From Limnochordales bacterium (GTDB lineage Bacteria > Bacillota > Limnochordia > Limnochordales > DUMU01), in assembly GCA_014896315.1 (NCBI GenBank), contig JADBKP010000010.1, positions 68,821 to 132,820 of the forward strand: 64,000 nucleotides of DNA, in the 5' to 3' direction. Of the stretch, positions 1 through 64,000 are shown piece after piece. The notes under the pieces were generated by a model, which saw only the letters and a program-made list of their open reading frames with translations, did no database searches and was not told the origin of the DNA. The first letter of the stretch is position 1. The number at the start of each line of letters is the position of its first letter. A program made the translations under genes and the position numbers.

Positions 1-44
1 GCGCCGGGCAAAGGAACGGCACAGGTGGGGGCTGAATAAAACGT

Positions 45-72
45 TTGCACGGCCCCTTAAATGTGGTATAAT
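45..72 (+). promoter_or_regulatory. sigma-A-like promoter
   Basis: TTGCAC (45-50), 16-bp spacer, extended -10 TGG-TATAAT (64-72). Confidence 0.5.
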
Positions 73-86
73 TGGAAATACGATGT

Positions 87-116
87 GAATAATGTCTTCA
101 TCCTGTTTGAATACTA
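87..116 (+). promoter_or_regulatory. putative sigma-G (forespore) promoter of spoVT
   Basis: GAATA-N18-AATACTA matches the sigG consensus GHATR-N18-MAWAMTA; spoVT is a known sigG-regulon gene. Confidence 0.55.
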
Positions 117-173
117 AGCTTGCCAGGATTGTCGGCAGGACAAGCGGCGGGGAGAAGGGGGGCGTAGCAAAGG

Positions 174-728
174 ATGAAGGCCACAGGAATTGTACGACGC
201 ATCGACGATCTCGGCCGGGTGGTGATCCCGAAGGAGATCCGGCGGACTTTGAGGATACGTGAAGGAGACCCACTCGAAATCTTTGTTGATCGTGAGGGCG
301 AAGTGATCCTGAAGAAGTATTCGCCCATCGGCGAGCTCGGCGATTTTGCCCAGGAGTACGCCGACTCGCTGCACGAGACCACCGGCCATGTCGCCATCAT
401 TTGTGACCGGGACGTGGTAGTGGCGGTGGCCGGCGCTCAGAAGAAGCAGTGGGTGGATAAGCCGGTGCCCGAGGTCGTCGAAAAGTGCATGGAAGGTCGC
501 AAGTCGTTGATCCTTCCCGATCCCAGCGATCCCAAGGCAGCAATGACCGGGGAGGGCGGTGACGCCTGGGGATTTACCTCCATGGTCATCGCTCCCATCA
601 TTGCCGAGGGTGATCCGATTGGCGCAGTAATACTTGGCACTACTGAGGCCAACCGGCGTCTGGGTGAAACGGAGCTGAAGCTGGTAGAGACAGCAGCCGG
701 CTTCCTCGCCAAGCAAATGGAGCAGTAG
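174..728 (+). CDS. spoVT: stage V sporulation protein T (AbrB-type DNA-binding domain + GAF-like domain)
   Basis: MKATGIVRRIDDLGRVVIPKEIRRTLRIREGDPLEIFVD; C-terminal IIAEGDPIGAVIL. Confidence 0.97.
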   Translation: MKATGIVRRIDDLGRVVIPKEIRRTLRIREGDPLEIFVDREGEVILKKYSPIGELGDFAQEYADSLHETTGHVAIICDRDVVVAVAGAQKKQWVDKPVPEVVEKCMEGRKSLILPDPSDPKAAMTGEGGDAWGFTSMVIAPIIAEGDPIGAVILGTTEANRRLGETELKLVETAAGFLAKQMEQ

Positions 729-771
729 GCCAGTGGTAAGCCACTGAAGCGATAGACCAGTGCATCGCCAA

Positions 772-803
772 GCGGCCGGTTCATCAGGACCGGTCGTTTT
801 TTG
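772..803 (+). terminator. intrinsic terminator after spoVT
   Basis: CGGCCGGT...ACCGGTCG hairpin followed by a T run. Confidence 0.65.
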
Positions 804-872
804 TTGTCTCCTCTTGTTGCCTTCCCCTCGCACAGCCCTTTGAGTGCTTAATCCGTCCTTTATCCACGTACC

Positions 873-2714
873 ATGAAGCAGAACGGACTGCGCCGGGGGG
901 ACGCAAACTTGGAGGGTGGCCGCTTGGTCCGGGGCGCGCTGCTGCTGGCACTGGCCGGTGGCATCAGCCGCTTTCTGGGGATCTTCTACCTGATCCCCCT
1001 CCCCCGCCTTATCGGGGAGGAGGGTATGGGGCTCTGGCAGATGGCGGGGGCATGGCAGGGATTGCTGGTGGTGCTGGCCAGCGGTGGCCTCCCGCTTGCC
1101 ATGGCCCGGCTGGTGGCCGAGGCGCGGGCCACTGGCGAGGCTGAGCGGGAATGGCGGCTGTTGCGCCTGGGCCTTGGTCTGGCTACCCTCACGGGCCTGG
1201 CGGGCGCGCTCGCCTTGTTCTGGGTGAGTCCAATGCTCGCCTGGCGGCTCCAACGGGACCGGGCGCTGGTGATGGTCTTGCGGGCATTTGCCCCTTCAGT
1301 CCTGCTCCTGGCCCAAAGCTCCGTTTTGCGCGGCTACTTCCAGGGGTGCCAGGCGATGGGAGTGGCAGCTGCCTCCGAGGTGGCAGAACAGGTTTTCCGG
1401 GTCGGGAGCCTGCTGGCACTGGCTGCAGCTTTGGCCGCGCGCGGGCCGGGGGAGGGGGCTGCGGGTGCAGCCCTGGGGGCGAGCATCGGCGGAGGTGCGG
1501 CGGTGCTCCTCATGGCCGGAGCGCTATGGTGGCGACGGCGGCAGGTTACGCCCCTCAGCCGGCCTTACGGGGGCAGCGGCAGGCGTCGTCCCATGCCAAC
1601 ACTGCGGGACCTCGGGCACGACGTTCCCGCAGGGGTGGCGCTCTCCCTTGTTTACGCTCTCATCCAGACCGCCGTCGCAGCCGTAATACCCTACCGCCTG
1701 CGCCTGGCCGGAGTTCCGGTAGAGCAGGTACGGGAGCTGTACGGTCAGTTTGGCCTGGCCTTCCGGCTGGTCGGTGTCCCGGGGTTCATCTCCCTGGCTC
1801 TGGGAGCGACGTTGCTGCCCGCCGTCGCGCAGGCCCGGACCCTTGGCAGGCTTTCAATGGTTGCCCGCCGCAGCGAACAGGCCATCCGTCTTCTGCTGCT
1901 CATCGCCATTCCGGCGGCGACCGGGCTTGCAGTGCTGGCAGAGCCTCTGGCTCGGCTTATCTTCGCTATGCCGGGGGTAGCCCTCCCCTTGCGGGCGGCG
2001 GCCGCGGGCGTAGTCGGGATCATGCTCTTTCAAACGACTACCGGCATTCTGCAAGGTCTGGATCTCATCTTTCGCCCGGCACTCAACCTGGCAACGGCGG
2101 GGCTACTGCAGGTGGCGCTCAGCTGGTGGTGGGTGGGCGAGACGGCGGGCGGCGGCAGAGCCATGGTGGGAGCTGGGGCGGCCGCGGCGGTAGCCTGGCT
2201 GGTTGCGGCCATCCTCAACCTCTTGATGATCGTCCGGCGGACGGGTATCACTATATCGTTCAACGAGATGTTTGTCCGGCCCCTGCTGGCCAGCGGCGGC
2301 ATGGCGGTGGTGGTGGCCACAGTTCACCAATGGCTGCTCGGTCTGCCGGGGCGAGAGCGTTTGTGGGCACCTCTAGCGGCCCTGGTGGGCAGGCAGGTCG
2401 GGCAGGAGTTGATCTGGCCGGCAATTGCCTGTCTGGGTGCGATAGGGGCGGGAGTGGTAAGCTATGGTCTGCTGCTCGCCGCCCTCGGAGGACTGGGATG
2501 GCAGGAGCGGCGCTGGCTGCTGCGCCTGTGGCGGCGTGGGTTCCGGGCCGGTCGGGATCTGCCGTCGGGAAGAGCGGCCACGGCGACAAGGATGGGCACA
2601 AGCAGGAGTAGAGTATGGCAGAGTGTGGCAGTTTGGCAAGGAGGCGATGGTGATGGCAGGGGTAGGGGACGAGATGGCAAAGCTGGTGGCGACCATGGCC
2701 CGGCTCAGAGGTGA
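873..2714 (+). CDS. YabM/SpoVB-like polysaccharide biosynthesis (MurJ/MOP flippase) membrane protein
   Basis: Multi-TM protein, SRFLGIFYLIPLPRLIGEEGMGL, RGYFQG, EQVFRV motifs; conserved position between spoVT and mazG. Confidence 0.85.
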   Translation: MKQNGLRRGDANLEGGRLVRGALLLALAGGISRFLGIFYLIPLPRLIGEEGMGLWQMAGAWQGLLVVLASGGLPLAMARLVAEARATGEAEREWRLLRLGLGLATLTGLAGALALFWVSPMLAWRLQRDRALVMVLRAFAPSVLLLAQSSVLRGYFQGCQAMGVAAASEVAEQVFRVGSLLALAAALAARGPGEGAAGAALGASIGGGAAVLLMAGALWWRRRQVTPLSRPYGGSGRRRPMPTLRDLGHDVPAGVALSLVYALIQTAVAAVIPYRLRLAGVPVEQVRELYGQFGLAFRLVGVPGFISLALGATLLPAVAQARTLGRLSMVARRSEQAIRLLLLIAIPAATGLAVLAEPLARLIFAMPGVALPLRAAAAGVVGIMLFQTTTGILQGLDLIFRPALNLATAGLLQVALSWWWVGETAGGGRAMVGAGAAAAVAWLVAAILNLLMIVRRTGITISFNEMFVRPLLASGGMAVVVATVHQWLLGLPGRERLWAPLAALVGRQVGQELIWPAIACLGAIGAGVVSYGLLLAALGGLGWQERRWLLRLWRRGFRAGRDLPSGRAATATRMGTSRSRVWQSVAVWQGGDGDGRGRGRDGKAGGDHGPAQR

Positions 2715-3390
2715 AGGAGGATGTCCCTGGGACAAGGAGCAGACTCACGCAAGCCTGCGACCGTACGTGCTGGAGGAAGCCTACGAGGTGGCCGACGCCA
2801 TCGACCGGGGCGATGTAGAGGCGCTGCGCGAAGAGCTGGGTGACCTGCTGCTTCAGGTGGTCTTCCACGCCCAGCTGGCGACCGAGGAAGGCCGGTTTAA
2901 TCTGGCCGATATCGCCCGCGAACTCCGTCTGAAGCTGATACGCCGCCATCCCCACGTCTTTGGCGAGGTGGAGGCAGAGGACGCGGAGACCGTAGTTCGC
3001 AATTGGGAGCGGATCAAGCAAGAAGAGCGGGAAAAGGCCGGCCCCTTTGCCACGCTGCCGCGGGCGATGCCGGCGCTGATGCGGGCTGAAAAGGTGATGA
3101 AGCGGGCATTTGCCCTGGGGTTTACCGGGCCCGGACCGGAAGAAGCTGTGCAGAAGGTGGGCGAGGAGCTGGACAGAGTGCGGGAGTTGTTGAGGACTGC
3201 CGTGCGCGAGCAACAGCAGCAACAGCAGAAACAGCAGCAACAGCTGGAGGAGGTCATAGGCGACCTGCTCTGGGCCGCAACCACCCTGGCCCGGCAGGTC
3301 GGAGTCGACCCGGAGCGGGCGCTCGCCCGGGCGACCGACAGGTTTATCGACCGGTTGAGCAACCCGATGCTGGTCCGGGACGAGGCGTAG
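2647..3390 (+). CDS. mazG: MazG nucleoside triphosphate pyrophosphohydrolase (YabN C-terminal part)
   Basis: LRGEGGCPWDKEQTHASL, EEAYEV, EELGDLLLQVVFHA, KLIRRHPHVFG; AGGAGG RBS before ATG 2647; internal polyQ stretch. Confidence 0.93.
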   Translation: MVMAGVGDEMAKLVATMARLRGEGGCPWDKEQTHASLRPYVLEEAYEVADAIDRGDVEALREELGDLLLQVVFHAQLATEEGRFNLADIARELRLKLIRRHPHVFGEVEAEDAETVVRNWERIKQEEREKAGPFATLPRAMPALMRAEKVMKRAFALGFTGPGPEEAVQKVGEELDRVRELLRTAVREQQQQQQKQQQQLEEVIGDLLWAATTLARQVGVDPERALARATDRFIDRLSNPMLVRDEA

Positions 3391-3538
3391 GGCGGGCGAT
3401 GATCCTGCCGGCCTTCCCTCGACCAGCAACTCCATCAGGGGAGTGAGGCGAAGGGTACCACTCGGGGACTTCTGCAACCGGAGCGGCCTGATCCCCTCGC
3501 CTGCAGAAACGCTTGAGCTGGAAAAGGTTGTGGCAGAC

Positions 3539-3817
3539 TTACGAGCCGGTTACGTTCTGCTTGAGCTCTTTTCCGGCCTTGAACGCAGGTACGCGGCTGG
3601 CCGGGATGGTGATCGGAGTACGGGTGGCCGGATTCACCCCGGTGCGGGCCTTCCGTTCGCGCACTTCGAAAGTGCCGAAGCCGACCACGGTTACCTTTTC
3701 ACCCTTGCCCAGCGCTTCCGAGATGGTTTCAAAGACCGCATCCACCACATCGGCTGCTTGCTTCTTGGTAATGTTGGTCTTTTCCGCCACCCGGGCGATG
3801 AGATCGCTCTTGTTCAT
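3539..3817 (-). CDS. hup: DNA-binding protein HU
   Basis: [14 protein letters not shown]...[21 protein letters not shown]...[11 protein letters not shown]; GGAGG RBS. Confidence 0.97.
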
Positions 3818-4046
3818 CCAGGAATCCTCCTTCCCAAATGACAGGGAACGAACCAAGTATTCGTCTGCCGATGGCTACATCCTCCTGCTTCCCCCGGCAT
3901 TTCCTTAGTCTGTGCGCCTTTTTGCTACTTTAGCCAGCCCCTCAGGGTGAGAAGCGGGGTGAGTGGCGGCGGCATGTACCGGCGTGCCAGTTCATAAGGA
4001 TGAAAGGGAAAGACGGACAGGGCGGGAAGCTGGGAGGAGGATTTTC

Positions 4047-4361
4047 ATGAATGCGTTGCGGGATCCTCGTCTTGCTACGGCTGCCGGCGTACCGGTAGCG
4101 GTGCGCCACCAGATAGTGTTGCGCAACCGGGAGAGCCTGGCTCTCGAGGGCGTGACCAATGTGGAGAGTTTTGACGAAGAAGAAGTAGTCCTCGAGACGG
4201 TCGAAGGATTGCTGGTCATCCGCGGCGAGGGATTGCATATCAAGGAGTTTAACGTGGAGAAGGCGACGCTGTCCATGGACGGGCTGGTGCGGAGCCTGGA
4301 GTACGCGAGTCAGCAAGGGCAGGAGAAGGCGCGGGGCTTTTTGAGCCGGCTATTCCGCTAG
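4047..4361 (+). CDS. yabP: sporulation protein YabP
   Basis: HQIVLRNRESLALEGVTNVESFDEEEVVLET...GLLVIRGEGLHI; GGAGGAGG RBS. Confidence 0.93.
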   Translation: MNALRDPRLATAAGVPVAVRHQIVLRNRESLALEGVTNVESFDEEEVVLETVEGLLVIRGEGLHIKEFNVEKATLSMDGLVRSLEYASQQGQEKARGFLSRLFR

Positions 4362-4501
4362 ACTCCGGATCCCGATGCAGAAGAAGCCCAGCTGCGATAG
4401 GCGGCAGCCTGTCTTTCGGTCGTCGCCGTGGGCCGCAGGCTATCCGCACCGAGCCGGGCGATCTGCGCCGCAGGCTGAGTGCCGGAGGCAGGGGAGACGT
4501 T

Positions 4502-4996
4502 ATGAGTAGTAGCCGGGAGTTTATACTGCTTTTTCAACTCGCCCTTGCCGGCCTGATGATCGGCCTCCTCTTTGACCTGTACCGGTTGGGCCGCTGGCTT
4601 TTTCGTCCCGGCAGGATAGGAACTTATGTGGGAGATATCCTTTTCTGGTTGCTGCTCACTCCCGTACTCTTCGTCTTGTTGCTATTCACCAACGGCGGTG
4701 AACTGCGGCTCTACGTCTTTGCCGGCCTTGCCGGCGGGTGCCTCCTATACTTCCGCCTCTTTTCCCGCCGGTTCTTGCGGCTGGCGGCAGGCCTCCTGCG
4801 CCGGATACGCCGGGTCGCCGGGGGGCTGGAAAGGATGGTGTTGGGAGCCGGCCGGCTGCTTCTGGGCCGGCTGGCGCGCTGGGAGGTGAACGGGTGGCTG
4901 GGCGGGCTGCCGCCTGAGCCGGAGCCGGAAAGACCGACCGCTTCGCCCTCAGGGTCGACTTTTGTCGAAAGGAGTCGTCCCTCCGCCCCCGAATAA
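4502..4996 (+). CDS. yabQ: spore cortex biosynthesis protein YabQ
   Basis: GLLFDLYR...DILFWL...NGGELRLYVFAG; follows yabP. Confidence 0.9.
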   Translation: MSSSREFILLFQLALAGLMIGLLFDLYRLGRWLFRPGRIGTYVGDILFWLLLTPVLFVLLLFTNGGELRLYVFAGLAGGCLLYFRLFSRRFLRLAAGLLRRIRRVAGGLERMVLGAGRLLLGRLARWEVNGWLGGLPPEPEPERPTASPSGSTFVERSRPSAPE

Positions 4997-5004
4997 TCAC
5001 AAAC

Positions 5005-5586
5005 ATGGGGTTAATGGGTAAGAGGTGGGCAAAGACCAGAAGAGGCCCGCGCGGAGGGTTGCATCGCCGGCGACCGACAAAGGTGAGGAGCGCGCCCACT
5101 CGGGCCTCCAGGCGAGAAACCGGCAGTTTGCGGTATGGGCCGGCGGTAACGACCGCCGGGATGGCCGAGATGGCCGGGATGGCCGAGGTGGCCGCGATGT
5201 CTGGGGTGGCAGAGTCAGGAGGTTGGCCGAGAGGCGGGAGAGCCCGGGTTGAGGGCGAACGCCGCCTCCGCACGGGCAGAATACTCCTTCTTGCCGTTCT
5301 CGCGCTCTTCGCTCTCGCATATGGAATGCCTGCTTTCCGCCTCTGGCAGGTCAACAGGAGAATAGAGGAGGTCAGGCGGGAGCTGGAGTACTCCCGCCTG
5401 CAGCAGCAGGAGCTCCTCAAAGAGCTGGAACGCTGGAACGATCCGGAAGTGATCGCCAGGGTCGCTCGGGAGAAGCTGGGGCTGGTGAAACCCGGGGAGA
5501 TGCGGTTTGTGGAAGCTCTCCCCGTTGAACCGGATGATCCGTTCCGGGTGGAAAAGCGCCCGCAGACCGAAATGCCGCAGGATTGA
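5005..5586 (+). CDS. divIC: septum formation initiator DivIC/FtsB family (start uncertain)
   Basis: One TM segment, coiled coil, DPEVIARVAREKLGLVKPGE; follows yabQ. Confidence 0.85.
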   Translation: MGLMGKRWAKTRRGPRGGLHRRRPTKVRSAPTRASRRETGSLRYGPAVTTAGMAEMAGMAEVAAMSGVAESGGWPRGGRARVEGERRLRTGRILLLAVLALFALAYGMPAFRLWQVNRRIEEVRRELEYSRLQQQELLKELERWNDPEVIARVAREKLGLVKPGEMRFVEALPVEPDDPFRVEKRPQTEMPQD

Positions 5587-6874
5587 GATCCGGCACAGGT
5601 ATAGATGACAGACCGGCGGCAGGGAAAGCAAGCCGCTCCAGGAACTCTCGCAGGAGTGACTCGATAGCCTGCGGTTCAATCAGGAAAGCGTCATGTCCCC
5701 AGGGTGAATCGATCTCCCGGTACTCGGCAGGCAGACCGCGGGCTTGTAGCGCTTGTACCAGCCAGAAACATTCATAGGGCGGGAAGCAGATGTCACTGCT
5801 GATCCCGATGGTGAGGTGCGGCATGCGCAGGCGGGGGAGAACGGCGGCAAGCCCCCCGCGCCCCCGTCCCAGGTCGTGCAGATCCATCGCCCGCGAAAGG
5901 TACAGGTAGGTATTGGCATCGAAGCGTTGCACCAGCTTTTCTCCCTGGTAGTGAAGATAGTGCTCCACAGAGAAGAAGGGTTCCCAGGGCCGGGTGAAGA
6001 GCGCTTCCCAGGCCTGGGGGTTGTCGGTGTCGCAGTCGTCGGCGAGGTACTCGTGCTCGATGGCGGTGCTACCCGTACCCTCCCGGCGCTGGTTGCGTCC
6101 AACCTGTCGGCCGAACTTGCGCTGCATCGATTCCCAGCTCTGGTATGTGATCATGCCCACCATCCGGGCGAGGCTCAGGCCAAAGCGCGGGCCCTCGCCC
6201 GGAGCGTAGTTGCCGCCCTGCCAGGCGGGGTCGTTGAGTATAGCCTGGCGCTGGACGGCGTTGTAGGCGATGGCCTGGGCGCTGTAGCGGGCGGGTGCGG
6301 CGATGTTGATGACAGCGCCGACGAACTCGGGGTAGGTGGCCGCCCATTCCAGGGCCTGCATGCCGCCCATCGAACCGCCGACCACTGCATGCAGCCGGGG
6401 CACGCCAAGGCGTCGCAGCAGCAGGTACTGGGCCCGAACCATGTCGCGGATGGTGATGACCGGAAAACGCGTGCCGTACGGACGGCCTTCCGGGTCGGCA
6501 GGATGCGGGGAGGAGGGGCCGGTACTGCCCCGGCATCCCCCCAGCACGTTGCTACAGATGACAAAGTACCGATTGGTGTCGATGGCTTTCCCCGGGCCGA
6601 CGATCTCCTCCCACCAACCGGGAGCGGAGTTGGGGCGGTCGGGATGCGAGGCGACATGGGAGTCCCCGCTGAGAGCATGGCAGATCAGCACCGCATTGCT
6701 GCGGGTTGCATCCAGTTCACCCCAGGTCTCATAGGCTATATCCACCCTGTCGAGGTATGCCCCGCACTCCAGCCGGAAGGGGCCGGATGCAGATTCGCCG
6801 CCAGCAATCGTCAGCACTTCATACTCTCTGGAACGGTTCTCTTCCCAGCTGAGCTTACCAGGCGCGGTCTGCAT
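5417..6874 (-). CDS. metX: homoserine O-acetyltransferase
   Basis: LICHALSGDSH, GGSMGGMQ nucleophile motif, RFDANTY, GHDAFLIE; GGAGG RBS before 6874; long C-terminal tail overlaps divIC. Confidence 0.93.
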   Translation of the reverse strand: MQTAPGKLSWEENRSREYEVLTIAGGESASGPFRLECGAYLDRVDIAYETWGELDATRSNAVLICHALSGDSHVASHPDRPNSAPGWWEEIVGPGKAIDTNRYFVICSNVLGGCRGSTGPSSPHPADPEGRPYGTRFPVITIRDMVRAQYLLLRRLGVPRLHAVVGGSMGGMQALEWAATYPEFVGAVINIAAPARYSAQAIAYNAVQRQAILNDPAWQGGNYAPGEGPRFGLSLARMVGMITYQSWESMQRKFGRQVGRNQRREGTGSTAIEHEYLADDCDTDNPQAWEALFTRPWEPFFSVEHYLHYQGEKLVQRFDANTYLYLSRAMDLHDLGRGRGGLAAVLPRLRMPHLTIGISSDICFPPYECFWLVQALQARGLPAEYREIDSPWGHDAFLIEPQAIESLLREFLERLAFPAAGLSSIPVPDLNPAAFRSAGAFPPGTDHPVQRGELPQTASPRVSPAPASPERPWRSLPDRSSVPAL

Positions 6875-6954
6875 GTTCTCCACCTCCTCCGATCGGGCTT
6901 GGTGCCGCATGGGCGTCGCTTAAGCCGTGTTGCTGCGGCCGCAGGCTCTGCCTC

Positions 6955-7018
6955 GAGCTCAGGATCTGGCTCAAGCTCAAGCTCAAGCTCGGGCTCAAGC
7001 TCAAACTCAAGCTCGAGG
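6955..7018. repeat. imperfect hexamer tandem repeat (GCTCAA)n between metY and metX
   Basis: gctcaggatctggctcaagctcaagctcaagctcgggctcaagctcaaactcaagctcgag. Confidence 0.85.
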
Positions 7019-7029
7019 TAAGGCCCAGG

Positions 7030-8768
<1,739 letters not shown>

Positions 8769-8820
8769 ACATTAGCATACGGGCGGCAGGTGTCCTGCCG
8801 GGGGAGGAATAAGGTTTCGC

Positions 8821-9198
8821 ATGGTTTTGGAGGTCGGCAGCATTGTTGAGGGCAAGGTGACCGGAATCACCAATTTCGGTGCCTTTGTCCAACTAGAGGA
8901 CGGGAGGACCGGCCTCGTCCATATTTCCGAAATCGCGGACGCGTATGTCCGGGATATCAGGGACTATGTTAAGGAGAATGATATCGTTCGGGTCAAAGTG
9001 ATCAATGTTAAGGATGGCAAGATCGGGTTGTCGATCCGGCAGGCGAACGGCTCGCCTCCTGAGAGGCGGCGTCCGCCCAGCAAGCAATTTGAAGACCGTT
9101 TGGCCCGCTTTCTCCGGGAGAGTGACGAAAAGCTGGCCGACTTGCGGCGCAAGACGGAGAGCCGTCGTGGCGGTCGCGGCGGCTGGTCCCGGCCTTAG
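8821..9198 (+). CDS. S1 RNA-binding domain protein (YabR/YugI-like)
   Basis: VGSIVEGKVTGITNFGAFVQL...GLVHISEIA; FEDRLARFLRESDEK. Confidence 0.93.
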   Translation: MVLEVGSIVEGKVTGITNFGAFVQLEDGRTGLVHISEIADAYVRDIRDYVKENDIVRVKVINVKDGKIGLSIRQANGSPPERRRPPSKQFEDRLARFLRESDEKLADLRRKTESRRGGRGGWSRP

Positions 9199-9277
9199 GC
9201 ACTAGCTACTGCGCCCTTCTGCTTTTACTGAGCTTGGGTTTCGTGCTTTCGTCGAGTGTCGGAGACGGAATCGAGGT

Positions 9278-9332
9278 GCATCCTGTTCCAGCAGGGTTTG
9301 GGGTATCCTGCTGGCAGGATGCTTTTGTTTTT
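9278..9332 (+). terminator. intrinsic terminator
   Basis: GCATCCTG-tt-CCAGCAGG...CCTGCTGG-CAGGATGC followed by TTTTGTTTTT. Confidence 0.75.
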
Positions 9333-9455
9333 GGGCCGGGCGACTCCTGGAGGCGCCTGCGGGAGTTTGGGGGTTTAGGGGTTTGGGAGATTCGGGGAAG
9401 GCTGACGGAGTTGAGCGGCGTCTTGCCCGCAGGAGTTTAAACGGGGTGTAGTTGG

Positions 9456-10085
9456 GTGAACGGGCTGCCTGATTTTGAGCCACTCAGGGACGGGGATCTG
9501 GAGACAATAGCGACCCAGCTTGGGAGGTGCCCCCGCAACGTGATGGGGGTGGCATATCGCTGCCGCTTTGGGCGTCCGGCGGTGATAGTCAACTCTCCCC
9601 TTGTGTCAGGGGAAGGGTCAGCCGGCGGGGGTGACGGCGGTGAAGCCTGGACGCCGCTGCCCACGGTATTCTGGCTTACTTGCCCGTACCTTGTAGCTGC
9701 GGTTGGGGAGCTGGAGAGCAGGGGTTTTGTCCGGCTGCTCACCGAGGAGATTGCTGGCAGGCCGGAAGTGGCTGCCAGGATGGAGCAGGCTCATCGTGAG
9801 TATGCGGCGTTCCGGCAGGCGCTGATTCCGCAGTTACCCAAAGAAGCGCAAGACTTTCTGGCAGCCCGTCCGGCTATCCGAGAGGTGCTGATCCACTCAG
9901 GGGTTGGGGGAGCCCGGGACCACGCTTCGCTTAAGTGCCTGCACATGCATCTGGCACATTACCTGGCCGGTGGAGACAACCCTGTCGGACGGATGGTAGC
10001 AGGGTATCTCACCCAGGAGGGGGTTGACCTTGCAGGAGATCCGACTTGTCGCGCAGAAAAGAGCAGCACAGGCAGTACAGGATAG
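9456..10085 (+). CDS. DUF501 family protein
   Basis: QLGR, PLPTVFWLTCP, GVGG, KCLHMHLAHYLA. Confidence 0.85.
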   Translation: MNGLPDFEPLRDGDLETIATQLGRCPRNVMGVAYRCRFGRPAVIVNSPLVSGEGSAGGGDGGEAWTPLPTVFWLTCPYLVAAVGELESRGFVRLLTEEIAGRPEVAARMEQAHREYAAFRQALIPQLPKEAQDFLAARPAIREVLIHSGVGGARDHASLKCLHMHLAHYLAGGDNPVGRMVAGYLTQEGVDLAGDPTCRAEKSSTGSTG

Positions 10086-10245
10086 TGCGGGACTGGGGCA
10101 GCGATCGCCGGTTCGAGGTCGAGGGAGATTGCGAACTGGCGGTGAGTGGGTGCGGATCCTGTTGACCGACGAGGCGGGTGCTGGCTATAATAAGCTCAGG
10201 TTATTGTCGGTCTGTCGCAAGATGGATCGGCGACGAAAGTTGAGT

Positions 10246-10333
10246 GCCGGAGTGGCGAAACTGGTAAACGCTGCGGACTTAAAATCCGCCGCCCGTTAAG
10301 GGCTTGCGGGTTCGATTCCCGCCTCCGGCACCA
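10246..10333 (+). tRNA. tRNA-Leu(TAA)
   Basis: GCCGGAG...CTCCGGC-A-CCA acceptor, anticodon arm GCGGA-CT-TAA-AA-TCCGC, long variable arm, GGTTCGATTCC. Confidence 0.97.
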
Positions 10334-10350
10334 GTGAATTAAGCATTCAA

Positions 10351-10378
10351 CCCCGCCCGCTTCACGGGCGGTTTTTTG
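10351..10378 (+). terminator. intrinsic terminator after tRNA-Leu
   Basis: CCGCCCG-cttca-CGGGCGG followed by TTTTTT. Confidence 0.8.
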
Positions 10379-10539
10379 CTATGGGCAGTTGGTTGCGGCT
10401 GCGGTGGCTGCGCTTGCGGTGGAGACGGCTGCGGTGACTGCGGGTGCGGCTGCGGATGCGGCGTGGTTGAGGGGATGGCTTGGGCAGCGGCTTCCGGACT
10501 CTCCAGACCAATCGGACCGATAAGTAAGGAGGCACGGGT

Positions 10540-10971
10540 ATGGATGACAGGCCGAGGGATCCGGGCTTAGCAGCGGTCTTCTCCTTCTTTGTCACCGGCG
10601 CGGGGCAGATCTATGCGGGGAGAGTGTGGCTTGGGTTTGTGTGGTTCCTGGTTGAGGTCGGTATCGTTGCCGGCGGTCTCTACCTTTACTGGCAGCGGTT
10701 TGGCTGGAACCTGACCCGGGCCGCCAGCAGCTTCCTTGCCGTGTGGCTGGCAACCCTGCTCTTGTCGAAACTCCTGGCGGTGCAGCACGCCGAGTTAGCT
10801 TGCGCCCGGGGCAATACCAGGCGTGAAAGGGCCCGCCTGCGGGAGGCACTGCGCAGCAGCCGGATGTCCCGGGAGGCACGGCCGTGGGTGATGATACCTG
10901 AGACGGCCCCGGTAGCCGCTACGAGAGATACGAGAGAGAGGGAGAGCGAAGACAGACCTGACGGTGACTGA
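10540..10971 (+). CDS. small membrane protein with TM2/NINE-like N-terminal motif
   Basis: DPGLAAVFSFFVTGAGQIYAG followed by hydrophobic helices; AAGGAGG RBS. Confidence 0.6.
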   Translation: MDDRPRDPGLAAVFSFFVTGAGQIYAGRVWLGFVWFLVEVGIVAGGLYLYWQRFGWNLTRAASSFLAVWLATLLLSKLLAVQHAELACARGNTRRERARLREALRSSRMSREARPWVMIPETAPVAATRDTRERESEDRPDGD

Positions 10972-10990
10972 CGGGGTGACGGGGTCAGGG

Positions 10991-11019
10991 TTGACGAACG
11001 GGTCTTGCCACGCTACAAT
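10991..11019 (+). promoter_or_regulatory. sigma-A promoter of the tRNA pair
   Basis: TTGACG-N17-TACAAT, 17 nt before tRNA-Met. Confidence 0.8.
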
Positions 11020-11036
11020 ACCAAGTGCTGATTGGT

Positions 11037-11113
11037 GGCGGAGTAGCTCAGTTGGTTAGAGCATGCGGTTCATACCCGCAGTGTCGGGGGTTCGAATCCC
11101 TCCTCCGCTACCA
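11037..11113 (+). tRNA. tRNA-Met(CAT), elongator type
   Basis: GGCGGAG...CTCCGCT-A-CCA; anticodon loop TT-CAT-AC; TTCGAATCC T-loop. Confidence 0.95.
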
Positions 11114-11134
11114 AAAGAGTTTCCTGTTTTTTGT

Positions 11135-11210
<76 letters not shown>

Positions 11211-11394
11211 GGTTTTATGCGGGTTTCCGGCATCGGAGGCCCGCTTGTTTTATGACTTAGCTAATCTCGCGCTAATCCGCAGATTAAAGGCCAGTTAGAA
11301 GGCCTGTTGTTTCCCAACGGCGCGATTGAGCAACTGCGAGTAGAGGTCCATTATTCCCCTATCTTTCCAACGCATCTGGGAGGTGGGATCAGCC

Positions 11395-11440
11395 CGCATC
11401 GTGGTCAACGGAGAGACGTATCGTCTGCGTTCCGAGGCAC
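11395..11440 (+). pseudogene. possible remnant of an IstB-like ATPase C-terminus
   Basis: Short frame RIVVNGETYRLR resembles the I.I.GESYRL end of IS21 helper ATPases; no start codon or upstream domain. Confidence 0.3.
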
Positions 11441-11500
11441 CTGCGGAGGCGGGTATTATCTATGCGAGGTGCAGGATCAAGAGGCAATGCAAAGCCGAAG

Positions 11501-11884
11501 ATGGATTGGACGAGGCAGGTGTCCAGATTGGCGGTCTTTGCAAACGGGCGTTATAACGGCAGGACGCTCGTCGAATGGGTGCCGGACATCGTCAGCCGGC
11601 TGGTGCAACATTTTGATCCGGAAAAGATCATCTTGTTCGGCTCGGTGGCTAGGGGCGAGGCCGGTCGAGACAGTGATGTCGATCTGCTCGTGGTGTTGCC
11701 CGAGGTGGCCAATAGACGCAGGACGGGCGCCGAGCTACGAATTGCTTGCCAGGACATCCCCGTGCCGATGGACCTCATTCCGGTCGGAAGAGAGGAATTG
11801 GCTGAGCAAGCACTGCTGCCAGGTAGCGTAGTTGGTGCGGCTTTGCGGGAAGGGAAAGCGATATATGAGCGCGAGAATACCTGA
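11501..11884 (+). CDS. minimal nucleotidyltransferase (MNT) antitoxin-like
   Basis: IILFGSVARGEAGRDSDVDLLVV; overlaps the downstream HEPN gene. Confidence 0.9.
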   Translation: MDWTRQVSRLAVFANGRYNGRTLVEWVPDIVSRLVQHFDPEKIILFGSVARGEAGRDSDVDLLVVLPEVANRRRTGAELRIACQDIPVPMDLIPVGREELAEQALLPGSVVGAALREGKAIYERENT

Positions 11885-12269
11885 CCGGAGGCAGTTGGCC
11901 AGAGAATGGCTGAACTACGCGCGGGCGGATCTGTATCTGGCGAACCGGATCGTCGAGGATCCGGAGGCCCTGCCAGCGTTCGGAGGCTTTCACGCCCAGC
12001 AGGCAGCGGAGAAGGCGATCAAAGCATTACTCGTGCTGCTTGGAGTGGAGTTTCCGAAGACACATGATCTCGTTGCCCTTAGTAGCCTTCTTGCAGATGA
12101 TTACCGACCTTCCGTCCGGCTTGACGAACTAGCAGAACTCAGTAGCTGGAGCGTGGAGGCTCGATACCCGGGCGAGTTTGCCGAGGTGACCCGGGAAGAA
12201 GTCCGAAGTGCTTTGGTGATTGCGAAAGCCGTAGTCGATTATGCAAGCACGCTCATAGAGGTACAATAG
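11865..12269 (+). CDS. HEPN domain protein (PF05168-like)
   Basis: FHAQQAAEKAIKALL, KTHDL, RYPG. Confidence 0.9.
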   Translation: MSARIPDRRQLAREWLNYARADLYLANRIVEDPEALPAFGGFHAQQAAEKAIKALLVLLGVEFPKTHDLVALSSLLADDYRPSVRLDELAELSSWSVEARYPGEFAEVTREEVRSALVIAKAVVDYASTLIEVQ

Positions 12270-12337
12270 ACGTTTCCTCCGGGCTGCCGAATGAATAGAA
12301 ATCTGCTTCTGTACTGCTCGGAGGACGAGGGGCAAAG

Positions 12338-12628
12338 ATGAACCTCCAACAGACTGCCGCGGAATCGGTCAATTACCGGCGCGGCAGTCGGCCGGAGCTT
12401 GAGCAGTATGTCGCGCAGGCGACGGCGGGGGCACTCGGTGTTGAGGAACGGGTGAATACCATAGTACGGTTCAGGGCGAAGCTTAGCGAAAGGGCGCCGG
12501 CCGAGCTGGAGGCAATGGTGCTGGGCGGGGCGGAGGAAGAAATCACCGCCCGGGGCTCTGACTGGTGTACCGATTTGGCCCGGGTGACCTGTGCAAGGAA
12601 TAGGTGGCTCCGAGGGAGCAATAGGTAG
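12338..12628 (+). pseudogene. truncated transglutaminase-like ORF
   Basis: GGAEEEITARGSDWCTDLARV resembles the catalytic-Cys region of transglutaminase-like proteins; ORF ends before the His/Asp region. Confidence 0.35.
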
Positions 12629-12709
12629 TCGCCGGAACCCTCCCCGCTACTCCGGCGGCGGGGGTCCGGCAGGATGCAGCGGTTTCTACCACGGTCCGGT
12701 GGCACGGTT

Positions 12710-13495
12710 GTAGTGTGTCATATGGAAAAATGAAGCGGCCACCGGTCCGCCGGCAGCCAAGGGCCGTTCAGAACATCACCGGGCCCTCCTCAATCAGCTG
12801 TTCCTGCCAAGCCAGCGGGGCTGCCGCGAAATCCGGTGGAACTCAAAAGGCTTTCAAGACCGGCTTGAAGGGGTCAAGCTGGTCATCTCCGACGCCCACG
12901 AAGCCCTGAAGCTGGCCATCGCGGAGATCCTGGCCGGGGCGAGCTGGCAGCGTTGTCGGGTGCACTTCACGCGGAACCTCCTGGCCCACGTGCCCAACCA
13001 AGCGCAGGCTATGGTGGCGGCGCTGGTTCGCACTATCTTCGCGCAGCCGGGCGCTGCACTGGCTCGCGAGCAACTTGAGAAGGTGGCCACCAGCCTGCGG
13101 CGGCGCTTTTCGAAGGGGGCAACGCACTTGCGGGAGGCGGCCGACGACGTGTTGACGTACATGGCGTTTCCTCCGGAACACTGGCGGCAGATCTACTCGA
13201 CCAACCCCCTTGAGCGCCTGCTGCGGGAGATTGGGCGGGGACGGACGTGGTCGGCGTCTTTCCCAACGCCGACGCGCCCCTCCGGTTGATTGGGGCGTTT
13301 CTCCCGGAGCAGCAGGAAGAGTGGATGGCGTCCCGGCGCTACTTCAGCCAGGAATCGATGGCAAAGCTTTACGACCGGCAGCATGAAGCTGCAACCGAAA
13401 GCGAGGTGATGCCCCAGCTGCCGGACGTCGTGGCATGATGGGTGCCGGCTAAATGGGAACCCGCTTTTCCACCCCTTGCAGGGACGCCATCCAAA
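12710..13495 (+). mobile_element. IS256-family remnant (C-terminal transposase half, frameshifted)
   Basis: GVKLVISDAH, WQRCRVHFTRN, IYSTNPLERL, frameshift near 13245, then VGVFPN; IS256-like end TTTTCCACCCCTTGCAGGGAC. Confidence 0.85.
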
Positions 13496-13499
13496 GTTT

Positions 13500-13680
13500 G
13501 GGGAGAGGTCCTGGATAACTTCTCGCCCCATCTGCGTCAGGACGTCCAGGAGTGGGCTGCTGCCAATCATCGTGAGCTGCAACGAGCCATCCGTAGGTAC
13601 TTGCACTGGCGTAATGCCGATCCTAAGGAGAGCGCTGAACTAACAGCCCCGCGGACAATCAACCGAGCCATTTGGTAAGC
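13500..13680 (+). pseudogene. IS630-like transposase C-terminal remnant
   Basis: NHRELQRAIRRYLHWRNA resembles IS630 C-termini. Confidence 0.4.
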
Positions 13681-13813
13681 ACTGGCGATGATTAGCCCTG
13701 GATCGCGCACTCTCCTACCTAGTCATGGGTAGAACTCCCTCCCATGTCAACCCGTCTGGGCCTCAATATCCACTGTTCTTGCCAGAAGGGAAACAAGTTT
13801 TCTAATACTTCGG

Positions 13814-15159
13814 TTATGCGCAGGTGGCTTTTACCACCAGCAGACCGAGACGTTTGATGTTGACCGCTGCGGCAGTGAAATAGGCCTGCAGTTTGACTTT
13901 GGCCAAGCCTATGTAGCGCGCCACCCGCAGGCCGTGATACTTGACAAGCTCTGCCTGTTTCCTTTCCACCTTGGCTCGGATGGCGTGGTCTTCCTTCAAA
14001 GCCACCAGGCCACCTCCGGGGTGTGGACTAGGTTGGCATTTGGTTGTCCGTGGGGCAATCAGTACAATCCCTTTTTCCTTCAGCATCTGCCGTAGCTGCG
14101 GATATCCGTAAGCACCATCAGCCACCATATCCGCAGGCTGCTTCTCTTGGGGCGTCCGAGCCAAATGGGGTGGGACAGTTTCACCGTCAGGACGATTCCC
14201 CGGGCAGACATCGATATCCGTGATTAGCTCACTTTCGCTGTCTTCAAAGACGGCAGTCCTGTAGCCTGTCCACTGCATACTGCCTTTCTTCCCCCAGCGA
14301 GCATCCGGATCGTTGGCAGTGGCGATGCGCCCCTTGATCTACTGCCCCTTCCCCTGATCCGAATCAGTATCGTCAGTCTCCGACTTCGGCGGCTCGCTAT
14401 CGTCGCTGGTTTGCTCGTTGAGAATCCGGCGCAAAACCTCGACCGCTTGCTGCAGTTCGGGACCTTGCTCTGCGGGAAGGTTGTCCAGCAGCCGGTAGGC
14501 CTGCTTGACAACCCAGCGGAAGCGGCGTTGACCGCGCTTGCTCTTGATACTTGCCCTTTCCAGATGCAGCCGTTCTCCCAGGTATTCCTCCAATCTTAGT
14601 CGTTGTGCCACTTCGGTAGCGGCTGCGGATCTTGAGCTCTCCAGGCCAGCAGAACTCGACGAATCCCTTGTTGTACCAGACCGACAATCGTAGGCACGGC
14701 AGCTGCGGTCTTCATGTGGGTCGTGTCAGTGAGCTCTTCGTAGCCCTCTTTCAGAAAACCCAGCTCACGAGCCTTCTCAACCAAAGCATCGAAAACCTGT
14801 CTTTCTCGACCCGCCTGCAGCAGGCGCTTGCGGAACAAGCACAGGGTGGTTGCATCGGGAACCGGATCGTCAGGGTTCAGCCCCAGAAAGAACCGAACCC
14901 TCAGATCATAACGGGCGGCAGTTTCCATTTGCCGGTCACTCAGCTTGGCCATAAACTGCCATATCATCATGCGAACCATCACGGTAGCGGGGAATGGTGG
15001 TCGGCCCCGCTGGGAATCTGCATAGAGCGAGGCGAAATCGGCTTCCCGAATCGTTTCTTCCAAAATCTGCCGCCACACCCTCACCGGTTCATCAGCGGGG
15101 ATTACCTGGTCATACACAATCGAGGCAAATGACGACTGGCTTGCACCTATCGGTCTCAC
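13814..15159 (-). mobile_element. IS1182/IS5-like transposase pseudogene
   Basis: GRPPFP...LSDRQME...RFFLGL...VPDATTLCLFR; DPDARWG.K; VADGAYG; frameshift near 14610 and in-frame TAG at 14339-14341. Confidence 0.85.
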
Positions 15160-15345
15160 TGACAACAGCCCTCCGCACATTATCTGCTGGAGAGAATTGG
15201 CTGCTGCCCGGCTCAACTCCTACCGCTTCCATTGAGAACCATGATTTTTCAGCGCTCTCCTAAGGACCCCAGGATCCTCAAAATCCAGAAAAGGGTCAAG
15301 GTAGCGTAGACCTCGGCGGCGAATTATATCGCCGGGGTGAGGTGG

Positions 15346-15459
15346 ATGCACGCCAAGATTGGTCCTTACGAAGGCGAGCGCTTGCAAAGGCTGCTGCGCC
15401 AGGGGAGCAACCCGGTGACCGTTCGTCGTGCCGAAATCCTCCTTGAGTCCGGAGCGTAG
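15346..15459 (+). pseudogene. IS630-like transposase N-terminal remnant
   Basis: GAGGTGG RBS then MHAKIGPYEGERLQRLLRQGSNPVTVRRAEILLESGA*. Confidence 0.4.
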
Positions 15460-15500
15460 GGCGGGGAAAGTGTAAGAAGCGGGGGCAAGCAGGCAAGCGA

Positions 15501-16169
15501 ATGCGGATAGGGGTTATCAGCGATACTCACGTACCGGTGCGAGCTCGGGCGTTGCCCGGCGAAGTGTTCAGGATCTTCGCAGGCGTCGATCTGATTCTAC
15601 ATGCCGGCGATCTAGTCGCTCTTGATGTCCTTGAGGAACTGCAAGCCACTGCCCCCGTTCTCGCCGTCCGTGGCAACGTCGATCACCCCGAGGTGCAGGA
15701 ACGGCTGCCGGCAGCACTTCGGATCGAAGTCGGCCCGAGCGGCGTGGTTAAGGTGGAGAGCAAGGGCATTGCCGGCGGCAGAAGCGGATCGGGCGGCGAG
15801 GGCGGCTTGGGTGGCGGGAGCGGATGGAGGCCGCTACTTATGTCTCCTGGGTCTTCTGGGGCGGAGTCGCATGGTGCTGGTCTTGTACTTCAGCTCATGC
15901 ACTCCGGCCCGAGGATAGTCATCGGCCTGGTGCATGGCCACGAGGGCAAGGGCCAGACCACCGCCGAACGGGCGGCAAGCAACTTCCCCGACGCCAGCGT
16001 CGTGGTTTTCGGCCACACCCATCAGCCCATGAACGAGTGGCACCACGGGCGCCTGTTCTTCAACCCCGGGTCTGCCACGGACCCCCGCCGCGCTCCGTCA
16101 GCCACCGTCGGGATTATCGAAGTATCAGAGACAGTAAGGTCACATCTCATTGGCCTAAAGGGTGAATGA
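15501..16169 (+). CDS. YfcE/MJ0936-family metallophosphoesterase
   Basis: ISDTH, ILHAGD, VRGNVD, HGH, FGHTH, NPGS; Gly-rich insertion. Confidence 0.92.
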   Translation: MRIGVISDTHVPVRARALPGEVFRIFAGVDLILHAGDLVALDVLEELQATAPVLAVRGNVDHPEVQERLPAALRIEVGPSGVVKVESKGIAGGRSGSGGEGGLGGGSGWRPLLMSPGSSGAESHGAGLVLQLMHSGPRIVIGLVHGHEGKGQTTAERAASNFPDASVVVFGHTHQPMNEWHHGRLFFNPGSATDPRRAPSATVGIIEVSETVRSHLIGLKGE

Positions 16170-16344
16170 AAAGCCGGGTAGGTTGACTTTGTGATCGTGA
16201 TCGTGCCCGGTGTGTTTGTGTACGCAAGTTCAATGCCGCCGGCAGAAACGTCTACCGCCCGCATGTGCGGGAACGGTTGCCGGCGGCAGTCCGAATCGAA
16301 GAGGGAGCAAACAGTGTGAACCAGGTTGATGGCCCAGGCCATTG

Positions 16345-18399
16345 TCACATGCTAAGTTCGCGCCGAAGCTCAGCTCCCTTTCGTGCCGGTCGGAGCGGGG
16401 CGGGCGAGCGCGGGGAGGGCAGATACAGAAGGCGCATGCCGTTGAGGATGACGGCAAGCACACTTATCTCGTGTATCAGCATGCCCGAGGCGAGGTGTAC
16501 CCGCCCGAAGAGCACGCCGGCGACCAGGGAGAGCACGACGATGACGGCGAAGGTCAGGTTCTGGCGCACGTTTGTGACGATGGCGCGGGCAAGGCCAATG
16601 GCAAGGGCGATCCTCTCCAGGTTGTCTGTGATCAGGGCGACATCGGCCGCCTCCAGCGCTACGTCAGTGCCGGCGCCGATGGCGATGCTGACGTCGGCAG
16701 CGCTGAGAGCAGGGGCATCGTTGATGCCATCGCCCACCATGGCCACGGTGAAGCCCTGGGCGCTGAGCTCCCTTAGCTTCTTGACCTTGTCCTCGGGCAA
16801 AAGCCCGGCTTCGACACGGTCGATGCCCAGGGCGGCGGCGACGGGTGCGGCCGCGGCGGCGCTGTCCCCGGTCAGCATCACGGTCTGCCGCACACCGACC
16901 CGGCGCAGGAGCGGCACGAGATTTCTGGCGCTCTTCCGGATCCGGTCTGCCAGCGAAATCCATCCGTATATCCGGCCGTCGACGGCGACCAGTGCAACCG
17001 TGCGGCCGCGGGCCGCCTCCTCCTGAACGGAGTTCAGCACGGAAGCGTCGACCGTCAGTCCCATCTCTTCCATGAGACGGGTGTTGCCCACCAGCACCTG
17101 CCGGCCGTCTACAGCGGCGGCGATGCCGCGGCCCGGAAAGACCCGGACCTGCCGGGGCTCAGGGAGGGCTTCCGCCCAAAGTTCGGCGGCGGCCCGTTCC
17201 AGGATGGCGGCGGCGAGGGGGTGTTCTGAGCCTTTCTCGGCCGCGGCGGCCAGGCGCAGGAGTTCGGCCTCGGTGATGGCCACCCCGGCGGCGCCGGGTG
17301 CGGGTTCGTCCAGCACACGCACCCCGACCACCTCGGGCCGGCCCGCGGTGAGCGTCCCCGTCTTGTCGAAGGCGACGGCGTCGACCCTCGCCAGTTTCTC
17401 AAGACGCTGGCCGCCCTTGATGAGCACTCCCTGCCGGGCCGCCCGTCCGATGCCGGCCACCAGCGACACGGGCGCGGCCAGCACCAGCGCTCCCGGGCAG
17501 GCGACGACCAGCAGCGTCAGCGCCAGGTGCGTGTCGCGAGTCATAAAGAAGGTGACCGCAGCCAGGACCATGATGGCGGGGGTGTAATACCTCGCAAACC
17601 GTTCCACCGCCGTCTGAACTGGCGAGCGTGCCTCCTGTGCCTCGCCCACCAGCTGGATGATGCGCCCGAAGGTGGTCTCCTCGCCCACCCGGGTAGCCTC
17701 TACTTCCATCAGTCCGCGAGTAGCCACGCTTCCGGCCATCACAGTGTCGCCTGGTCCTTTGGGCACAGGAAGCGGTTCACCGGTGAGGGCTGCCTCGTTG
17801 ACTTCCGCCTCCCCCCGCAAGACGATCCCGTCTGCCGCCAGCTTGTCGCCGGACTTCACAACGAGGATGTCACCCGGCCGCACCTCCTCGGCACGGATCA
17901 CTGCCTCGCTTCCGTCGGGCCGGCGCACCCGGGCGGTCTGCGGCGACCAGTCAGCCAGGGCGCGGATGGCCGCACGAGTACGTTCGAGCGTTTTCCATTC
18001 GAGGTAGCCGCCCAGGTCGAAGAGGAACGTTACGGCAGCTGCTTCCCAGTACTCGCCGATCGCCACCGCCCCGGCCGCCGCCACGGTCACCAGCACCTCA
18101 ATGCCGGGGGAGCGCAGCCGCAGGCTGGCTATGGCCCGGCGAGCCAGGGCCTGGCCCGAGACCATTGCTGCCCCGACCATGCCGGCGGCGTAGATAAGCT
18201 CGGCAAGGGACGGCGTTGTCCCGGGGCCGGAATCGTGGCCGCTAAAGGCCGAACCCGGGCCGGCGCCCGCCCGGACCGCCCAGGCCAGGATGATCAGGGC
18301 CGCCGCCGCGCTGACGCGGCGCAGCGGCGGCTCGGACCTCACGAGGTTGATGGCGCGCCAGATGATCTGTCGCAGAGTCTCCGGGACTGCACACACCAT
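16345..18399 (-). CDS. heavy-metal-translocating P1B-type ATPase
   Basis: LTGE, CPGALV (TM6), DKTGTLT, SEHPLA, MLTGD, GDGINDAP, HE in the last TM; no N-terminal metal-binding domain. Confidence 0.95.
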   Translation of the reverse strand: MVCAVPETLRQIIWRAINLVRSEPPLRRVSAAAALIILAWAVRAGAGPGSAFSGHDSGPGTTPSLAELIYAAGMVGAAMVSGQALARRAIASLRLRSPGIEVLVTVAAAGAVAIGEYWEAAAVTFLFDLGGYLEWKTLERTRAAIRALADWSPQTARVRRPDGSEAVIRAEEVRPGDILVVKSGDKLAADGIVLRGEAEVNEAALTGEPLPVPKGPGDTVMAGSVATRGLMEVEATRVGEETTFGRIIQLVGEAQEARSPVQTAVERFARYYTPAIMVLAAVTFFMTRDTHLALTLLVVACPGALVLAAPVSLVAGIGRAARQGVLIKGGQRLEKLARVDAVAFDKTGTLTAGRPEVVGVRVLDEPAPGAAGVAITEAELLRLAAAAEKGSEHPLAAAILERAAAELWAEALPEPRQVRVFPGRGIAAAVDGRQVLVGNTRLMEEMGLTVDASVLNSVQEEAARGRTVALVAVDGRIYGWISLADRIRKSARNLVPLLRRVGVRQTVMLTGDSAAAAAPVAAALGIDRVEAGLLPEDKVKKLRELSAQGFTVAMVGDGINDAPALSAADVSIAIGAGTDVALEAADVALITDNLERIALAIGLARAIVTNVRQNLTFAVIVVLSLVAGVLFGRVHLASGMLIHEISVLAVILNGMRLLYLPSPRSPAPLRPARKGAELRRELSM

Positions 18400-18402
18400 G
18401 GT

Positions 18403-18633
18403 TTACGCCCCCTTCTCCCGCCGCAGCGACCGGGCCGGATACCCAAGGCGCCCGACCGCGTCGGCGATCGCCTGCGAGCTGGTCCTGGTCTCGTCGTACT
18501 CGACCGTCAGCCGGCCGACGGCAAAGGCCAGGCGGGCGGCAGTGACGCCCGGCATGCTGCCCACTGCCCGTTCAATCCGGGTCACGCAGCTTGGGCAGTG
18601 CAGGTTATCGAGTTGAAATACCTCACGAATCAT
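18403..18633 (-). CDS. HMA/CopZ-like metal chaperone
   Basis: LHCPSC motif, about 76 aa ferredoxin-like pattern ending in GY. Confidence 0.9.
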   Translation of the reverse strand: MIREVFQLDNLHCPSCVTRIERAVGSMPGVTAARLAFAVGRLTVEYDETRTSSQAIADAVGRLGYPARSLRREKGA

Positions 18634-18723
18634 CTGGAATACCCCCGTCCACATGGATGTCCGGATTGCGGCGTGTTCCGCCTCACTCCGGCTTCATGAT
18701 CAACTGGGGTCGGGCCGCGAGTT

Positions 18724-18739
18724 TATGACGGGGGTCATA
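18724..18739. promoter_or_regulatory. palindromic Crp/Fnr-type operator
   Basis: tATGAC-GGGG-GTCATa between the regulator stop and the HMA start. Confidence 0.6.
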
Positions 18740-18775
18740 GTTTAGGGAGACAAAGAGACGGTTGGCAGGTAGAGC

Positions 18776-19540
18776 TTATAGACCTTCGGCACGGTCAGCA
18801 AGCCTGTTCACATCAAGCAGGCGGACGCAGCGGCGTCCTTGCAGCCGGATCAGCCCGGCGTCTTCTAGCGAGTGAAGCTTGCGGCTGAGAGTCTCCTGGG
18901 ATGTTCCGAGGAGCTTGGCTATCTCCTCCTGGGTCAGGGGTAACTCGACTACCGTACCCTGCGGCACCGGCGCGGCAACATCACCACGGGCAGCCGCCAG
19001 TTTGAGAAGGAGCGCCGCCACCCGATTTTCCACCGGGTGAACTGCAAGTTGTTCAGCCAGCGTCTCGAGCTCCATGATGCGCAGTGCGAGGGCGCTCAGC
19101 ATCTTGAGACTCGCCTCGGGGCTGCGGTGCAGGAGTTCCCGAACGTGGCTGCGGGCGAGCAGGCAGACCCGGGCGTCCTGGAGCGCAACGCCGGTAGCTG
19201 CCAGCGCCTGAGGGAGGAAGAGGGAGAGCTCGCCGTAGAAGTCGCCCGGACCGAGAAGGCGTACCACCTGTTCCCGACCGGAAGCAGAGATACGGGTCAC
19301 CTTCACCAGGCCACGGGCCACAACGAAGAGCAGGCCCGGGTCCTGCCCGGCCTGGAAGACTACCTCGCCCTTGCTGAACTGCCGTGTTTGAGCTCCGGTG
19401 GCCAGAAACTGCATCTCTTCTTCGGAGAGGCTGGAGAAAATTGGTACCAGGCGAAAGCACCCGGCTTCTGGGTGACAATGCCCCTTTTTTCCTGATTCCG
19501 CATGGGTAGGCTGGTTATCTGCGTGACGATCCTGCTGCAC
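18776..19540 (-). CDS. Crp/Fnr family transcriptional regulator (Flp-like)
   Basis: cNMP-like domain with GELSLF; HTH LTQEEIAKLLGTSQETLSRKL; N-terminal H/C cluster GHCH...C. Confidence 0.93.
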   Translation of the reverse strand: MQQDRHADNQPTHAESGKKGHCHPEAGCFRLVPIFSSLSEEEMQFLATGAQTRQFSKGEVVFQAGQDPGLLFVVARGLVKVTRISASGREQVVRLLGPGDFYGELSLFLPQALAATGVALQDARVCLLARSHVRELLHRSPEASLKMLSALALRIMELETLAEQLAVHPVENRVAALLLKLAAARGDVAAPVPQGTVVELPLTQEEIAKLLGTSQETLSRKLHSLEDAGLIRLQGRRCVRLLDVNRLADRAEGL

Positions 19541-19662
19541 CGTAAATCGCCCCCAAGTGATCCTATCATAGCGTGTCGGGCAACTAAGATAGCCGTGTTA
19601 ACAGTTGGGGGCGGTAGCGCGCCAAGATCTTGGGTTATGATGGGTTATGACGATGGGTTATT

Positions 19663-20166
19663 ATGAGAGTTGACCGAGTCGATTTTGGGGCAGGTGCGTT
19701 ACCAGTGAACGTCGAATCGCGCAGAAGCCCCCCGGCCACGGATCGACCCTCGGAGAGCAAGCCGGCAGCTCCTCCGGCGTCAGACGTCGCTGCCGGCGAA
19801 TGGACACCGTACATCATGGCTTGGAAAGAGAGGGCAGTCCGAGCCCAGGCCAGGCTAGAGCGGTGGCGGGAGAGGGCGCTACTCGATGCCCGCCGCCTGG
19901 CCAACGTGCTGGGCCGTGAGTTCGGTGTAAAGAGGGTTTACCTTTTCGGCTCACTTCTGTCCGGCAGGGTCAATCCTCACTCGGATATTGACCTCGCCGT
20001 GGAGGGATTGTCGCCAGCGGTGTACTATCGGGCCTGGGCCCGCCTCGAACGCGAGACTGACATCCCCGTTGACCTGGTCGACCTGGATCGCGCCGCTCCC
20101 GCGCTGGCCCAGCGGGTGCAAAGAGAGGGGGTTCTGCTGTATGAGCTCAATGAAAAGCAGGGATGA
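19663..20166 (+). CDS. minimal nucleotidyltransferase (MNT), start uncertain
   Basis: VYLFGSLL...SDIDLAVEGL, VDLVDL. Confidence 0.88.
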   Translation: MRVDRVDFGAGALPVNVESRRSPPATDRPSESKPAAPPASDVAAGEWTPYIMAWKERAVRAQARLERWRERALLDARRLANVLGREFGVKRVYLFGSLLSGRVNPHSDIDLAVEGLSPAVYYRAWARLERETDIPVDLVDLDRAAPALAQRVQREGVLLYELNEKQG

Positions 20167-20677
20167 CGATCCCCTACGGCTCCGGTTACTCTCACTACTG
20201 GCAGCTATTGCCGAAGACTGGGAGGCGGCCAAGAAGAACGCAGCTCAGGCCCGTCAGGTGCTCAAAGAATCGGGACCCGCGGAATTACGGGCGGCAGCCG
20301 CTGCTACGTTTCTCGTCCGGTTTTACACCGGGGTTGAACAGGTTTTCCAGCGCATTGCCCAGGAATTTGACGGCGGCTTGCCGGTCGGGGCGGCGTGGCA
20401 TCGGGATCTGCTAATGGCGATGGCCAGGGAGATCCCGACCTCTCGGCCGGCGCTTCTGACAGCGCAGCTGCGCGACATGCTTGATGAGTACCGCAAGTTT
20501 CGCCACCGGGTGATGCACGCGTACGGGGCAGATCTCGACTGGGAGGCCGTGCGACCGTTAGTAGAGCGTGTCGGGGATGTGAGTACGCAGGTTCAGGCAG
20601 CGCTCGACCAGTTTGCGGCTTTTGTCAGGGCGATAGGCGAGCCGGACATTGGAAATGACTTCACGAAAAAGGGTTAG
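20141..20677 (+). CDS. HepT/DUF86-like HEPN ribonuclease toxin
   Basis: FYTGVEQVFQRIA, WHRDLL, RKFRHRVMHAY (R-X4-H). Confidence 0.85.
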   Translation: MSSMKSRDDDPLRLRLLSLLAAIAEDWEAAKKNAAQARQVLKESGPAELRAAAAATFLVRFYTGVEQVFQRIAQEFDGGLPVGAAWHRDLLMAMAREIPTSRPALLTAQLRDMLDEYRKFRHRVMHAYGADLDWEAVRPLVERVGDVSTQVQAALDQFAAFVRAIGEPDIGNDFTKKG

Positions 20678-20688
20678 GGGGGCTCCTG

Positions 20689-22518
20689 GTGGGACTTACT
20701 TCCAAAGGCGCAGAAGAGCTCTGGCATCTTCTGGTGGAAATCAAGGATTTGACAGGCGGGTCGCTTTCTCGCAAGGAGATCGAGACGCTGGCGGCACGGA
20801 TTCTGGACGTCGAATGGGAACGCCAGGTTCGGCCGATAGAGATACTTTACTACTCACACGAGATCACGAAAGAAGAAAGAGATTTCCTGATTCGGGGAGT
20901 CATCGAGAAGTATGTTGGTCGTGGTCTTAGACCTCCTGCTGCTGTGAATGACTGCCCCAGTCATGTTCTAAGTCTTGAACGGCAGAGGGAGTTAGTCCAA
21001 CTTGTGCAGCAGGTAGAGCAGCGGCCTTCAGAACGCGCCCAGCGGCTGGTTTACGACTATGTCCGCGCGGCTCTGCAAGGTACCAGGATAGGAGCCGAAG
21101 CAGCGGTACAGGTAGCCCGCCAGGCTTTGAACATTTCTTCCGAGTGTGCTGATGCCTACCTCATGCTGGCGGCTGCCGCAGGATCAGCGAAAGAGGCTGT
21201 TTCCTGGAGTGAAAAAGCATTGCAGGCTGCTGAGAAGCTGTTGGGCCAGGAATTGATCGAGAAGTCTGCCGGTCTTTTCCTGAGTCTGGTCCTCACCCGG
21301 CCGTATTTGCGGGCTCGGAATCAGCTGGCCCGGGCACTTTGGAATGCTGGTCGCAAGAGTGAGGCTATCCAACATGCCGAAGCGATTCTAGCGCTCAATC
21401 CGAGCGACATTCTTGGGGTGCGTTTCTACTTGCTGAACTGGTACCTGGAGATGCAAATGACAGAGAAAGCCGGAGAGCTGTTCGATAACTACCACCTCAA
21501 CGAGAAGGGACCTGATAGTGACCGGACGAGCGTCGTCTATGATCGGGCTCTTTTGCTATTCCAAAAGGAGGGCGACTCGCCGCCAGCTCGCCAGGCTTTG
21601 GACTATGCAGTTTTTCGAAATCCCTATGTGATTGGGGCTATCACCCGGGCACTTCTTGCCAGCGCTATTGCTGGGCCCGATTCGGATGAATTCATGCTAC
21701 CCGTGCGAGAGCTAGAGCGGTTGGCTGAGCATGACGATCGTGTGGGCAAGTTGGCTTTCGAGGCAGCAGAGTATTTCCGAGAGCGGCTAGAGGCCTGGAT
21801 GCAAACGCCGGGAGCAATGGAGTGGATTGGCGAATCGGGAATGAAGCTCCTGCTGAGTGCTGTAGGCGGTTCAGGACGAACGGCAGGCAAGCGAGGCAAG
21901 CAGGTGCCTGTTGTCGCTCCAGAGCTAATTTACCAGTTGAAGATCACCTTGAGCGGGAGCAAACCACCTATCTGGCGGCGGGTGTTGGTTCCGGCCAGTG
22001 CGACTTTTTACGATTTGAACGAGATCATCCTTGAATCCATGGGATGGCTGGGGGGCCATCTGTGGGAGTTCGAAGTGGGTGACCATCTATATGGACCTCG
22101 CGGTCCGGACCTGGATTGGGGAGATGAACCGCCGCAGGATGCCCGCAAGACCCGGCTGTACGAGGTCCTTGGCGGCCCGGGGACGACTTTTCGTCACTTC
22201 TATGACTTCGGGGATGGATGGGTACACAACGTCCGCGTCGAGAAGCTGTTGGAGCCGGAACCCGGAGTCACCTATCCCCGCTGCGTTGCCGGCAAACGGG
22301 CCTGTCCGCCGGAAGATTGCGGCGGCATCTGGCGTTATTACGAGCTGCTAAAGATTGCTGCCGATCCGTCCCACCCGGATCATAAAGAAACTGTTGCCTG
22401 GCTGGGGCCAGAGCGGCTTGACCCAGAGAAGTTCGACGTGGTGGAGGCCGACGCTGCCCTGGAGTACGTGCGGCGTCGGCTGAGCCGCCGGCAGCTGCGA
22501 GCAAAGAAACGAGGATGA
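20689..22518 (+). CDS. TPR-repeat protein with C-terminal pRiA4b ORF-3-like domain
   Basis: TPR-like helices (DAYLMLA, RPYLRAR, LNPSDILGVRF); YQLKITL..SKPPIWRR, YDFGDGW, ACPPEDCGG. Confidence 0.85.
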   Translation: MGLTSKGAEELWHLLVEIKDLTGGSLSRKEIETLAARILDVEWERQVRPIEILYYSHEITKEERDFLIRGVIEKYVGRGLRPPAAVNDCPSHVLSLERQRELVQLVQQVEQRPSERAQRLVYDYVRAALQGTRIGAEAAVQVARQALNISSECADAYLMLAAAAGSAKEAVSWSEKALQAAEKLLGQELIEKSAGLFLSLVLTRPYLRARNQLARALWNAGRKSEAIQHAEAILALNPSDILGVRFYLLNWYLEMQMTEKAGELFDNYHLNEKGPDSDRTSVVYDRALLLFQKEGDSPPARQALDYAVFRNPYVIGAITRALLASAIAGPDSDEFMLPVRELERLAEHDDRVGKLAFEAAEYFRERLEAWMQTPGAMEWIGESGMKLLLSAVGGSGRTAGKRGKQVPVVAPELIYQLKITLSGSKPPIWRRVLVPASATFYDLNEIILESMGWLGGHLWEFEVGDHLYGPRGPDLDWGDEPPQDARKTRLYEVLGGPGTTFRHFYDFGDGWVHNVRVEKLLEPEPGVTYPRCVAGKRACPPEDCGGIWRYYELLKIAADPSHPDHKETVAWLGPERLDPEKFDVVEADAALEYVRRRLSRRQLRAKKRG

Positions 22519-22736
22519 AGCTTCAAGGGGAGGCTTTGGCGATTCGCCAGCCGGAGCCTCCTCCTAAACTCCCCGGTTCATACCTGCCTCCCGCACCCCC
22601 CTTTTGACGACGAAATCCCAGAACCTCAGAGATGGTGGCCGCATACAAAGGTTCAAAGGTTCAGGCATCCTTCGTAATTCGCGCTCTTCGTAACCAGGGC
22701 GACCTACCGTTTGTAACAGGAGAGAGGGTGAATCCC

Positions 22737-22906
22737 ATGGCAGAGGAGCAGATCAACAGGACCGAAGGCAACGGCGTTGGCCAGGCCGGGGGCGCTGGCA
22801 GCGACGACCTTTTCCGGGTGGGGCAGCAAGTTCTGGTCACTATGGAAGCGGACCAGCTCAATCTGCTGGGACAGGTCTTCCGCCCCATCTTCTGCGGCAC
22901 CATCAC
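22737..22906 (+). pseudogene. mnxE: mnxE-like accessory subunit, 5' half, truncated by IS256
   Basis: GQQVLVTMEADQLNLLGQVFRPIFCGTI closely matches the Bacillus MnxE segment as I recall it (GKQILIITESSQLNILGQTFRPIFCGKV); upstream of an mnxG-like gene. Confidence 0.75.
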
Positions 22907-24185
22907 GGTCAAGTCCTGGATCCGGTGTAAAAGCGACCTCTGGTAGAATCTGGGCGATCATGCTGCCTCCTGCTGATCTGTTGCGGTGCTCTTTGGGGCT
23001 GTCTCCGATTGGGCCTTCCATCGCCAATACTCCGACATGTCGAAGTACCGGTGCCCCGTCGTCCAGTTCTCGTCGATTTCCATGAGGACTGCCCCCATCA
23101 GCCGGAGCGCCGACTCCTCGTTGGGGAAGATGCGGATCACTCGTTCCCGCCGGCGGATCTCTTCGTTGAGCCGCTCAACCCCATTGGTCGTCCGCAAGCG
23201 TCGACGATATTGCTCAGGAAGAGCCATGATTGCCATAGCATCTTCGAATCCGGATTCGAGGATTTCTACCGCCCGCGGAGCCCGCTCAGCATAATCCTGC
23301 ACCAGCTCCTCCTTCAGCCGACGCGCGGTCTCCAAGTCGGGGGCATCGAATACCAGGCGCAGGCGTTGGTGAAGCTCCCGTTCCAGTGATCTGGGGCAGG
23401 CATCGAGAATGTTGCGGATAAAGTGAGTCTGACACCGCTGCCACGTTGCCCCCTGAAAGCACGTCTCGATTGCTTTGACAAGGCCTTTATGCTCATCAGA
23501 TACCACCAGGTCAACCCCTGTCACTGCAAAGCCGAATCCTGCCGCCCTTGCGCACCCTGATCACTATGGCATCTACCAGCAAGAACGGATATCGCCCCCC
23601 GCTCAGGTCACGGTCGTTCCACTCCTGGACAATCGCATCGAGCCCCTTGCACAGCTCAGACACGGTCGACCGGGAAAACTCCGTCCCGCACAACTCCTCC
23701 ACAATCGCCCGAACCTTCCGGGTCGAAACCCCGTTGACCACCATCTCCACCATGGCCAGCAGCAGCGCCTGCTCACTGCGCTGGTAGCGTTCGAAAAGGT
23801 CGGTCGAGAAACTACCCCTGCGCACCCTGGGAACTTGCAGGTTCAGCTCGCCCACCCGGGTCTTGAGCAGCCTGGGTCGATGTCCGTTCCGATACCCCTG
23901 GCGCTCTTCGGTACGCTCGTAGCGCTCGGCCTTTAGTTGCTCAGTAACCTGCGCTTCCAGGATCTGATTAATCACCTGCTCCACAAGCCGCGCCAAGCCG
24001 TCATCCCGAACGAACAACTGCTGCAAGATCTCGCCGTCTATGGTAACCTGGTACTGGGCCATCCTTGTCCCTCCTGGTGATGTGGAGTAAGTCACCCATT
24101 CATCTACCAGAGGCGGGGTGGCCCTTCCTGCTTCGAGGGGCCCCCGGGACCCTCTCCACTTTTACACCAGCATACCGGACACTAC
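22907..24185 (-). mobile_element. IS256-family element with defective transposase (22958-24062)
   Basis: YRNGHRPR, LQVPRVR, GVSTRKV, WQRCQTHF, RTTNGVERLNEEIRRR; frame break and internal loss near 23520-23545; imperfect IRs sharing GGTGTAAAAG / CTTTTACACC. Confidence 0.9.
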
Positions 24186-24363
24186 TTTCCCGTTCTTAGT
24201 AATCGGAGTAATAGAGCGGGTGGTCGAGGAGTTTATCTTCGTACAGGTGGAGACCTGCCATGTGATGGAGCTTGAGGGAACGACTATGCGTATATACGTG
24301 GACGACATCGAAGTCTTCTACATCGAAGATGAAAAGCATGCTATCCCCTCTCTCAAACCTTAG
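24186..24363 (+). pseudogene. mnxF: mnxF-like accessory subunit, 3' half only
   Basis: FPFLVIGVIERV..FIFVQVETCH...IYVDDIEVFYIE...IPSL matches the MnxF C-terminal half as I recall it (YPYMFVGII...VETTH...IEVFYIE...IPKL); no own start codon or RBS. Confidence 0.72.
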
Positions 24364-24397
24364 CCAACCCCGATCTGTGATAAAGGAGGGGATAAAC

Positions 24398-27300
24398 TTG
24401 CTTCGGGAGTATCACGTCAATGCTATCTCCCTGCGCATTGTATATAACAAGTTCGGCGATCACGATCCCAACGGCATACGTCCTGGCCGAAGACGAGGAC
24501 AGAGTCCGGGCTGAGGTGGCCGCCAATCCCTTCACCCCGGTTGAACTGGTGCAGCCTCTGGCGCTACGAGCCAACGCCGGGGATGATATCCGGATCGTCT
24601 TCACAAACAGACTGCCCTTCGCCACCGGCATACACGTGCAGGGGGTGGAGTATAACGTACAGACTTCCGACGGTTCCTGGGTGGGCTGCAATGAGAACTC
24701 CCTGGCCCCGCCCTGCCCGCCCGGCGGAACACACATCTACGAATGGAAGGTGGTTCGGGAAGGGATCCACCACTTCAGCGACCTGGCCAACCCCCTCTCG
24801 AGTGCGCGGGGCAGCAACGTCCACGGCCTCTTTGGGGCGCTCATCGTCGAGCCGCGGGGCTCATGGTGGACCGATCCTGTGACGGGAGAGCCCAGCAAGA
24901 GTGGTGTCTTTGCCGACGTTCACAATCCTTTGTTGCCCTCTTTCCGGGAGTTCGTCTTCTTCTTCCATGATGAACCGGAGGTCAAAGACCTGACGGGCAG
25001 TGTGCCGATCGATCCTATGACCTTGCAGGCATCGCCGACCCCGGCAATAAACTACCGTTCCGAACCCCACCGCAACCGCGCCCGGCTGATCATGACCGGG
25101 GTGGTCTGTCCCGATTGTGACGGGGAAGAAGTTCACCATGACTCCTGGGTTTTCGGCGATCCCGATACGCCCGTCTTCCGCACCTACGTCGGCGACCCCA
25201 TCAAGCTCCGCCTGATCCACGGCGGGGTGCAGGAGACCCACGAATTCCACTGGCATGTTCACCAGTGGCGCTTCGAAGCAAATGATCCCGACTCAGACAT
25301 CGTTGACGTGCAGGCCGTCGGACCGCAGAGCGCCTTTAGCATTTCGCCGCTGTACGGGGCGGGGAGCCTGCAGGGCGCATTTGGCGACATTGTCATGCAT
25401 TGCCACCTCTACCCGCACTTCACCGACGGCATGTGGTGCATCAACCGGGCGTTCAACACTCTGCAGGACGGTTCACAATGTTACCCGAACGGGTTGCCGA
25501 TTGCGCCGCTGAAGCCCCTGCCCGACCGTGAACCGCCGCCGCTACCCACTCCGGAAAAGCCGGGCTTTCCCAACTTCATTCCCGGCATCTTCGGCTGCAA
25601 GGCGCCGCGTCCGCCCCTGGGCATCGAAGGCGGCCGCGAACCAACAGCGATTGAGCGGAACCAATTTGCCCCCAACGCCCGTCCGGGAGCGGTCTTCGTC
25701 AATCCCTGCCGCCCTGGGATTAACCCGGAGAGAGAGTTCGACGTGGTGGCCATTCAGATGCCGGTGGTCTACAACCGGCAGGGTTGGCACGACCCCGAAG
25801 GCCGCCTGTTCGTGCTGGCCGAGGACGAGGCCGAGGTACGAGCGGGGGCAAAACCGCCTGAGCCGCTGGTGCTGCGGGCTAACGCGGGGGACTGCGTGCG
25901 AGTGCGGTTCACCAACAAGTTCCGCGAGGTTATCGGCGGCAACGCGTTCCAACTGGCGACCCGCACCTACGAATCCTCCATGCACATCCACTTCGTCAAG
26001 TTCGACCCGCTGGTGTCCGACGGGGCTAACGTCGGCTGGAACTACGATTTTAGCGTTCTGCCCGGAGAGACGATCTGGTATCAATGGTTTGCCGACGTGG
26101 AACTGCGCAATGCCTTCTTCCACGACCATCTCTTTGCCAACACGCATCAGCAGCATGGCGTTTTCGGTTCAATCGTGGTCGAGCCGCGGGGGTCGCAGTA
26201 TCTGGATTCTTGTACGGGGAAGGAGATTCGTGCTGGTACGCAGGCGACTATCGTCAACCCCCTGATCCCCGACTTTCGTGAACTGGCGCTCTTCGTACAC
26301 GATTTCGCCCTGCTCTTCGATGCCGACGGCTGCCCGCTCAATAAGCCGCCCTTCCCGGGTTCACATGACGACCCGGGCGTCATGGGGGTGAACTACCGGA
26401 ATGAGCCGCTGCAATTCCGGATCGCCCGTGACTGCCGCCCGCATGCCTTACCCGGTGCTTCGGTCAGCGGTGCGGCCGCCACCGGGTCGGAACGGCCGGC
26501 TGCCAGCGATCCCGCGTACGTGTTCAGTTCGTTCGTCCACGGCGATCCGGTTACGCCCATGCTGCTAACGTATAACGGCGATCCGGTACGGATTCGCCTT
26601 ATGGACGGGGCGCATGAGGAGTCGCACAGCTTCAATCTCCACCGCCAGCGCTGGAACCGCATGCGCAACAATCTCAACTCGGAGTTGATCCAGCAGCAGC
26701 ATATCAATATTGCCGAACACTTCACTCTCGAGTTTGCCATGGAAGGTGAGGGGGATTTCGACTGCCTCTATCACTTCGGCAGTATCGATGACATCTGGCT
26801 TGGCAACTGGGGGATTTTCCGTTCGTTCGGGCAGCGGGTGCCGCACCTGATCCCGCTTCCAGACAGGCCCGCGCCCCCGCCCAGGACAAAGCCCTTGCCC
26901 GAGCGGACGGGCAAGCGGCCGCCCCGGGCCCGGGGCGGGGTGAGGCCCCGGGCGAAGCGGCAGCCCGGCCGGCCAGGGCCTGAGTCCGTACCCGTCCGCC
27001 ATTTCGACGTCTTCGCTCTACCGGCCCGCATTGTGTACAACGAAGCGGGCGATCACGACCCCTACGGCCTCGTCTTTGCCCTGGCCAAAGACGTGCCGGC
27101 CATCCTGAACGGGGAGAAGAACCCCGAGCCACTCATCCTGCGGGCCAATGTCGGCGACATAGTGGACGTAACGCTGTACAACGGCCTGCTAGCTGCGGGT
27201 GACGACAGCATATTCCACGGGGCCCGCGGCCCGCACAGACCCGACGGGACTGAGGCGCATGGCTACCCCGGCGTGCCGGTAGATGCTCCCTTCCCGCCCT

Positions 27301-28286
27301 CGCTGCGCATCTCCCTGCACCCGCAGCTTCTGGTGTATGACGTCCGCTCTTCCGACGGGGCGACGGTGGGGTTCAACCCGGATCAGACGGTGGCGCCGGG
27401 GAAATCCATCACCTACCGCTGGTACGTGGATCGCGAGGTCGGGGCGGTCAACCTCTGGGACATGGCCGACCTGCGCAACCACCGCCACCACGGGGCATTT
27501 GGTGCCTTTATCGCTGAACCACGCGGGTCGATCTACCTTGACCCCTTCACCGGTGAAGAGGTGGACGTAGGCGGGAACCAGGTTGTCATTCTCAACCCGT
27601 TCCTGCCGGCTTTCCGGGAGTTCGTGCTGGTGATGCACGACGGGGTGCGGTTGGTGGATGCGGCCGGAAACCTGATCATCGATCCCGAACCAGTTGTCCT
27701 GCCAGGAGGCGATGGTGCGGAACAGGAGGAGTTGGCGGATTTCGAGGATCAGGGGTCGCGCGGCTTCAACTACCGTTCTGAGCGGCTGCACCACCGCCTG
27801 GCCGAATTGCCGGATCTGGCCGCGGTCTTTACCTCCCGGCCGCCGCACCGGGATCCGGCGACGCCCTTCTTCCTCGCCCATGTGGGTGACCCGGTGGTGG
27901 TGAGAATGGTGGTGGCCGCCGACAAGCCGCGAGCCCACACGTTCACAATCCACGGGCATACGTGGCGGCGAGATGCGAACGACGGCAACTCCGCCTACGT
28001 CTCCCTGGCCGGCGAAATGAGCGTGGGTTACCACAAGAGCCTCTTCCTTGCCCACGGTGCGGGGGGACTGCTCGGCGTCCCCGGCGACTATATGTATCGG
28101 TCCGGCAACCTGCGCTGGGATGTGAAGCTCGGCATGTGGGGGATCATCCGAGTGCTGGAAAAGGGCGCGCAGTCCGGGATGCACGGGGATAAGTGTGGGA
28201 ACGGGCGAAAGTTGTTGGCCCTTTCGGCGCTCGCTGATCCGCTCCGGCCGATGGTCCGGAAAAAGGGGGTGAGGCAGGATGACTGA
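24398..28286 (+). CDS. mnxG: MnxG-like large multicopper oxidase (putative Mn oxidase), frameshifted near 24476
   Basis: AGGAGG RBS + TTG, LREYHVNAISLRIVYNKFGDHDPNG, then frame change to YVLAEDE; CPDCDGEEVHHDSWVFGDP, THEFHWHVHQW, HCHLYPH, MHIHF, FHDH, HSFNLH, HTFTIHGH. Confidence 0.88.
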
Positions 28287-29115
28287 CCATGCTGGGTTCA
28301 GATGTCCCGAGCGGCTGCCGGCTTCGGCGGGGGAGGAGGATCGCGTCTTGGGGCGCTTTCCCTGCCCGCCGCGGGTGCCTACACCCCGGTTTTCCTCACC
28401 GAACAGCCCGCTTCCGCCCGAGGAACTCGAGCAGCTCAAAGCTTGTCTGGAAGAAGTCAACGACCTGCTCCGGACCCTCGGTAATCCGCCGGATCCGAAG
28501 AACAAAGAAACCTTGCGGCTGCACCTGCGAAGGCTGCGCGGCCAGCGGGTGCTGGTGGAGATGGCCTGCGGCGGTGGTGGCACATATGCTCATGGCGGAG
28601 GCCAAGATGAGGGCGAAGGGCAGGAAAACGGCGGGCAAGAGAGCGAGAAGACGGGTCAGGGCAGGTCGTATGCTGGGATACTGCGGGATGCCGGCAAGGA
28701 TTACCTGGAGCTTGATTGGGGGAAGCGAGAGAAGCGAGGCGATCGGGAAGAGCAACGGCGGGTATTGCTGCCGTACGGACGTGTATGTATGGTAACAGTT
28801 CAAGATCCGGATGAATCGTTTGAGCCGCCGCACCATCCCGAACTGATTGATATCGACCCCGACCTGCGCCGGGATCTGGTGCTCAGCTTTGGCAGGGTGG
28901 TGGCGAGCAATCCAGAGCTGATCAGTATCTTCTTTGGGTTGCCATTGCACCTGCGCCTGCGCCAAGAGGCGGGAGTCAGAATCACCGTGCGGCTGGAGGG
29001 GGATACGGTCACCGGGCAGCTGAGCGAGGTAGACGAGGAGAGCATCAAGGTACGGACTGCGCCCGGGGCTGAGCACCGGATCATTCTGGCGGAGGTGTGT
29101 GCAATCCTCATCTAG
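28279..29115 (+). CDS. hypothetical protein overlapping the mnxG stop (possible Mnx accessory/spore-coat protein)
   Basis: 8-bp overlap with mnxG; repeated small beta-rich units (RVLVEMACGG...AGILRDAGKDYLEL; VRLEGDTVTGQLSEVDEESIKV). Confidence 0.6.
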   Translation: MTDHAGFRCPERLPASAGEEDRVLGRFPCPPRVPTPRFSSPNSPLPPEELEQLKACLEEVNDLLRTLGNPPDPKNKETLRLHLRRLRGQRVLVEMACGGGGTYAHGGGQDEGEGQENGGQESEKTGQGRSYAGILRDAGKDYLELDWGKREKRGDREEQRRVLLPYGRVCMVTVQDPDESFEPPHHPELIDIDPDLRRDLVLSFGRVVASNPELISIFFGLPLHLRLRQEAGVRITVRLEGDTVTGQLSEVDEESIKVRTAPGAEHRIILAEVCAILI

Positions 29116-29160
29116 CCGTTCCTTCGTGGCAGATGCAATACGCAAGGTGCGATACGCAAA

Positions 29161-29187
29161 GGAAGAGCCGCCGCAGCGGCTCTTCTT
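29161..29187. terminator. hairpin terminator between convergent genes
   Basis: GAAGAGCCG-ccgcag-CGGCTCTTC. Confidence 0.75.
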
Positions 29188-29269
29188 ATTTACAATGTGT
29201 CCTGGTTCTGTCCGGTTCATTGGCGCTGCTTGACGCGTTCTCTAGCCCCGCTTCTGGCCCGGACAAGCG

Positions 29270-29533
29270 TTAGCCAGAGAGGCGTTTGGCCTGGCGGATG
29301 CGATCGCTGACGACGGTGATGACGGCATGATCGTTACGGCGGAGGGTCACAAAGTCGTGGCCGACCCCGGTGAGGACGCCAGCGACAGGGCGCGGCTTGC
29401 CGCCACAGTCAAGCTTCAACCGTACCCGCTGCCGCCACAGCCGCAAGAAGCGGTAATTAGGTGAATCGGTCAGTCCGCACAGGTTCAGGTTCACCGGACA
29501 GGGGAACTCTTTGGCTGGCTCCACTCTTATCAT
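29270..29533 (-). CDS. small hypothetical protein resembling the beta-rich unit of 28279-29115
   Basis: QRVRLKLDCGG...VAGVLTGVGHDFVTL; AAAGGA RBS. Confidence 0.55.
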   Translation of the reverse strand: MIRVEPAKEFPCPVNLNLCGLTDSPNYRFLRLWRQRVRLKLDCGGKPRPVAGVLTGVGHDFVTLRRNDHAVITVVSDRIRQAKRLSG

Positions 29534-29630
29534 CCCCCATTTCCTTTTACTCAGCAGTTTACGGGAGAAGAAGGCGGGGGGAACTCGGAGGCGAAGATAG
29601 GAAAGATCAGGATGTACACACGGCCGGCCA

Positions 29631-30074
29631 CTACGGTATGAGACGAACAGAGACTCCCGGCACTGCCGTCCATGTTGAGTCTGCCGTCAGTGCTGGCAGG
29701 CCTAGGGTTTTCGCCAGCGCAAGACAGGCGCGGTCTGCAAGGGAGAGCCCCATGATTGTCGTTGAAGTACGAAGACGGGCTGCTTCCTGGGCCTGAGCAA
29801 GGGTAAAGTCCATGATCTCGATGGCATCAAGGATCCCATAAGCGGTCAGGTCCCGTATGGCACGGTCAACTCCCACACCGTGATCTTCGAGTTTGGCCAG
29901 AACCTCGGAGAGGTTTACCGCGGACATCGCGACGCCACTGGCCAGTGCTTCGGCTACGGTCTCCGCTCCCGGTTCGTCGAAGAGGTATGCCAGAAGGGCG
30001 GATGCGTCGAGGACGGCTTTGCCGGTCTTACCAGTGCTGCTGGCTTGCCTGGTAGTGCGACTCCTCCCGTCCAT
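29631..30074 (-). CDS. vapC: VapC/PIN-domain toxin
   Basis: VLDASALLA, NLSEV, LSLADRACLALA, LTAD. Confidence 0.9.
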   Translation of the reverse strand: MDGRSRTTRQASSTGKTGKAVLDASALLAYLFDEPGAETVAEALASGVAMSAVNLSEVLAKLEDHGVGVDRAIRDLTAYGILDAIEIMDFTLAQAQEAARLRTSTTIMGLSLADRACLALAKTLGLPALTADSTWTAVPGVSVRLIP

Positions 30075-30080
30075 ACTGCC

Positions 30081-30344
30081 TCACTCGCTCCGGGCGTCCT
30101 CTCGCTGCGCCTCGTGTCTGCGATCCCGGATTAACTCGGAGACAACGCTTTCCCCGCCCTTACGGAGATTGCCGTATATCCCGCGGCCTTTCTGAACAGC
30201 ATTCGCCAGCCGGATCACCCTGAACTCTCCCGCGTTCACCGGCTCGACAATTACGGTATCGCCCTCGTGCAAGTTCAGCTCTTTTCTGATCTGTACCGGT
30301 ATGCAGAGCCGGCCACGGCGGTCTATGGTTGCGCGTTCACCCAT
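30081..30344 (-). CDS. vapB: AbrB/MazE/SpoVT-type antitoxin (VapB)
   Basis: IDRRGRLCIPVQIRKELNLHEGD directly upstream of the PIN gene. Confidence 0.88.
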   Translation of the reverse strand: MGERATIDRRGRLCIPVQIRKELNLHEGDTVIVEPVNAGEFRVIRLANAVQKGRGIYGNLRKGGESVVSELIRDRRHEAQREDARSE

Positions 30345-30429
30345 GTGCCCGCCTCCTCGCATGGGATAGTGGTCCTCTGTGGGCAACCGTTATCATATCC
30401 CATTTATCTACCGCCAGCTACGGAGTTAG

Positions 30430-31450
30430 GCCCTCGGCTGGGTAGCCAACGAGAGGCGCTGAGTAGCAAGTTTGCCAGCCGCGCTGCAGTGGCCCTTGCC
30501 CGCCTGTACTTGCGGGCCCGGGACGAGGTGGCGTGGGCGCTTTGGGACGTCCGCCACCGGCATGAGGCGATCCAACGTGCTGAGGCGGTTCTGGAGCTGA
30601 ATCCGCACGCCGCCCAGGGGACACGGTTCTATCTATCGAACTGGTATCCGCGGCTGCAAATGACGGAGAAAGCCGGCAAGCTCCTCAACCGCTATCTTCC
30701 CGGCGGGGATGGACCTGATAGCCGACGAACGAGCGTGGCTTATGGTCGGGCCCTCTGGTTACACCAGCAGGAAGGAGCTTCGCCGGCAGCCCGCCAGGCT
30801 CTGGAGCATCCTCCTGTCGTCTTACCATCGTAACCAAGGCGCTCTTTGTGAGTGCCGTAGCCGAAGTGGATTATGGATGCAGTCTTGGAACCGATGCGAA
30901 GGTTGCAGGATCGGGCGGTGAGCGATGACGCCGGGAGTGAGTTGGCCGCGGCAGCGGTGGAATAATTCGACGAAGGGCTACCTGCTTGGATGCACACCCC
31001 GGGGGCGCTTGAGTGGATGGCAGACCTGGGTGTGGAGCTGTTGTTTAGCGCCAGAGGAGCGAAAGGGGTGAAGGGGGCGAAAGATGGCGAAGGGGGCGAA
31101 GGTGGCGAAACGGACCGGCCGAGGTGGAATCGTTGTTGCCCTAGACTCAAGCAGCATGGGCAGCATAGGGAGCATAAGCAGCATAAGCAAAGGCGAAGGT
31201 GAAAACCGTTATGAACCTGCGGTCAGGAGGCGGGTGCTGGTCCCGGCGAACGCGACTTTTGCTGATTTGAACGACATCATCCTGGAGGCCATGGGATGGC
31301 TGGGGTGCCATCTCTGGGAATTTGAGGTGGGTGACGAGCTATACGGGCCTCGCGGTCCGGACTTGGATTGGGCAGGTGAACCGCCGCGGGATGCCCGCAA
31401 GACCCGGCCGTACGAGGCGCTTGGTGGTGGGGCAACGTTCCGTCATCTCT
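30430..31450 (+). pseudogene. degenerate second copy of the TPR/pRiA4b ORF-3 gene
   Basis: Nucleotide blocks shared with 21290-22200 (e.g. ggcctcgcggtccggacttggattggg, gatgcccgcaagacccgg); stops and frameshifts; truncated by the IS21 remnant. Confidence 0.8.
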
Positions 31451-32745
31451 ACGTAGAATGCATAGTCGACCTCGATGTGGTAGTCGATGTTCACCTTCGC
31501 CTTCCCCCCTCGGCGAAGGTGTAACGACTGGGGGCAACGGTTTGAGCGCGGGCTTGTCAAGCTCCTCGTACAGAGAACGACGAGATGCCTCCAGCTTCTG
31601 GAACGGTCGCTCGTTGATCTCCGGGAGGAGTTCCAGAATGGCTTGCCGCAACTCATGGAGATGGAAGAAACTACGGTTGCGCAGACGGGCCAGGATTTGC
31701 TGCTCGACAAGGAGAACTCCTCGTTCAACCTTGGCCTTGTCGGTGCTCTTTCCGGGCCGGGCCGGGATGATAACCGTGCCGTAGTGTTCGGCCAATTCCT
31801 GATAGGTGGGGTTGACCTCTGACTCGTAGTAGGACGCCTTCGTTACACCGGCTTTCAGGTTGTCGGGGACCACGATCTCCGGAACACCGGCAAAGAACTC
31901 GAAGGCGGGAATGTGACCTTCGATCCAGCAAGGAGGGTGTTGAGCCCAGAAGGCGGTGGCGAAGGTGTAGCCGGAGGCGCCCAGGACTGCTACGAAGATC
32001 TGAGCCCGGCGGACCTCGCCGGTCTTTGGGTCGAACACCTGCACGGTGTCCCCCGCAAAGTCTACGAACAATTTCTCGCCACCGCGGTATACCTGGCGCA
32101 TGGTGACGTCCAGGTCCTTGGCAAACTGCCGGTAGAGCTCACAAAACTGGCTATACTGCAGCCCGTCCGGATGTTGGTCCTTATACTCCCGCCAGAGGAG
32201 GCGTAGGGTCATGTGAACATCCTTTCATCGAAGCTCCTTGTAGATGTGGACCAAGTCGGGTGCGGGACGCTGGCTGAGCTTCGGCGTGGCCAGGTCGGGA
32301 TAAAGCATTTCTTCGAGCTTTTCTTCAGCGAGCTCTGGGGGCAGGGGCCATTTCAAGCCGACCCTTTCTGCCTTCCCGACCAACTCGATCACACTGCTGT
32401 GGGACACGCCCGAAGCGCGAGCAATCCTCCTGTAGCCCCACTTGAGGTCCCAGCGTAGGCGCAGTATTTCCGTGATGCGCTGCATAGACAACCTCCTCTT
32501 TGGCACTGGCCTGCGAACCTCCCCAAATCCGAGATGTTCTCGAATTCGGGAGAAGGTCAGCTCAGGCCTCTTCTTGGTTCTGCGGCGCTTGACTCCGACC
32601 GGGGTGAAACTGGCTACCAGACCGGGATTCCGGTCGATTCCGACCGCCGATTCCGATGCAATTCACACAATTGGTCGCCTTCAAATCGGAATGACCGGTC
32701 GCTTCCGCCGGAGCTGCTGGTCGGTTTCGACCGTGTTCTACGCTA
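31450..32745 (-). mobile_element. istA: IS21-family istA pseudogene with its left end
   Basis: MPKRRLSMQRITEILRL, in-frame TGA at 32225-32227, LFVDFAG, IVVPDNLK, DKAKVERGV; 3' truncated, no istB; reiterated GATTCCG/CGACC motifs at 32610-32740. Confidence 0.85.
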
Positions 32746-32813
32746 ATGTCAACCCCACAGCGCCAGTAAGTGTTTCGGTCGTGGTCGGGTGTCAAACGCC
32801 CCGTCCCGACCCC

Positions 32814-32840
32814 TAAAGTTGTTTCACCCGGTGCCGATGA
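32814..32840 (+). promoter_or_regulatory. sigma-28 (SigD/FliA) promoter
   Basis: TAAA-N15-GCCGATGA. Confidence 0.88.
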
Positions 32841-32869
32841 ATAGGGTGAAACACGCGGTCCACACCGAA

Positions 32870-32883
32870 CCCCACGGACGGGG
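32870..32883 (+). promoter_or_regulatory. putative CsrA-binding hairpin in the flagellin leader
   Basis: CCCC-ACGGAC-GGGG with GGA in the loop; second GGA site in the SD (CAAGGAGGAG), as in B. subtilis hag. Confidence 0.6.
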
Positions 32884-32908
32884 CACCGCGAGACAAGGAG
32901 GAGTCTGC

Positions 32909-34399
32909 ATGGGAATGGTTGTCGCGAACAATATATCCTCGCTCTTTGCCTGGCGCAACCTGCAAAGGACCGATCAGGCCATGAGCAAGTCGCTGGAACG
33001 CCTGTCGACCGGCTACCGCATCAACAAGGCCGCTGACGACGCGGCCGGGCTCGCCATTTCCGAAAAGATGCGCGCACAGATCAAGGGCCTGAACCAAGCT
33101 ATACGCAATGCCAACGACGGAATATCCCTTATCCAAACGGCTGAAGGGGCCTTGGCCGAGGTCGAAAGCATCCTGCATCGTATGCGTGAATTGGCCACGC
33201 AAGCGGCCAGCGACGGGTTGACGACTGCCGATCGCCAGGAGATCCAGAAGGAAGTAGACCAACTTGCGCAAGAGCTTTCTCGTATTACCAACACTACCGA
33301 GTTTAACACCAAGAACTTGTTAGCGGGTGGCTTTACCAACCAGCGCTTCCAAGTTGGTGCGAACGAAGGGCAGCATATCGAGATTAGCTTCGGTGCTTTC
33401 GACGCGAAGACTCTCGGACTGACAGCCGCCAAAGGTGCTTATGTGGTCGAAGACGGCGGGTTTGTAACAGGCTCGCCATCTTTGGCAACTGATTCAACCC
33501 TATCAACCGGCCTGTACAAGCTTACTGCTAAGGTCACCGCAACTGCAGCATCTGTAACTGGCTCGTCGTTCAATAGCCTTGATTTCTTATCTAATAGCGT
33601 CACGCTGAGGGTCACCGTAGACGGAGGAACCGAACAGACAGTCACGTTGAACCAAAACTACTCCGATGCCACTGCGTTGCAAACGGCAATCCAGAACGGG
33701 ATTACCAACGCTACGGTCACTGTAAACGGTGATGCTACCAACGGCTATACCATCACCTTCACTTCAAACACGGTGGGGAGCAGTTCGTCAATCTCGGTAA
33801 AAGCCGATGTAGACAACGGAGCTGGATTCAGTACCAGTCCCACGTCTGACACGGGTGGAGATATCCGTCTCACTCTTACGGACGAGGCAGGGACGTCCAT
33901 TGCCCAAACAGATATTTCTAACACTGCTACATCAGCCATCCTTGGAGACTTGACGGTCGACCTCTCTACGAGTAAGTGGTCGTTGCTTACATCGAACGAC
34001 GAGTTGACCGCACAGTTGTACGTTGTGGGCAAGGACTCCTCTGCAGCCGTAGTGGGTGGAAACGGCACGATTATCAAGGACGCTGAAGTTATAAAGGGGA
34101 TCCTGGTCAACACAAAAGACCTTGCTTCCAAGGCGATTACGAGTATCGATCAAGCCATTGCAACGGTATCCTCAGCACGGGCCCAAATGGGCGCTTATCA
34201 GAACCGCTTGGAGCATACGATCGCCAATCTGCAGGTTACCGCGGAGAACCTAACTGCTGCGGAATCGCGCATTCGGGATGTTGACATGGCGGCCGAGATG
34301 GCCAACTTCACGAAGCAGCAGGTTCTGCAGCAGGCTGGAGTTGCAATGCTGGCTCAAGCCAACGCGCAACCGCAAGCCATCCTGCAGCTTCTCCGGTAA
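32909..34399 (+). CDS. fliC: flagellin
   Basis: ERLSTGYRINKAADDAAGLAISEKMRAQIKGL; RAQMGAYQNRLEHTI...ESRIRDVDMA...QAILQLLR. Confidence 0.97.
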   Translation: MGMVVANNISSLFAWRNLQRTDQAMSKSLERLSTGYRINKAADDAAGLAISEKMRAQIKGLNQAIRNANDGISLIQTAEGALAEVESILHRMRELATQAASDGLTTADRQEIQKEVDQLAQELSRITNTTEFNTKNLLAGGFTNQRFQVGANEGQHIEISFGAFDAKTLGLTAAKGAYVVEDGGFVTGSPSLATDSTLSTGLYKLTAKVTATAASVTGSSFNSLDFLSNSVTLRVTVDGGTEQTVTLNQNYSDATALQTAIQNGITNATVTVNGDATNGYTITFTSNTVGSSSSISVKADVDNGAGFSTSPTSDTGGDIRLTLTDEAGTSIAQTDISNTATSAILGDLTVDLSTSKWSLLTSNDELTAQLYVVGKDSSAAVVGGNGTIIKDAEVIKGILVNTKDLASKAITSIDQAIATVSSARAQMGAYQNRLEHTIANLQVTAENLTAAESRIRDVDMAAEMANFTKQQVLQQAGVAMLAQANAQPQAILQLLR

Positions 34400-34426
34400 A
34401 TGGTCGTGGTCTCTTCACTGAGCTGT

Positions 34427-34460
34427 GGGGGCGGCGCCTCACCGCCCCCTTCTCCTTTCT
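34427..34460 (+). terminator. terminator after flagellin
   Basis: GGGGGCGG-cgcctca-CCGCCCCC followed by a pyrimidine run. Confidence 0.7.
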
Positions 34461-34486
34461 GCTGTAGAATTCAGTTGCTGGTAGAT

Positions 34487-35509
34487 CTAGGCCTGCAGTA
34501 ACGCTCGTTTAATTGCTTGGCGGACGACCGGCTGGACAATCGATGCTGCTGCTCTGCAAAGGTCCGCAATATCCAGACTGGCACAACTTTCGTTGAATAA
34601 TCGACTGTTGGTCGTTCGCATACGTGGTATCGAGCCTCCGTGAACCACAACGTTTCGCAGTGCGTAGATGACAAGGAAGGTATGTTTAGCCAGCTTTTTG
34701 TGACATGAATTGAGGGTCTTGGGGTTTCCAAGACTCACTACTTCTATAATGCTTTGCTCGAGGTCTTCGGACACGTGGATATTATGGCATTTCCCACGTC
34801 GAAGAACAAAGTCTGGCTGACACAGAAGGGTCAATTTGGAGCGGGTAGCGTCCCACTGCTCCGTGCACAGGTTTAGAAAGCCGGGGAGAACCGAATCGTC
34901 CTGAATCCATGTCTGAACTGCCTCCCGGTCTGACGTGGGTTCGGGAACCAAGCGCCTGTATAGGGCGTTGCACGCAATCCAGGAGAATACGAACCCGTCG
35001 ACTGGCCGGTTGGCATGAACGGAAACGTCGCTCCAACGGAGGGCCTGAGCAGCGGTTCGGAGTGCGTCACCATCGCGAAGGTTGTTAAGTGCATTCCATA
35101 CCCTCAGGAATTCGTCAGCTTTCGCACGTTGCGAGATCCCTACGCGTGCCGCTAAATCTGCTGCAGCCGGGTGTGGTGCAGATTCATGTCGCAGTTCGGC
35201 GATATTGGTTATAACTGGTTCTGAACAAGTTGCGGCTGCTCCATAAGGAACTAGTACAGATGCAGCCAGCTCGGCCATACATTGACTCCAGTTGACCGGA
35301 GGTAGTTCACAGGTTTCTGCTGTGCAACTTATCTTCGTGGAATTTGCCGAAGCAGAAACGAGTTGTAGTGGCGTACCGATACAGGTGAGACTGTTCAATC
35401 CATCTCCATCGAGTTTAAGATAAGACAGCTCGATGGTCCATTGCCATCTGGGTTTTTGACCTTCCACCTCTTTGACCTCCCCGTCGGTGACCTGATGAAT
35501 GCCCGACAA
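34487..35509 (-). CDS. hypothetical protein with a HEPN-like R-X4-H motif
   Basis: FVFSWIACNALY and IYALRNVVVHGG; visibly more AT-rich than the core genes. Confidence 0.55.
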   Translation of the reverse strand: MSGIHQVTDGEVKEVEGQKPRWQWTIELSYLKLDGDGLNSLTCIGTPLQLVSASANSTKISCTAETCELPPVNWSQCMAELAASVLVPYGAAATCSEPVITNIAELRHESAPHPAAADLAARVGISQRAKADEFLRVWNALNNLRDGDALRTAAQALRWSDVSVHANRPVDGFVFSWIACNALYRRLVPEPTSDREAVQTWIQDDSVLPGFLNLCTEQWDATRSKLTLLCQPDFVLRRGKCHNIHVSEDLEQSIIEVVSLGNPKTLNSCHKKLAKHTFLVIYALRNVVVHGGSIPRMRTTNSRLFNESCASLDIADLCRAAASIVQPVVRQAIKRALLQA

Positions 35510-35900
35510 AAATAGGACTTTCAGAAACCGGCCTTTCGAGACTACTTCTTAGCAAGCTTACCCTTGTCCAGCCGATCATCCCCCCTTCCGCGTGCGGCGG
35601 AGAAGCCGCTTTGTTCACCGGACGCGGGGTCGCGATAGTGGTACGGCTGGAGATTGATATTGAACTTCGAACCATTGACGAGTTCCGCAGCAGAGCGGGC
35701 GGCTTCTTCGCTATCCTCCGTATACATTGTCGGCAGGTGAGTGACGGATGCTTATGGTCGGGAGCCCTTGCACCAATCGCGCTCCTGGCGCTGGCAGGGT
35801 TGCGTATTGAATCGGTAGAAGACTATTCCCCACGCGGCTGTAGCGCAAAAGGCACTTGTTGCCTAGGCACGAGATGTGGTGGTAGAAAGAACGAGCCGTC

Positions 35901-36176
35901 GTGAGTCTGGTGGACGCCGCTTGGTTCGTTGGAGCTTTCCCACTTGTCTATGTGGCCAGGATGATAGTGGTTCACAAGAAGGCGGTGCGCGAGACGCCGC
36001 TGCCGCCGGAAGATTACCTCTCTTGGGTCCGGGTGCCGCTGCAGGTGGGGGCGGCTGACTCCCCGTTGGCGGTGTTAGCAAAGGCTCGGGTTGGAGTTGA
36101 GCAAGCAGCGGCTGTCGGAGAAGACGGGGAGAAACCCCCTGGTAGAGATAACGACAGTCAGGACAGTAGAGATTAG
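35901..36176 (+). CDS. small hypothetical protein with an N-terminal hydrophobic segment
   Basis: 91-aa ORF only; no family recognised. Confidence 0.3.
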   Translation: MSLVDAAWFVGAFPLVYVARMIVVHKKAVRETPLPPEDYLSWVRVPLQVGAADSPLAVLAKARVGVEQAAAVGEDGEKPPGRDNDSQDSRD

Positions 36177-36701
36177 CACAGCAGAGAGAAACCCGAAGGA
36201 GGGACATTTGCAGAGAGGAAGGCGGTGCGCGCACCGGTCAGGGCCAGGGTCAGGCCTCGGTCCAGCTCGAAACCAGGGGTTTTGCTGATGCGGAGCGGCT
36301 CAACTAGGGCGCGCTGCTGGGTGCTGGGGCGCTAGGGCTGGCACACCCGGCCGACCCAGGCAGCGGGCTTGCTCAGCCGTCTGCAAGGGTACGTGGTCGA
36401 GCAGACGGCGGCAGGCGTCCTCAGATATCAGGGACACACGTGGAGTCCCTGCGTCGTCCAACCACCCGGGCTACGACCTAATGGTGGACGATCCCCCGGT
36501 CCAGATCAGGCCCGGACTCGACCCGCAGGCAATTCGTGACCATCTGCAGGCTTATCCCAATAAGACCACCCAGCTGTTTACTGAGGGCCGAACGAGGCAG
36601 CCTCTGCCCTGGCTTTCACCTGGGATTGTTCGCTGCGTAGCTCAAAAAGGCCCGGTTCGTTGCGGGACGCGGGGCATAAGCCGACGCCGGGACGCCGGAG
36701 C

Positions 36702-37088
36702 TCACACCCCCTGATCTTCACCCTTCTCCCGAGTGTAGACCCAAACTGTTTCTGCAGCCACGGTTTTGGCGAATCTGCTACCGCTGCGGATCAGAGACAG
36801 CCATTCGCCGGCGGTGTAGACCAGGAGATCGACGCCGACGGGGAGGTCGAGCACGTCCACGGACAGCTGCCGGCGGCCGAACGGTTCAGTGGCGTTTTCG
36901 AGAACGACGATGAGGTCCAGGTCGCTGCCGGCGCCCCAGTCGCCCCGTGCATACGACCCAAAGTAGCCAACCGCTCGGATGTCGGGCCTTGCCGTTACGG
37001 CCTTCTTGACCCATTTCAGGAGAGCTTCATGAACCTCTTGCCGGTCTGGCCATTTTAGAACGGACGAATTCAAGGATCTCACCGGCAT
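36702..37088 (-). CDS. minimal nucleotidyltransferase (MNT)
   Basis: GYFGSYARGDWGAGSDLDLIVV, VDLLVYT. Confidence 0.88.
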   Translation of the reverse strand: MPVRSLNSSVLKWPDRQEVHEALLKWVKKAVTARPDIRAVGYFGSYARGDWGAGSDLDLIVVLENATEPFGRRQLSVDVLDLPVGVDLLVYTAGEWLSLIRSGSRFAKTVAAETVWVYTREKGEDQGV

Positions 37089-37434
37089 AGGCAATTGCCT
37101 CCCTGCTTTGCAGGTCGCCGTAGTGCTCGAAAGGTGGGCCCTCGGGGTGACTGTCGGGGTAGCGGGGAGGAATGTAATACGTGTCAAGCACCATGGCCTT
37201 CTCTACCAGCGTTGGAGGTACAGACAGTTCAGCTGGCAACTCTTTCAGTAACTTGGCCGTTACATGCCCCCAGGCTTCCTGGCCGATGAATAAATGGAGC
37301 GCCTTGACGGCTTTTTCTGCCGCCTGCTGTGCGGCAAAGCAGGCCCACTCGTGATCTCCGGCGTTGCGCGACGCGATGGCGTGGCGGTAGTCCTTTTCTG
37401 CTTGACTGAACCAGTCTGCCGCCCGGTTCGCCAC
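37027..37434 (-). CDS. HEPN domain protein (PF05168-like)
   Basis: WACFAAQQAAEKAVKA, WGH, YIPPRYPD. Confidence 0.9.
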   Translation of the reverse strand: MANRAADWFSQAEKDYRHAIASRNAGDHEWACFAAQQAAEKAVKALHLFIGQEAWGHVTAKLLKELPAELSVPPTLVEKAMVLDTYYIPPRYPDSHPEGPPFEHYGDLQSREAIAYAGEILEFVRSKMARPARGS

Positions 37435-37499
37435 TTTGCTTCCCCCGCCCTGCGGCTTGTATCGCAGTTAGTGTACCACAAGACATGGTAATCCTGTCA

Positions 37500-39068
37500 T
37501 CAACCCTGTTGTCGACCGGCGGTTGAACTGCGGATGATCAGCGAGGCCGCGAGGCTGCGCTGAACGGGGCGGGGGAGTTCTCCGCGCAGGGCGGCCACGA
37601 GGATGCGCGCGGCCAGGCTACCCATGTCGGCGAGGGGCTGTTCCACGGTGGTAAGCGGGGGATCAAGATAGGCAGCGGCGATGGAGTCGTCGAAGCCGAC
37701 CAGCGAAACGTCGCCCGGAACGGAGAGCCCGAGCTCCTGCAGGGCACGGCGGGCGGCCAGGGCGAGGGAGAAGCCGGCCGCAAAGATGGCCGTGGGCCGT
37801 TGCTGGACGGGATAGGTTGTCATCAACCGCCGGACGACCTCTGGCACAGATAAGTGCCAATTCCTCTCGTCAGCCAGCTGTACTATCCGGAAACAGCCCG
37901 TGGCGTTTGGTCCTTCCCCCAACTGCGTAGCCAGCTCTGCGGTCATGGCTGTGTTCGTCCCGTCGGCAGCCAGCGGTCTCCCGGGGAGCTCCACCAGTCC
38001 CGCAGCCAGGCAGGCGGCACGGAAGCCCTCGGCCCGGTCAGCGCTGTCCTGCATCTCCCAATCTCCGGTCAGGCAGAGCAGGCGGCGATGCCCGAGGGTC
38101 AGCAAATGCCTGGCGACGTCAGCGGCTGCGCCTATGTTGTCCACGTGAACGTTGTGCCAGGGATGCCAGTTTAGGTCAAGGCGTGTACCGACGACGACAA
38201 AGGGTATGCGATGCCGCTCCAGCGCTCGCAGGGAGGCGAGGTGGGAGCGGCGCGGGGCGATTATGACCAGGCCGTCGACGTTCGCAGCGAGGTTGAGCAG
38301 GGTCACGGTTTCGCCTCGCGGCCCGAGCCCAAGCTCCGGCCTTGCCTCGGCCACGGCTTCGGCCAGGTCATCGAGCTCGTCCTCGGCCAACGCCTTCTCT
38401 TGTGGACCAGGAGCGGGAATAAGCTCAGAAGCAGGAGCAGACGCAGGATCAGAAGCTGGAGAGGGGAGCGTAGCGGCTGAGGTCGCCCTGGCGACGACTA
38501 GGGGTACGGCCATGGCTGAGGCTTCGTCCCGGGGCGCGGACGCTGCGCCCCTGGCCTGGGCCTGGGCCTGGGCCGTGGCTTTGTCCCAGCCAGCGCCAAG
38601 CAACACGGCCTGCGCCCCGAGCACCGGCAACACCCGGCTCATGCCGGCCAGAATCGCTGTGACGTAAGGATTGCCCACCGGAACGGCCATATCTGCCACC
38701 ACGCCGAGGCGAAGCGGGGGGCTCCCCGCTCCGGTCGCCGCCACCGGTCTGCGGTCCGGCACGGACGGGTCGAGCCGGCGGGAGGCAGGGGTATCACGGC
38801 GGCGGACGTATGTGCCGCTGCCGCGAATGCGCAAGAGCAGCCCCTCGCCGACCAGATCGTTGAGGGCGCGAGTCACCGTGTTACGGCTGACACCAAACTG
38901 CTGCATCAGCTCGGTTTCCGGGGGCAGCCTGTCGCCGGGAAGATACTCTCCGGCCGCTATGGCCGCCCGCAGATGCGCTTTGACCCGTTCATACAGAGTA
39001 GGCAGGGTCTGCGCCCCGCGCCGCGACTGCGTCAGCCCCAAACCCCACTGACCTCCTTCCCTGCGCAA
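37500..39068 (-). CDS. GntR winged-HTH fused to a LacI-type sensor domain (start uncertain)
   Basis: GDRLPPETELMQQFGVSRNTVTRAL...RIRGSGTYV; PGDVSLVGFDD, PPLTTVEQP. Confidence 0.9.
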   Translation of the reverse strand: MRREGGQWGLGLTQSRRGAQTLPTLYERVKAHLRAAIAAGEYLPGDRLPPETELMQQFGVSRNTVTRALNDLVGEGLLLRIRGSGTYVRRRDTPASRRLDPSVPDRRPVAATGAGSPPLRLGVVADMAVPVGNPYVTAILAGMSRVLPVLGAQAVLLGAGWDKATAQAQAQARGAASAPRDEASAMAVPLVVARATSAATLPSPASDPASAPASELIPAPGPQEKALAEDELDDLAEAVAEARPELGLGPRGETVTLLNLAANVDGLVIIAPRRSHLASLRALERHRIPFVVVGTRLDLNWHPWHNVHVDNIGAAADVARHLLTLGHRRLLCLTGDWEMQDSADRAEGFRAACLAAGLVELPGRPLAADGTNTAMTAELATQLGEGPNATGCFRIVQLADERNWHLSVPEVVRRLMTTYPVQQRPTAIFAAGFSLALAARRALQELGLSVPGDVSLVGFDDSIAAAYLDPPLTTVEQPLADMGSLAARILVAALRGELPRPVQRSLAASLIIRSSTAGRQQG

Positions 39069-39155
39069 TCACTTCATTTCTAACCCGGTGCTGGCAGGGG
39101 GGCAAGCCGGCGCGTCCGGCACGTCTGGCCCGCCTCACGTCCTGCGCCTCTCACG

Positions 39156-39184
39156 TTGACAACGGTGCCTATGGTGGTTACTAT
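39156..39184 (+). promoter_or_regulatory. sigma-A promoter for the first binding-protein gene
   Basis: TTGACA-N17-TACTAT overlapped by an ATGGTG/CACCAT inverted pair. Confidence 0.65.
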
Positions 39185-39385
39185 CAAAATTAGCACCATC
39201 ATCTTTTTCTGTATACACCATCAAGGTTCTTGCTCCCTCCGCAACGCGGCGGAGAATAGAGCCGGGGAAGGCACGTAAGGATGTGCAAAATGTTGGCAGG
39301 TTGGCGGGCTGGCTGTAGGTCTGTTCTCAGGACGGGTCAAATAAGTAGGGAGAGCCAAAAGAGCAAGCAGAGCCAGAGAAGCCGG

Positions 39386-40678
39386 ATGCTGCTTGCCAAA
39401 GTCGCGGCAGTAGCTTTGGCGCTGGCTCTGGGCATCGCCGGCCCGGCTTTGACGAGTACGGGAGAGGTCGCTCTTGCTGCCACCGCGCCCCTGCGGGTAA
39501 TGGTCTGGGGTGGCCAGCCGGAGATTAACACCTACACCAAGATGATTGATGCTTTCAGCAAGGCTTATCCTGATACCCCGGTTCGTCTTGAACCGACTAC
39601 CTGGGGCGAGTATTTCAACAAACTCCAGGTTCAGATTGCCGGAGGTAACCCACCCGACATCGTACTGCTCAACGGTGCGTTCATTCGGGATCTGGCCGCG
39701 CAAGGGGCCCTCACGGACTTGAATCCGTTCATCAAGCAATACAAGTTCCCGCTTGAGGATTACTGGGAGACCCACGACATTCTGCGGGTAGGAGGCAAGA
39801 TGTACGCCCTGCCGCTCGCCGGCGATGTGGCGGGTTTGTACTATAACCGCTCTGCCTTCGAAATGGCCGGTATCGGCACTCCGACGGCGAACTGGAAGTG
39901 GGATGATCTGCGGCAGGCGGCCCGCAAGCTCACGGTCAGGGCCGGTGACGTCACCAAGCGGTACGGTGTCATCTGGGACGTAGCCGGCAACGGGCAGAGT
40001 TCGTACATTAACTTCCTTTTGCAAAACGGTGTGCGGGTACTCAATGAGACGCTCACCCGCTCGCTGCTTGCCACCGAACCGGCGGTGGAAGCCATCCAGT
40101 ACTGGACCGACATTATTCTGCGGGATGGCAGCGCTCCGCGTCCCAACGTGCTGTCGGCGGTGAGCCAGGCTTTCCTTAATGAACAGGCTGCCATGGCCTA
40201 CCATCTTGTGCCGCTGCCGATCAACCTCTTTCAACAGGCCAAGTTCGACTGGGATATAGCACCCATGCCGAGCGGTCCGAAGCGGCGGGCTTCCGAGGTT
40301 AACTTCATCGGCTTTGGCATTACCTCAGGCAGCCGGCAGAAGGAAAACGCCTGGAAACTGCTCTCCTTCCTCGTCGGTGAGGAGTGCCAGATCCTCTTCG
40401 CTTCGCTGCGCCAGAATCTCCCGGCCATGCGGAACGCGATCCTGACCCCAGCCTTTGCCGACCCGAAGAAGCCGCCGCGAGGACTTATTCCCACGCTGCA
40501 GGTGACGATGCCGCACACCTACGACCTGCAGTTCACCCGGGGCTGGACGGAATGGACCAACCTCCTGGGGGCGACCATGGTCCGGATTGCTCAGGGGCAG
40601 GTGTCCGTGGAGAGCGGCCTGCGTGAGGTATCCGAGAAGATTGACGCGGTGCTCCGCCGGGTAAACGCCGGGAAGTGA
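39386..40678 (+). CDS. ABC carbohydrate solute-binding protein (family 1)
   Basis: Signal peptide; KLQVQIAGGNPPDIV, GKMYALP, LYYNRSAFE, WKWDDL, FDWDIAPMP. Confidence 0.9.
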   Translation: MLLAKVAAVALALALGIAGPALTSTGEVALAATAPLRVMVWGGQPEINTYTKMIDAFSKAYPDTPVRLEPTTWGEYFNKLQVQIAGGNPPDIVLLNGAFIRDLAAQGALTDLNPFIKQYKFPLEDYWETHDILRVGGKMYALPLAGDVAGLYYNRSAFEMAGIGTPTANWKWDDLRQAARKLTVRAGDVTKRYGVIWDVAGNGQSSYINFLLQNGVRVLNETLTRSLLATEPAVEAIQYWTDIILRDGSAPRPNVLSAVSQAFLNEQAAMAYHLVPLPINLFQQAKFDWDIAPMPSGPKRRASEVNFIGFGITSGSRQKENAWKLLSFLVGEECQILFASLRQNLPAMRNAILTPAFADPKKPPRGLIPTLQVTMPHTYDLQFTRGWTEWTNLLGATMVRIAQGQVSVESGLREVSEKIDAVLRRVNAGK

Positions 40679-40694
40679 TCTAACTAGAGGGTCG

Positions 40695-40772
40695 GCCGCC
40701 GTCCCACAAAGGACGGCGGTGGTGAAAAAAGCGGGGCGGGCACGGTTGATGCGTCGGGCCCGCCCCCACTTT
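40695..40772. terminator. paired hairpins between convergent SBP and IclR genes
   Basis: GCCGCCGTCC-cacaaa-GGACGGCGGT and GGGGCGGGC...GCCCGCCCC. Confidence 0.55.
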
Positions 40773-41569
40773 CAGTATCCCGACCATCCCAGCCGTCGCG
40801 ATACGTCAAGGCCCAGCGCAATCAATGGCTGTGCCATCTCTCCTAACTCCTCGAGCGGAAGCCGCTCCGACGGTCCCGATACGCTGATTGAGGCTACTAC
40901 TCTGCCCGTTTCATCGCGGATGGGGACGGCTATACAGCGAATTCCCCACTCATGCTCCATGTTGTCGATGGCGTACCCCCGCCTGCGCGTTGCTGCCAGT
41001 TCCGCTTTCAGTGCTTCCGGGGAAGTAATGGTGTTGGGCGTGTATCTCGCCATGCCATGCCGGGCCAGGATTTCGTCCACCCTCTCGTCGGGGAGGTAGG
41101 CCAGTATGGCCTTACCCACGCCGGTGCAGTGCATGTAGGCCCGTTTTCCGGTCGCCAGCCGGGCGACGGAGCGGTCGAGAGGCTGGACGCTTTCCAGGTA
41201 GACCACATAGCCGTCCTGTTCTATGGCCAGGTGCACCGTCTCCTGGAAAAGCTCCTTGGCTTTCTCCATGGCCGGCAGCGCCACCTTGCGCAGACCCAGC
41301 CCTTCTCTCACGATGTTGGCGAGGCGCAGCAGCTCCAGCCCGAGCCGGTACTTTCCGGATTCTCTGTCCTGCTCTACCAGCCCCTCTGCCTCCAGGGTCG
41401 CCAGGATGTTGTAGACCGTGCTCTTGTTTAGGGCAAGCATCCGGCTGATCTCCGTCACCCGGAGTTCGGGGTGGCTGGAAGTGAAGCACTTCAATACCTG
41501 TATTGCTTTCTGCAGCGACTTGACCTTCGTCGTCTCCACACTGTCGACAAACTTTTTCTGCTCATGCAT
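40772..41569 (-). CDS. IclR family transcriptional regulator
   Basis: VKSLQKAIQVL...LNKSTVYNILATL, HCTGVGKAILA, RRRGYAID.MEHE.G.RCIAVPI. Confidence 0.95.
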   Translation of the reverse strand: MHEQKKFVDSVETTKVKSLQKAIQVLKCFTSSHPELRVTEISRMLALNKSTVYNILATLEAEGLVEQDRESGKYRLGLELLRLANIVREGLGLRKVALPAMEKAKELFQETVHLAIEQDGYVVYLESVQPLDRSVARLATGKRAYMHCTGVGKAILAYLPDERVDEILARHGMARYTPNTITSPEALKAELAATRRRGYAIDNMEHEWGIRCIAVPIRDETGRVVASISVSGPSERLPLEELGEMAQPLIALGLDVSRRLGWSGY

Positions 41570-41628
41570 AGAGGAGTTTGCCTCCTTGCAGAGAAGTAAC
41601 TTACCGGAATGTTAAACAATGTTTAGCT

Positions 41629-42627
41629 ATGATAAACAGAATTCCTGCCGTTTCGTATGGCCAAACACAGTCCGAGAGAGCGGTGGACCAGTTGGTAGAC
41701 AGGGCGCAGAATGAGACCGCAAGCCGCTTTGAAGGGGTTGTGGCACTTCTCCTCACCCCGTTTCAGCCGGACGGGCAGATTGATTGGAAGTGCTACGAAG
41801 CCTACGTCGACTGGCAGCTCAGCCTGGGGGTCAAGGCTCTCTTTGCCGTATGCGGCAGCAGCGAAATGAAATGGCTCTCCTTCAGCGAGCGGTTGGAGCT
41901 GGCCCGAAGGGCAGTATCGCGTGCCGGCAGGATACCTGTGATTACCACCGCCAATCTCGAGCCAAACCCCGCTGAACATAAGGCAGAACTCCACCGCCTG
42001 ATCGATACCGGAGTATCCGGGGTCGTGCTGGTGCCGCCTCCAGGCCTCGCACGGGATCAGGTTCTTCTGGGAGAGTACTTTGCCGAGCTGGCCGATACCT
42101 CTTCCTGCCCCGTCTTTCTTTACGAATGGCCTCAGGTATGGCCCTATTCCATATCTCCGAGCGTCTTCCGAAACCTGGTCCGTAATCACGGAGTGCTGGG
42201 CATTAAGGATACAACCTGTACCATAGAAGGGATCGTGGCCAAGATCCGCGCCGCCCCCGAGGCCATTGTTTACCAGGCAAACACCCCCTTAGCTCTGGAT
42301 GCGGTGGAAGCGGGCGCGCGGGGTATGATGGCGATTACTTCCACCTGCTGTGCAGATCTTGCGGTAAAGTTCTGGCAACTGGCTCTAGGTAAGGCGCAAG
42401 AGACGAAGAGAGTCCACGCCCGGCTGGTTTTCCTCGACGCGATTTTGCGGATGGCACACCCGGCCACCTCCAAATACTTGGCAGCTCTGCGCGGTATCCC
42501 CATCTCTCCTACCTGTCGCTGGCCTGTCACTCTTCATGCAGAGGTAGCCCGGGCGGTCCGGGTCTGGTTCGAAGAGTACCTGGAGGATCATTCAGAAGCG
42601 AATTCTCGTTTGCCCAGTTTCCGCTAG
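41629..42627 (+). CDS. dihydrodipicolinate synthase/N-acetylneuraminate lyase family aldolase (start uncertain)
   Basis: ALLLTPF..DGQID, CGSSE, FLYEWP, GIKDT (Schiff-base Lys). Confidence 0.85.
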   Translation: MINRIPAVSYGQTQSERAVDQLVDRAQNETASRFEGVVALLLTPFQPDGQIDWKCYEAYVDWQLSLGVKALFAVCGSSEMKWLSFSERLELARRAVSRAGRIPVITTANLEPNPAEHKAELHRLIDTGVSGVVLVPPPGLARDQVLLGEYFAELADTSSCPVFLYEWPQVWPYSISPSVFRNLVRNHGVLGIKDTTCTIEGIVAKIRAAPEAIVYQANTPLALDAVEAGARGMMAITSTCCADLAVKFWQLALGKAQETKRVHARLVFLDAILRMAHPATSKYLAALRGIPISPTCRWPVTLHAEVARAVRVWFEEYLEDHSEANSRLPSFR

Positions 42628-42774
42628 CCCGATTCGCAAGGAGGTGATCTACAAACTCGCACTGGTCCGAACGCGCCGGTAAATGCGGTTGGTTGAGGGG
42701 TCTTACGCTGCGTTTGGCTGTGGCAAGGATGAAAGGGTGCAGAGGTAAGAAAGACAATCGGGAGGGAGACTCGT

Positions 42775-44049
42775 ATGAAGGCGTCTTCTCTGAGAAGGTG
42801 CGTTCTGGTACCGCTCGTGGTTCTGGTATGCTCCACTCCCAGTTTTGCCAAACAGGTCACTATCGTTCACATGGACAACTGGAGCGGCGTTCTGGCTGAC
42901 GCCATGAGAGCCATCGCGGCAGAATTCGAAAAAGAACATCCCGATATAAAAGTGGAGTATGTAAATCCGGGTTACCTGGCTGACGTCTGGGCAAAAGCCA
43001 CCGTCATGGTGGCCGGAGGTACGCCTCCAGACGTGGTGGCGATCCACGCCAGAAACATAGGGAATGCCATCAGCAGTGACTTCGCGATGTCACTGAATGA
43101 ACTGATGAAGAAAGACGGCATTGACCTGTCCAAGACTTTGTTGCCCGGCGTGTTAGATCCGGCGACAATGGACGGTAAGGTTTTCGGTGTGCCCAAGGAT
43201 TTCAACCCCACCTATCTTGCAGTCAATCGCGACATGCTGGATGAAGCGGGGCTCCCCCTTCCTCAGCTGGGCTGGACTGCCAGGGAGTTTGAGGAATACG
43301 CAAAGAAGCTGGTGCGCAAGGACGGTCAGGGAAACATAGTTCGCTTTGCCGTGCCGCTCGGAACGGTACAGCTCAACTCCTGGGCGTTCATAAACGGTAG
43401 CCGCATGTATGACCGGAACAAGAAGAAGCTTGAACTGACATCTCCCTCGTTCCTAAGCGCCCTGGAATGGATGGCGGGGCTGGTGCGGTTGGGGCTTATG
43501 TCGCAGCAACACGGCACAGTTGAGGGGTTTGCGAAGGGCGACTACGCCTTCTCGGACCAGGCATGGCTTACCAACGTTCCCATGATCGCCGAACTGGCGC
43601 GCTTTAGGTGGGCTACAGTCTACTTCCCGCGGGGTGATGCCCCTCCACCCACGTTTGTCACAAACCATTGGTGGGTGATTCCGAAAGCGACCAAGCACCC
43701 GCGTGAAGCGTGGGAGTGGCTGAAGTACCTGCACACGTCTCCCAAGGCATTAGAGATCAGAGCCCAGTACGCCATCATACCCGGAGCGCTTGATAGCGTA
43801 AAGAGGCTGGTGGAGCTGGCGCAGGTTCCGAGCGGCTCGACTCGCAGTGAGATCTACGGTCCTTTCCTCCGCCCGACGGATTACCTCGTCAGTGAACCGG
43901 CCGATGCTGCCTTCCAGTACGCAGCGGGCAAAACACGGCTGTGGGATGTGATCTACAGCGCTTTGCGGGGTGAGAAGGACGTTCGCCGCGCTATGGCCGA
44001 GATCGAGCCGGCCATGTACGCGGCGATGGCTGAGGTGGCAAAGAAGTGA
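42775..44049 (+). CDS. ABC carbohydrate solute-binding protein (family 1)
   Basis: Signal peptide; FEKEHPDIKVE, AGGTPPDVV, GKVFGVP, KHPREAWEWLKYL. Confidence 0.9.
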   Translation: MKASSLRRCVLVPLVVLVCSTPSFAKQVTIVHMDNWSGVLADAMRAIAAEFEKEHPDIKVEYVNPGYLADVWAKATVMVAGGTPPDVVAIHARNIGNAISSDFAMSLNELMKKDGIDLSKTLLPGVLDPATMDGKVFGVPKDFNPTYLAVNRDMLDEAGLPLPQLGWTAREFEEYAKKLVRKDGQGNIVRFAVPLGTVQLNSWAFINGSRMYDRNKKKLELTSPSFLSALEWMAGLVRLGLMSQQHGTVEGFAKGDYAFSDQAWLTNVPMIAELARFRWATVYFPRGDAPPPTFVTNHWWVIPKATKHPREAWEWLKYLHTSPKALEIRAQYAIIPGALDSVKRLVELAQVPSGSTRSEIYGPFLRPTDYLVSEPADAAFQYAAGKTRLWDVIYSALRGEKDVRRAMAEIEPAMYAAMAEVAKK

Positions 44050-44165
44050 CCCTGTGTTCGTGATGCTGTGAAAGATTAGAGGTCGGGGATGGCGGTTCGG
44101 CGGTTCGACGGTTCTCTGGCCGCCATCTCCGGCCGCGTTAGCGAGCATTGAAGGGAGAAGGTCAG

Positions 44166-46106
44166 GTGTCCGAGGAGTTCATCAACCGCCTTGGCATGAG
44201 AATGATACGAGTCGAACCCGGGAGTTTTATGATGGGCAGCTCCGACGGCGATTTCGACGAACGCCCCCAGCACCGCGTCAGCATCACCTACGCCTTCTAC
44301 ATGAGCGAAACCCCGGTAACCAACGCCCAGTACGAGCAGTATGATCCGGCTCACGGGTCCTTGCGCGGTAAGGCGGGAATCTCGCAGGATGACGACGAAG
44401 CAGTAGTCTTCGTCAGCTGGTATGATGCCGTGAGATTCTGCGAGTGGCTCTCAAAGAAGGAGAACCGGGTATACAGGCTCCCCACGGAGGCCGAGTGGGA
44501 GTACGCCTGCCGGGCCGGTTCGACTACAGCCTTCCATACGGGGGATACGCTGCCGGAGATCTACCACAGGCACCAGGAGGAAAGCTGGTGGCCTGTGCCG
44601 GTGCCGCTACACGTGGGCCGTACGCCTGCCAACGCCTGGGGATTTCGTGATATGCATGGTCTTGTCGAGGAATGGTGTTACGACTGGTACGGCCCGTACC
44701 CCGAGGGAGAGCAGGTTGATCCCGTGGGGCCGGCGAAAGGCACCTTCAAGGTTACCCGGGGTGGATCACATAACACGCCGGTTTGGTATCTCCGCTCGGC
44801 AAACCGCCTGGGTACGGTGCCTGAGGATAAGCACTGGTTGATCGGCTTCCGCATCGTATGCGGCATGCTGCCGGAGAGCAAGCTGCTTCCTGAGCCCCCG
44901 CCCAAGCGGTGGGCTACGGGTGTCTTGCAGCGTCCGTCTTCCTGGTTTACGGGCCCGCGCTCCGACGAACCTTACTTTGCCGGTCCGAAACGTTTTGTGC
45001 GCCAGGCGCCCCACCCCGAACGTGTGCCGATGTACTCTCACAACCACCAGCCCTCAATCACCTGGTGTGACAATGGCGATCTGCTGGCGATCTGGTTTTC
45101 GACACCCCATGAAGCGGCACGCGAAATGACGGTCCTGGCCAGTCGCCTGCGCTACGGAGCGGAGGAGTGGGACCTGCCTGCAGAGTTCTTCAAGGCCCCT
45201 GACCGGAACATGACGGGAGCTGCGCTCTTCCACGACGAGGATACCGGCATACTGTACCACTTCAACGGCCTCGGCACCGACGGTACGTGGGGGAAACTGG
45301 CGCTGGTCATGCGCACCAGCACGGATAAGGGTGTAAGCTGGTCGGCTCCGCGCCTCATCAACCCCGAGCACGGCTGTCGCAACCAGGTGATACACGGAAC
45401 GCTAAAGACTCGCGAGGGGTATCTCATTCAGCCGTGCGATGCTGTCACGGGTGGGAGCGGTGGCACGGCAATTCATATCAGCCGTGACGGGGGAATGACC
45501 TGGGAGGACCCGGGCCTTGGCAGGCCCACCCCCACCTTTGAGGCCGGGAAGACGGGAGCATGGATCGCCGGCATCCATGCCGGCATCGTGCAACTCTTGG
45601 ACGGGCGGCTGATGGCCCTTGGGCGTGGCGACAGCATTGACGGGCGTATGCCGCAAAGCATATCGAACGACATGGGACGCTCGTGGGTATACGCGTCGAG
45701 CGAGTTCCCTCCCATAGGTATGGGTCAGCGCCTCGCCTTGATGCGGCTACGGGAGGGACCTATTCTGCTCGTTTCGTTTACCGATACCAAAGATAGGCTA
45801 GCCAATCCTCAGGGTATTCTGGCAGTAGCGGCCGATGGCAAGAAGAGGCGGGTGTACGGTCTATTTGCAGCACTCTCCTTTGACGAGGGGAAGACGTGGC
45901 CCGTCAAGAGGCTGGTCAGTCCGGGTGGAGCCACAACCACTTACGAAGGCGGGGGATGGACGGGCCACTTTCTCCTCGACGATACGCACGGCGAACCCAT
46001 GGGATACCTGGCAGTCACCCAGACACCGGACGGGATAATCCATCTCGTGTCGAGTGCCCTGTACTATAGGTTCAACCTGGCGTGGTTGCTCGTGGGGGCG
46101 GCGTAG
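44166..46106 (+). CDS. FGE-sulfatase (SUMF1-like) domain fused to a BNR/sialidase-like beta-propeller
   Basis: FMMGS, ETPVTNAQY, RLPTEAEWEYACRAG, NAWGFRDMHG, RGGS; Asp-boxes STDKGVSW, SRDGGMTW, SNDMGRSW, SFDEGKTW. Confidence 0.88.
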   Translation: MSEEFINRLGMRMIRVEPGSFMMGSSDGDFDERPQHRVSITYAFYMSETPVTNAQYEQYDPAHGSLRGKAGISQDDDEAVVFVSWYDAVRFCEWLSKKENRVYRLPTEAEWEYACRAGSTTAFHTGDTLPEIYHRHQEESWWPVPVPLHVGRTPANAWGFRDMHGLVEEWCYDWYGPYPEGEQVDPVGPAKGTFKVTRGGSHNTPVWYLRSANRLGTVPEDKHWLIGFRIVCGMLPESKLLPEPPPKRWATGVLQRPSSWFTGPRSDEPYFAGPKRFVRQAPHPERVPMYSHNHQPSITWCDNGDLLAIWFSTPHEAAREMTVLASRLRYGAEEWDLPAEFFKAPDRNMTGAALFHDEDTGILYHFNGLGTDGTWGKLALVMRTSTDKGVSWSAPRLINPEHGCRNQVIHGTLKTREGYLIQPCDAVTGGSGGTAIHISRDGGMTWEDPGLGRPTPTFEAGKTGAWIAGIHAGIVQLLDGRLMALGRGDSIDGRMPQSISNDMGRSWVYASSEFPPIGMGQRLALMRLREGPILLVSFTDTKDRLANPQGILAVAADGKKRRVYGLFAALSFDEGKTWPVKRLVSPGGATTTYEGGGWTGHFLLDDTHGEPMGYLAVTQTPDGIIHLVSSALYYRFNLAWLLVGAA

Positions 46107-46477
46107 TGAGTACGGGCCAGTCTACTCATCCTCATCGACTTTCCCTCCCTGTTTAAACTGAGTCGCTATCCGGCTACCCACAACGAATCAACCAACCGCC
46201 GCACCCCTCCGGCAGATGTGTCAAGAGCCAGGTGTCAGGATCCAACCTCACCCCCTTCCACAGCCAGGATGTTTTGAGCACAGCCCGGGTACCGCGAGGA
46301 TGGCAGCACCACCCTGCTCCCCGGGTCGCCGGGTATGGGATCGGGTGAAAAAAGCTTTCCGGAAACCTTTCCGGTTATAACAATTCGGTACGAGTGCGCG
46401 AAATTCCTTCCATGCCGGCCGTTTTCGTACTTAACGGGGCGACCGGCGTCTAGAAGGGCGTCACGGCTAGAGGGGCG

Positions 46478-46669
46478 TCATGGCTCGGGCGGAATCACGA
46501 ACCAGGCGAGAAGGTAGGCGAGGATGCCCGATCCGCCAAGAAGGACGAAGAGTATCCAGGCCAGGCGGATGAGGCTTACGTCGAGTCCGAAGTACTCGGC
46601 GAGACCCCCGCAGACGCCGCCGAGGATCCTTTGCCGCTTTGAACGAAAGAGTCTCCTGGAGGTAGCCAT
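46478..46669 (-). CDS. pspC: PspC domain protein
   Basis: RLFRSKRQRILGGVCGGLAEYFGLDVSLIRL...AYLLAWFVIP. Confidence 0.92.
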   Translation of the reverse strand: MATSRRLFRSKRQRILGGVCGGLAEYFGLDVSLIRLAWILFVLLGGSGILAYLLAWFVIPPEP

Positions 46670-46967
46670 GGGTGAGCCCTCCGCTGCAGTTCCAGCTTTC
46701 GCATCTCGTATCCGGGCATCCGCAGCCGGCACTTGCCATTTGGCCTCCGGCATTCTGCTTTTCACAGCTATTCTATGCTATTCACTACTGGTTGGTAGGC
46801 GGGGGCGAAGGGAAAAGAGGCCAATTCCGCTTCTGCGATACTTGTGGGCCGCGGATCTTGCGCGCCGGGCAAAAGCGGAGGATTATCGACCCGAAGAGAA
46901 TTGTTGCGGCTTGTTGTTGGTTCTGGCTCACCTGGCTCATCCTAAGGTCAGAAAATGCAGTAGGGGG

Positions 46968-47789
46968 ATGCCGATGAACTACAGTTTCAGGGGAAGGAGC
47001 AGCCGGTCGAGACCGGCCCGCCGCTTACTCTTCGCGTTGCTGCTGCTTGTCGCCGCCGGCACGTCGCTTGGGTGGATTATGAGCCGGCGGGAGGCCGAGC
47101 AATTGGAGAAGCGGCTGCTTGCCGCGCAGCAGCAGTTAGCGGCGCTGAAGGCCGACCGTAGGGTGGAGGAGGTAGCCGCCTATCAACTGCCGGCAGCACC
47201 GCAGGATCTATTGGCGTGGCAGGCATACGTCCTCATGCACCAGGCGGAGGCGCTCTGGCGGGGAGCGTATGAGAGCTGGCTGGCGGGGGACTGGTGGCGG
47301 CTTGCGACCGGTGACGGGCAACGTGGGACGAGCAGGACGACCACGGACAGCAACGAGGAGGGGCTCTCGCAACAAGGACAACTTCCCGCCCGCGAAGAAC
47401 TGCACTCAGTTCTGCTCGCCACGCTCCGGCAGGAGCTGGCCGCGGTTGCTTCCGCCCCTTACCTCAATGAGCTGGTGAACCGCCTGCAGCAGGTCATCGC
47501 AGGCGGCGAAGGGGAAGTTTCGTTTCCGTCCCGAGACGAACTGCGTTCTCTCAAAGTAGTACAGATAGAAGAGGCGGACGAGGAGGAGACGGGAGAAGAG
47601 GGGGCGGCCGCCCGCCGGACGCGAGCCGTGGTCGAGGTCCAGGCCCGGCGCCATGTGCCAGCCTATGAATGGTCGGGCCGGGCCTACTTCCGTGATGTAA
47701 CCTGGCAGATCGAACTCGTTTCGACACCTCTCGGGTGGCGGATAAGCCGGGTGAGCGAGCAGTCGGGCGCCCCCCGTCCCGAAGCCTGA
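46968..47789 (+). CDS. hypothetical membrane-anchored protein
   Basis: AGGGGG RBS; N-terminal TM segment, coiled coil, C-terminal beta-rich segment (VTWQIELVSTPLGWRISRV). Confidence 0.6.
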   Translation: MPMNYSFRGRSSRSRPARRLLFALLLLVAAGTSLGWIMSRREAEQLEKRLLAAQQQLAALKADRRVEEVAAYQLPAAPQDLLAWQAYVLMHQAEALWRGAYESWLAGDWWRLATGDGQRGTSRTTTDSNEEGLSQQGQLPAREELHSVLLATLRQELAAVASAPYLNELVNRLQQVIAGGEGEVSFPSRDELRSLKVVQIEEADEEETGEEGAAARRTRAVVEVQARRHVPAYEWSGRAYFRDVTWQIELVSTPLGWRISRVSEQSGAPRPEA

Positions 47790-47845
47790 AGCCTGAAGTC
47801 GCTGAATCCCCGGTCCGGCTGATCGCCCGGCCGCTTCGTGTCACA

Positions 47846-49300
47846 TTACTTTACTGGGGTGACGAGAGGGTGAATGTCCGCCACGGGCCTGCGCCGATGG
47901 TAATGGCCTACTTGTACACGGTGCCGTCCGCAGGTGCGAGCGGTGCCGGCTTGTCCAGTACCGGCAGAGGAATTACCGAACGGCTTGCCCGACGCCGCTG
48001 ACTCTTTCCCGTTGCCGTAAGCCGCTACGGCATAGGTGGTCGTCTGCCCGGGCATCAGCTCAGCGGCGTAATCCTCAGTCTGGTAGACGTCGGTGCCGGG
48101 AGGCAGTTCAGTTGTGAGGTGATCCAGGGCGAACTGACCGTTACGGTAGACGCGGAAACCAGTCACCCCACTCAGCTCGGCCTGTCGCCACCCTATTTGG
48201 GTGAAAAGGAAGGCATCAGAGCCGGGAGGCAGCGCCGCAGGTTGTACCCGCTGGCCGTTCATATTTGCGCCCGCCGGCCGGTCCCGCTGCTGAATGGTCC
48301 GGACGATCCATTGACCAATGTGCGGGAGTAGCCCGGCTGCAACCGCTGCGGGTCTGCTTGCGAGGGGCTCAAACCCGAACGATTCGCACTTGTCGCACTT
48401 CCGCTTCCGCCGATTCCCGTGCCGGCCACTTGCGTCGGCGGTGGTTTGAGAACGGAGGTGGTGAGTGTTGCGGCCACTGCTCCGACGATGGTAGGTGGTG
48501 TGTCCGGGCCGGGCGAACTCGAGGAACGGGTGGTCCGGAGGGGATCTACCATGGTGTTACCGGTCCGGTCGATGGCAATGAAAAGAACGGTGTGATCGCC
48601 CGGTCCGCTTTCATACCTGGGGATGATGAAAGTGTCAGCGAACGATGGCGAACCAGTTAGCACATTGCCCTGGATGTGATCCCAGTCGTAGTCCATCAGC
48701 CAGCCTACACGGCCAGACCACAGCCGCCGGCCTCGTCTGTCGCCGTCACGTCTCACTTGGACAGATCGGGTATGTGCCCCTCTGCCCGCAGGGACGGCAG
48801 CGTACTATCGTAGGCAAGAGCCTGGTTGCGCCGCTGCTGAACCAGGGTCACGCGTACAGTTTCCGCGCGGCGGACTCCCACGCTGCTTGGACCGTCGCCC
48901 ACCCCGACTTCGAAATGAGCAGTTCATACGTCTTAATGCGTCTTAATGCCGGGACCTCCCGCCGTCGGGATGGGTAAGTTGGTGAACTGAAAATGCCCAT
49001 CGCTTCCTGTGGTAGCCGTCCTTTGCAGACCCGGTGACCGCAGGAGCACCGTTGTGCCCTCCACTGCGCTTCCACCCGGCCGGTCCACGACGTAACCTGA
49101 GATGGTTGCCGTTTGGGGTGGAGGCGCTCCCCCGCCCCCGCAATCCGCGAGAACCAGTGCGAGAATTGTTACTGCCGCCAGGCCTGCTGCTGTGACTGCG
49201 CCACGCGTTTTTTGGACCGAGATATGTTTGCCGCCAGTTGCTGTTTGCGTTTCCGTTTCACCCTTTGCCTGATGGCTGGTAGCGCGGCTGAAGCAAACCG
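47846..49300 (-). pseudogene. fragmented surface lipoprotein gene (carboxypeptidase-regulatory-like and FN3-like pieces)
   Basis: LADCGGGG lipobox-like; TISGYVVD...TATTGSDGHFQFTNLP; GFRVYRNG...TTTYAVAAY; split across three frames. Confidence 0.45.
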
Positions 49301-49344
49301 TGAGCCACAGCCGCCTTCCGCAGTCTCGGTCGCTCATGCTATAC

Positions 49345-49534
49345 TTGCAGTCGACCGGCGACGTTTGTGAACTTGCCTGGTACATTATGGTAGTGCCCGG
49401 CGGGCAGTGTTGAGGATTCATGCGGATTTCGGGCTCGTCACAGCTGCCGTCGACCCCCCGGGGTTAAACCGGCTACCGGGGGTCGACTGCAACATGAACC
49501 GTTCCGAGCCCTACCTACCTGGGCTTCTGTCCTT
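49345..49534 (+). promoter_or_regulatory. CRISPR leader
   Basis: Non-coding stretch before the first perfect repeat, with GTCGAC-centred inverted repeats; degenerate repeats lie at the opposite end. Confidence 0.7.
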
Positions 49535-51679
49535 GTTCCAATCGAACCAGTGTGGGATTGAAACGAAGCTGGTGCCAGCCATCGACACCGCTATTGGACT
49601 GGTTCCAATCGAACCAGTGTGGGATTGAAACGCGGCAACACTAGCCCTATTGTGGAGACAGACTGGGGTTCCAATCGAACCAGTGTGGGATTGAAACTTC
49701 CCTGGCCCTCCCCGTCAATGCTACCCGCCTCGGTTCCAATCGAACCAGTGTGGGATTGAAACGGGATGATCGGGCGGATCAGGACACGTCGGAGCAGGGT
49801 TCCAATCGAACCAGTGTGGGATTGAAACAGTTCCGAAGGCAAAAACGAACTTCAGGCTCCCAAGAGTTCCAATCGAACCAGTGTGGGATTGAAACGAATA
49901 CCGATCACGTCCGCCCAACCGATCTTGCAGGGTTCCAATCGAACCAGTGTGGGATTGAAACTGATCACGTCGTAGCCGATCGAGTGTTCCGTCAGCGTTC
50001 CAATCGAACCAGTGTGGGATTGAAACCCGGATCAGCCCGCTATCCCGGGTCTGGCGCACAGGTTCCAATCGAACCAGTGTGGGATTGAAACGCTTCGGCG
50101 AGAGCGGGGGCTCTCGCAGAGCGAGATGTTCCAATCGAACCAGTGTGGGATTGAAACCCAGTTCCCGCCGCACGTCTGCGATGCGAATCACCCGTTCCAA
50201 TCGAACCAGTGTGGGATTGAAACCCGGATCAGCCCGCTATCCCGGGTACGTCGGAGCAGGGTTCCAATCGAACCAGTGTGGGATTGAAACAGTTCCGAAG
50301 GCAAAAACGAACTTCAGGCTCCCAAGAGTTCCAATCGAACCAGTGTGGGATTGAAACGAATACCGACACGTCTGCGATGCGAATCACCCGTTCCAATCGA
50401 ACCAGTGTGGGATTGAAACCGTAAGCGCCGACCTCATTCGCCCGGGCGAGCAGGGTTCCAATCGAACCAGTGTGGGATTGAAACCGGTTGCTCCCGGGGC
50501 GGAGGATTGAGTACCGTCGCCGGTTCCAATCGAACCAGTGTGGGATTGAAACTGATATCCTGGCCCGCCGCCATGAGGCCGCTGCGGCGTTCCAATCGAA
50601 CCAGTGTGGGATTGAAACGACTTTTGGCCGAGCGCATCACGATCGGACGGCTGGGTTCCAATCGAACCAGTGTGGGATTGAAACCGGTTGGGATTGCGAC
50701 GGACGTCGGCAACTTCGCAGGTTCCAATCGAACCAGTGTGGGATTGAAACTCGCGCGCCCGCGCGCCGCTCCTTGCCCAGGTTCCGAGTTCCAATCGAAC
50801 CAGTGTGGGATTGAAACAGCTACAGCGGGCGGGGTACGCTACCGACCCAACCTAGTTCCAATCGAACCAGTGTGGGATTGAAACGCTTGACATCATCGAT
50901 TGGTATCCGGGTGCCATCCTGTTCCAATCGAACCAGTGTGGGATTGAAACCGGGATCGTAGGCTCTGATTTCCCATCCCTTGCCGCGTTCCAATCGAACC
51001 AGTGTGGGATTGAAACCGTCATAAACCTCGTCTCCTTCGTAGATGGGCTGGTGTTCCAATCGAACCAGTGTGGGATTGAAACGGCTACTCGCACTCGGTT
51101 CACCTCCTGGACTCATCGTGTTCCAATCGAACCAGTGTGGGATTGAAACCTGAGAAGGCGGGATACTGCCGAAGGGTCGCAATGAGTTCCAATCGAACCA
51201 GTGTGGGACTGAAACGTGAGCCGGTGGGCGGAAGCCAAGCAGCCCGGCTCGGTTCCAATCGAACCAGTGTGGGATTGAAACCGGTTTGGGTTCGTAGACG
51301 ATGAAGCTCCTGTACGGGTTCCAATCGAACCAGTGTGGGATTGAAACGATCTCTGCTGGGTCATCTTTAACCACCCGAGCATAGTTCCAATCGAACCAGT
51401 GTGGGATTGAAACAGCTGCTTGCGAAGCCTGGCGATCCGTTGCCCGAGAGTTCCAATCGAACCAGTGTGGGATTGAAACGCAGCTCGGCGATGCGCTGCT
51501 TTGCCTCTTCGGCCTGTTCCAATCGAACCAGTGTGGGATTGAAACGAACACAGGAGGAGAGACTACGGCAAAGCGCCACTGTTCCAATCGAACAAGTGTA
51601 GGATTCAAAACCCGATCACGGCGACGGCAGAATGATCCTATTTGTGGTGTTCCAATCGGACCAGTGGGGCGACGGAAAC
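49535..51679 (+). CRISPR. CRISPR array: 33 repeats (31 perfect or near-perfect, 2 degenerate at the 3' end) and 32 spacers of 32-38 nt
   Basis: Repeat GTTCCAATCGAACCAGTGTGGGATTGAAAC (30 nt, ends ATTGAAAC); repeat 26 has one substitution; degenerate copies at 51581 and 51649. Confidence 0.99.
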
Positions 51680-52000
51680 GGCTGTTAGGCGCTTGAGGGG
51701 GATCTCTAGGGCACCTGCGGTAGCCTTCGGCGGTATCGCTTTTGCCGAATTGGCCGTGCGATGGGCGGACGGGGTCTTCCTGCCCCGGCCGGGAGAACCC
51801 TTGCCAGCATGTGGCTGCGGTCTACTTACACCTGGCGGCGATGTCCATTTTGGTTTCAATCGTAGCCTCTCGTCGTTGACCACGCCCGCCTCGTGGCCGC
51901 GGCAGCTGGAGCCTTTTCCCTTCTGGTGGGGCGAACAGCGGCTGGGCGAGGTACCCCGCCGGATCTATGCCCGTGCAGCCGCGTTGGCCCGCGGATCTGC

Positions 52001-54661
52001 TCAAGGAAGAGATGGCCGAGCGGTGCGGCGTTTGCTCCAGTTACGGGCCGCCTTCACCAATTCCCACCAGAAGGTTGCGGCCAGCCCGACTGCCCAGCCT
52101 GCCTGGGTCAGATTGAGTGGTGCTGTCGCGAACACTTTCTGCAGAAACGGAACGTACACGATCGCGATCAGGGCAATCAACGTGATACCGTTCACCCATA
52201 CGCGAGCCTTGTTTTTCGTCCGAACCAGAGCCTGAAGAGCAAACTGCGTTTCACTGCCGTTGACGAGTACAAGGCCGGTGTTGGACAGAACCAGAGTGGC
52301 AAAGGACACCGTGCGTGCCAACTCCACACTTGCACCGCTACTGATCAGATGCATATATGGCAACAGAGTAGCCAGCAGGACGGTAGCTCCCTGGAGCAGA
52401 ACCTGGGCGAGCATCCCCCGGTTTACGAGAGGTTCTTGCGGCGACCGCGGCGGTCTCGCCATAACATTCGCTTCCGCCGGTTGAGCCTCGAAGACGATGG
52501 AACACGTCGGGTCGATCAGCAGTTCCAGGAGCACGATGTGAACTGGCAGCAAAAGCAATGGCAGCTGCAGAGCCGGAACCAGCAAGGCCAGGGCGGCGAT
52601 GGGGATGTGGATTATCATGATGTAGGCGATGGCCTTCCGGATGTTGTCGTAGATCCGGCGCCCGTCCTCTACCGAGCGAACTATCGTTGTGAAATTGTCG
52701 TCCAGCAGGATCATGTCGGCCGCCTGCGGGCGACTTCTGTCCCCCGGCGTCCCATGGCGATGCCGATGTCGGCCTCTTTCAGCGCCGGTCCGTCGTTGAC
52801 ACCGTCACCCGTCATGGCGGTGATATCGCCGTTATGCTGCAGACTGCGAACGATCCGCAGTTTGTGCTGGGGCACGACGCGAGCGAAAATGTCTGTATGC
52901 CGGACCGCCTCGGCCAGCTCGGCATCGCTCATCCGCTCTATGTCCGCGCCGGTGATGACCCGTTCACACTGAGCGAGACCAACCTCCCGTCCGATGGCGT
53001 GGGCGGTTACCGCATGGTCGCGGGTGATCATCACTACCCGGACCCCGGCTTGCCTGCAGGTTATAACCGCTTCCCGTACACCCGGACGGGGCGGGTCGGC
53101 GAGGGCCATCAGTCCGACGAATGTCAGCGGATAGTCGGAGATGTCCGCGGCAAAGGGTGCGGTCACTCCCTCGGCCTTGGCAAAGGCCACTACACGCCAG
53201 CCCTGCCGGGCGAGGCGCATCAGTGCGGCCTCGACGTCGGCCTGCTCAGCGGGTGTCAACTGGCCTAGCGGCAGCACCGTCTCGGGTGAACCCTTCACGG
53301 CCAACAATGCCTTGGGCTGGGCAGCGCGGGCATTACTGGCATTGTTCGCTGGTGTCGCTGCTGACCGGGGTTGCCAAATGTGGCCCATCATCTTATTCAC
53401 AGGAGTGAAGGGATACTCGTGAACGAAGTCACGCCCTTCGTACAAGCTTTCGGGTGGGTATCCGCTTTGGCGTGCAACGTCATGGAAGGCCTTCTCCATC
53501 GGGTCGTACGGCTCCGTCTCACTGGCGAGGACTCCTAGCTTCAGGAGTTCCCGGGCCGTCCGGGCGAACTCCGGATCGTCGACCTGCCAGTCCCGGCCAC
53601 CGAAGTAAGCGCCGCGGACGGTCATCTGGTTGAGCGTGAGGGTCCCGGTCTTGTCGACGCAGAGGACGGTGGCGGACCCCAGCGTCTCGACGGCGGGTAT
53701 CTTGCGCATGAGGGCCCGGTTTTGCCCCAGCCGCCAGGCTCCCAGCGCCAGGAAGACGGTGAGTACCACTGGGAATTCCTCGGGAATCATTGCCATTGCC
53801 AGAGTGATGCCGGCGATCACGCTGTTGACCCAGCCCGCGCCTCGGGCCAGGGTCACGATGACCACGAGCATGTACAGCACAAGACCCAGCCAGGCCATAG
53901 CTCTGACCAGCTGCCGGATCTTGACGTGCAAGGGCGTAGGTCTTTCCTCGACTTCCGCCAGGGCTTTGCCAATGCGTCCATATTGCGTCGCTGCGCCCGT
54001 GGCCACGACTTCCGCCAACCCCTGCCCGTGAACCACCATGGTCCCGGCGTAGCACGTGTCACGCCGCCAGAACTCGTCAGTGCTATCATTCCTGCTGCCA
54101 TTGTGTGCTGTGCATCAGGATAGGGAGCGGCTTTCTTCCACACGGGTTCGGATTCACCGGTGAGGATTGATTCGTCGACAGCCAGATCGGCAACCTCCAG
54201 AAGGCGGCCATCGGCTGCGACACGTTCACCTTCCTCGAGAATGAGAATATCTCCCGGTACTACTTCGCGCGTAGGGATGCGTTGCCGTTTACAGTCGCGC
54301 AATACCGTAGCCTTAGGAGCAGACAGATCTTTTAGTGCCTGGATGGTCTTTTCGGTACGCCATTCCTGTACGAAGGTGATTCCTACCTCGAAGAAGACGA
54401 AGACTGCCATAGTTGCCGCTTCGTGGATCTCACCCAGGACAAGATAGACGGCCAAGGCGCCGACAAGAAGCAAAAACATGGGCTCCTTAAACGCAGCGAT
54501 GAACGTACCGAGGGGTTGAGCGGTTTACTCTCAGTTAACTCGTTTGGTCCCCATTTGCTCAGCCGGGCCTTGGCCTCTTCTTGTGTTAGTCCTGTGCGCG
54601 TGAATTGGATTGCCGACTGGGTGCTAACGTTGAGAACACGTTGCTGTTCTGTTATGGACAC
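52001..54661 (-). pseudogene. cation-transporting P2-type ATPase with three frameshifts
   Basis: GLTQEEAKARL..WGPNEL, DESILTGES, IPEEFP, DKTGTLT, KGSPE, MTGDGVNDGPALK, ILLDDNF; breaks near 54510, 54075-54110 and 52727. Confidence 0.9.
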
Positions 54662-55433
54662 GATCCCCCTATGTTTGCCCATGTTTAGCACATGTGGAAA
54701 AAGCCTGCGAGACATCGTCCCGCAGGCTTATCCTGCTGCTCTGTCGAGCCCAGCCGGCAGTATCCCCGCCGACTTGACACTTCTATCTAAGCATGCGGTT
54801 GCCTGCTATGTCAACATAGTATCGCTTAATAGATGACAAGTGCAGCCGATGCGAGATCGATAATTAATCTCACATTAGCCGCTTTGGTATGTTTAACATG
54901 TGTGGCTGCTTATGTGCAAGGAATACGTAGATATAGCCTGAGATCCGGTTGACGATGTCCTACCTAGAAGACTCCACTCTGAAACAAGTTCTTAACCCAA
55001 CCGCGGATAGTATTCCATAACTACGTCAACGGCATCACAGCCATTGTCCGGCCGGAATGCGTTCCCGGCGGCCACGTAGAGTACCAGGTGGGCGGCGGGA
55101 CTCCATTCATGTTCAGTGTCGTGGTCGATGTCTTCCGAAGGTCCGTCCAAGGCATGCCCGAAGCCTGGAATTCGCCCAGGTAAAATACGGATTGCCCCGC
55201 CACCGGCCTCCACTGGAACGCCGGCTGGTTGGAACGAGAGCCTCGCAAAGAAGGCTGACCGGCCGTCATCCCCGTAGTTTGCCTGGGTAGAAGAGCGAGC
55301 GACCGTAAGTGACTGGGCACAGTGCTATGCGGGCGCTCTTGCCTGACTGATCTGGTGTTGTCGCGCCGGGGGGTGTACCCTGTTAAAGGGCAGACCGGAT
55401 GGTGAAAACAGTTACTAGACCGGAGGGCGACAG

Positions 55434-58400
55434 TTGACAGGGCGAGTCACGGTCATCCACGCCGCTTTCCTTCAAGGGAGGTTGACCATTTGGGGGGAGC
55501 GGTCCGGAGCAGACTGGGTGGAGGTAGAGCAGGTCGGCGAAGGACAGGCCAGGGAAGGACAGGTCACGGAAGGACTGGCTTGGAAAGGACCTGAGGAATC
55601 GATAGAGGGTTTAGCGCGGGGTGGCCAAGACGTCGTGGAGACCGGCGGTGGGCCGCAAGAACTGTCACGGGACCGGAGTGTGCCGGCAGCTGCGGCCGGA
55701 GCTGTACGCCAGCAGCCGGTCCGGCGGCGGGGATCTTCCCGGCGCATGCGGGTCAAGCCTTTTCCATACGATGCCGGGCCGTTGGTGCTGGCAGAGGCTT
55801 TGTCTTGTGCGGGAGTCGAACCGGGGACTGCCGTCACAGTTGCGGCTGCCGCCTGGTTGCCTTCGCTGCCGGATCTCCCGGCAGCGTCCACGCCTGAGGT
55901 CGGGCCGCTCCTGACTGAAGCTGACACCCGAGGTAACCTGGAGCTGCGGCCCTGGCAGGTCTGGGCCAAAGCGCTGCCGGCAGCGGCCGCCATCAAGTTT
56001 CTCGCCGGGTGTAGTGAGCGCCGGCTTCTTCGCCCAGGTCTCATAGTAGGGCACGACCTGCGGTTTTGGGCCTCGGCACTGCGGATGGTCTTGGGCATGG
56101 TCAAGCGGGGCGAGTTCCTGCCCGATGTACAACAGGTTCACGGTGGGTATCGTGCCCGTTGGTCGCCGCTTTGGCTGGCCGGCACGCGCCAACAGCTGGC
56201 GGACTTGGCCGCAGCGATGCCTCCCGTGTGCCGGGCGCTTGCTCCGTGCGGCAAGACTTCGCTGCGACCTGCGGCGAGCGCCGAAACCGTGCTGGCTGAG
56301 TTCATTTCCACCATGGTGGATCAACTGGTGCGTCTGGCCGCCGGTCAGCGGCGGGGGGAGGGTGGCGGCGAGAGTGTACGCCGTGCTCTGAGCCGAAATG
56401 TGCGGACCGGTGGGGAGAACGTTTACGACCAGTTTTTGCAGGCTCTGCAGGAAACAGGTGAGCCGGGCGACAAGAAGAGCGGCCGTGGCACTTCCAGCCG
56501 CGGGCAAGTCGCGGGAATGCTGCATGGCCCTGGTGCCAAGCTCGCACAGCTCGCCGCGGCCGTTCAGGAGTGGCAGCGACCGCTGATACTTTCGCACGCA
56601 GCGCCGTTTAAGTTAACGTTCCGCCTGGAGGAGCACGGGGTGGGATCGCCCACCTCGGCCGAGACCATTGAGCCCAATGCTCCGGCCGAGCTCGTTGGGG
56701 CAGACGCCATGCCTGCGCCTGTTGCGGCCGACGGACCGCAGGCAGCCGGCTCAGAGACGGTAGTGGCGGCAGCGGGGGTGACGGAAGCGGGGGCAGCAGC
56801 GGCGGTGGCGGAGACCGGGGCGGCGGCGGTGGCAACAGGGGCCGGAGCGGGCTGGTACGTACGCTACTTCCTGCAGTCCCGGGCCGATCCGAGCCTGCTG
56901 ATCCCGGCGGAAGAAGTGTGGCAGCGTGACGGAAGACTGGGGCCAGTTTTGCAGTCAGCGGGTTTGTCCGGCGCGGTGGCCGCGGCTGAGCTGCTTCTGG
57001 TCAACCTGGGACGTGCCGCCCGGCTGTGTCCCGAAGTTGCGGAAAGCCTAAGACAAGCGCGTCCCAGCGGTTTCGCACTGGACACGCAGGGTGCATACCG
57101 TTTTCTGACCGAGCGTGCTCCAGGTCTTGAAGAAGCGGGTTTTGGCCTGTTGCTGCCTGCATGGTGGGTGGACGGCCGCACCAAGCTGCGTCCCGCAGTG
57201 CGTGCTAGGGTCGTTGCCCCCAAGGTTAAGGGTGGCGGTTTCTTATCCCTTGACGACGTGGTCCGGTTTGACTGGCAGATCGCGTTGGGGGACGAACCGT
57301 TGACGTTGGCCGAGCTCAATGACCTGGCCCGGCTGAAGTTGCCGCTCGTGCAAATACGGGGGCAATGGGTGCAGATAGATCCCGAGGAGATCCGGGCGCT
57401 GAGCGACTTCCTCAAAAAGCGAGCCCCGGCGCAGGCGACGGCCCGGGAGGCTCTGGTACTGGCGCTGGGAGGCAGTCTGCCGGCGGCCGGCAGCCTTGCT
57501 GCGGATTCGCACGTGGATGTGAAGGTCGAGTTCGGCGGATCGGAAGAAGACGAAGGCGGATCCTGGCTGGGCGAGCTGCTGGCACAGCTCGAGGGTAAGA
57601 CGCCGTTTGCTGAACTGCCACCGCCCCGGGGGTTCGTCGGCACCCTCCGGCCGTACCAGCGCCGGGGGTACTCGAGGCTGGCTTTCCTGGCCCGCTGGGG
57701 TTTGGGAGCATGTTTGGCAGACGACATGGGATTGGGCAAGACGGTGCAGACGCTGGCCTTGGTACAGCGATTCTGGGAGGAGGGTCAAGCGGAAACGGAA
57801 GCGGCAGCCCGGCAAGGCCCGGCCGGGGACGCCGCGGGGCCTCGGTCGTGGCCCGCCCCGGTGCTCTTGATCTGTCCGACTTCCGTAGTGAATAACTGGC
57901 GCCGGGAGGCGGCGCGGTTTACCCCTGGGCTGCCGGTCCTCGTTCACCACGGCCCTAACCGCTGCAGAGGGGATGAGTTCGTCCGGGCCGTGGCAGGCAA
58001 GGCACTGGTTATCTCCAGCTATGCGCTGCTGGCACGGGACGTCGACACCTTCCAGCGCGTTCACTGGTCAGGCGTGATCCTCGACGAGGCTCAGAACATC
58101 AAAAACCCGGAGACCCGCCAGGCCAAGGCAGCCCGTTCCTTGACCGCCGAATACCGCATTGCCTTGACCGGCACCCCGGTGGAGAACAATGTGGGAGACC
58201 TCTGGTCCATCATGGAATTCCTCAACCCTGGCTACCTGGGGTCGCAAGCCCAGTTCCAGCGGCGCTTCTTCATCCCCATTCAGATGAGGCGGGATGTGGA
58301 AGCAACGAGCCGCTTGCAGCGGTTGACGCGCCCCTTCATCTTGCGGCGTCTCAAGACGGATCGTAACATCATCACGGACCTGCCCGACAAAATCGAAACC

Positions 58401-59132
58401 AAGGTCTACTGCGGTTTGACCAAGGAACAAGCCTCGCTCTACCAGGCGGTCGTGAAAGATGTGGAGAGGCGGTTGGACGAGACGAGCGGGATGGAGCGCA
58501 AGGGTCTCATCCTGGCCACTCTGACCAAGTTGAAGCAGATTTGCAATCACCCGGCCCATTTCCTCGGAGACAGATCATCATTACCCGGCCGCTCCGGCAA
58601 ACTCAACCGTCTGACGGAGATCATCGAAGAAATCCTAGCCGTCGGTGATCGAGCGCTCATTTTCACACAGTTCACCGAGATGGGTGAACTGTTGCAGCAG
58701 TATCTTGAAGAACAATTCGGCCGGGAGGTGCTTTTCCTGCACGGCGGTGTTCCCAAACGCCGCCGGGATGAAATGGTGGAAAGGTTTGAGAAGGATGACG
58801 ACGGTCCACCGCTGTTTGTGCTTTCGTTGAAAGCCGGGGGTACGGGACTCAACCTCGTACGGGCCAATCATGTGTTTCATTTCGATCGGTGGTGGAATCC
58901 GGCAGTGGAAAACCAGGCTACGGATCGAGCCTTCCGGATCGGGCAGGTGCGAGCGGTTCAGGTGCACAAGTTTGTGTGTGTCGGAACGGTGGAAGAGAAG
59001 ATAGATGAGATGATCGAAAGTAAGCTGGAGCTGGCCGGGCGCATCGTAGGAACCGGCGAAGGCTGGTTGACGGAGCTTTCCACGGATCAATTGCGGGAAC
59101 TGTTTGCTTTGCGTAAGGACGCGATAGGATGA
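55434..59132 (+). CDS. SNF2-family helicase/ATPase (YwqA-like)
   Basis: LADDMGLGKT, ILDEAQNIKN, LTGTPVEN, SLKAGGTGLNL, DRWWNPAVENQATDRAFRIGQ. Confidence 0.95.
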   Translation: MTGRVTVIHAAFLQGRLTIWGERSGADWVEVEQVGEGQAREGQVTEGLAWKGPEESIEGLARGGQDVVETGGGPQELSRDRSVPAAAAGAVRQQPVRRRGSSRRMRVKPFPYDAGPLVLAEALSCAGVEPGTAVTVAAAAWLPSLPDLPAASTPEVGPLLTEADTRGNLELRPWQVWAKALPAAAAIKFLAGCSERRLLRPGLIVGHDLRFWASALRMVLGMVKRGEFLPDVQQVHGGYRARWSPLWLAGTRQQLADLAAAMPPVCRALAPCGKTSLRPAASAETVLAEFISTMVDQLVRLAAGQRRGEGGGESVRRALSRNVRTGGENVYDQFLQALQETGEPGDKKSGRGTSSRGQVAGMLHGPGAKLAQLAAAVQEWQRPLILSHAAPFKLTFRLEEHGVGSPTSAETIEPNAPAELVGADAMPAPVAADGPQAAGSETVVAAAGVTEAGAAAAVAETGAAAVATGAGAGWYVRYFLQSRADPSLLIPAEEVWQRDGRLGPVLQSAGLSGAVAAAELLLVNLGRAARLCPEVAESLRQARPSGFALDTQGAYRFLTERAPGLEEAGFGLLLPAWWVDGRTKLRPAVRARVVAPKVKGGGFLSLDDVVRFDWQIALGDEPLTLAELNDLARLKLPLVQIRGQWVQIDPEEIRALSDFLKKRAPAQATAREALVLALGGSLPAAGSLAADSHVDVKVEFGGSEEDEGGSWLGELLAQLEGKTPFAELPPPRGFVGTLRPYQRRGYSRLAFLARWGLGACLADDMGLGKTVQTLALVQRFWEEGQAETEAAARQGPAGDAAGPRSWPAPVLLICPTSVVNNWRREAARFTPGLPVLVHHGPNRCRGDEFVRAVAGKALVISSYALLARDVDTFQRVHWSGVILDEAQNIKNPETRQAKAARSLTAEYRIALTGTPVENNVGDLWSIMEFLNPGYLGSQAQFQRRFFIPIQMRRDVEATSRLQRLTRPFILRRLKTDRNIITDLPDKIETKVYCGLTKEQASLYQAVVKDVERRLDETSGMERKGLILATLTKLKQICNHPAHFLGDRSSLPGRSGKLNRLTEIIEEILAVGDRALIFTQFTEMGELLQQYLEEQFGREVLFLHGGVPKRRRDEMVERFEKDDDGPPLFVLSLKAGGTGLNLVRANHVFHFDRWWNPAVENQATDRAFRIGQVRAVQVHKFVCVGTVEEKIDEMIESKLELAGRIVGTGEGWLTELSTDQLRELFALRKDAIG

Positions 59133-60112
59133 GCAGGAGAGTCAAGGGAACGGGCGACAGGATCCGTGTCCGCAGTCGCCGGGGGGATTTCGGTACGAGC
59201 TGGTGGGCACGGCGCTGGTCGGAGATGCTGTCTGGTATGATCAGCCGGTCCCGGCTCAGCCGGGGGCGCACGTATGCCCGCGCAGGTCAGGTCGTGGCGC
59301 TGGACGTGAGCAAGGGCACGATTACCGCCCGGGTGCAGGGGTCGCGGGTGTATCCCTACCGGGTAACGATCCGGGTGAAGCCGTTGGCTGAGGATGCTTG
59401 GCGGCGGGTGGCCGGGGCGCTGGCCCGCGAGCCGCGGTTTGTGGCGGCGCTGCTTGCAGGGGAGATCCCCGAGGAGATTGAGGGCGTGTTCGCAGATCTT
59501 GGCCTATCGCTCTTGCCGAACCGGCCGAGCGATATCCGGACGGAATGTTCCTGCCCGGACTGGGAGAATCCCTGCAAGCATGTGGCCGCCGTCTACTTGC
59601 TCTTTGCCGAGGCTCTCGATCGCGACCCCTTCTTGCTTTTCCGGTTACGCGGCATCACTCGCGACGAACTGCTGGCTGCCGTGGTAGCCGGGAGCGAACG
59701 CGAGGCCACGGTGCAGCAGCCCGCAAGCACCGCGGCGGCGAGCGCCAAGCCGGGGACGGCTGATGAGCCAAAAGCCCTGCAGCCCCAGGCCAGTGACCAT
59801 GTCCCGGGCGAGGCCGGCCAACCGGTTGCATCGGGCAATGGCAGGACGGAAGAGTTGCCCGCGGACCCGGAGGTCTTTTGGCGAGGAGGTCGTGGCCGGG
59901 GCAGGGCGGAGCAAGACGCGCTGATCTCCGGGGAAGGGAAAGATGACCGTGCCTCTGCCTACTACCTGGCCGGTGCTGAGCCGGACAGGTGGCTGCGACA
60001 GCTGGGGAGCTTCTCTTTCTGGCCGGGCAAGCAGCCCCTGGAGGAAGCTCTGGCCCCACTTTACGCCCGGGCGGCTGCCTTGGCCCGCGAGCTGGATCAG
60101 AGGCAGGAATAG
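59129..60112 (+). CDS. SWIM zinc-finger protein (YwqB-like)
   Basis: RLSRGRTYARAG, CSCPDWENPCKHVAA, DPFLLFRLRG; 4-bp overlap with the SNF2 gene. Confidence 0.93.
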   Translation: MSRRVKGTGDRIRVRSRRGDFGTSWWARRWSEMLSGMISRSRLSRGRTYARAGQVVALDVSKGTITARVQGSRVYPYRVTIRVKPLAEDAWRRVAGALAREPRFVAALLAGEIPEEIEGVFADLGLSLLPNRPSDIRTECSCPDWENPCKHVAAVYLLFAEALDRDPFLLFRLRGITRDELLAAVVAGSEREATVQQPASTAAASAKPGTADEPKALQPQASDHVPGEAGQPVASGNGRTEELPADPEVFWRGGRGRGRAEQDALISGEGKDDRASAYYLAGAEPDRWLRQLGSFSFWPGKQPLEEALAPLYARAAALARELDQRQE

Positions 60113-60912
60113 CCGGGCATACCATGTGACGTTCGTTCCTCTACGGGGCAGCCGCCGCTTTGGGCTTGTCGCCGCCGGGATAGGACGCGGAACATCCCGA
60201 ACCCCTGGGAGTTGCGCTCGCCAAGACCGGCCTCGTAGGCCAGCAATAAGAGTTGCGGATCCCCTTCGATGGCGAATCTGCCCTCGTAACCCCGCACTTG
60301 AGTCCCCTGTACCTGCAGCAGTCGGGAGCGCCACTCGTGGCCAGGTTTGAACCGTACGGTGCTTGCAGGTTGCACGGGCAAGCCGAAAGCCGCCGCTTTA
60401 CGCTGCAGGTTGGCCGCGAGCACCTGCCAGAATGCTGCGTCGTACGGGGACAGATACCGTTTTTGGAGCTTCTCGCCATCTCGAACAGCCGTCGAAGCTA
60501 CGAGGGGTGAGATGGTCTCGCACCAGACGAAGCCTGACAAGTCTGGAGTCGGTTCGACTTCGACGCTGGCCACATCCAAGTTGGCGGCTCCCAAAATCGC
60601 CTGGTTCTCAGACATGAGCGCCTCCACCAGTGCTTGCATGGGGGCGAGAAGGGGTGACGAGACCCACCAGTGGATGGGCGGTGTCATACTTAGCCCATTC
60701 GAGGCGGGGCTTGCCTGGCGGGGGAAGAGCCGGGAGAAGACCATCATCTTGTAGCGGTGGCCTTCGGCTGTAAGACCCCGATCATGCAAGAGACTCCCCA
60801 GGTCAGGGCGGGCCTTAGCTATTGCCCGGTACAAGTATCCCTGCAGAAGACTGGGGTAGTGCCAGGGCAGGGTGACTGGTTCTTCCGAGGAGAATACTAC
60901 GTGCAGGCGCAT
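60097..60912 (-). CDS. cas6: CRISPR-associated endoribonuclease Cas6
   Basis: G-loop GLGERNSQGFG; LQGYLY, FSRL. Confidence 0.92.
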   Translation of the reverse strand: MRLHVVFSSEEPVTLPWHYPSLLQGYLYRAIAKARPDLGSLLHDRGLTAEGHRYKMMVFSRLFPRQASPASNGLSMTPPIHWWVSSPLLAPMQALVEALMSENQAILGAANLDVASVEVEPTPDLSGFVWCETISPLVASTAVRDGEKLQKRYLSPYDAAFWQVLAANLQRKAAAFGLPVQPASTVRFKPGHEWRSRLLQVQGTQVRGYEGRFAIEGDPQLLLLAYEAGLGERNSQGFGMFRVLSRRRQAQSGGCPVEERTSHGMPGYSCL

Positions 60913-60921
60913 AACGTTCCC

Positions 60922-61188
60922 TCACTCCAGGAATTGTTCTGTCGGGCCTTTACTCTGGCCTATTACCTCTTTCTCCAGCAACTGCCCGCGCGGTACCCGA
61001 TAAATGTAAATACTATCAGATGCCGGGTCAATAATCTTTTCCAATCCGAACTTCACATGCTCCAATTGGGCCTCGGTAAGCTCTCCCTCAAACGCGCTGT
61101 TCTGGACCCAGTATAAGAACCGCCTGAGGTATTTACAGACCTTGGCAACCCGTTCTTGTTCCACGTCGTAGACGATGACAACATACAC
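60922..61188 (-). CDS. cas2: CRISPR-associated protein Cas2
   Basis: VIVYDVEQERV, WVQNSAFEGEL, DSIYIY. Confidence 0.95.
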   Translation of the reverse strand: MYVVIVYDVEQERVAKVCKYLRRFLYWVQNSAFEGELTEAQLEHVKFGLEKIIDPASDSIYIYRVPRGQLLEKEVIGQSKGPTEQFLE

Positions 61189-61192
61189 TATC

Positions 61193-62212
61193 TTACCACC
61201 ACGCTTTGAGGGAGTTGTAGGGCTCCATCCCCATGAGATGGCGGATAAGCTTGTAGGCTTCAAGACGTATCATTTGGCGATAGGAAACATTGCGCTTTAA
61301 GCGCCGGTGATAGACTGTTGTTTGCAGTGCCGCTTCCAGCTCCTTGACCACTGTCTTGCGGGCTTCTTCGGCAAGGTAAACTGCTGGCGCTTCACCAACA
61401 GCTTCGAAGTCTTTCTCACCGATAACACCCCGGTTAAGCAGGCGAAACAGCACCCGATCGCCAACAAGCGGCTTGAAAACTTCGGCTATGTCGAGGGCGA
61501 GAGAAAAGCGGCGCTGGCCCGGTTCGTGCAGATAGCTAATTGTAGGGTTAAGCTGGGTTACGTAGATCTCGGAGAGCGTGGCGGTGTAAACCAAAGTGTT
61601 TATGAACGAAATCAGAGCATTGAGCATGTTGTTCGGTGGCCGCCGCACACGCTTCTCGAAAGGTTCCTCCAGATCGAGAATCTCGGGGAAAGCGGCGTAG
61701 TACGCCTCGTGCGCCATACCCTCTTCGCGCATCAACTCATGTATGGTCTCGCAGGAGGTGAGCCGCTCGAGGGAGAGCTCGACTGTGGCAATGGCGTTGT
61801 CGACAGCTTTGCCCCGGTTGCGATAGTAGTTTAGGTTGCGCCGGATGTGAAAAAGGCCGCTGTGAACGAATTCACGAGCGACGGTCAAGCGCTTGGCGGC
61901 ATCAAGGTAATGCTCCACCTGCCTTACAAGCAGCTGCCCACTGACGTTAGACTCACGCGGGTAGAAGCTACCAGCGTAAAAGCCGTAGTAGTTGAAGAAA
62001 TGAACAACTACACCATGCTGAGCGAGAAAAGTCAGCAGTTTCGTATTGAGATCAATCTCACCGAAAAGATAAATATCACGAATATCTTCGATGGGTATGG
62101 GCTGACGGACCGATTCGCCATTCTCGCCCTCCTGCTCGAAGTAGAGTGTATTCTGCCGGCGACGTAACCGTCCGTTCCGAAAGATGTAGTAGCTGCGGGC
62201 CAAGACCTTCAC
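61193..62212 (-). CDS. cas1: CRISPR-associated protein Cas1 (type I-B-like)
   Basis: GRLRRRQNTLYF, FFNYYGFYAGSFYP, RRPPNNMLNALISF, SYLHEP, LDIAEVFKP. Confidence 0.96.
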   Translation of the reverse strand: MKVLARSYYIFRNGRLRRRQNTLYFEQEGENGESVRQPIPIEDIRDIYLFGEIDLNTKLLTFLAQHGVVVHFFNYYGFYAGSFYPRESNVSGQLLVRQVEHYLDAAKRLTVAREFVHSGLFHIRRNLNYYRNRGKAVDNAIATVELSLERLTSCETIHELMREEGMAHEAYYAAFPEILDLEEPFEKRVRRPPNNMLNALISFINTLVYTATLSEIYVTQLNPTISYLHEPGQRRFSLALDIAEVFKPLVGDRVLFRLLNRGVIGEKDFEAVGEAPAVYLAEEARKTVVKELEAALQTTVYHRRLKRNVSYRQMIRLEAYKLIRHLMGMEPYNSLKAWW

Positions 62213-62752
62213 CTACCCCCAGCACAGGTCAGAATAGGCACAGGCACGACAGGTAGCGCTGAAATCTGCTGGCGGTGGGGAGGGCAGTTCTTCCGTACGG
62301 CGTATTTCCCGCAGGGCATCGGCGACCCGCGACTCTAGTTCGGCCGTCAGCCGGACCTCTTCACGGCGCCTTTCCTTAGGAAAGCGTAACTCGCCAACCA
62401 GGTCGCCGGCTCCCAGGCGCTTGAGATACATCAGGTAGTATGCGACTTGTAAACGGGCCGCATCTGCCAATTTGCGGGAGTGTTTCACCTCCAGCACCTT
62501 GTTGTCTGCTTCCAGCACATCGATCTTGATAAGGTCGTCGATGAGCACTTCCCGCCGAGGTATGTCGGGATAAACACGCTCATGTAGCAGGCGCCCCAGG
62601 GCGACCCGATCCGATAGTGGTTCCATGCGTAGGCCTTTGGCGTACAGCCAGACCTTCCGGTGGCAGACTGCCCAGTAGTGGAGCTTGATGCCATTCGTGC
62701 GCAGCCTATCGAATTCCTCGTCGGGCATGGCGTCGAGTGGTGAAGGTGCCAC
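62213..62752 (-). CDS. cas4: CRISPR-associated protein Cas4
   Basis: CHRKVWL, KIDV, EVKHS, QVAYY, CRACAYSDLC. Confidence 0.95.
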   Translation of the reverse strand: MAPSPLDAMPDEEFDRLRTNGIKLHYWAVCHRKVWLYAKGLRMEPLSDRVALGRLLHERVYPDIPRREVLIDDLIKIDVLEADNKVLEVKHSRKLADAARLQVAYYLMYLKRLGAGDLVGELRFPKERRREEVRLTAELESRVADALREIRRTEELPSPPPADFSATCRACAYSDLCWG

Positions 62753-62786
62753 AGCTATTCACACCTCGGGCCCAAACCTGTCCCTC

Positions 62787-64000
62787 TTACAAGATCTGGG
62801 TGTCTACTGGCATACCGCCCTCACCAGGCGGGCACAATCCTAGGTCTTCATCGTAAGGAAGTGCCACTACATAACACTCGAGATCCCGGCAAGGAGAAAA
62901 CCATTCGGCATGGTTCTTGAGCCAGTATATCGGTACTGGAACAAGTAATTCGACAAGCCGCCAATGCTCTCCTTGATGGATCAAACCGTAAGCTGCGTCC
63001 CGGAAGGCGACAGGAAGCACTTCGATAGAAAGATGCCCCCGTCGCGCGGTGAATTTTGAGCGCATCTCTTCGTCTTCAAGGTCTATCGTGTAACAACCTA
63101 AAGCTGTTTGTACCTCCACGAGAGTGTTTCGCCCGTCTTGGATTTCCTCCAAGTACGCAGCTTGTGCCGCGGTTTGATCATAAAGCCTATCGGCCGCTTC
63201 AGCCATCTCACGATCGGTCGGACGCTCAGGAAGGCCCGCCAGTATGGCAGCACTCCTGCACAATACATCTTTTCCGTATACGGTCTCTGAACCTTTTGAC
63301 CATTCTTCGAAAACGAAGACTGGTGCTGGTGGCTTATCCGCTTTGCGATTAATCCGCCCCATGCGTTGTACAAGCGCGTCTATGGGAGCTAATTCGGTGA
63401 ACAGCACGTCGTAAGAGATATCTAGACTTACCTCAACAACCTGAGTAGAGACGAGGATTGTCCCTGGTCTTGGACTTTCAAGTTGCTTCTCCTTGCGTTG
63501 GCGGTCGCGAAATGCGAAGCGAGAGTGGAGCAGGATTAGATGCACTTGTGGATCAACCTTTGCCCGGAGTGCCCTGTAAATAGCTTGGGCATGGTCAACC
63601 GTATTGGCAATAACCAACACCGTCTTGCCATCTTTCGCATGATGGAGAATCCCATCCAATGCCCCCAGCAAGGGTCCTGGGCGGAGTTGCAGGTGATGGC
63701 GTTGGCGCTTCCAAAGGGGGGCTTCCGCCTCCACAAGAGTTGCTTCACCGAAGTGCTTAATCAGAGCTTCTGGCAGCGTGGCGCTGGCCAGCGCAAGACG
63801 TGCGGGGGGTTCTTGATCTGGTGCCTGCAAAAGAAGCCCGAGCGTATACGGTTCGTAGCTGTGGATCTCGTCCAGGACGATTGTGGCCCGGCGAGCAAGA
63901 GCCAGCCTTTCTTCCCAGTGCCTGCCATGCAGGTGTGCCAGCAAGTACTGGTCAAGAGTAGCTACGACCACTGGCTTGGCAAAGACTGAGGCAAACAGGC
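62787..64000 (-). CDS. cas3: CRISPR-associated helicase Cas3 (partial; runs off the window end)
   Basis: IVLDEIH, SATLP, LLHSRF, TQVVEVSLDI, QRMGRINR; frame stays open to 64000. Confidence 0.93.
   Translation of the reverse strand, partial: LFASVFAKPVVVATLDQYLLAHLHGRHWEERLALARRATIVLDEIHSYEPYTLGLLLQAPDQEPPARLALASATLPEALIKHFGEATLVEAEAPLWKRQRHHLQLRPGPLLGALDGILHHAKDGKTVLVIANTVDHAQAIYRALRAKVDPQVHLILLHSRFAFRDRQRKEKQLESPRPGTILVSTQVVEVSLDISYDVLFTELAPIDALVQRMGRINRKADKPPAPVFVFEEWSKGSETVYGKDVLCRSAAILAGLPERPTDREMAEAADRLYDQTAAQAAYLEEIQDGRNTLVEVQTALGCYTIDLEDEEMRSKFTARRGHLSIEVLPVAFRDAAYGLIHQGEHWRLVELLVPVPIYWLKNHAEWFSPCRDLECYVVALPYDEDLGLCPPGEGGMPVDTQIL

Follow-up and report, generated by a model that had tools for sequence, protein, structure and literature searches.

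Probable recent double inactivation of a Bacillus-type mnxE-mnxF-mnxG manganese oxidase operon in a Limnochordales bacterium, by an IS256-family element and by a frameshift

Does the mnx locus of this Limnochordales bacterium still encode a manganese oxidase, or has the operon been put out of use by the insertion sequence (IS) that lies between the remains of its two small-subunit genes? The locus is part of a 64,000-nucleotide stretch of contig JADBKP010000010.1 (assembly GCA_014896315.1), which is hereafter called the window; its relevant features are collected in Table 1. The active enzyme of Bacillus sp. PL-12 consists of MnxG capped by an alternating MnxE3F3 ring (PMC5622069; PMC13689576), so that the hexamer named in an earlier note on this DNA is indeed described in the literature, and mnxEFG are together required for activity (PMC5622069). 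The MnxE3F3G complex of Bacillus sp. PL-12/SG-1 (Romano et al. 2017, PMC5622069; Novikova et al. 2024, as cited in PMC13689576) is available as PDB entry 9bxa and served as a reference throughout. Collectively, our results make it very probable that the window contains a mnxE-mnxF-mnxG manganese oxidase operon of the Bacillus spore type which was recently inactivated twice, once by an IS that replaced 277 bp and once by a frameshift within mnxG.

Table 1. Coordinates of the features discussed in the text (positions in the window; C5, C8, C15, C16 and C18 are contigs of the same genome)
Feature	Position	Strand	Remarks
mnxE' (5' part of mnxE)	22737..22906	+	codons 1-56 and two bases of codon 57
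IS256-family insertion sequence	22907..24186	-	1280 bp; ends from alignment with the C8, C5 and C16 copies
left terminal inverted repeat of IS (GGTCAAGTCCTGGATCCGGTGTAAAAG...)	22907..22934		conserved in the C16, C5, C8 and C18 copies
transposase ORF, C-terminal part, different frame	22958..23524	-	PF00872 profile positions 224-378
transposase ORF, N-terminal part	23511..24095	-	PF00872 profile positions 16-179
right terminal inverted repeat of IS (...CTTTTACACCAGCATACCGGACACTACT)	24159..24186		identical in the C5, C8, C16 and C15 copies
'mnxF (3' part of mnxF)	24187..24363	+	last 58 codons and stop (24361-24363)
mnxG, multicopper oxidase	24398..28286	+	start TTG 24398 behind AAAGGAGGGG
orf278, intact	28279..29115	+	conserved beside mnxG; neighbourhood gene, outside the lesion

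On the left of the IS, an ORF opens at ATG 22737 behind the ribosome-binding site GGAGAGAGGG, reads ...QLNLLGQVFRPIFCGTIT up to the point where the IS begins (22906/22907; complete native translation MAEEQINRTEGNGVGQAGGAGSDDLFRVGQQVLVTMEADQLNLLGQVFRPIFCGTIT) and runs on through 12 unrelated, IS-encoded codons to a stop at 22944-22946. On the right, a frame opens directly at 24187 (FPFLVIGVIERV...; translation FPFLVIGVIERVVEEFIFVQVETCHVMELEGTTMRIYVDDIEVFYIEDEKHAIPSLKP), with neither a start codon nor a ribosome-binding site of its own. Both frames are as the earlier note had reported them. In a phmmer search of all PDB sequences, the left fragment matched residues 29-57 of MnxE (9bxa_B, E 2.1e-7) and the right fragment residues 44-92 of MnxF (9bxa_E, E 1.3e-7), and neither matched any other PDB entry. 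For a wider comparison, a scan of one genome per species gave 72 loci with a close MnxG, 57 of which, mostly from Bacillales, yielded mnxE-like and mnxF-like ORFs upstream; the MnxE and MnxF profiles were each built from the 57 proteins of these loci. In the 57 loci, the gene order is mnxE-mnxF-mnxG, with the two small ORFs directly upstream of mnxG, and starts and stops of the genes 10-130 bp apart (except for a 28-bp overlap at one locus); the places that match the two window fragments are separated by a median of 299 bp. Against these profiles, the left fragment obtained E 5.9e-17 with MnxE and 0.17 with MnxF, and the right fragment 2.5e-24 with MnxF and 0.062 with MnxE. The matches of each fragment to its own protein, in the PDB as in the profiles, exclude chance. 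The assignment of the fragments to the N-terminal half of MnxE and the C-terminal half of MnxF, as made in the earlier note, is thereby borne out, each fragment aligning with its own protein only. Neither is a complete subunit: the left one retains 57 native residues of a protein of about 95-110 aa, and the right one has no start and falls short of the about 93-110 aa of a complete MnxF. A latent MnxE-MnxF hybrid was also considered and dropped: with the IS taken out, the left flank ends on two bases of a codon and the right flank opens with a complete one, so that the two would not be joined in frame.

Three contigs from close relatives (L092, L093 and L094), which share 80-91% DNA identity with the window, carry intact mnxE-mnxF-mnxG and thus provide the undamaged allele that the earlier note had proposed to look for. 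L092 and L093 are Logan contigs, whereas L094 is an NCBI contig (C282) of the species representative G002, a member of the same genus. The MnxE stub of the window shares 86% identity with residues 1-57 of the intact MnxE of 107 aa (P0122) encoded on L092 and L093, and the MnxF proteins of all three contigs are 97-98% identical to the window tail; MnxF comprises 93 codons in L092 and L093 versus the 58 left in the window. The intact proteins of these relatives cover residues 29-109 of MnxE and 13-92 of MnxF in 9bxa. Upstream, L094 has in common with the window the genes for a P-type ATPase, an HMA-domain protein, a Crp-type regulator and a nucleotidyltransferase, and a second contig of G002 carries the 3' half of mnxG with the two genes after it.

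In the DNA alignment, the left flank of the window is in register with the relatives up to ...GGCACCATCAC, the right flank resumes at TTCCCGTTCTT..., and the IS exactly replaces 277 bp. Of these, 154 bp belong to mnxE, where they make up codons 58-107 with the stop codon, and 105 bp to mnxF, where they make up codons 1-35; the remaining 18 bp are the spacer between the two genes. The replaced 3' half of mnxE starts with CGAAGTGACGAGG... in the relatives. The central claim of the earlier note, that an IS256 element stands in place of the 3' half of mnxE and the 5' half of mnxF, is thus upheld by all three contigs, and the stretch that is absent is contiguous, which directly shows the proposed removal of both small subunits in one event. 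When the 2.59-Mb assembly was searched by tblastn with the 57 MnxE and 57 MnxF proteins, no trace of the missing halves came up elsewhere (best off-locus E 0.03). The intact MnxE and MnxF had no further member in their 90%-identity protein clusters, and degenerate flank patterns, scanned twice against JGI metagenome contigs, gave no match.

The limits of the IS (GGTCAAGTCC... on the left, ...CCGGACACTACT on the right) were fixed by an alignment of four copies together with a scan for conserved ends. The alignment puts the limit one base to the right of where the flank given in the earlier note as 'TTTCCCGT' would place it. The terminal inverted repeats are imperfect, with 20 of 28 positions paired between 22907-22934 and the reverse complement of 24159-24186. 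Both halves of the transposase ORF match the IS256 transposase model NF033543 (153 and 166 bits, cut-off 150) and PF00872 (E 2e-53 and 3.5e-55). Compared with the copies on C5 and C16, an internal deletion of 122 bp joins 23523 to 23524, which costs the transposase about 40 residues of its catalytic region and puts its two parts in different frames. The same genome (20 contigs, 2.59 Mb) contains three more complete copies, on C5, C8 and C16, while C15 and C18 carry end fragments. With 1402 bp and an unbroken transposase of 408 aa, the copy on C5 is autonomous, and the C8 copy has the same 122-bp deletion as the IS in the window. The window IS is a non-autonomous copy with two intact ends and not a stump, so that the term 'remnant' suits its transposase gene but not its termini, both of which are present. 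The right-hand 663 bp are 99-100% identical among the genome copies, and two segments vary between the four copies, the left end (type A or B) and the middle (type 1 or 2), with each of the possible combinations represented. This mosaic structure points to exchange between copies or, possibly, to chimeric assembly within the repeat.

Members of the IS256 family possess a single Mutator/IS256-type DDE transposase and usually duplicate 8-9 bp of their target. The window IS resembles them in its Mutator/IS256-type DDE transposase, in its imperfect inverted repeats of about 28 nt, in a full-copy length of about 1.4 kb, within the range of about 1.2-1.5 kb that defines the family together with such repeats, and in its occurrence as several copies per genome, one autonomous (C5) and others internally deleted. 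Unlike in the family at large, the 8-9-bp duplication is absent at all four complete copies. The 14-nt flanks of the window IS (TGCGGCACCATCAC and TTCCCGTTCTTAGT) share no word longer than 2 nt, in line with the absence of a duplication in the earlier note; at the other three complete copies the longest shared flank word is 3-5 nt, and no duplication emerged either when left flanks were set against the right flanks of different copies as a test for mis-joined flanks. In related genomes, the search for complete copies returned only fragments at contig ends and relatives of 68-76% identity. Because all four complete copies in the genome lack a target duplication, its lack at the mnx locus is weak evidence when taken alone. 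An absent duplication is to be expected after a deletion or recombination that changes a flank, and has no bearing on the family of the transposase.

The third gene of the operon has suffered a lesion of its own. Relative to L092, L093 and L094, 5 bp are missing between 24476 and 24477 (relatives GGTATGCTGTAC, window GGCA-----TAC), which shifts the frame of mnxG after codon 26. Close to its start, MnxG has the sequence ...GDHDP(N/D)G(M/L)(M/L)YVL... in every relative, whereas three-frame translation of the window against them gives LLREYHVNAISLRIVYNKFGDHDPNG from the conserved start and then YVLAEDED... in another frame. What appears instead as an open frame is an ORF of 1288 aa from ATG 24420, whose 19 N-terminal residues are spurious. 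Beyond these, conservation is high: ORF residues 19-1247 align with residues 28-1205 of 9bxa_A (E = 0, 1485 bits), and in an alignment of 61 sequences mnxG keeps all 23 invariant His/Cys columns and 309 of the 318 near-invariant ones, five of the nine departures falling within the 19 out-of-frame residues and a sixth at residue 23. The gene thus has the full-length six-domain homology and the copper ligands of MnxG, and it lacks an uninterrupted frame from the conserved start. The frameshift had not formed part of the earlier note's finding.

Compared with Bacillus Mnx, the window locus shares the gene order mnxE-mnxF-mnxG and a MnxG with all invariant His/Cys residues. It differs in that mnxE is without its last 50 codons, mnxF without its first 35 and mnxG frameshifted, in that no mnxA-D genes are seen upstream, and in the host, a bacterium of 61% G+C. 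The first lesion leaves a MnxE stub (57 residues followed by 12 encoded by the IS) and a start-less MnxF tail, from which no MnxE3F3 ring could be formed, and the second, the 5-bp deletion, puts the body of MnxG out of frame with its start. The operon is almost certainly dead. Since nothing less than mnxEFG suffices for activity in Bacillus sp. PL-12, the biochemistry of that organism would predict that Mn(II) oxidase activity has been lost in this one.

Pairwise comparison with L092 (Nei-Gojobori) gave a dN/dS of 0.11 for mnxG (498 codons, dS 0.32), 0.03 for the mnxF tail (58 codons) and 0.16 for the mnxE stub (56 codons). Purifying selection has therefore dominated since the split from L092, which makes both lesions young in comparison with that divergence.

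The reliability of the assembly at these sites deserves attention, as does the possibility that other cells of the population differ from it. Logan contigs of SRR24392716 reproduce the window at 17423-22936 and 24157-31281. They cross each IS junction without mismatch or branch and end exactly 30 nt inside the IS, because a k = 31 graph must branch at a repeat; the second of them contains the frameshifted mnxG, again without mismatch. The assembly and these contigs probably go back to one set of data, and the contigs would then be a check on the assembler and not on the data: they exclude an assembler-specific error and do not cover a collapse of two IS copies.

A mixed population, in which one or both lesions (the IS/deletion allele and the 5-bp deletion) are confined to part of the cells and an intact operon coexists with them, is unlikely. 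Its attraction is that a second, closely related strain was present in the sample, as evidenced by Logan contig L091, which differs from the window at 11 positions in 17428-17503. The Logan contigs are unbranched and unbroken at both junctions and at the frameshift, which argues against coexisting alleles, but only to the extent that rare variants, which Logan drops, are left aside. The differences of L091 are confined to the interval named, and several of them are spaced 3 nt apart.

Still less probable is that the single IS is a product of assembly collapse, in which two elements of the same orientation, one in mnxE and the other in mnxF and still separated by the 277 bp, were merged into one. 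The repetition of the IS in this genome, the near-identity of the copies over their right-hand 663 bp and the contigs broken by other copies (C15 and C18) all make such an event conceivable, and a piece of about 300 bp, being shorter than the smallest contig kept (1668 bp), could have been discarded. Against this stand the lack of any trace of the mnxE 3' or mnxF 5' half in the assembly or in the 90%-identity clusters, and the need for two independent insertions of one IS no more than 277 bp apart. Moreover, mnxE and mnxF would be broken under the two-copy arrangement as well.

If the single IS is taken at face value, two routes could have led to it. In the first, one insertion into mnxE or mnxF would have been followed by a deletion outward from one end of the IS, through intramolecular transposition or end-mediated illegitimate joining. 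In the second, two insertions of the same orientation would have been followed by homologous recombination between the copies. Each would leave one IS without a target duplication, and with odds about even between them, the order of events in the earlier note, insertion and then IS-adjacent deletion, fits the locus without being the only one to do so. The mosaic copies, together with the absence of duplications at every copy, suggest frequent exchange between copies and lend some colour to the second route, which requires two insertions inside 277 bp. A deletion that came first, with the IS inserting at the deletion junction afterwards, is unlikely, since a target duplication would remain. In general, deletions caused by IS256 elements, whether adjacent to a single copy or due to recombination of two, are likewise marked by the loss of flanking DNA with no target-site duplication left.

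Could the locus have been remodelled instead of decaying, with MnxG now used without a MnxE3F3 ring, perhaps transcribed from the IS and translated from ATG 24420? The 1288-aa ORF that is open from this codon has all the copper ligands, as such a use would require. Yet it has 19 unrelated residues in place of the conserved LLREYHVNAISLRIVYNKFGDHDPNG, and mnxE, mnxF and an in-frame start are all preserved in L092, L093 and the same-genus L094. Furthermore, no promoter-like site, and no terminator-like one, was found in 22400-24500, a region that includes the IS, and expression of Bacillus MnxG in active form needs MnxE and MnxF (PMC5622069). Taken together, these points leave remodelling very improbable. 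Two other genes, orf278 and orf87, were tried as replacements for MnxE and MnxF and dropped, as their profile matches were not significant (best domain E 0.05). Finally, a reading in which both fragments stem from a single small gene, or are unrelated to MnxE and MnxF, can be dismissed with near certainty: the two profiles are weakly alike around FRPIFCG / YPFLVIG (hhalign probability 58%, E 1e-4), but each fragment is specific to its own PDB protein and its own profile, and the intact relatives have two separate genes at exactly these sites.

The upstream neighbours of the operon encode a copper P-type ATPase, an HMA-domain protein and a Crp-type regulator. The closest outside homologues of mnxG are 66-69% identical in protein, the named ones belonging to Bacillales (Geomicrobium, Tumebacillus, Priestia and Paenibacillus), and among the window genome and 40 relatives of the same class, a mnxG-related match was obtained only in the window genome and in G002. 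The G+C content of mnxG is 0.60-0.66, compared with 0.61 for the genome. This restricted presence within the class, the Bacillales homologues and the genome-like G+C content point to the operon as a long-settled accessory trait of the genus, which was probably acquired horizontally at some time. Downstream of mnxG, the gene orf278 has no match in Pfam, NCBIfam or the PDB; its tblastn matches adjoin mnxG in about 50 of the 72 loci, and this unnamed gene accompanies mnxG in dozens of Bacillales.

We tentatively suggest, with somewhat more doubt than confidence, that a Mnx module of mnxE, mnxF, mnxG and orf278 settled in one high-G+C genus of the Limnochordales type and was recently switched off twice in the lineage studied here. 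The base composition of the locus is host-like, purifying selection on it was strong until recently, and the genus lies outside the class Bacilli.

The lesion itself is ordinary: an IS-mediated pseudogenisation, accompanied by a frameshift, in a known operon, which carries little surprise. Its interest lies partly in how it is annotated. Pfam and NCBIfam have no model for MnxE or MnxF, and neither the two fragments nor the intact MnxE and MnxF match any of their models; lesions of mnxE and mnxF are for this reason generally overlooked. The expectation of the earlier note that standard annotation would miss both fragments needs qualifying, in that gene callers do call the ORFs (69 aa and 47 aa) and leave both unnamed. 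An apt annotation would consist of three pseudogenes (mnxE', 'mnxF and frameshifted mnxG) and a defective IS. Annotated as hypothetical proteins next to an intact copper oxidase of 1288 aa, the locus would cause the genome to be miscounted as that of a potential manganese oxidiser.

For the biology of the Mnx system, the locus documents Bacillus-type mnxEFG that is present, and being lost, in a genus far from Bacillus. Should the module indeed have been a settled resident of this genus, manganese oxidation would emerge as a conditionally dispensable trait in the sampled habitat, and orf278 would become a candidate for an overlooked fourth Mnx partner.

Profiles of MnxE and MnxF, built from 57 loci, gave a weak mutual alignment (hhalign probability 58%, E 1e-4) in which the FRPIFCG motif of MnxE is aligned with YPFLVIG of MnxF, and, on the strength of this profile-profile match, the two proteins are probably paralogues of distant relationship. 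On either side, in the window stretches 22880-22906 and 24187-24210, the deletion ends within or beside this shared motif. If joined, the mnxE and mnxF flanks would be out of frame.

The adjoining mnxG gene (24398-28286) lacks 5 bp at 24476-24477 compared with three relatives, resulting in a frameshift past codon 26; hence, the N-terminus of the 1288-aa ORF called from the ATG at 24420 is spurious. Apart from the frameshift, all 23 of the 23 invariant His/Cys columns are retained.

The genome carries four complete copies of the IS256-family element, the one in the window and three on other contigs (C5, C8 and C16), none of which is flanked by a target-site duplication. The C16 copy has an internal deletion of its own kind, of ~173 bp. 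The element has two variable segments, and each of their four possible combinations is represented among the four copies; this implies either recombination or gene conversion between them, or chimeric assembly of the repeat.

Coordinates of the complete IS256-family copies and of the genes beside mnxG
Feature	Location	Strand	Remark
IS256-family copy	C5:106823-108224		
IS256-family copy	C8:883-2162		
IS256-family copy	C16:181435-182663		
IS256-family copy	window 22907-24186		
orf278	window 28279-29115		8-nt overlap with mnxG stop
orf87	window 29270-29533	-	

One of the three relatives, L094 (GCA_050260295.1, contig JBLNBY010000282.1), goes under the name "MAG: Bacteroidota bacterium" in the NCBI record, a label that looks wrong: the assembly is assigned to the genus of the window's genome, and the locus has its gene order in common with the window, at a DNA identity of 72-89% (84% in the upstream genes). 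A 2.3-kb stretch of the window (20257-22579), comprising most of a HepT-like gene and the gene for a 609-aa TPR + PRiA4_ORF3 protein, is not found in L094, where the matching flanks lie only 92 bp apart; the difference reflects either an insertion in the window or a deletion in L094. Further upstream, L091, a Logan contig from run SRR24392716, is the window sequence but for 11 substitutions at 17428-17503, in the P-type ATPase gene, which suggests that the sample contains a second, closely related strain. These substitutions are confined to 76 nt at the contig end, several being 3 nt apart.

No significant match to either the MnxE or the MnxF profile was obtained for orf278 or orf87, and orf278 has no match in Pfam, NCBIfam or PDB. 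By tblastn, orf278 adjoins mnxG in ~50 of the 72 close MnxG loci, mostly from Bacillales and including Bacillus sp. SG-1; orf87 is present again in six of these loci. orf278 looks like a conserved, as yet unnamed companion gene of the mnx cluster.
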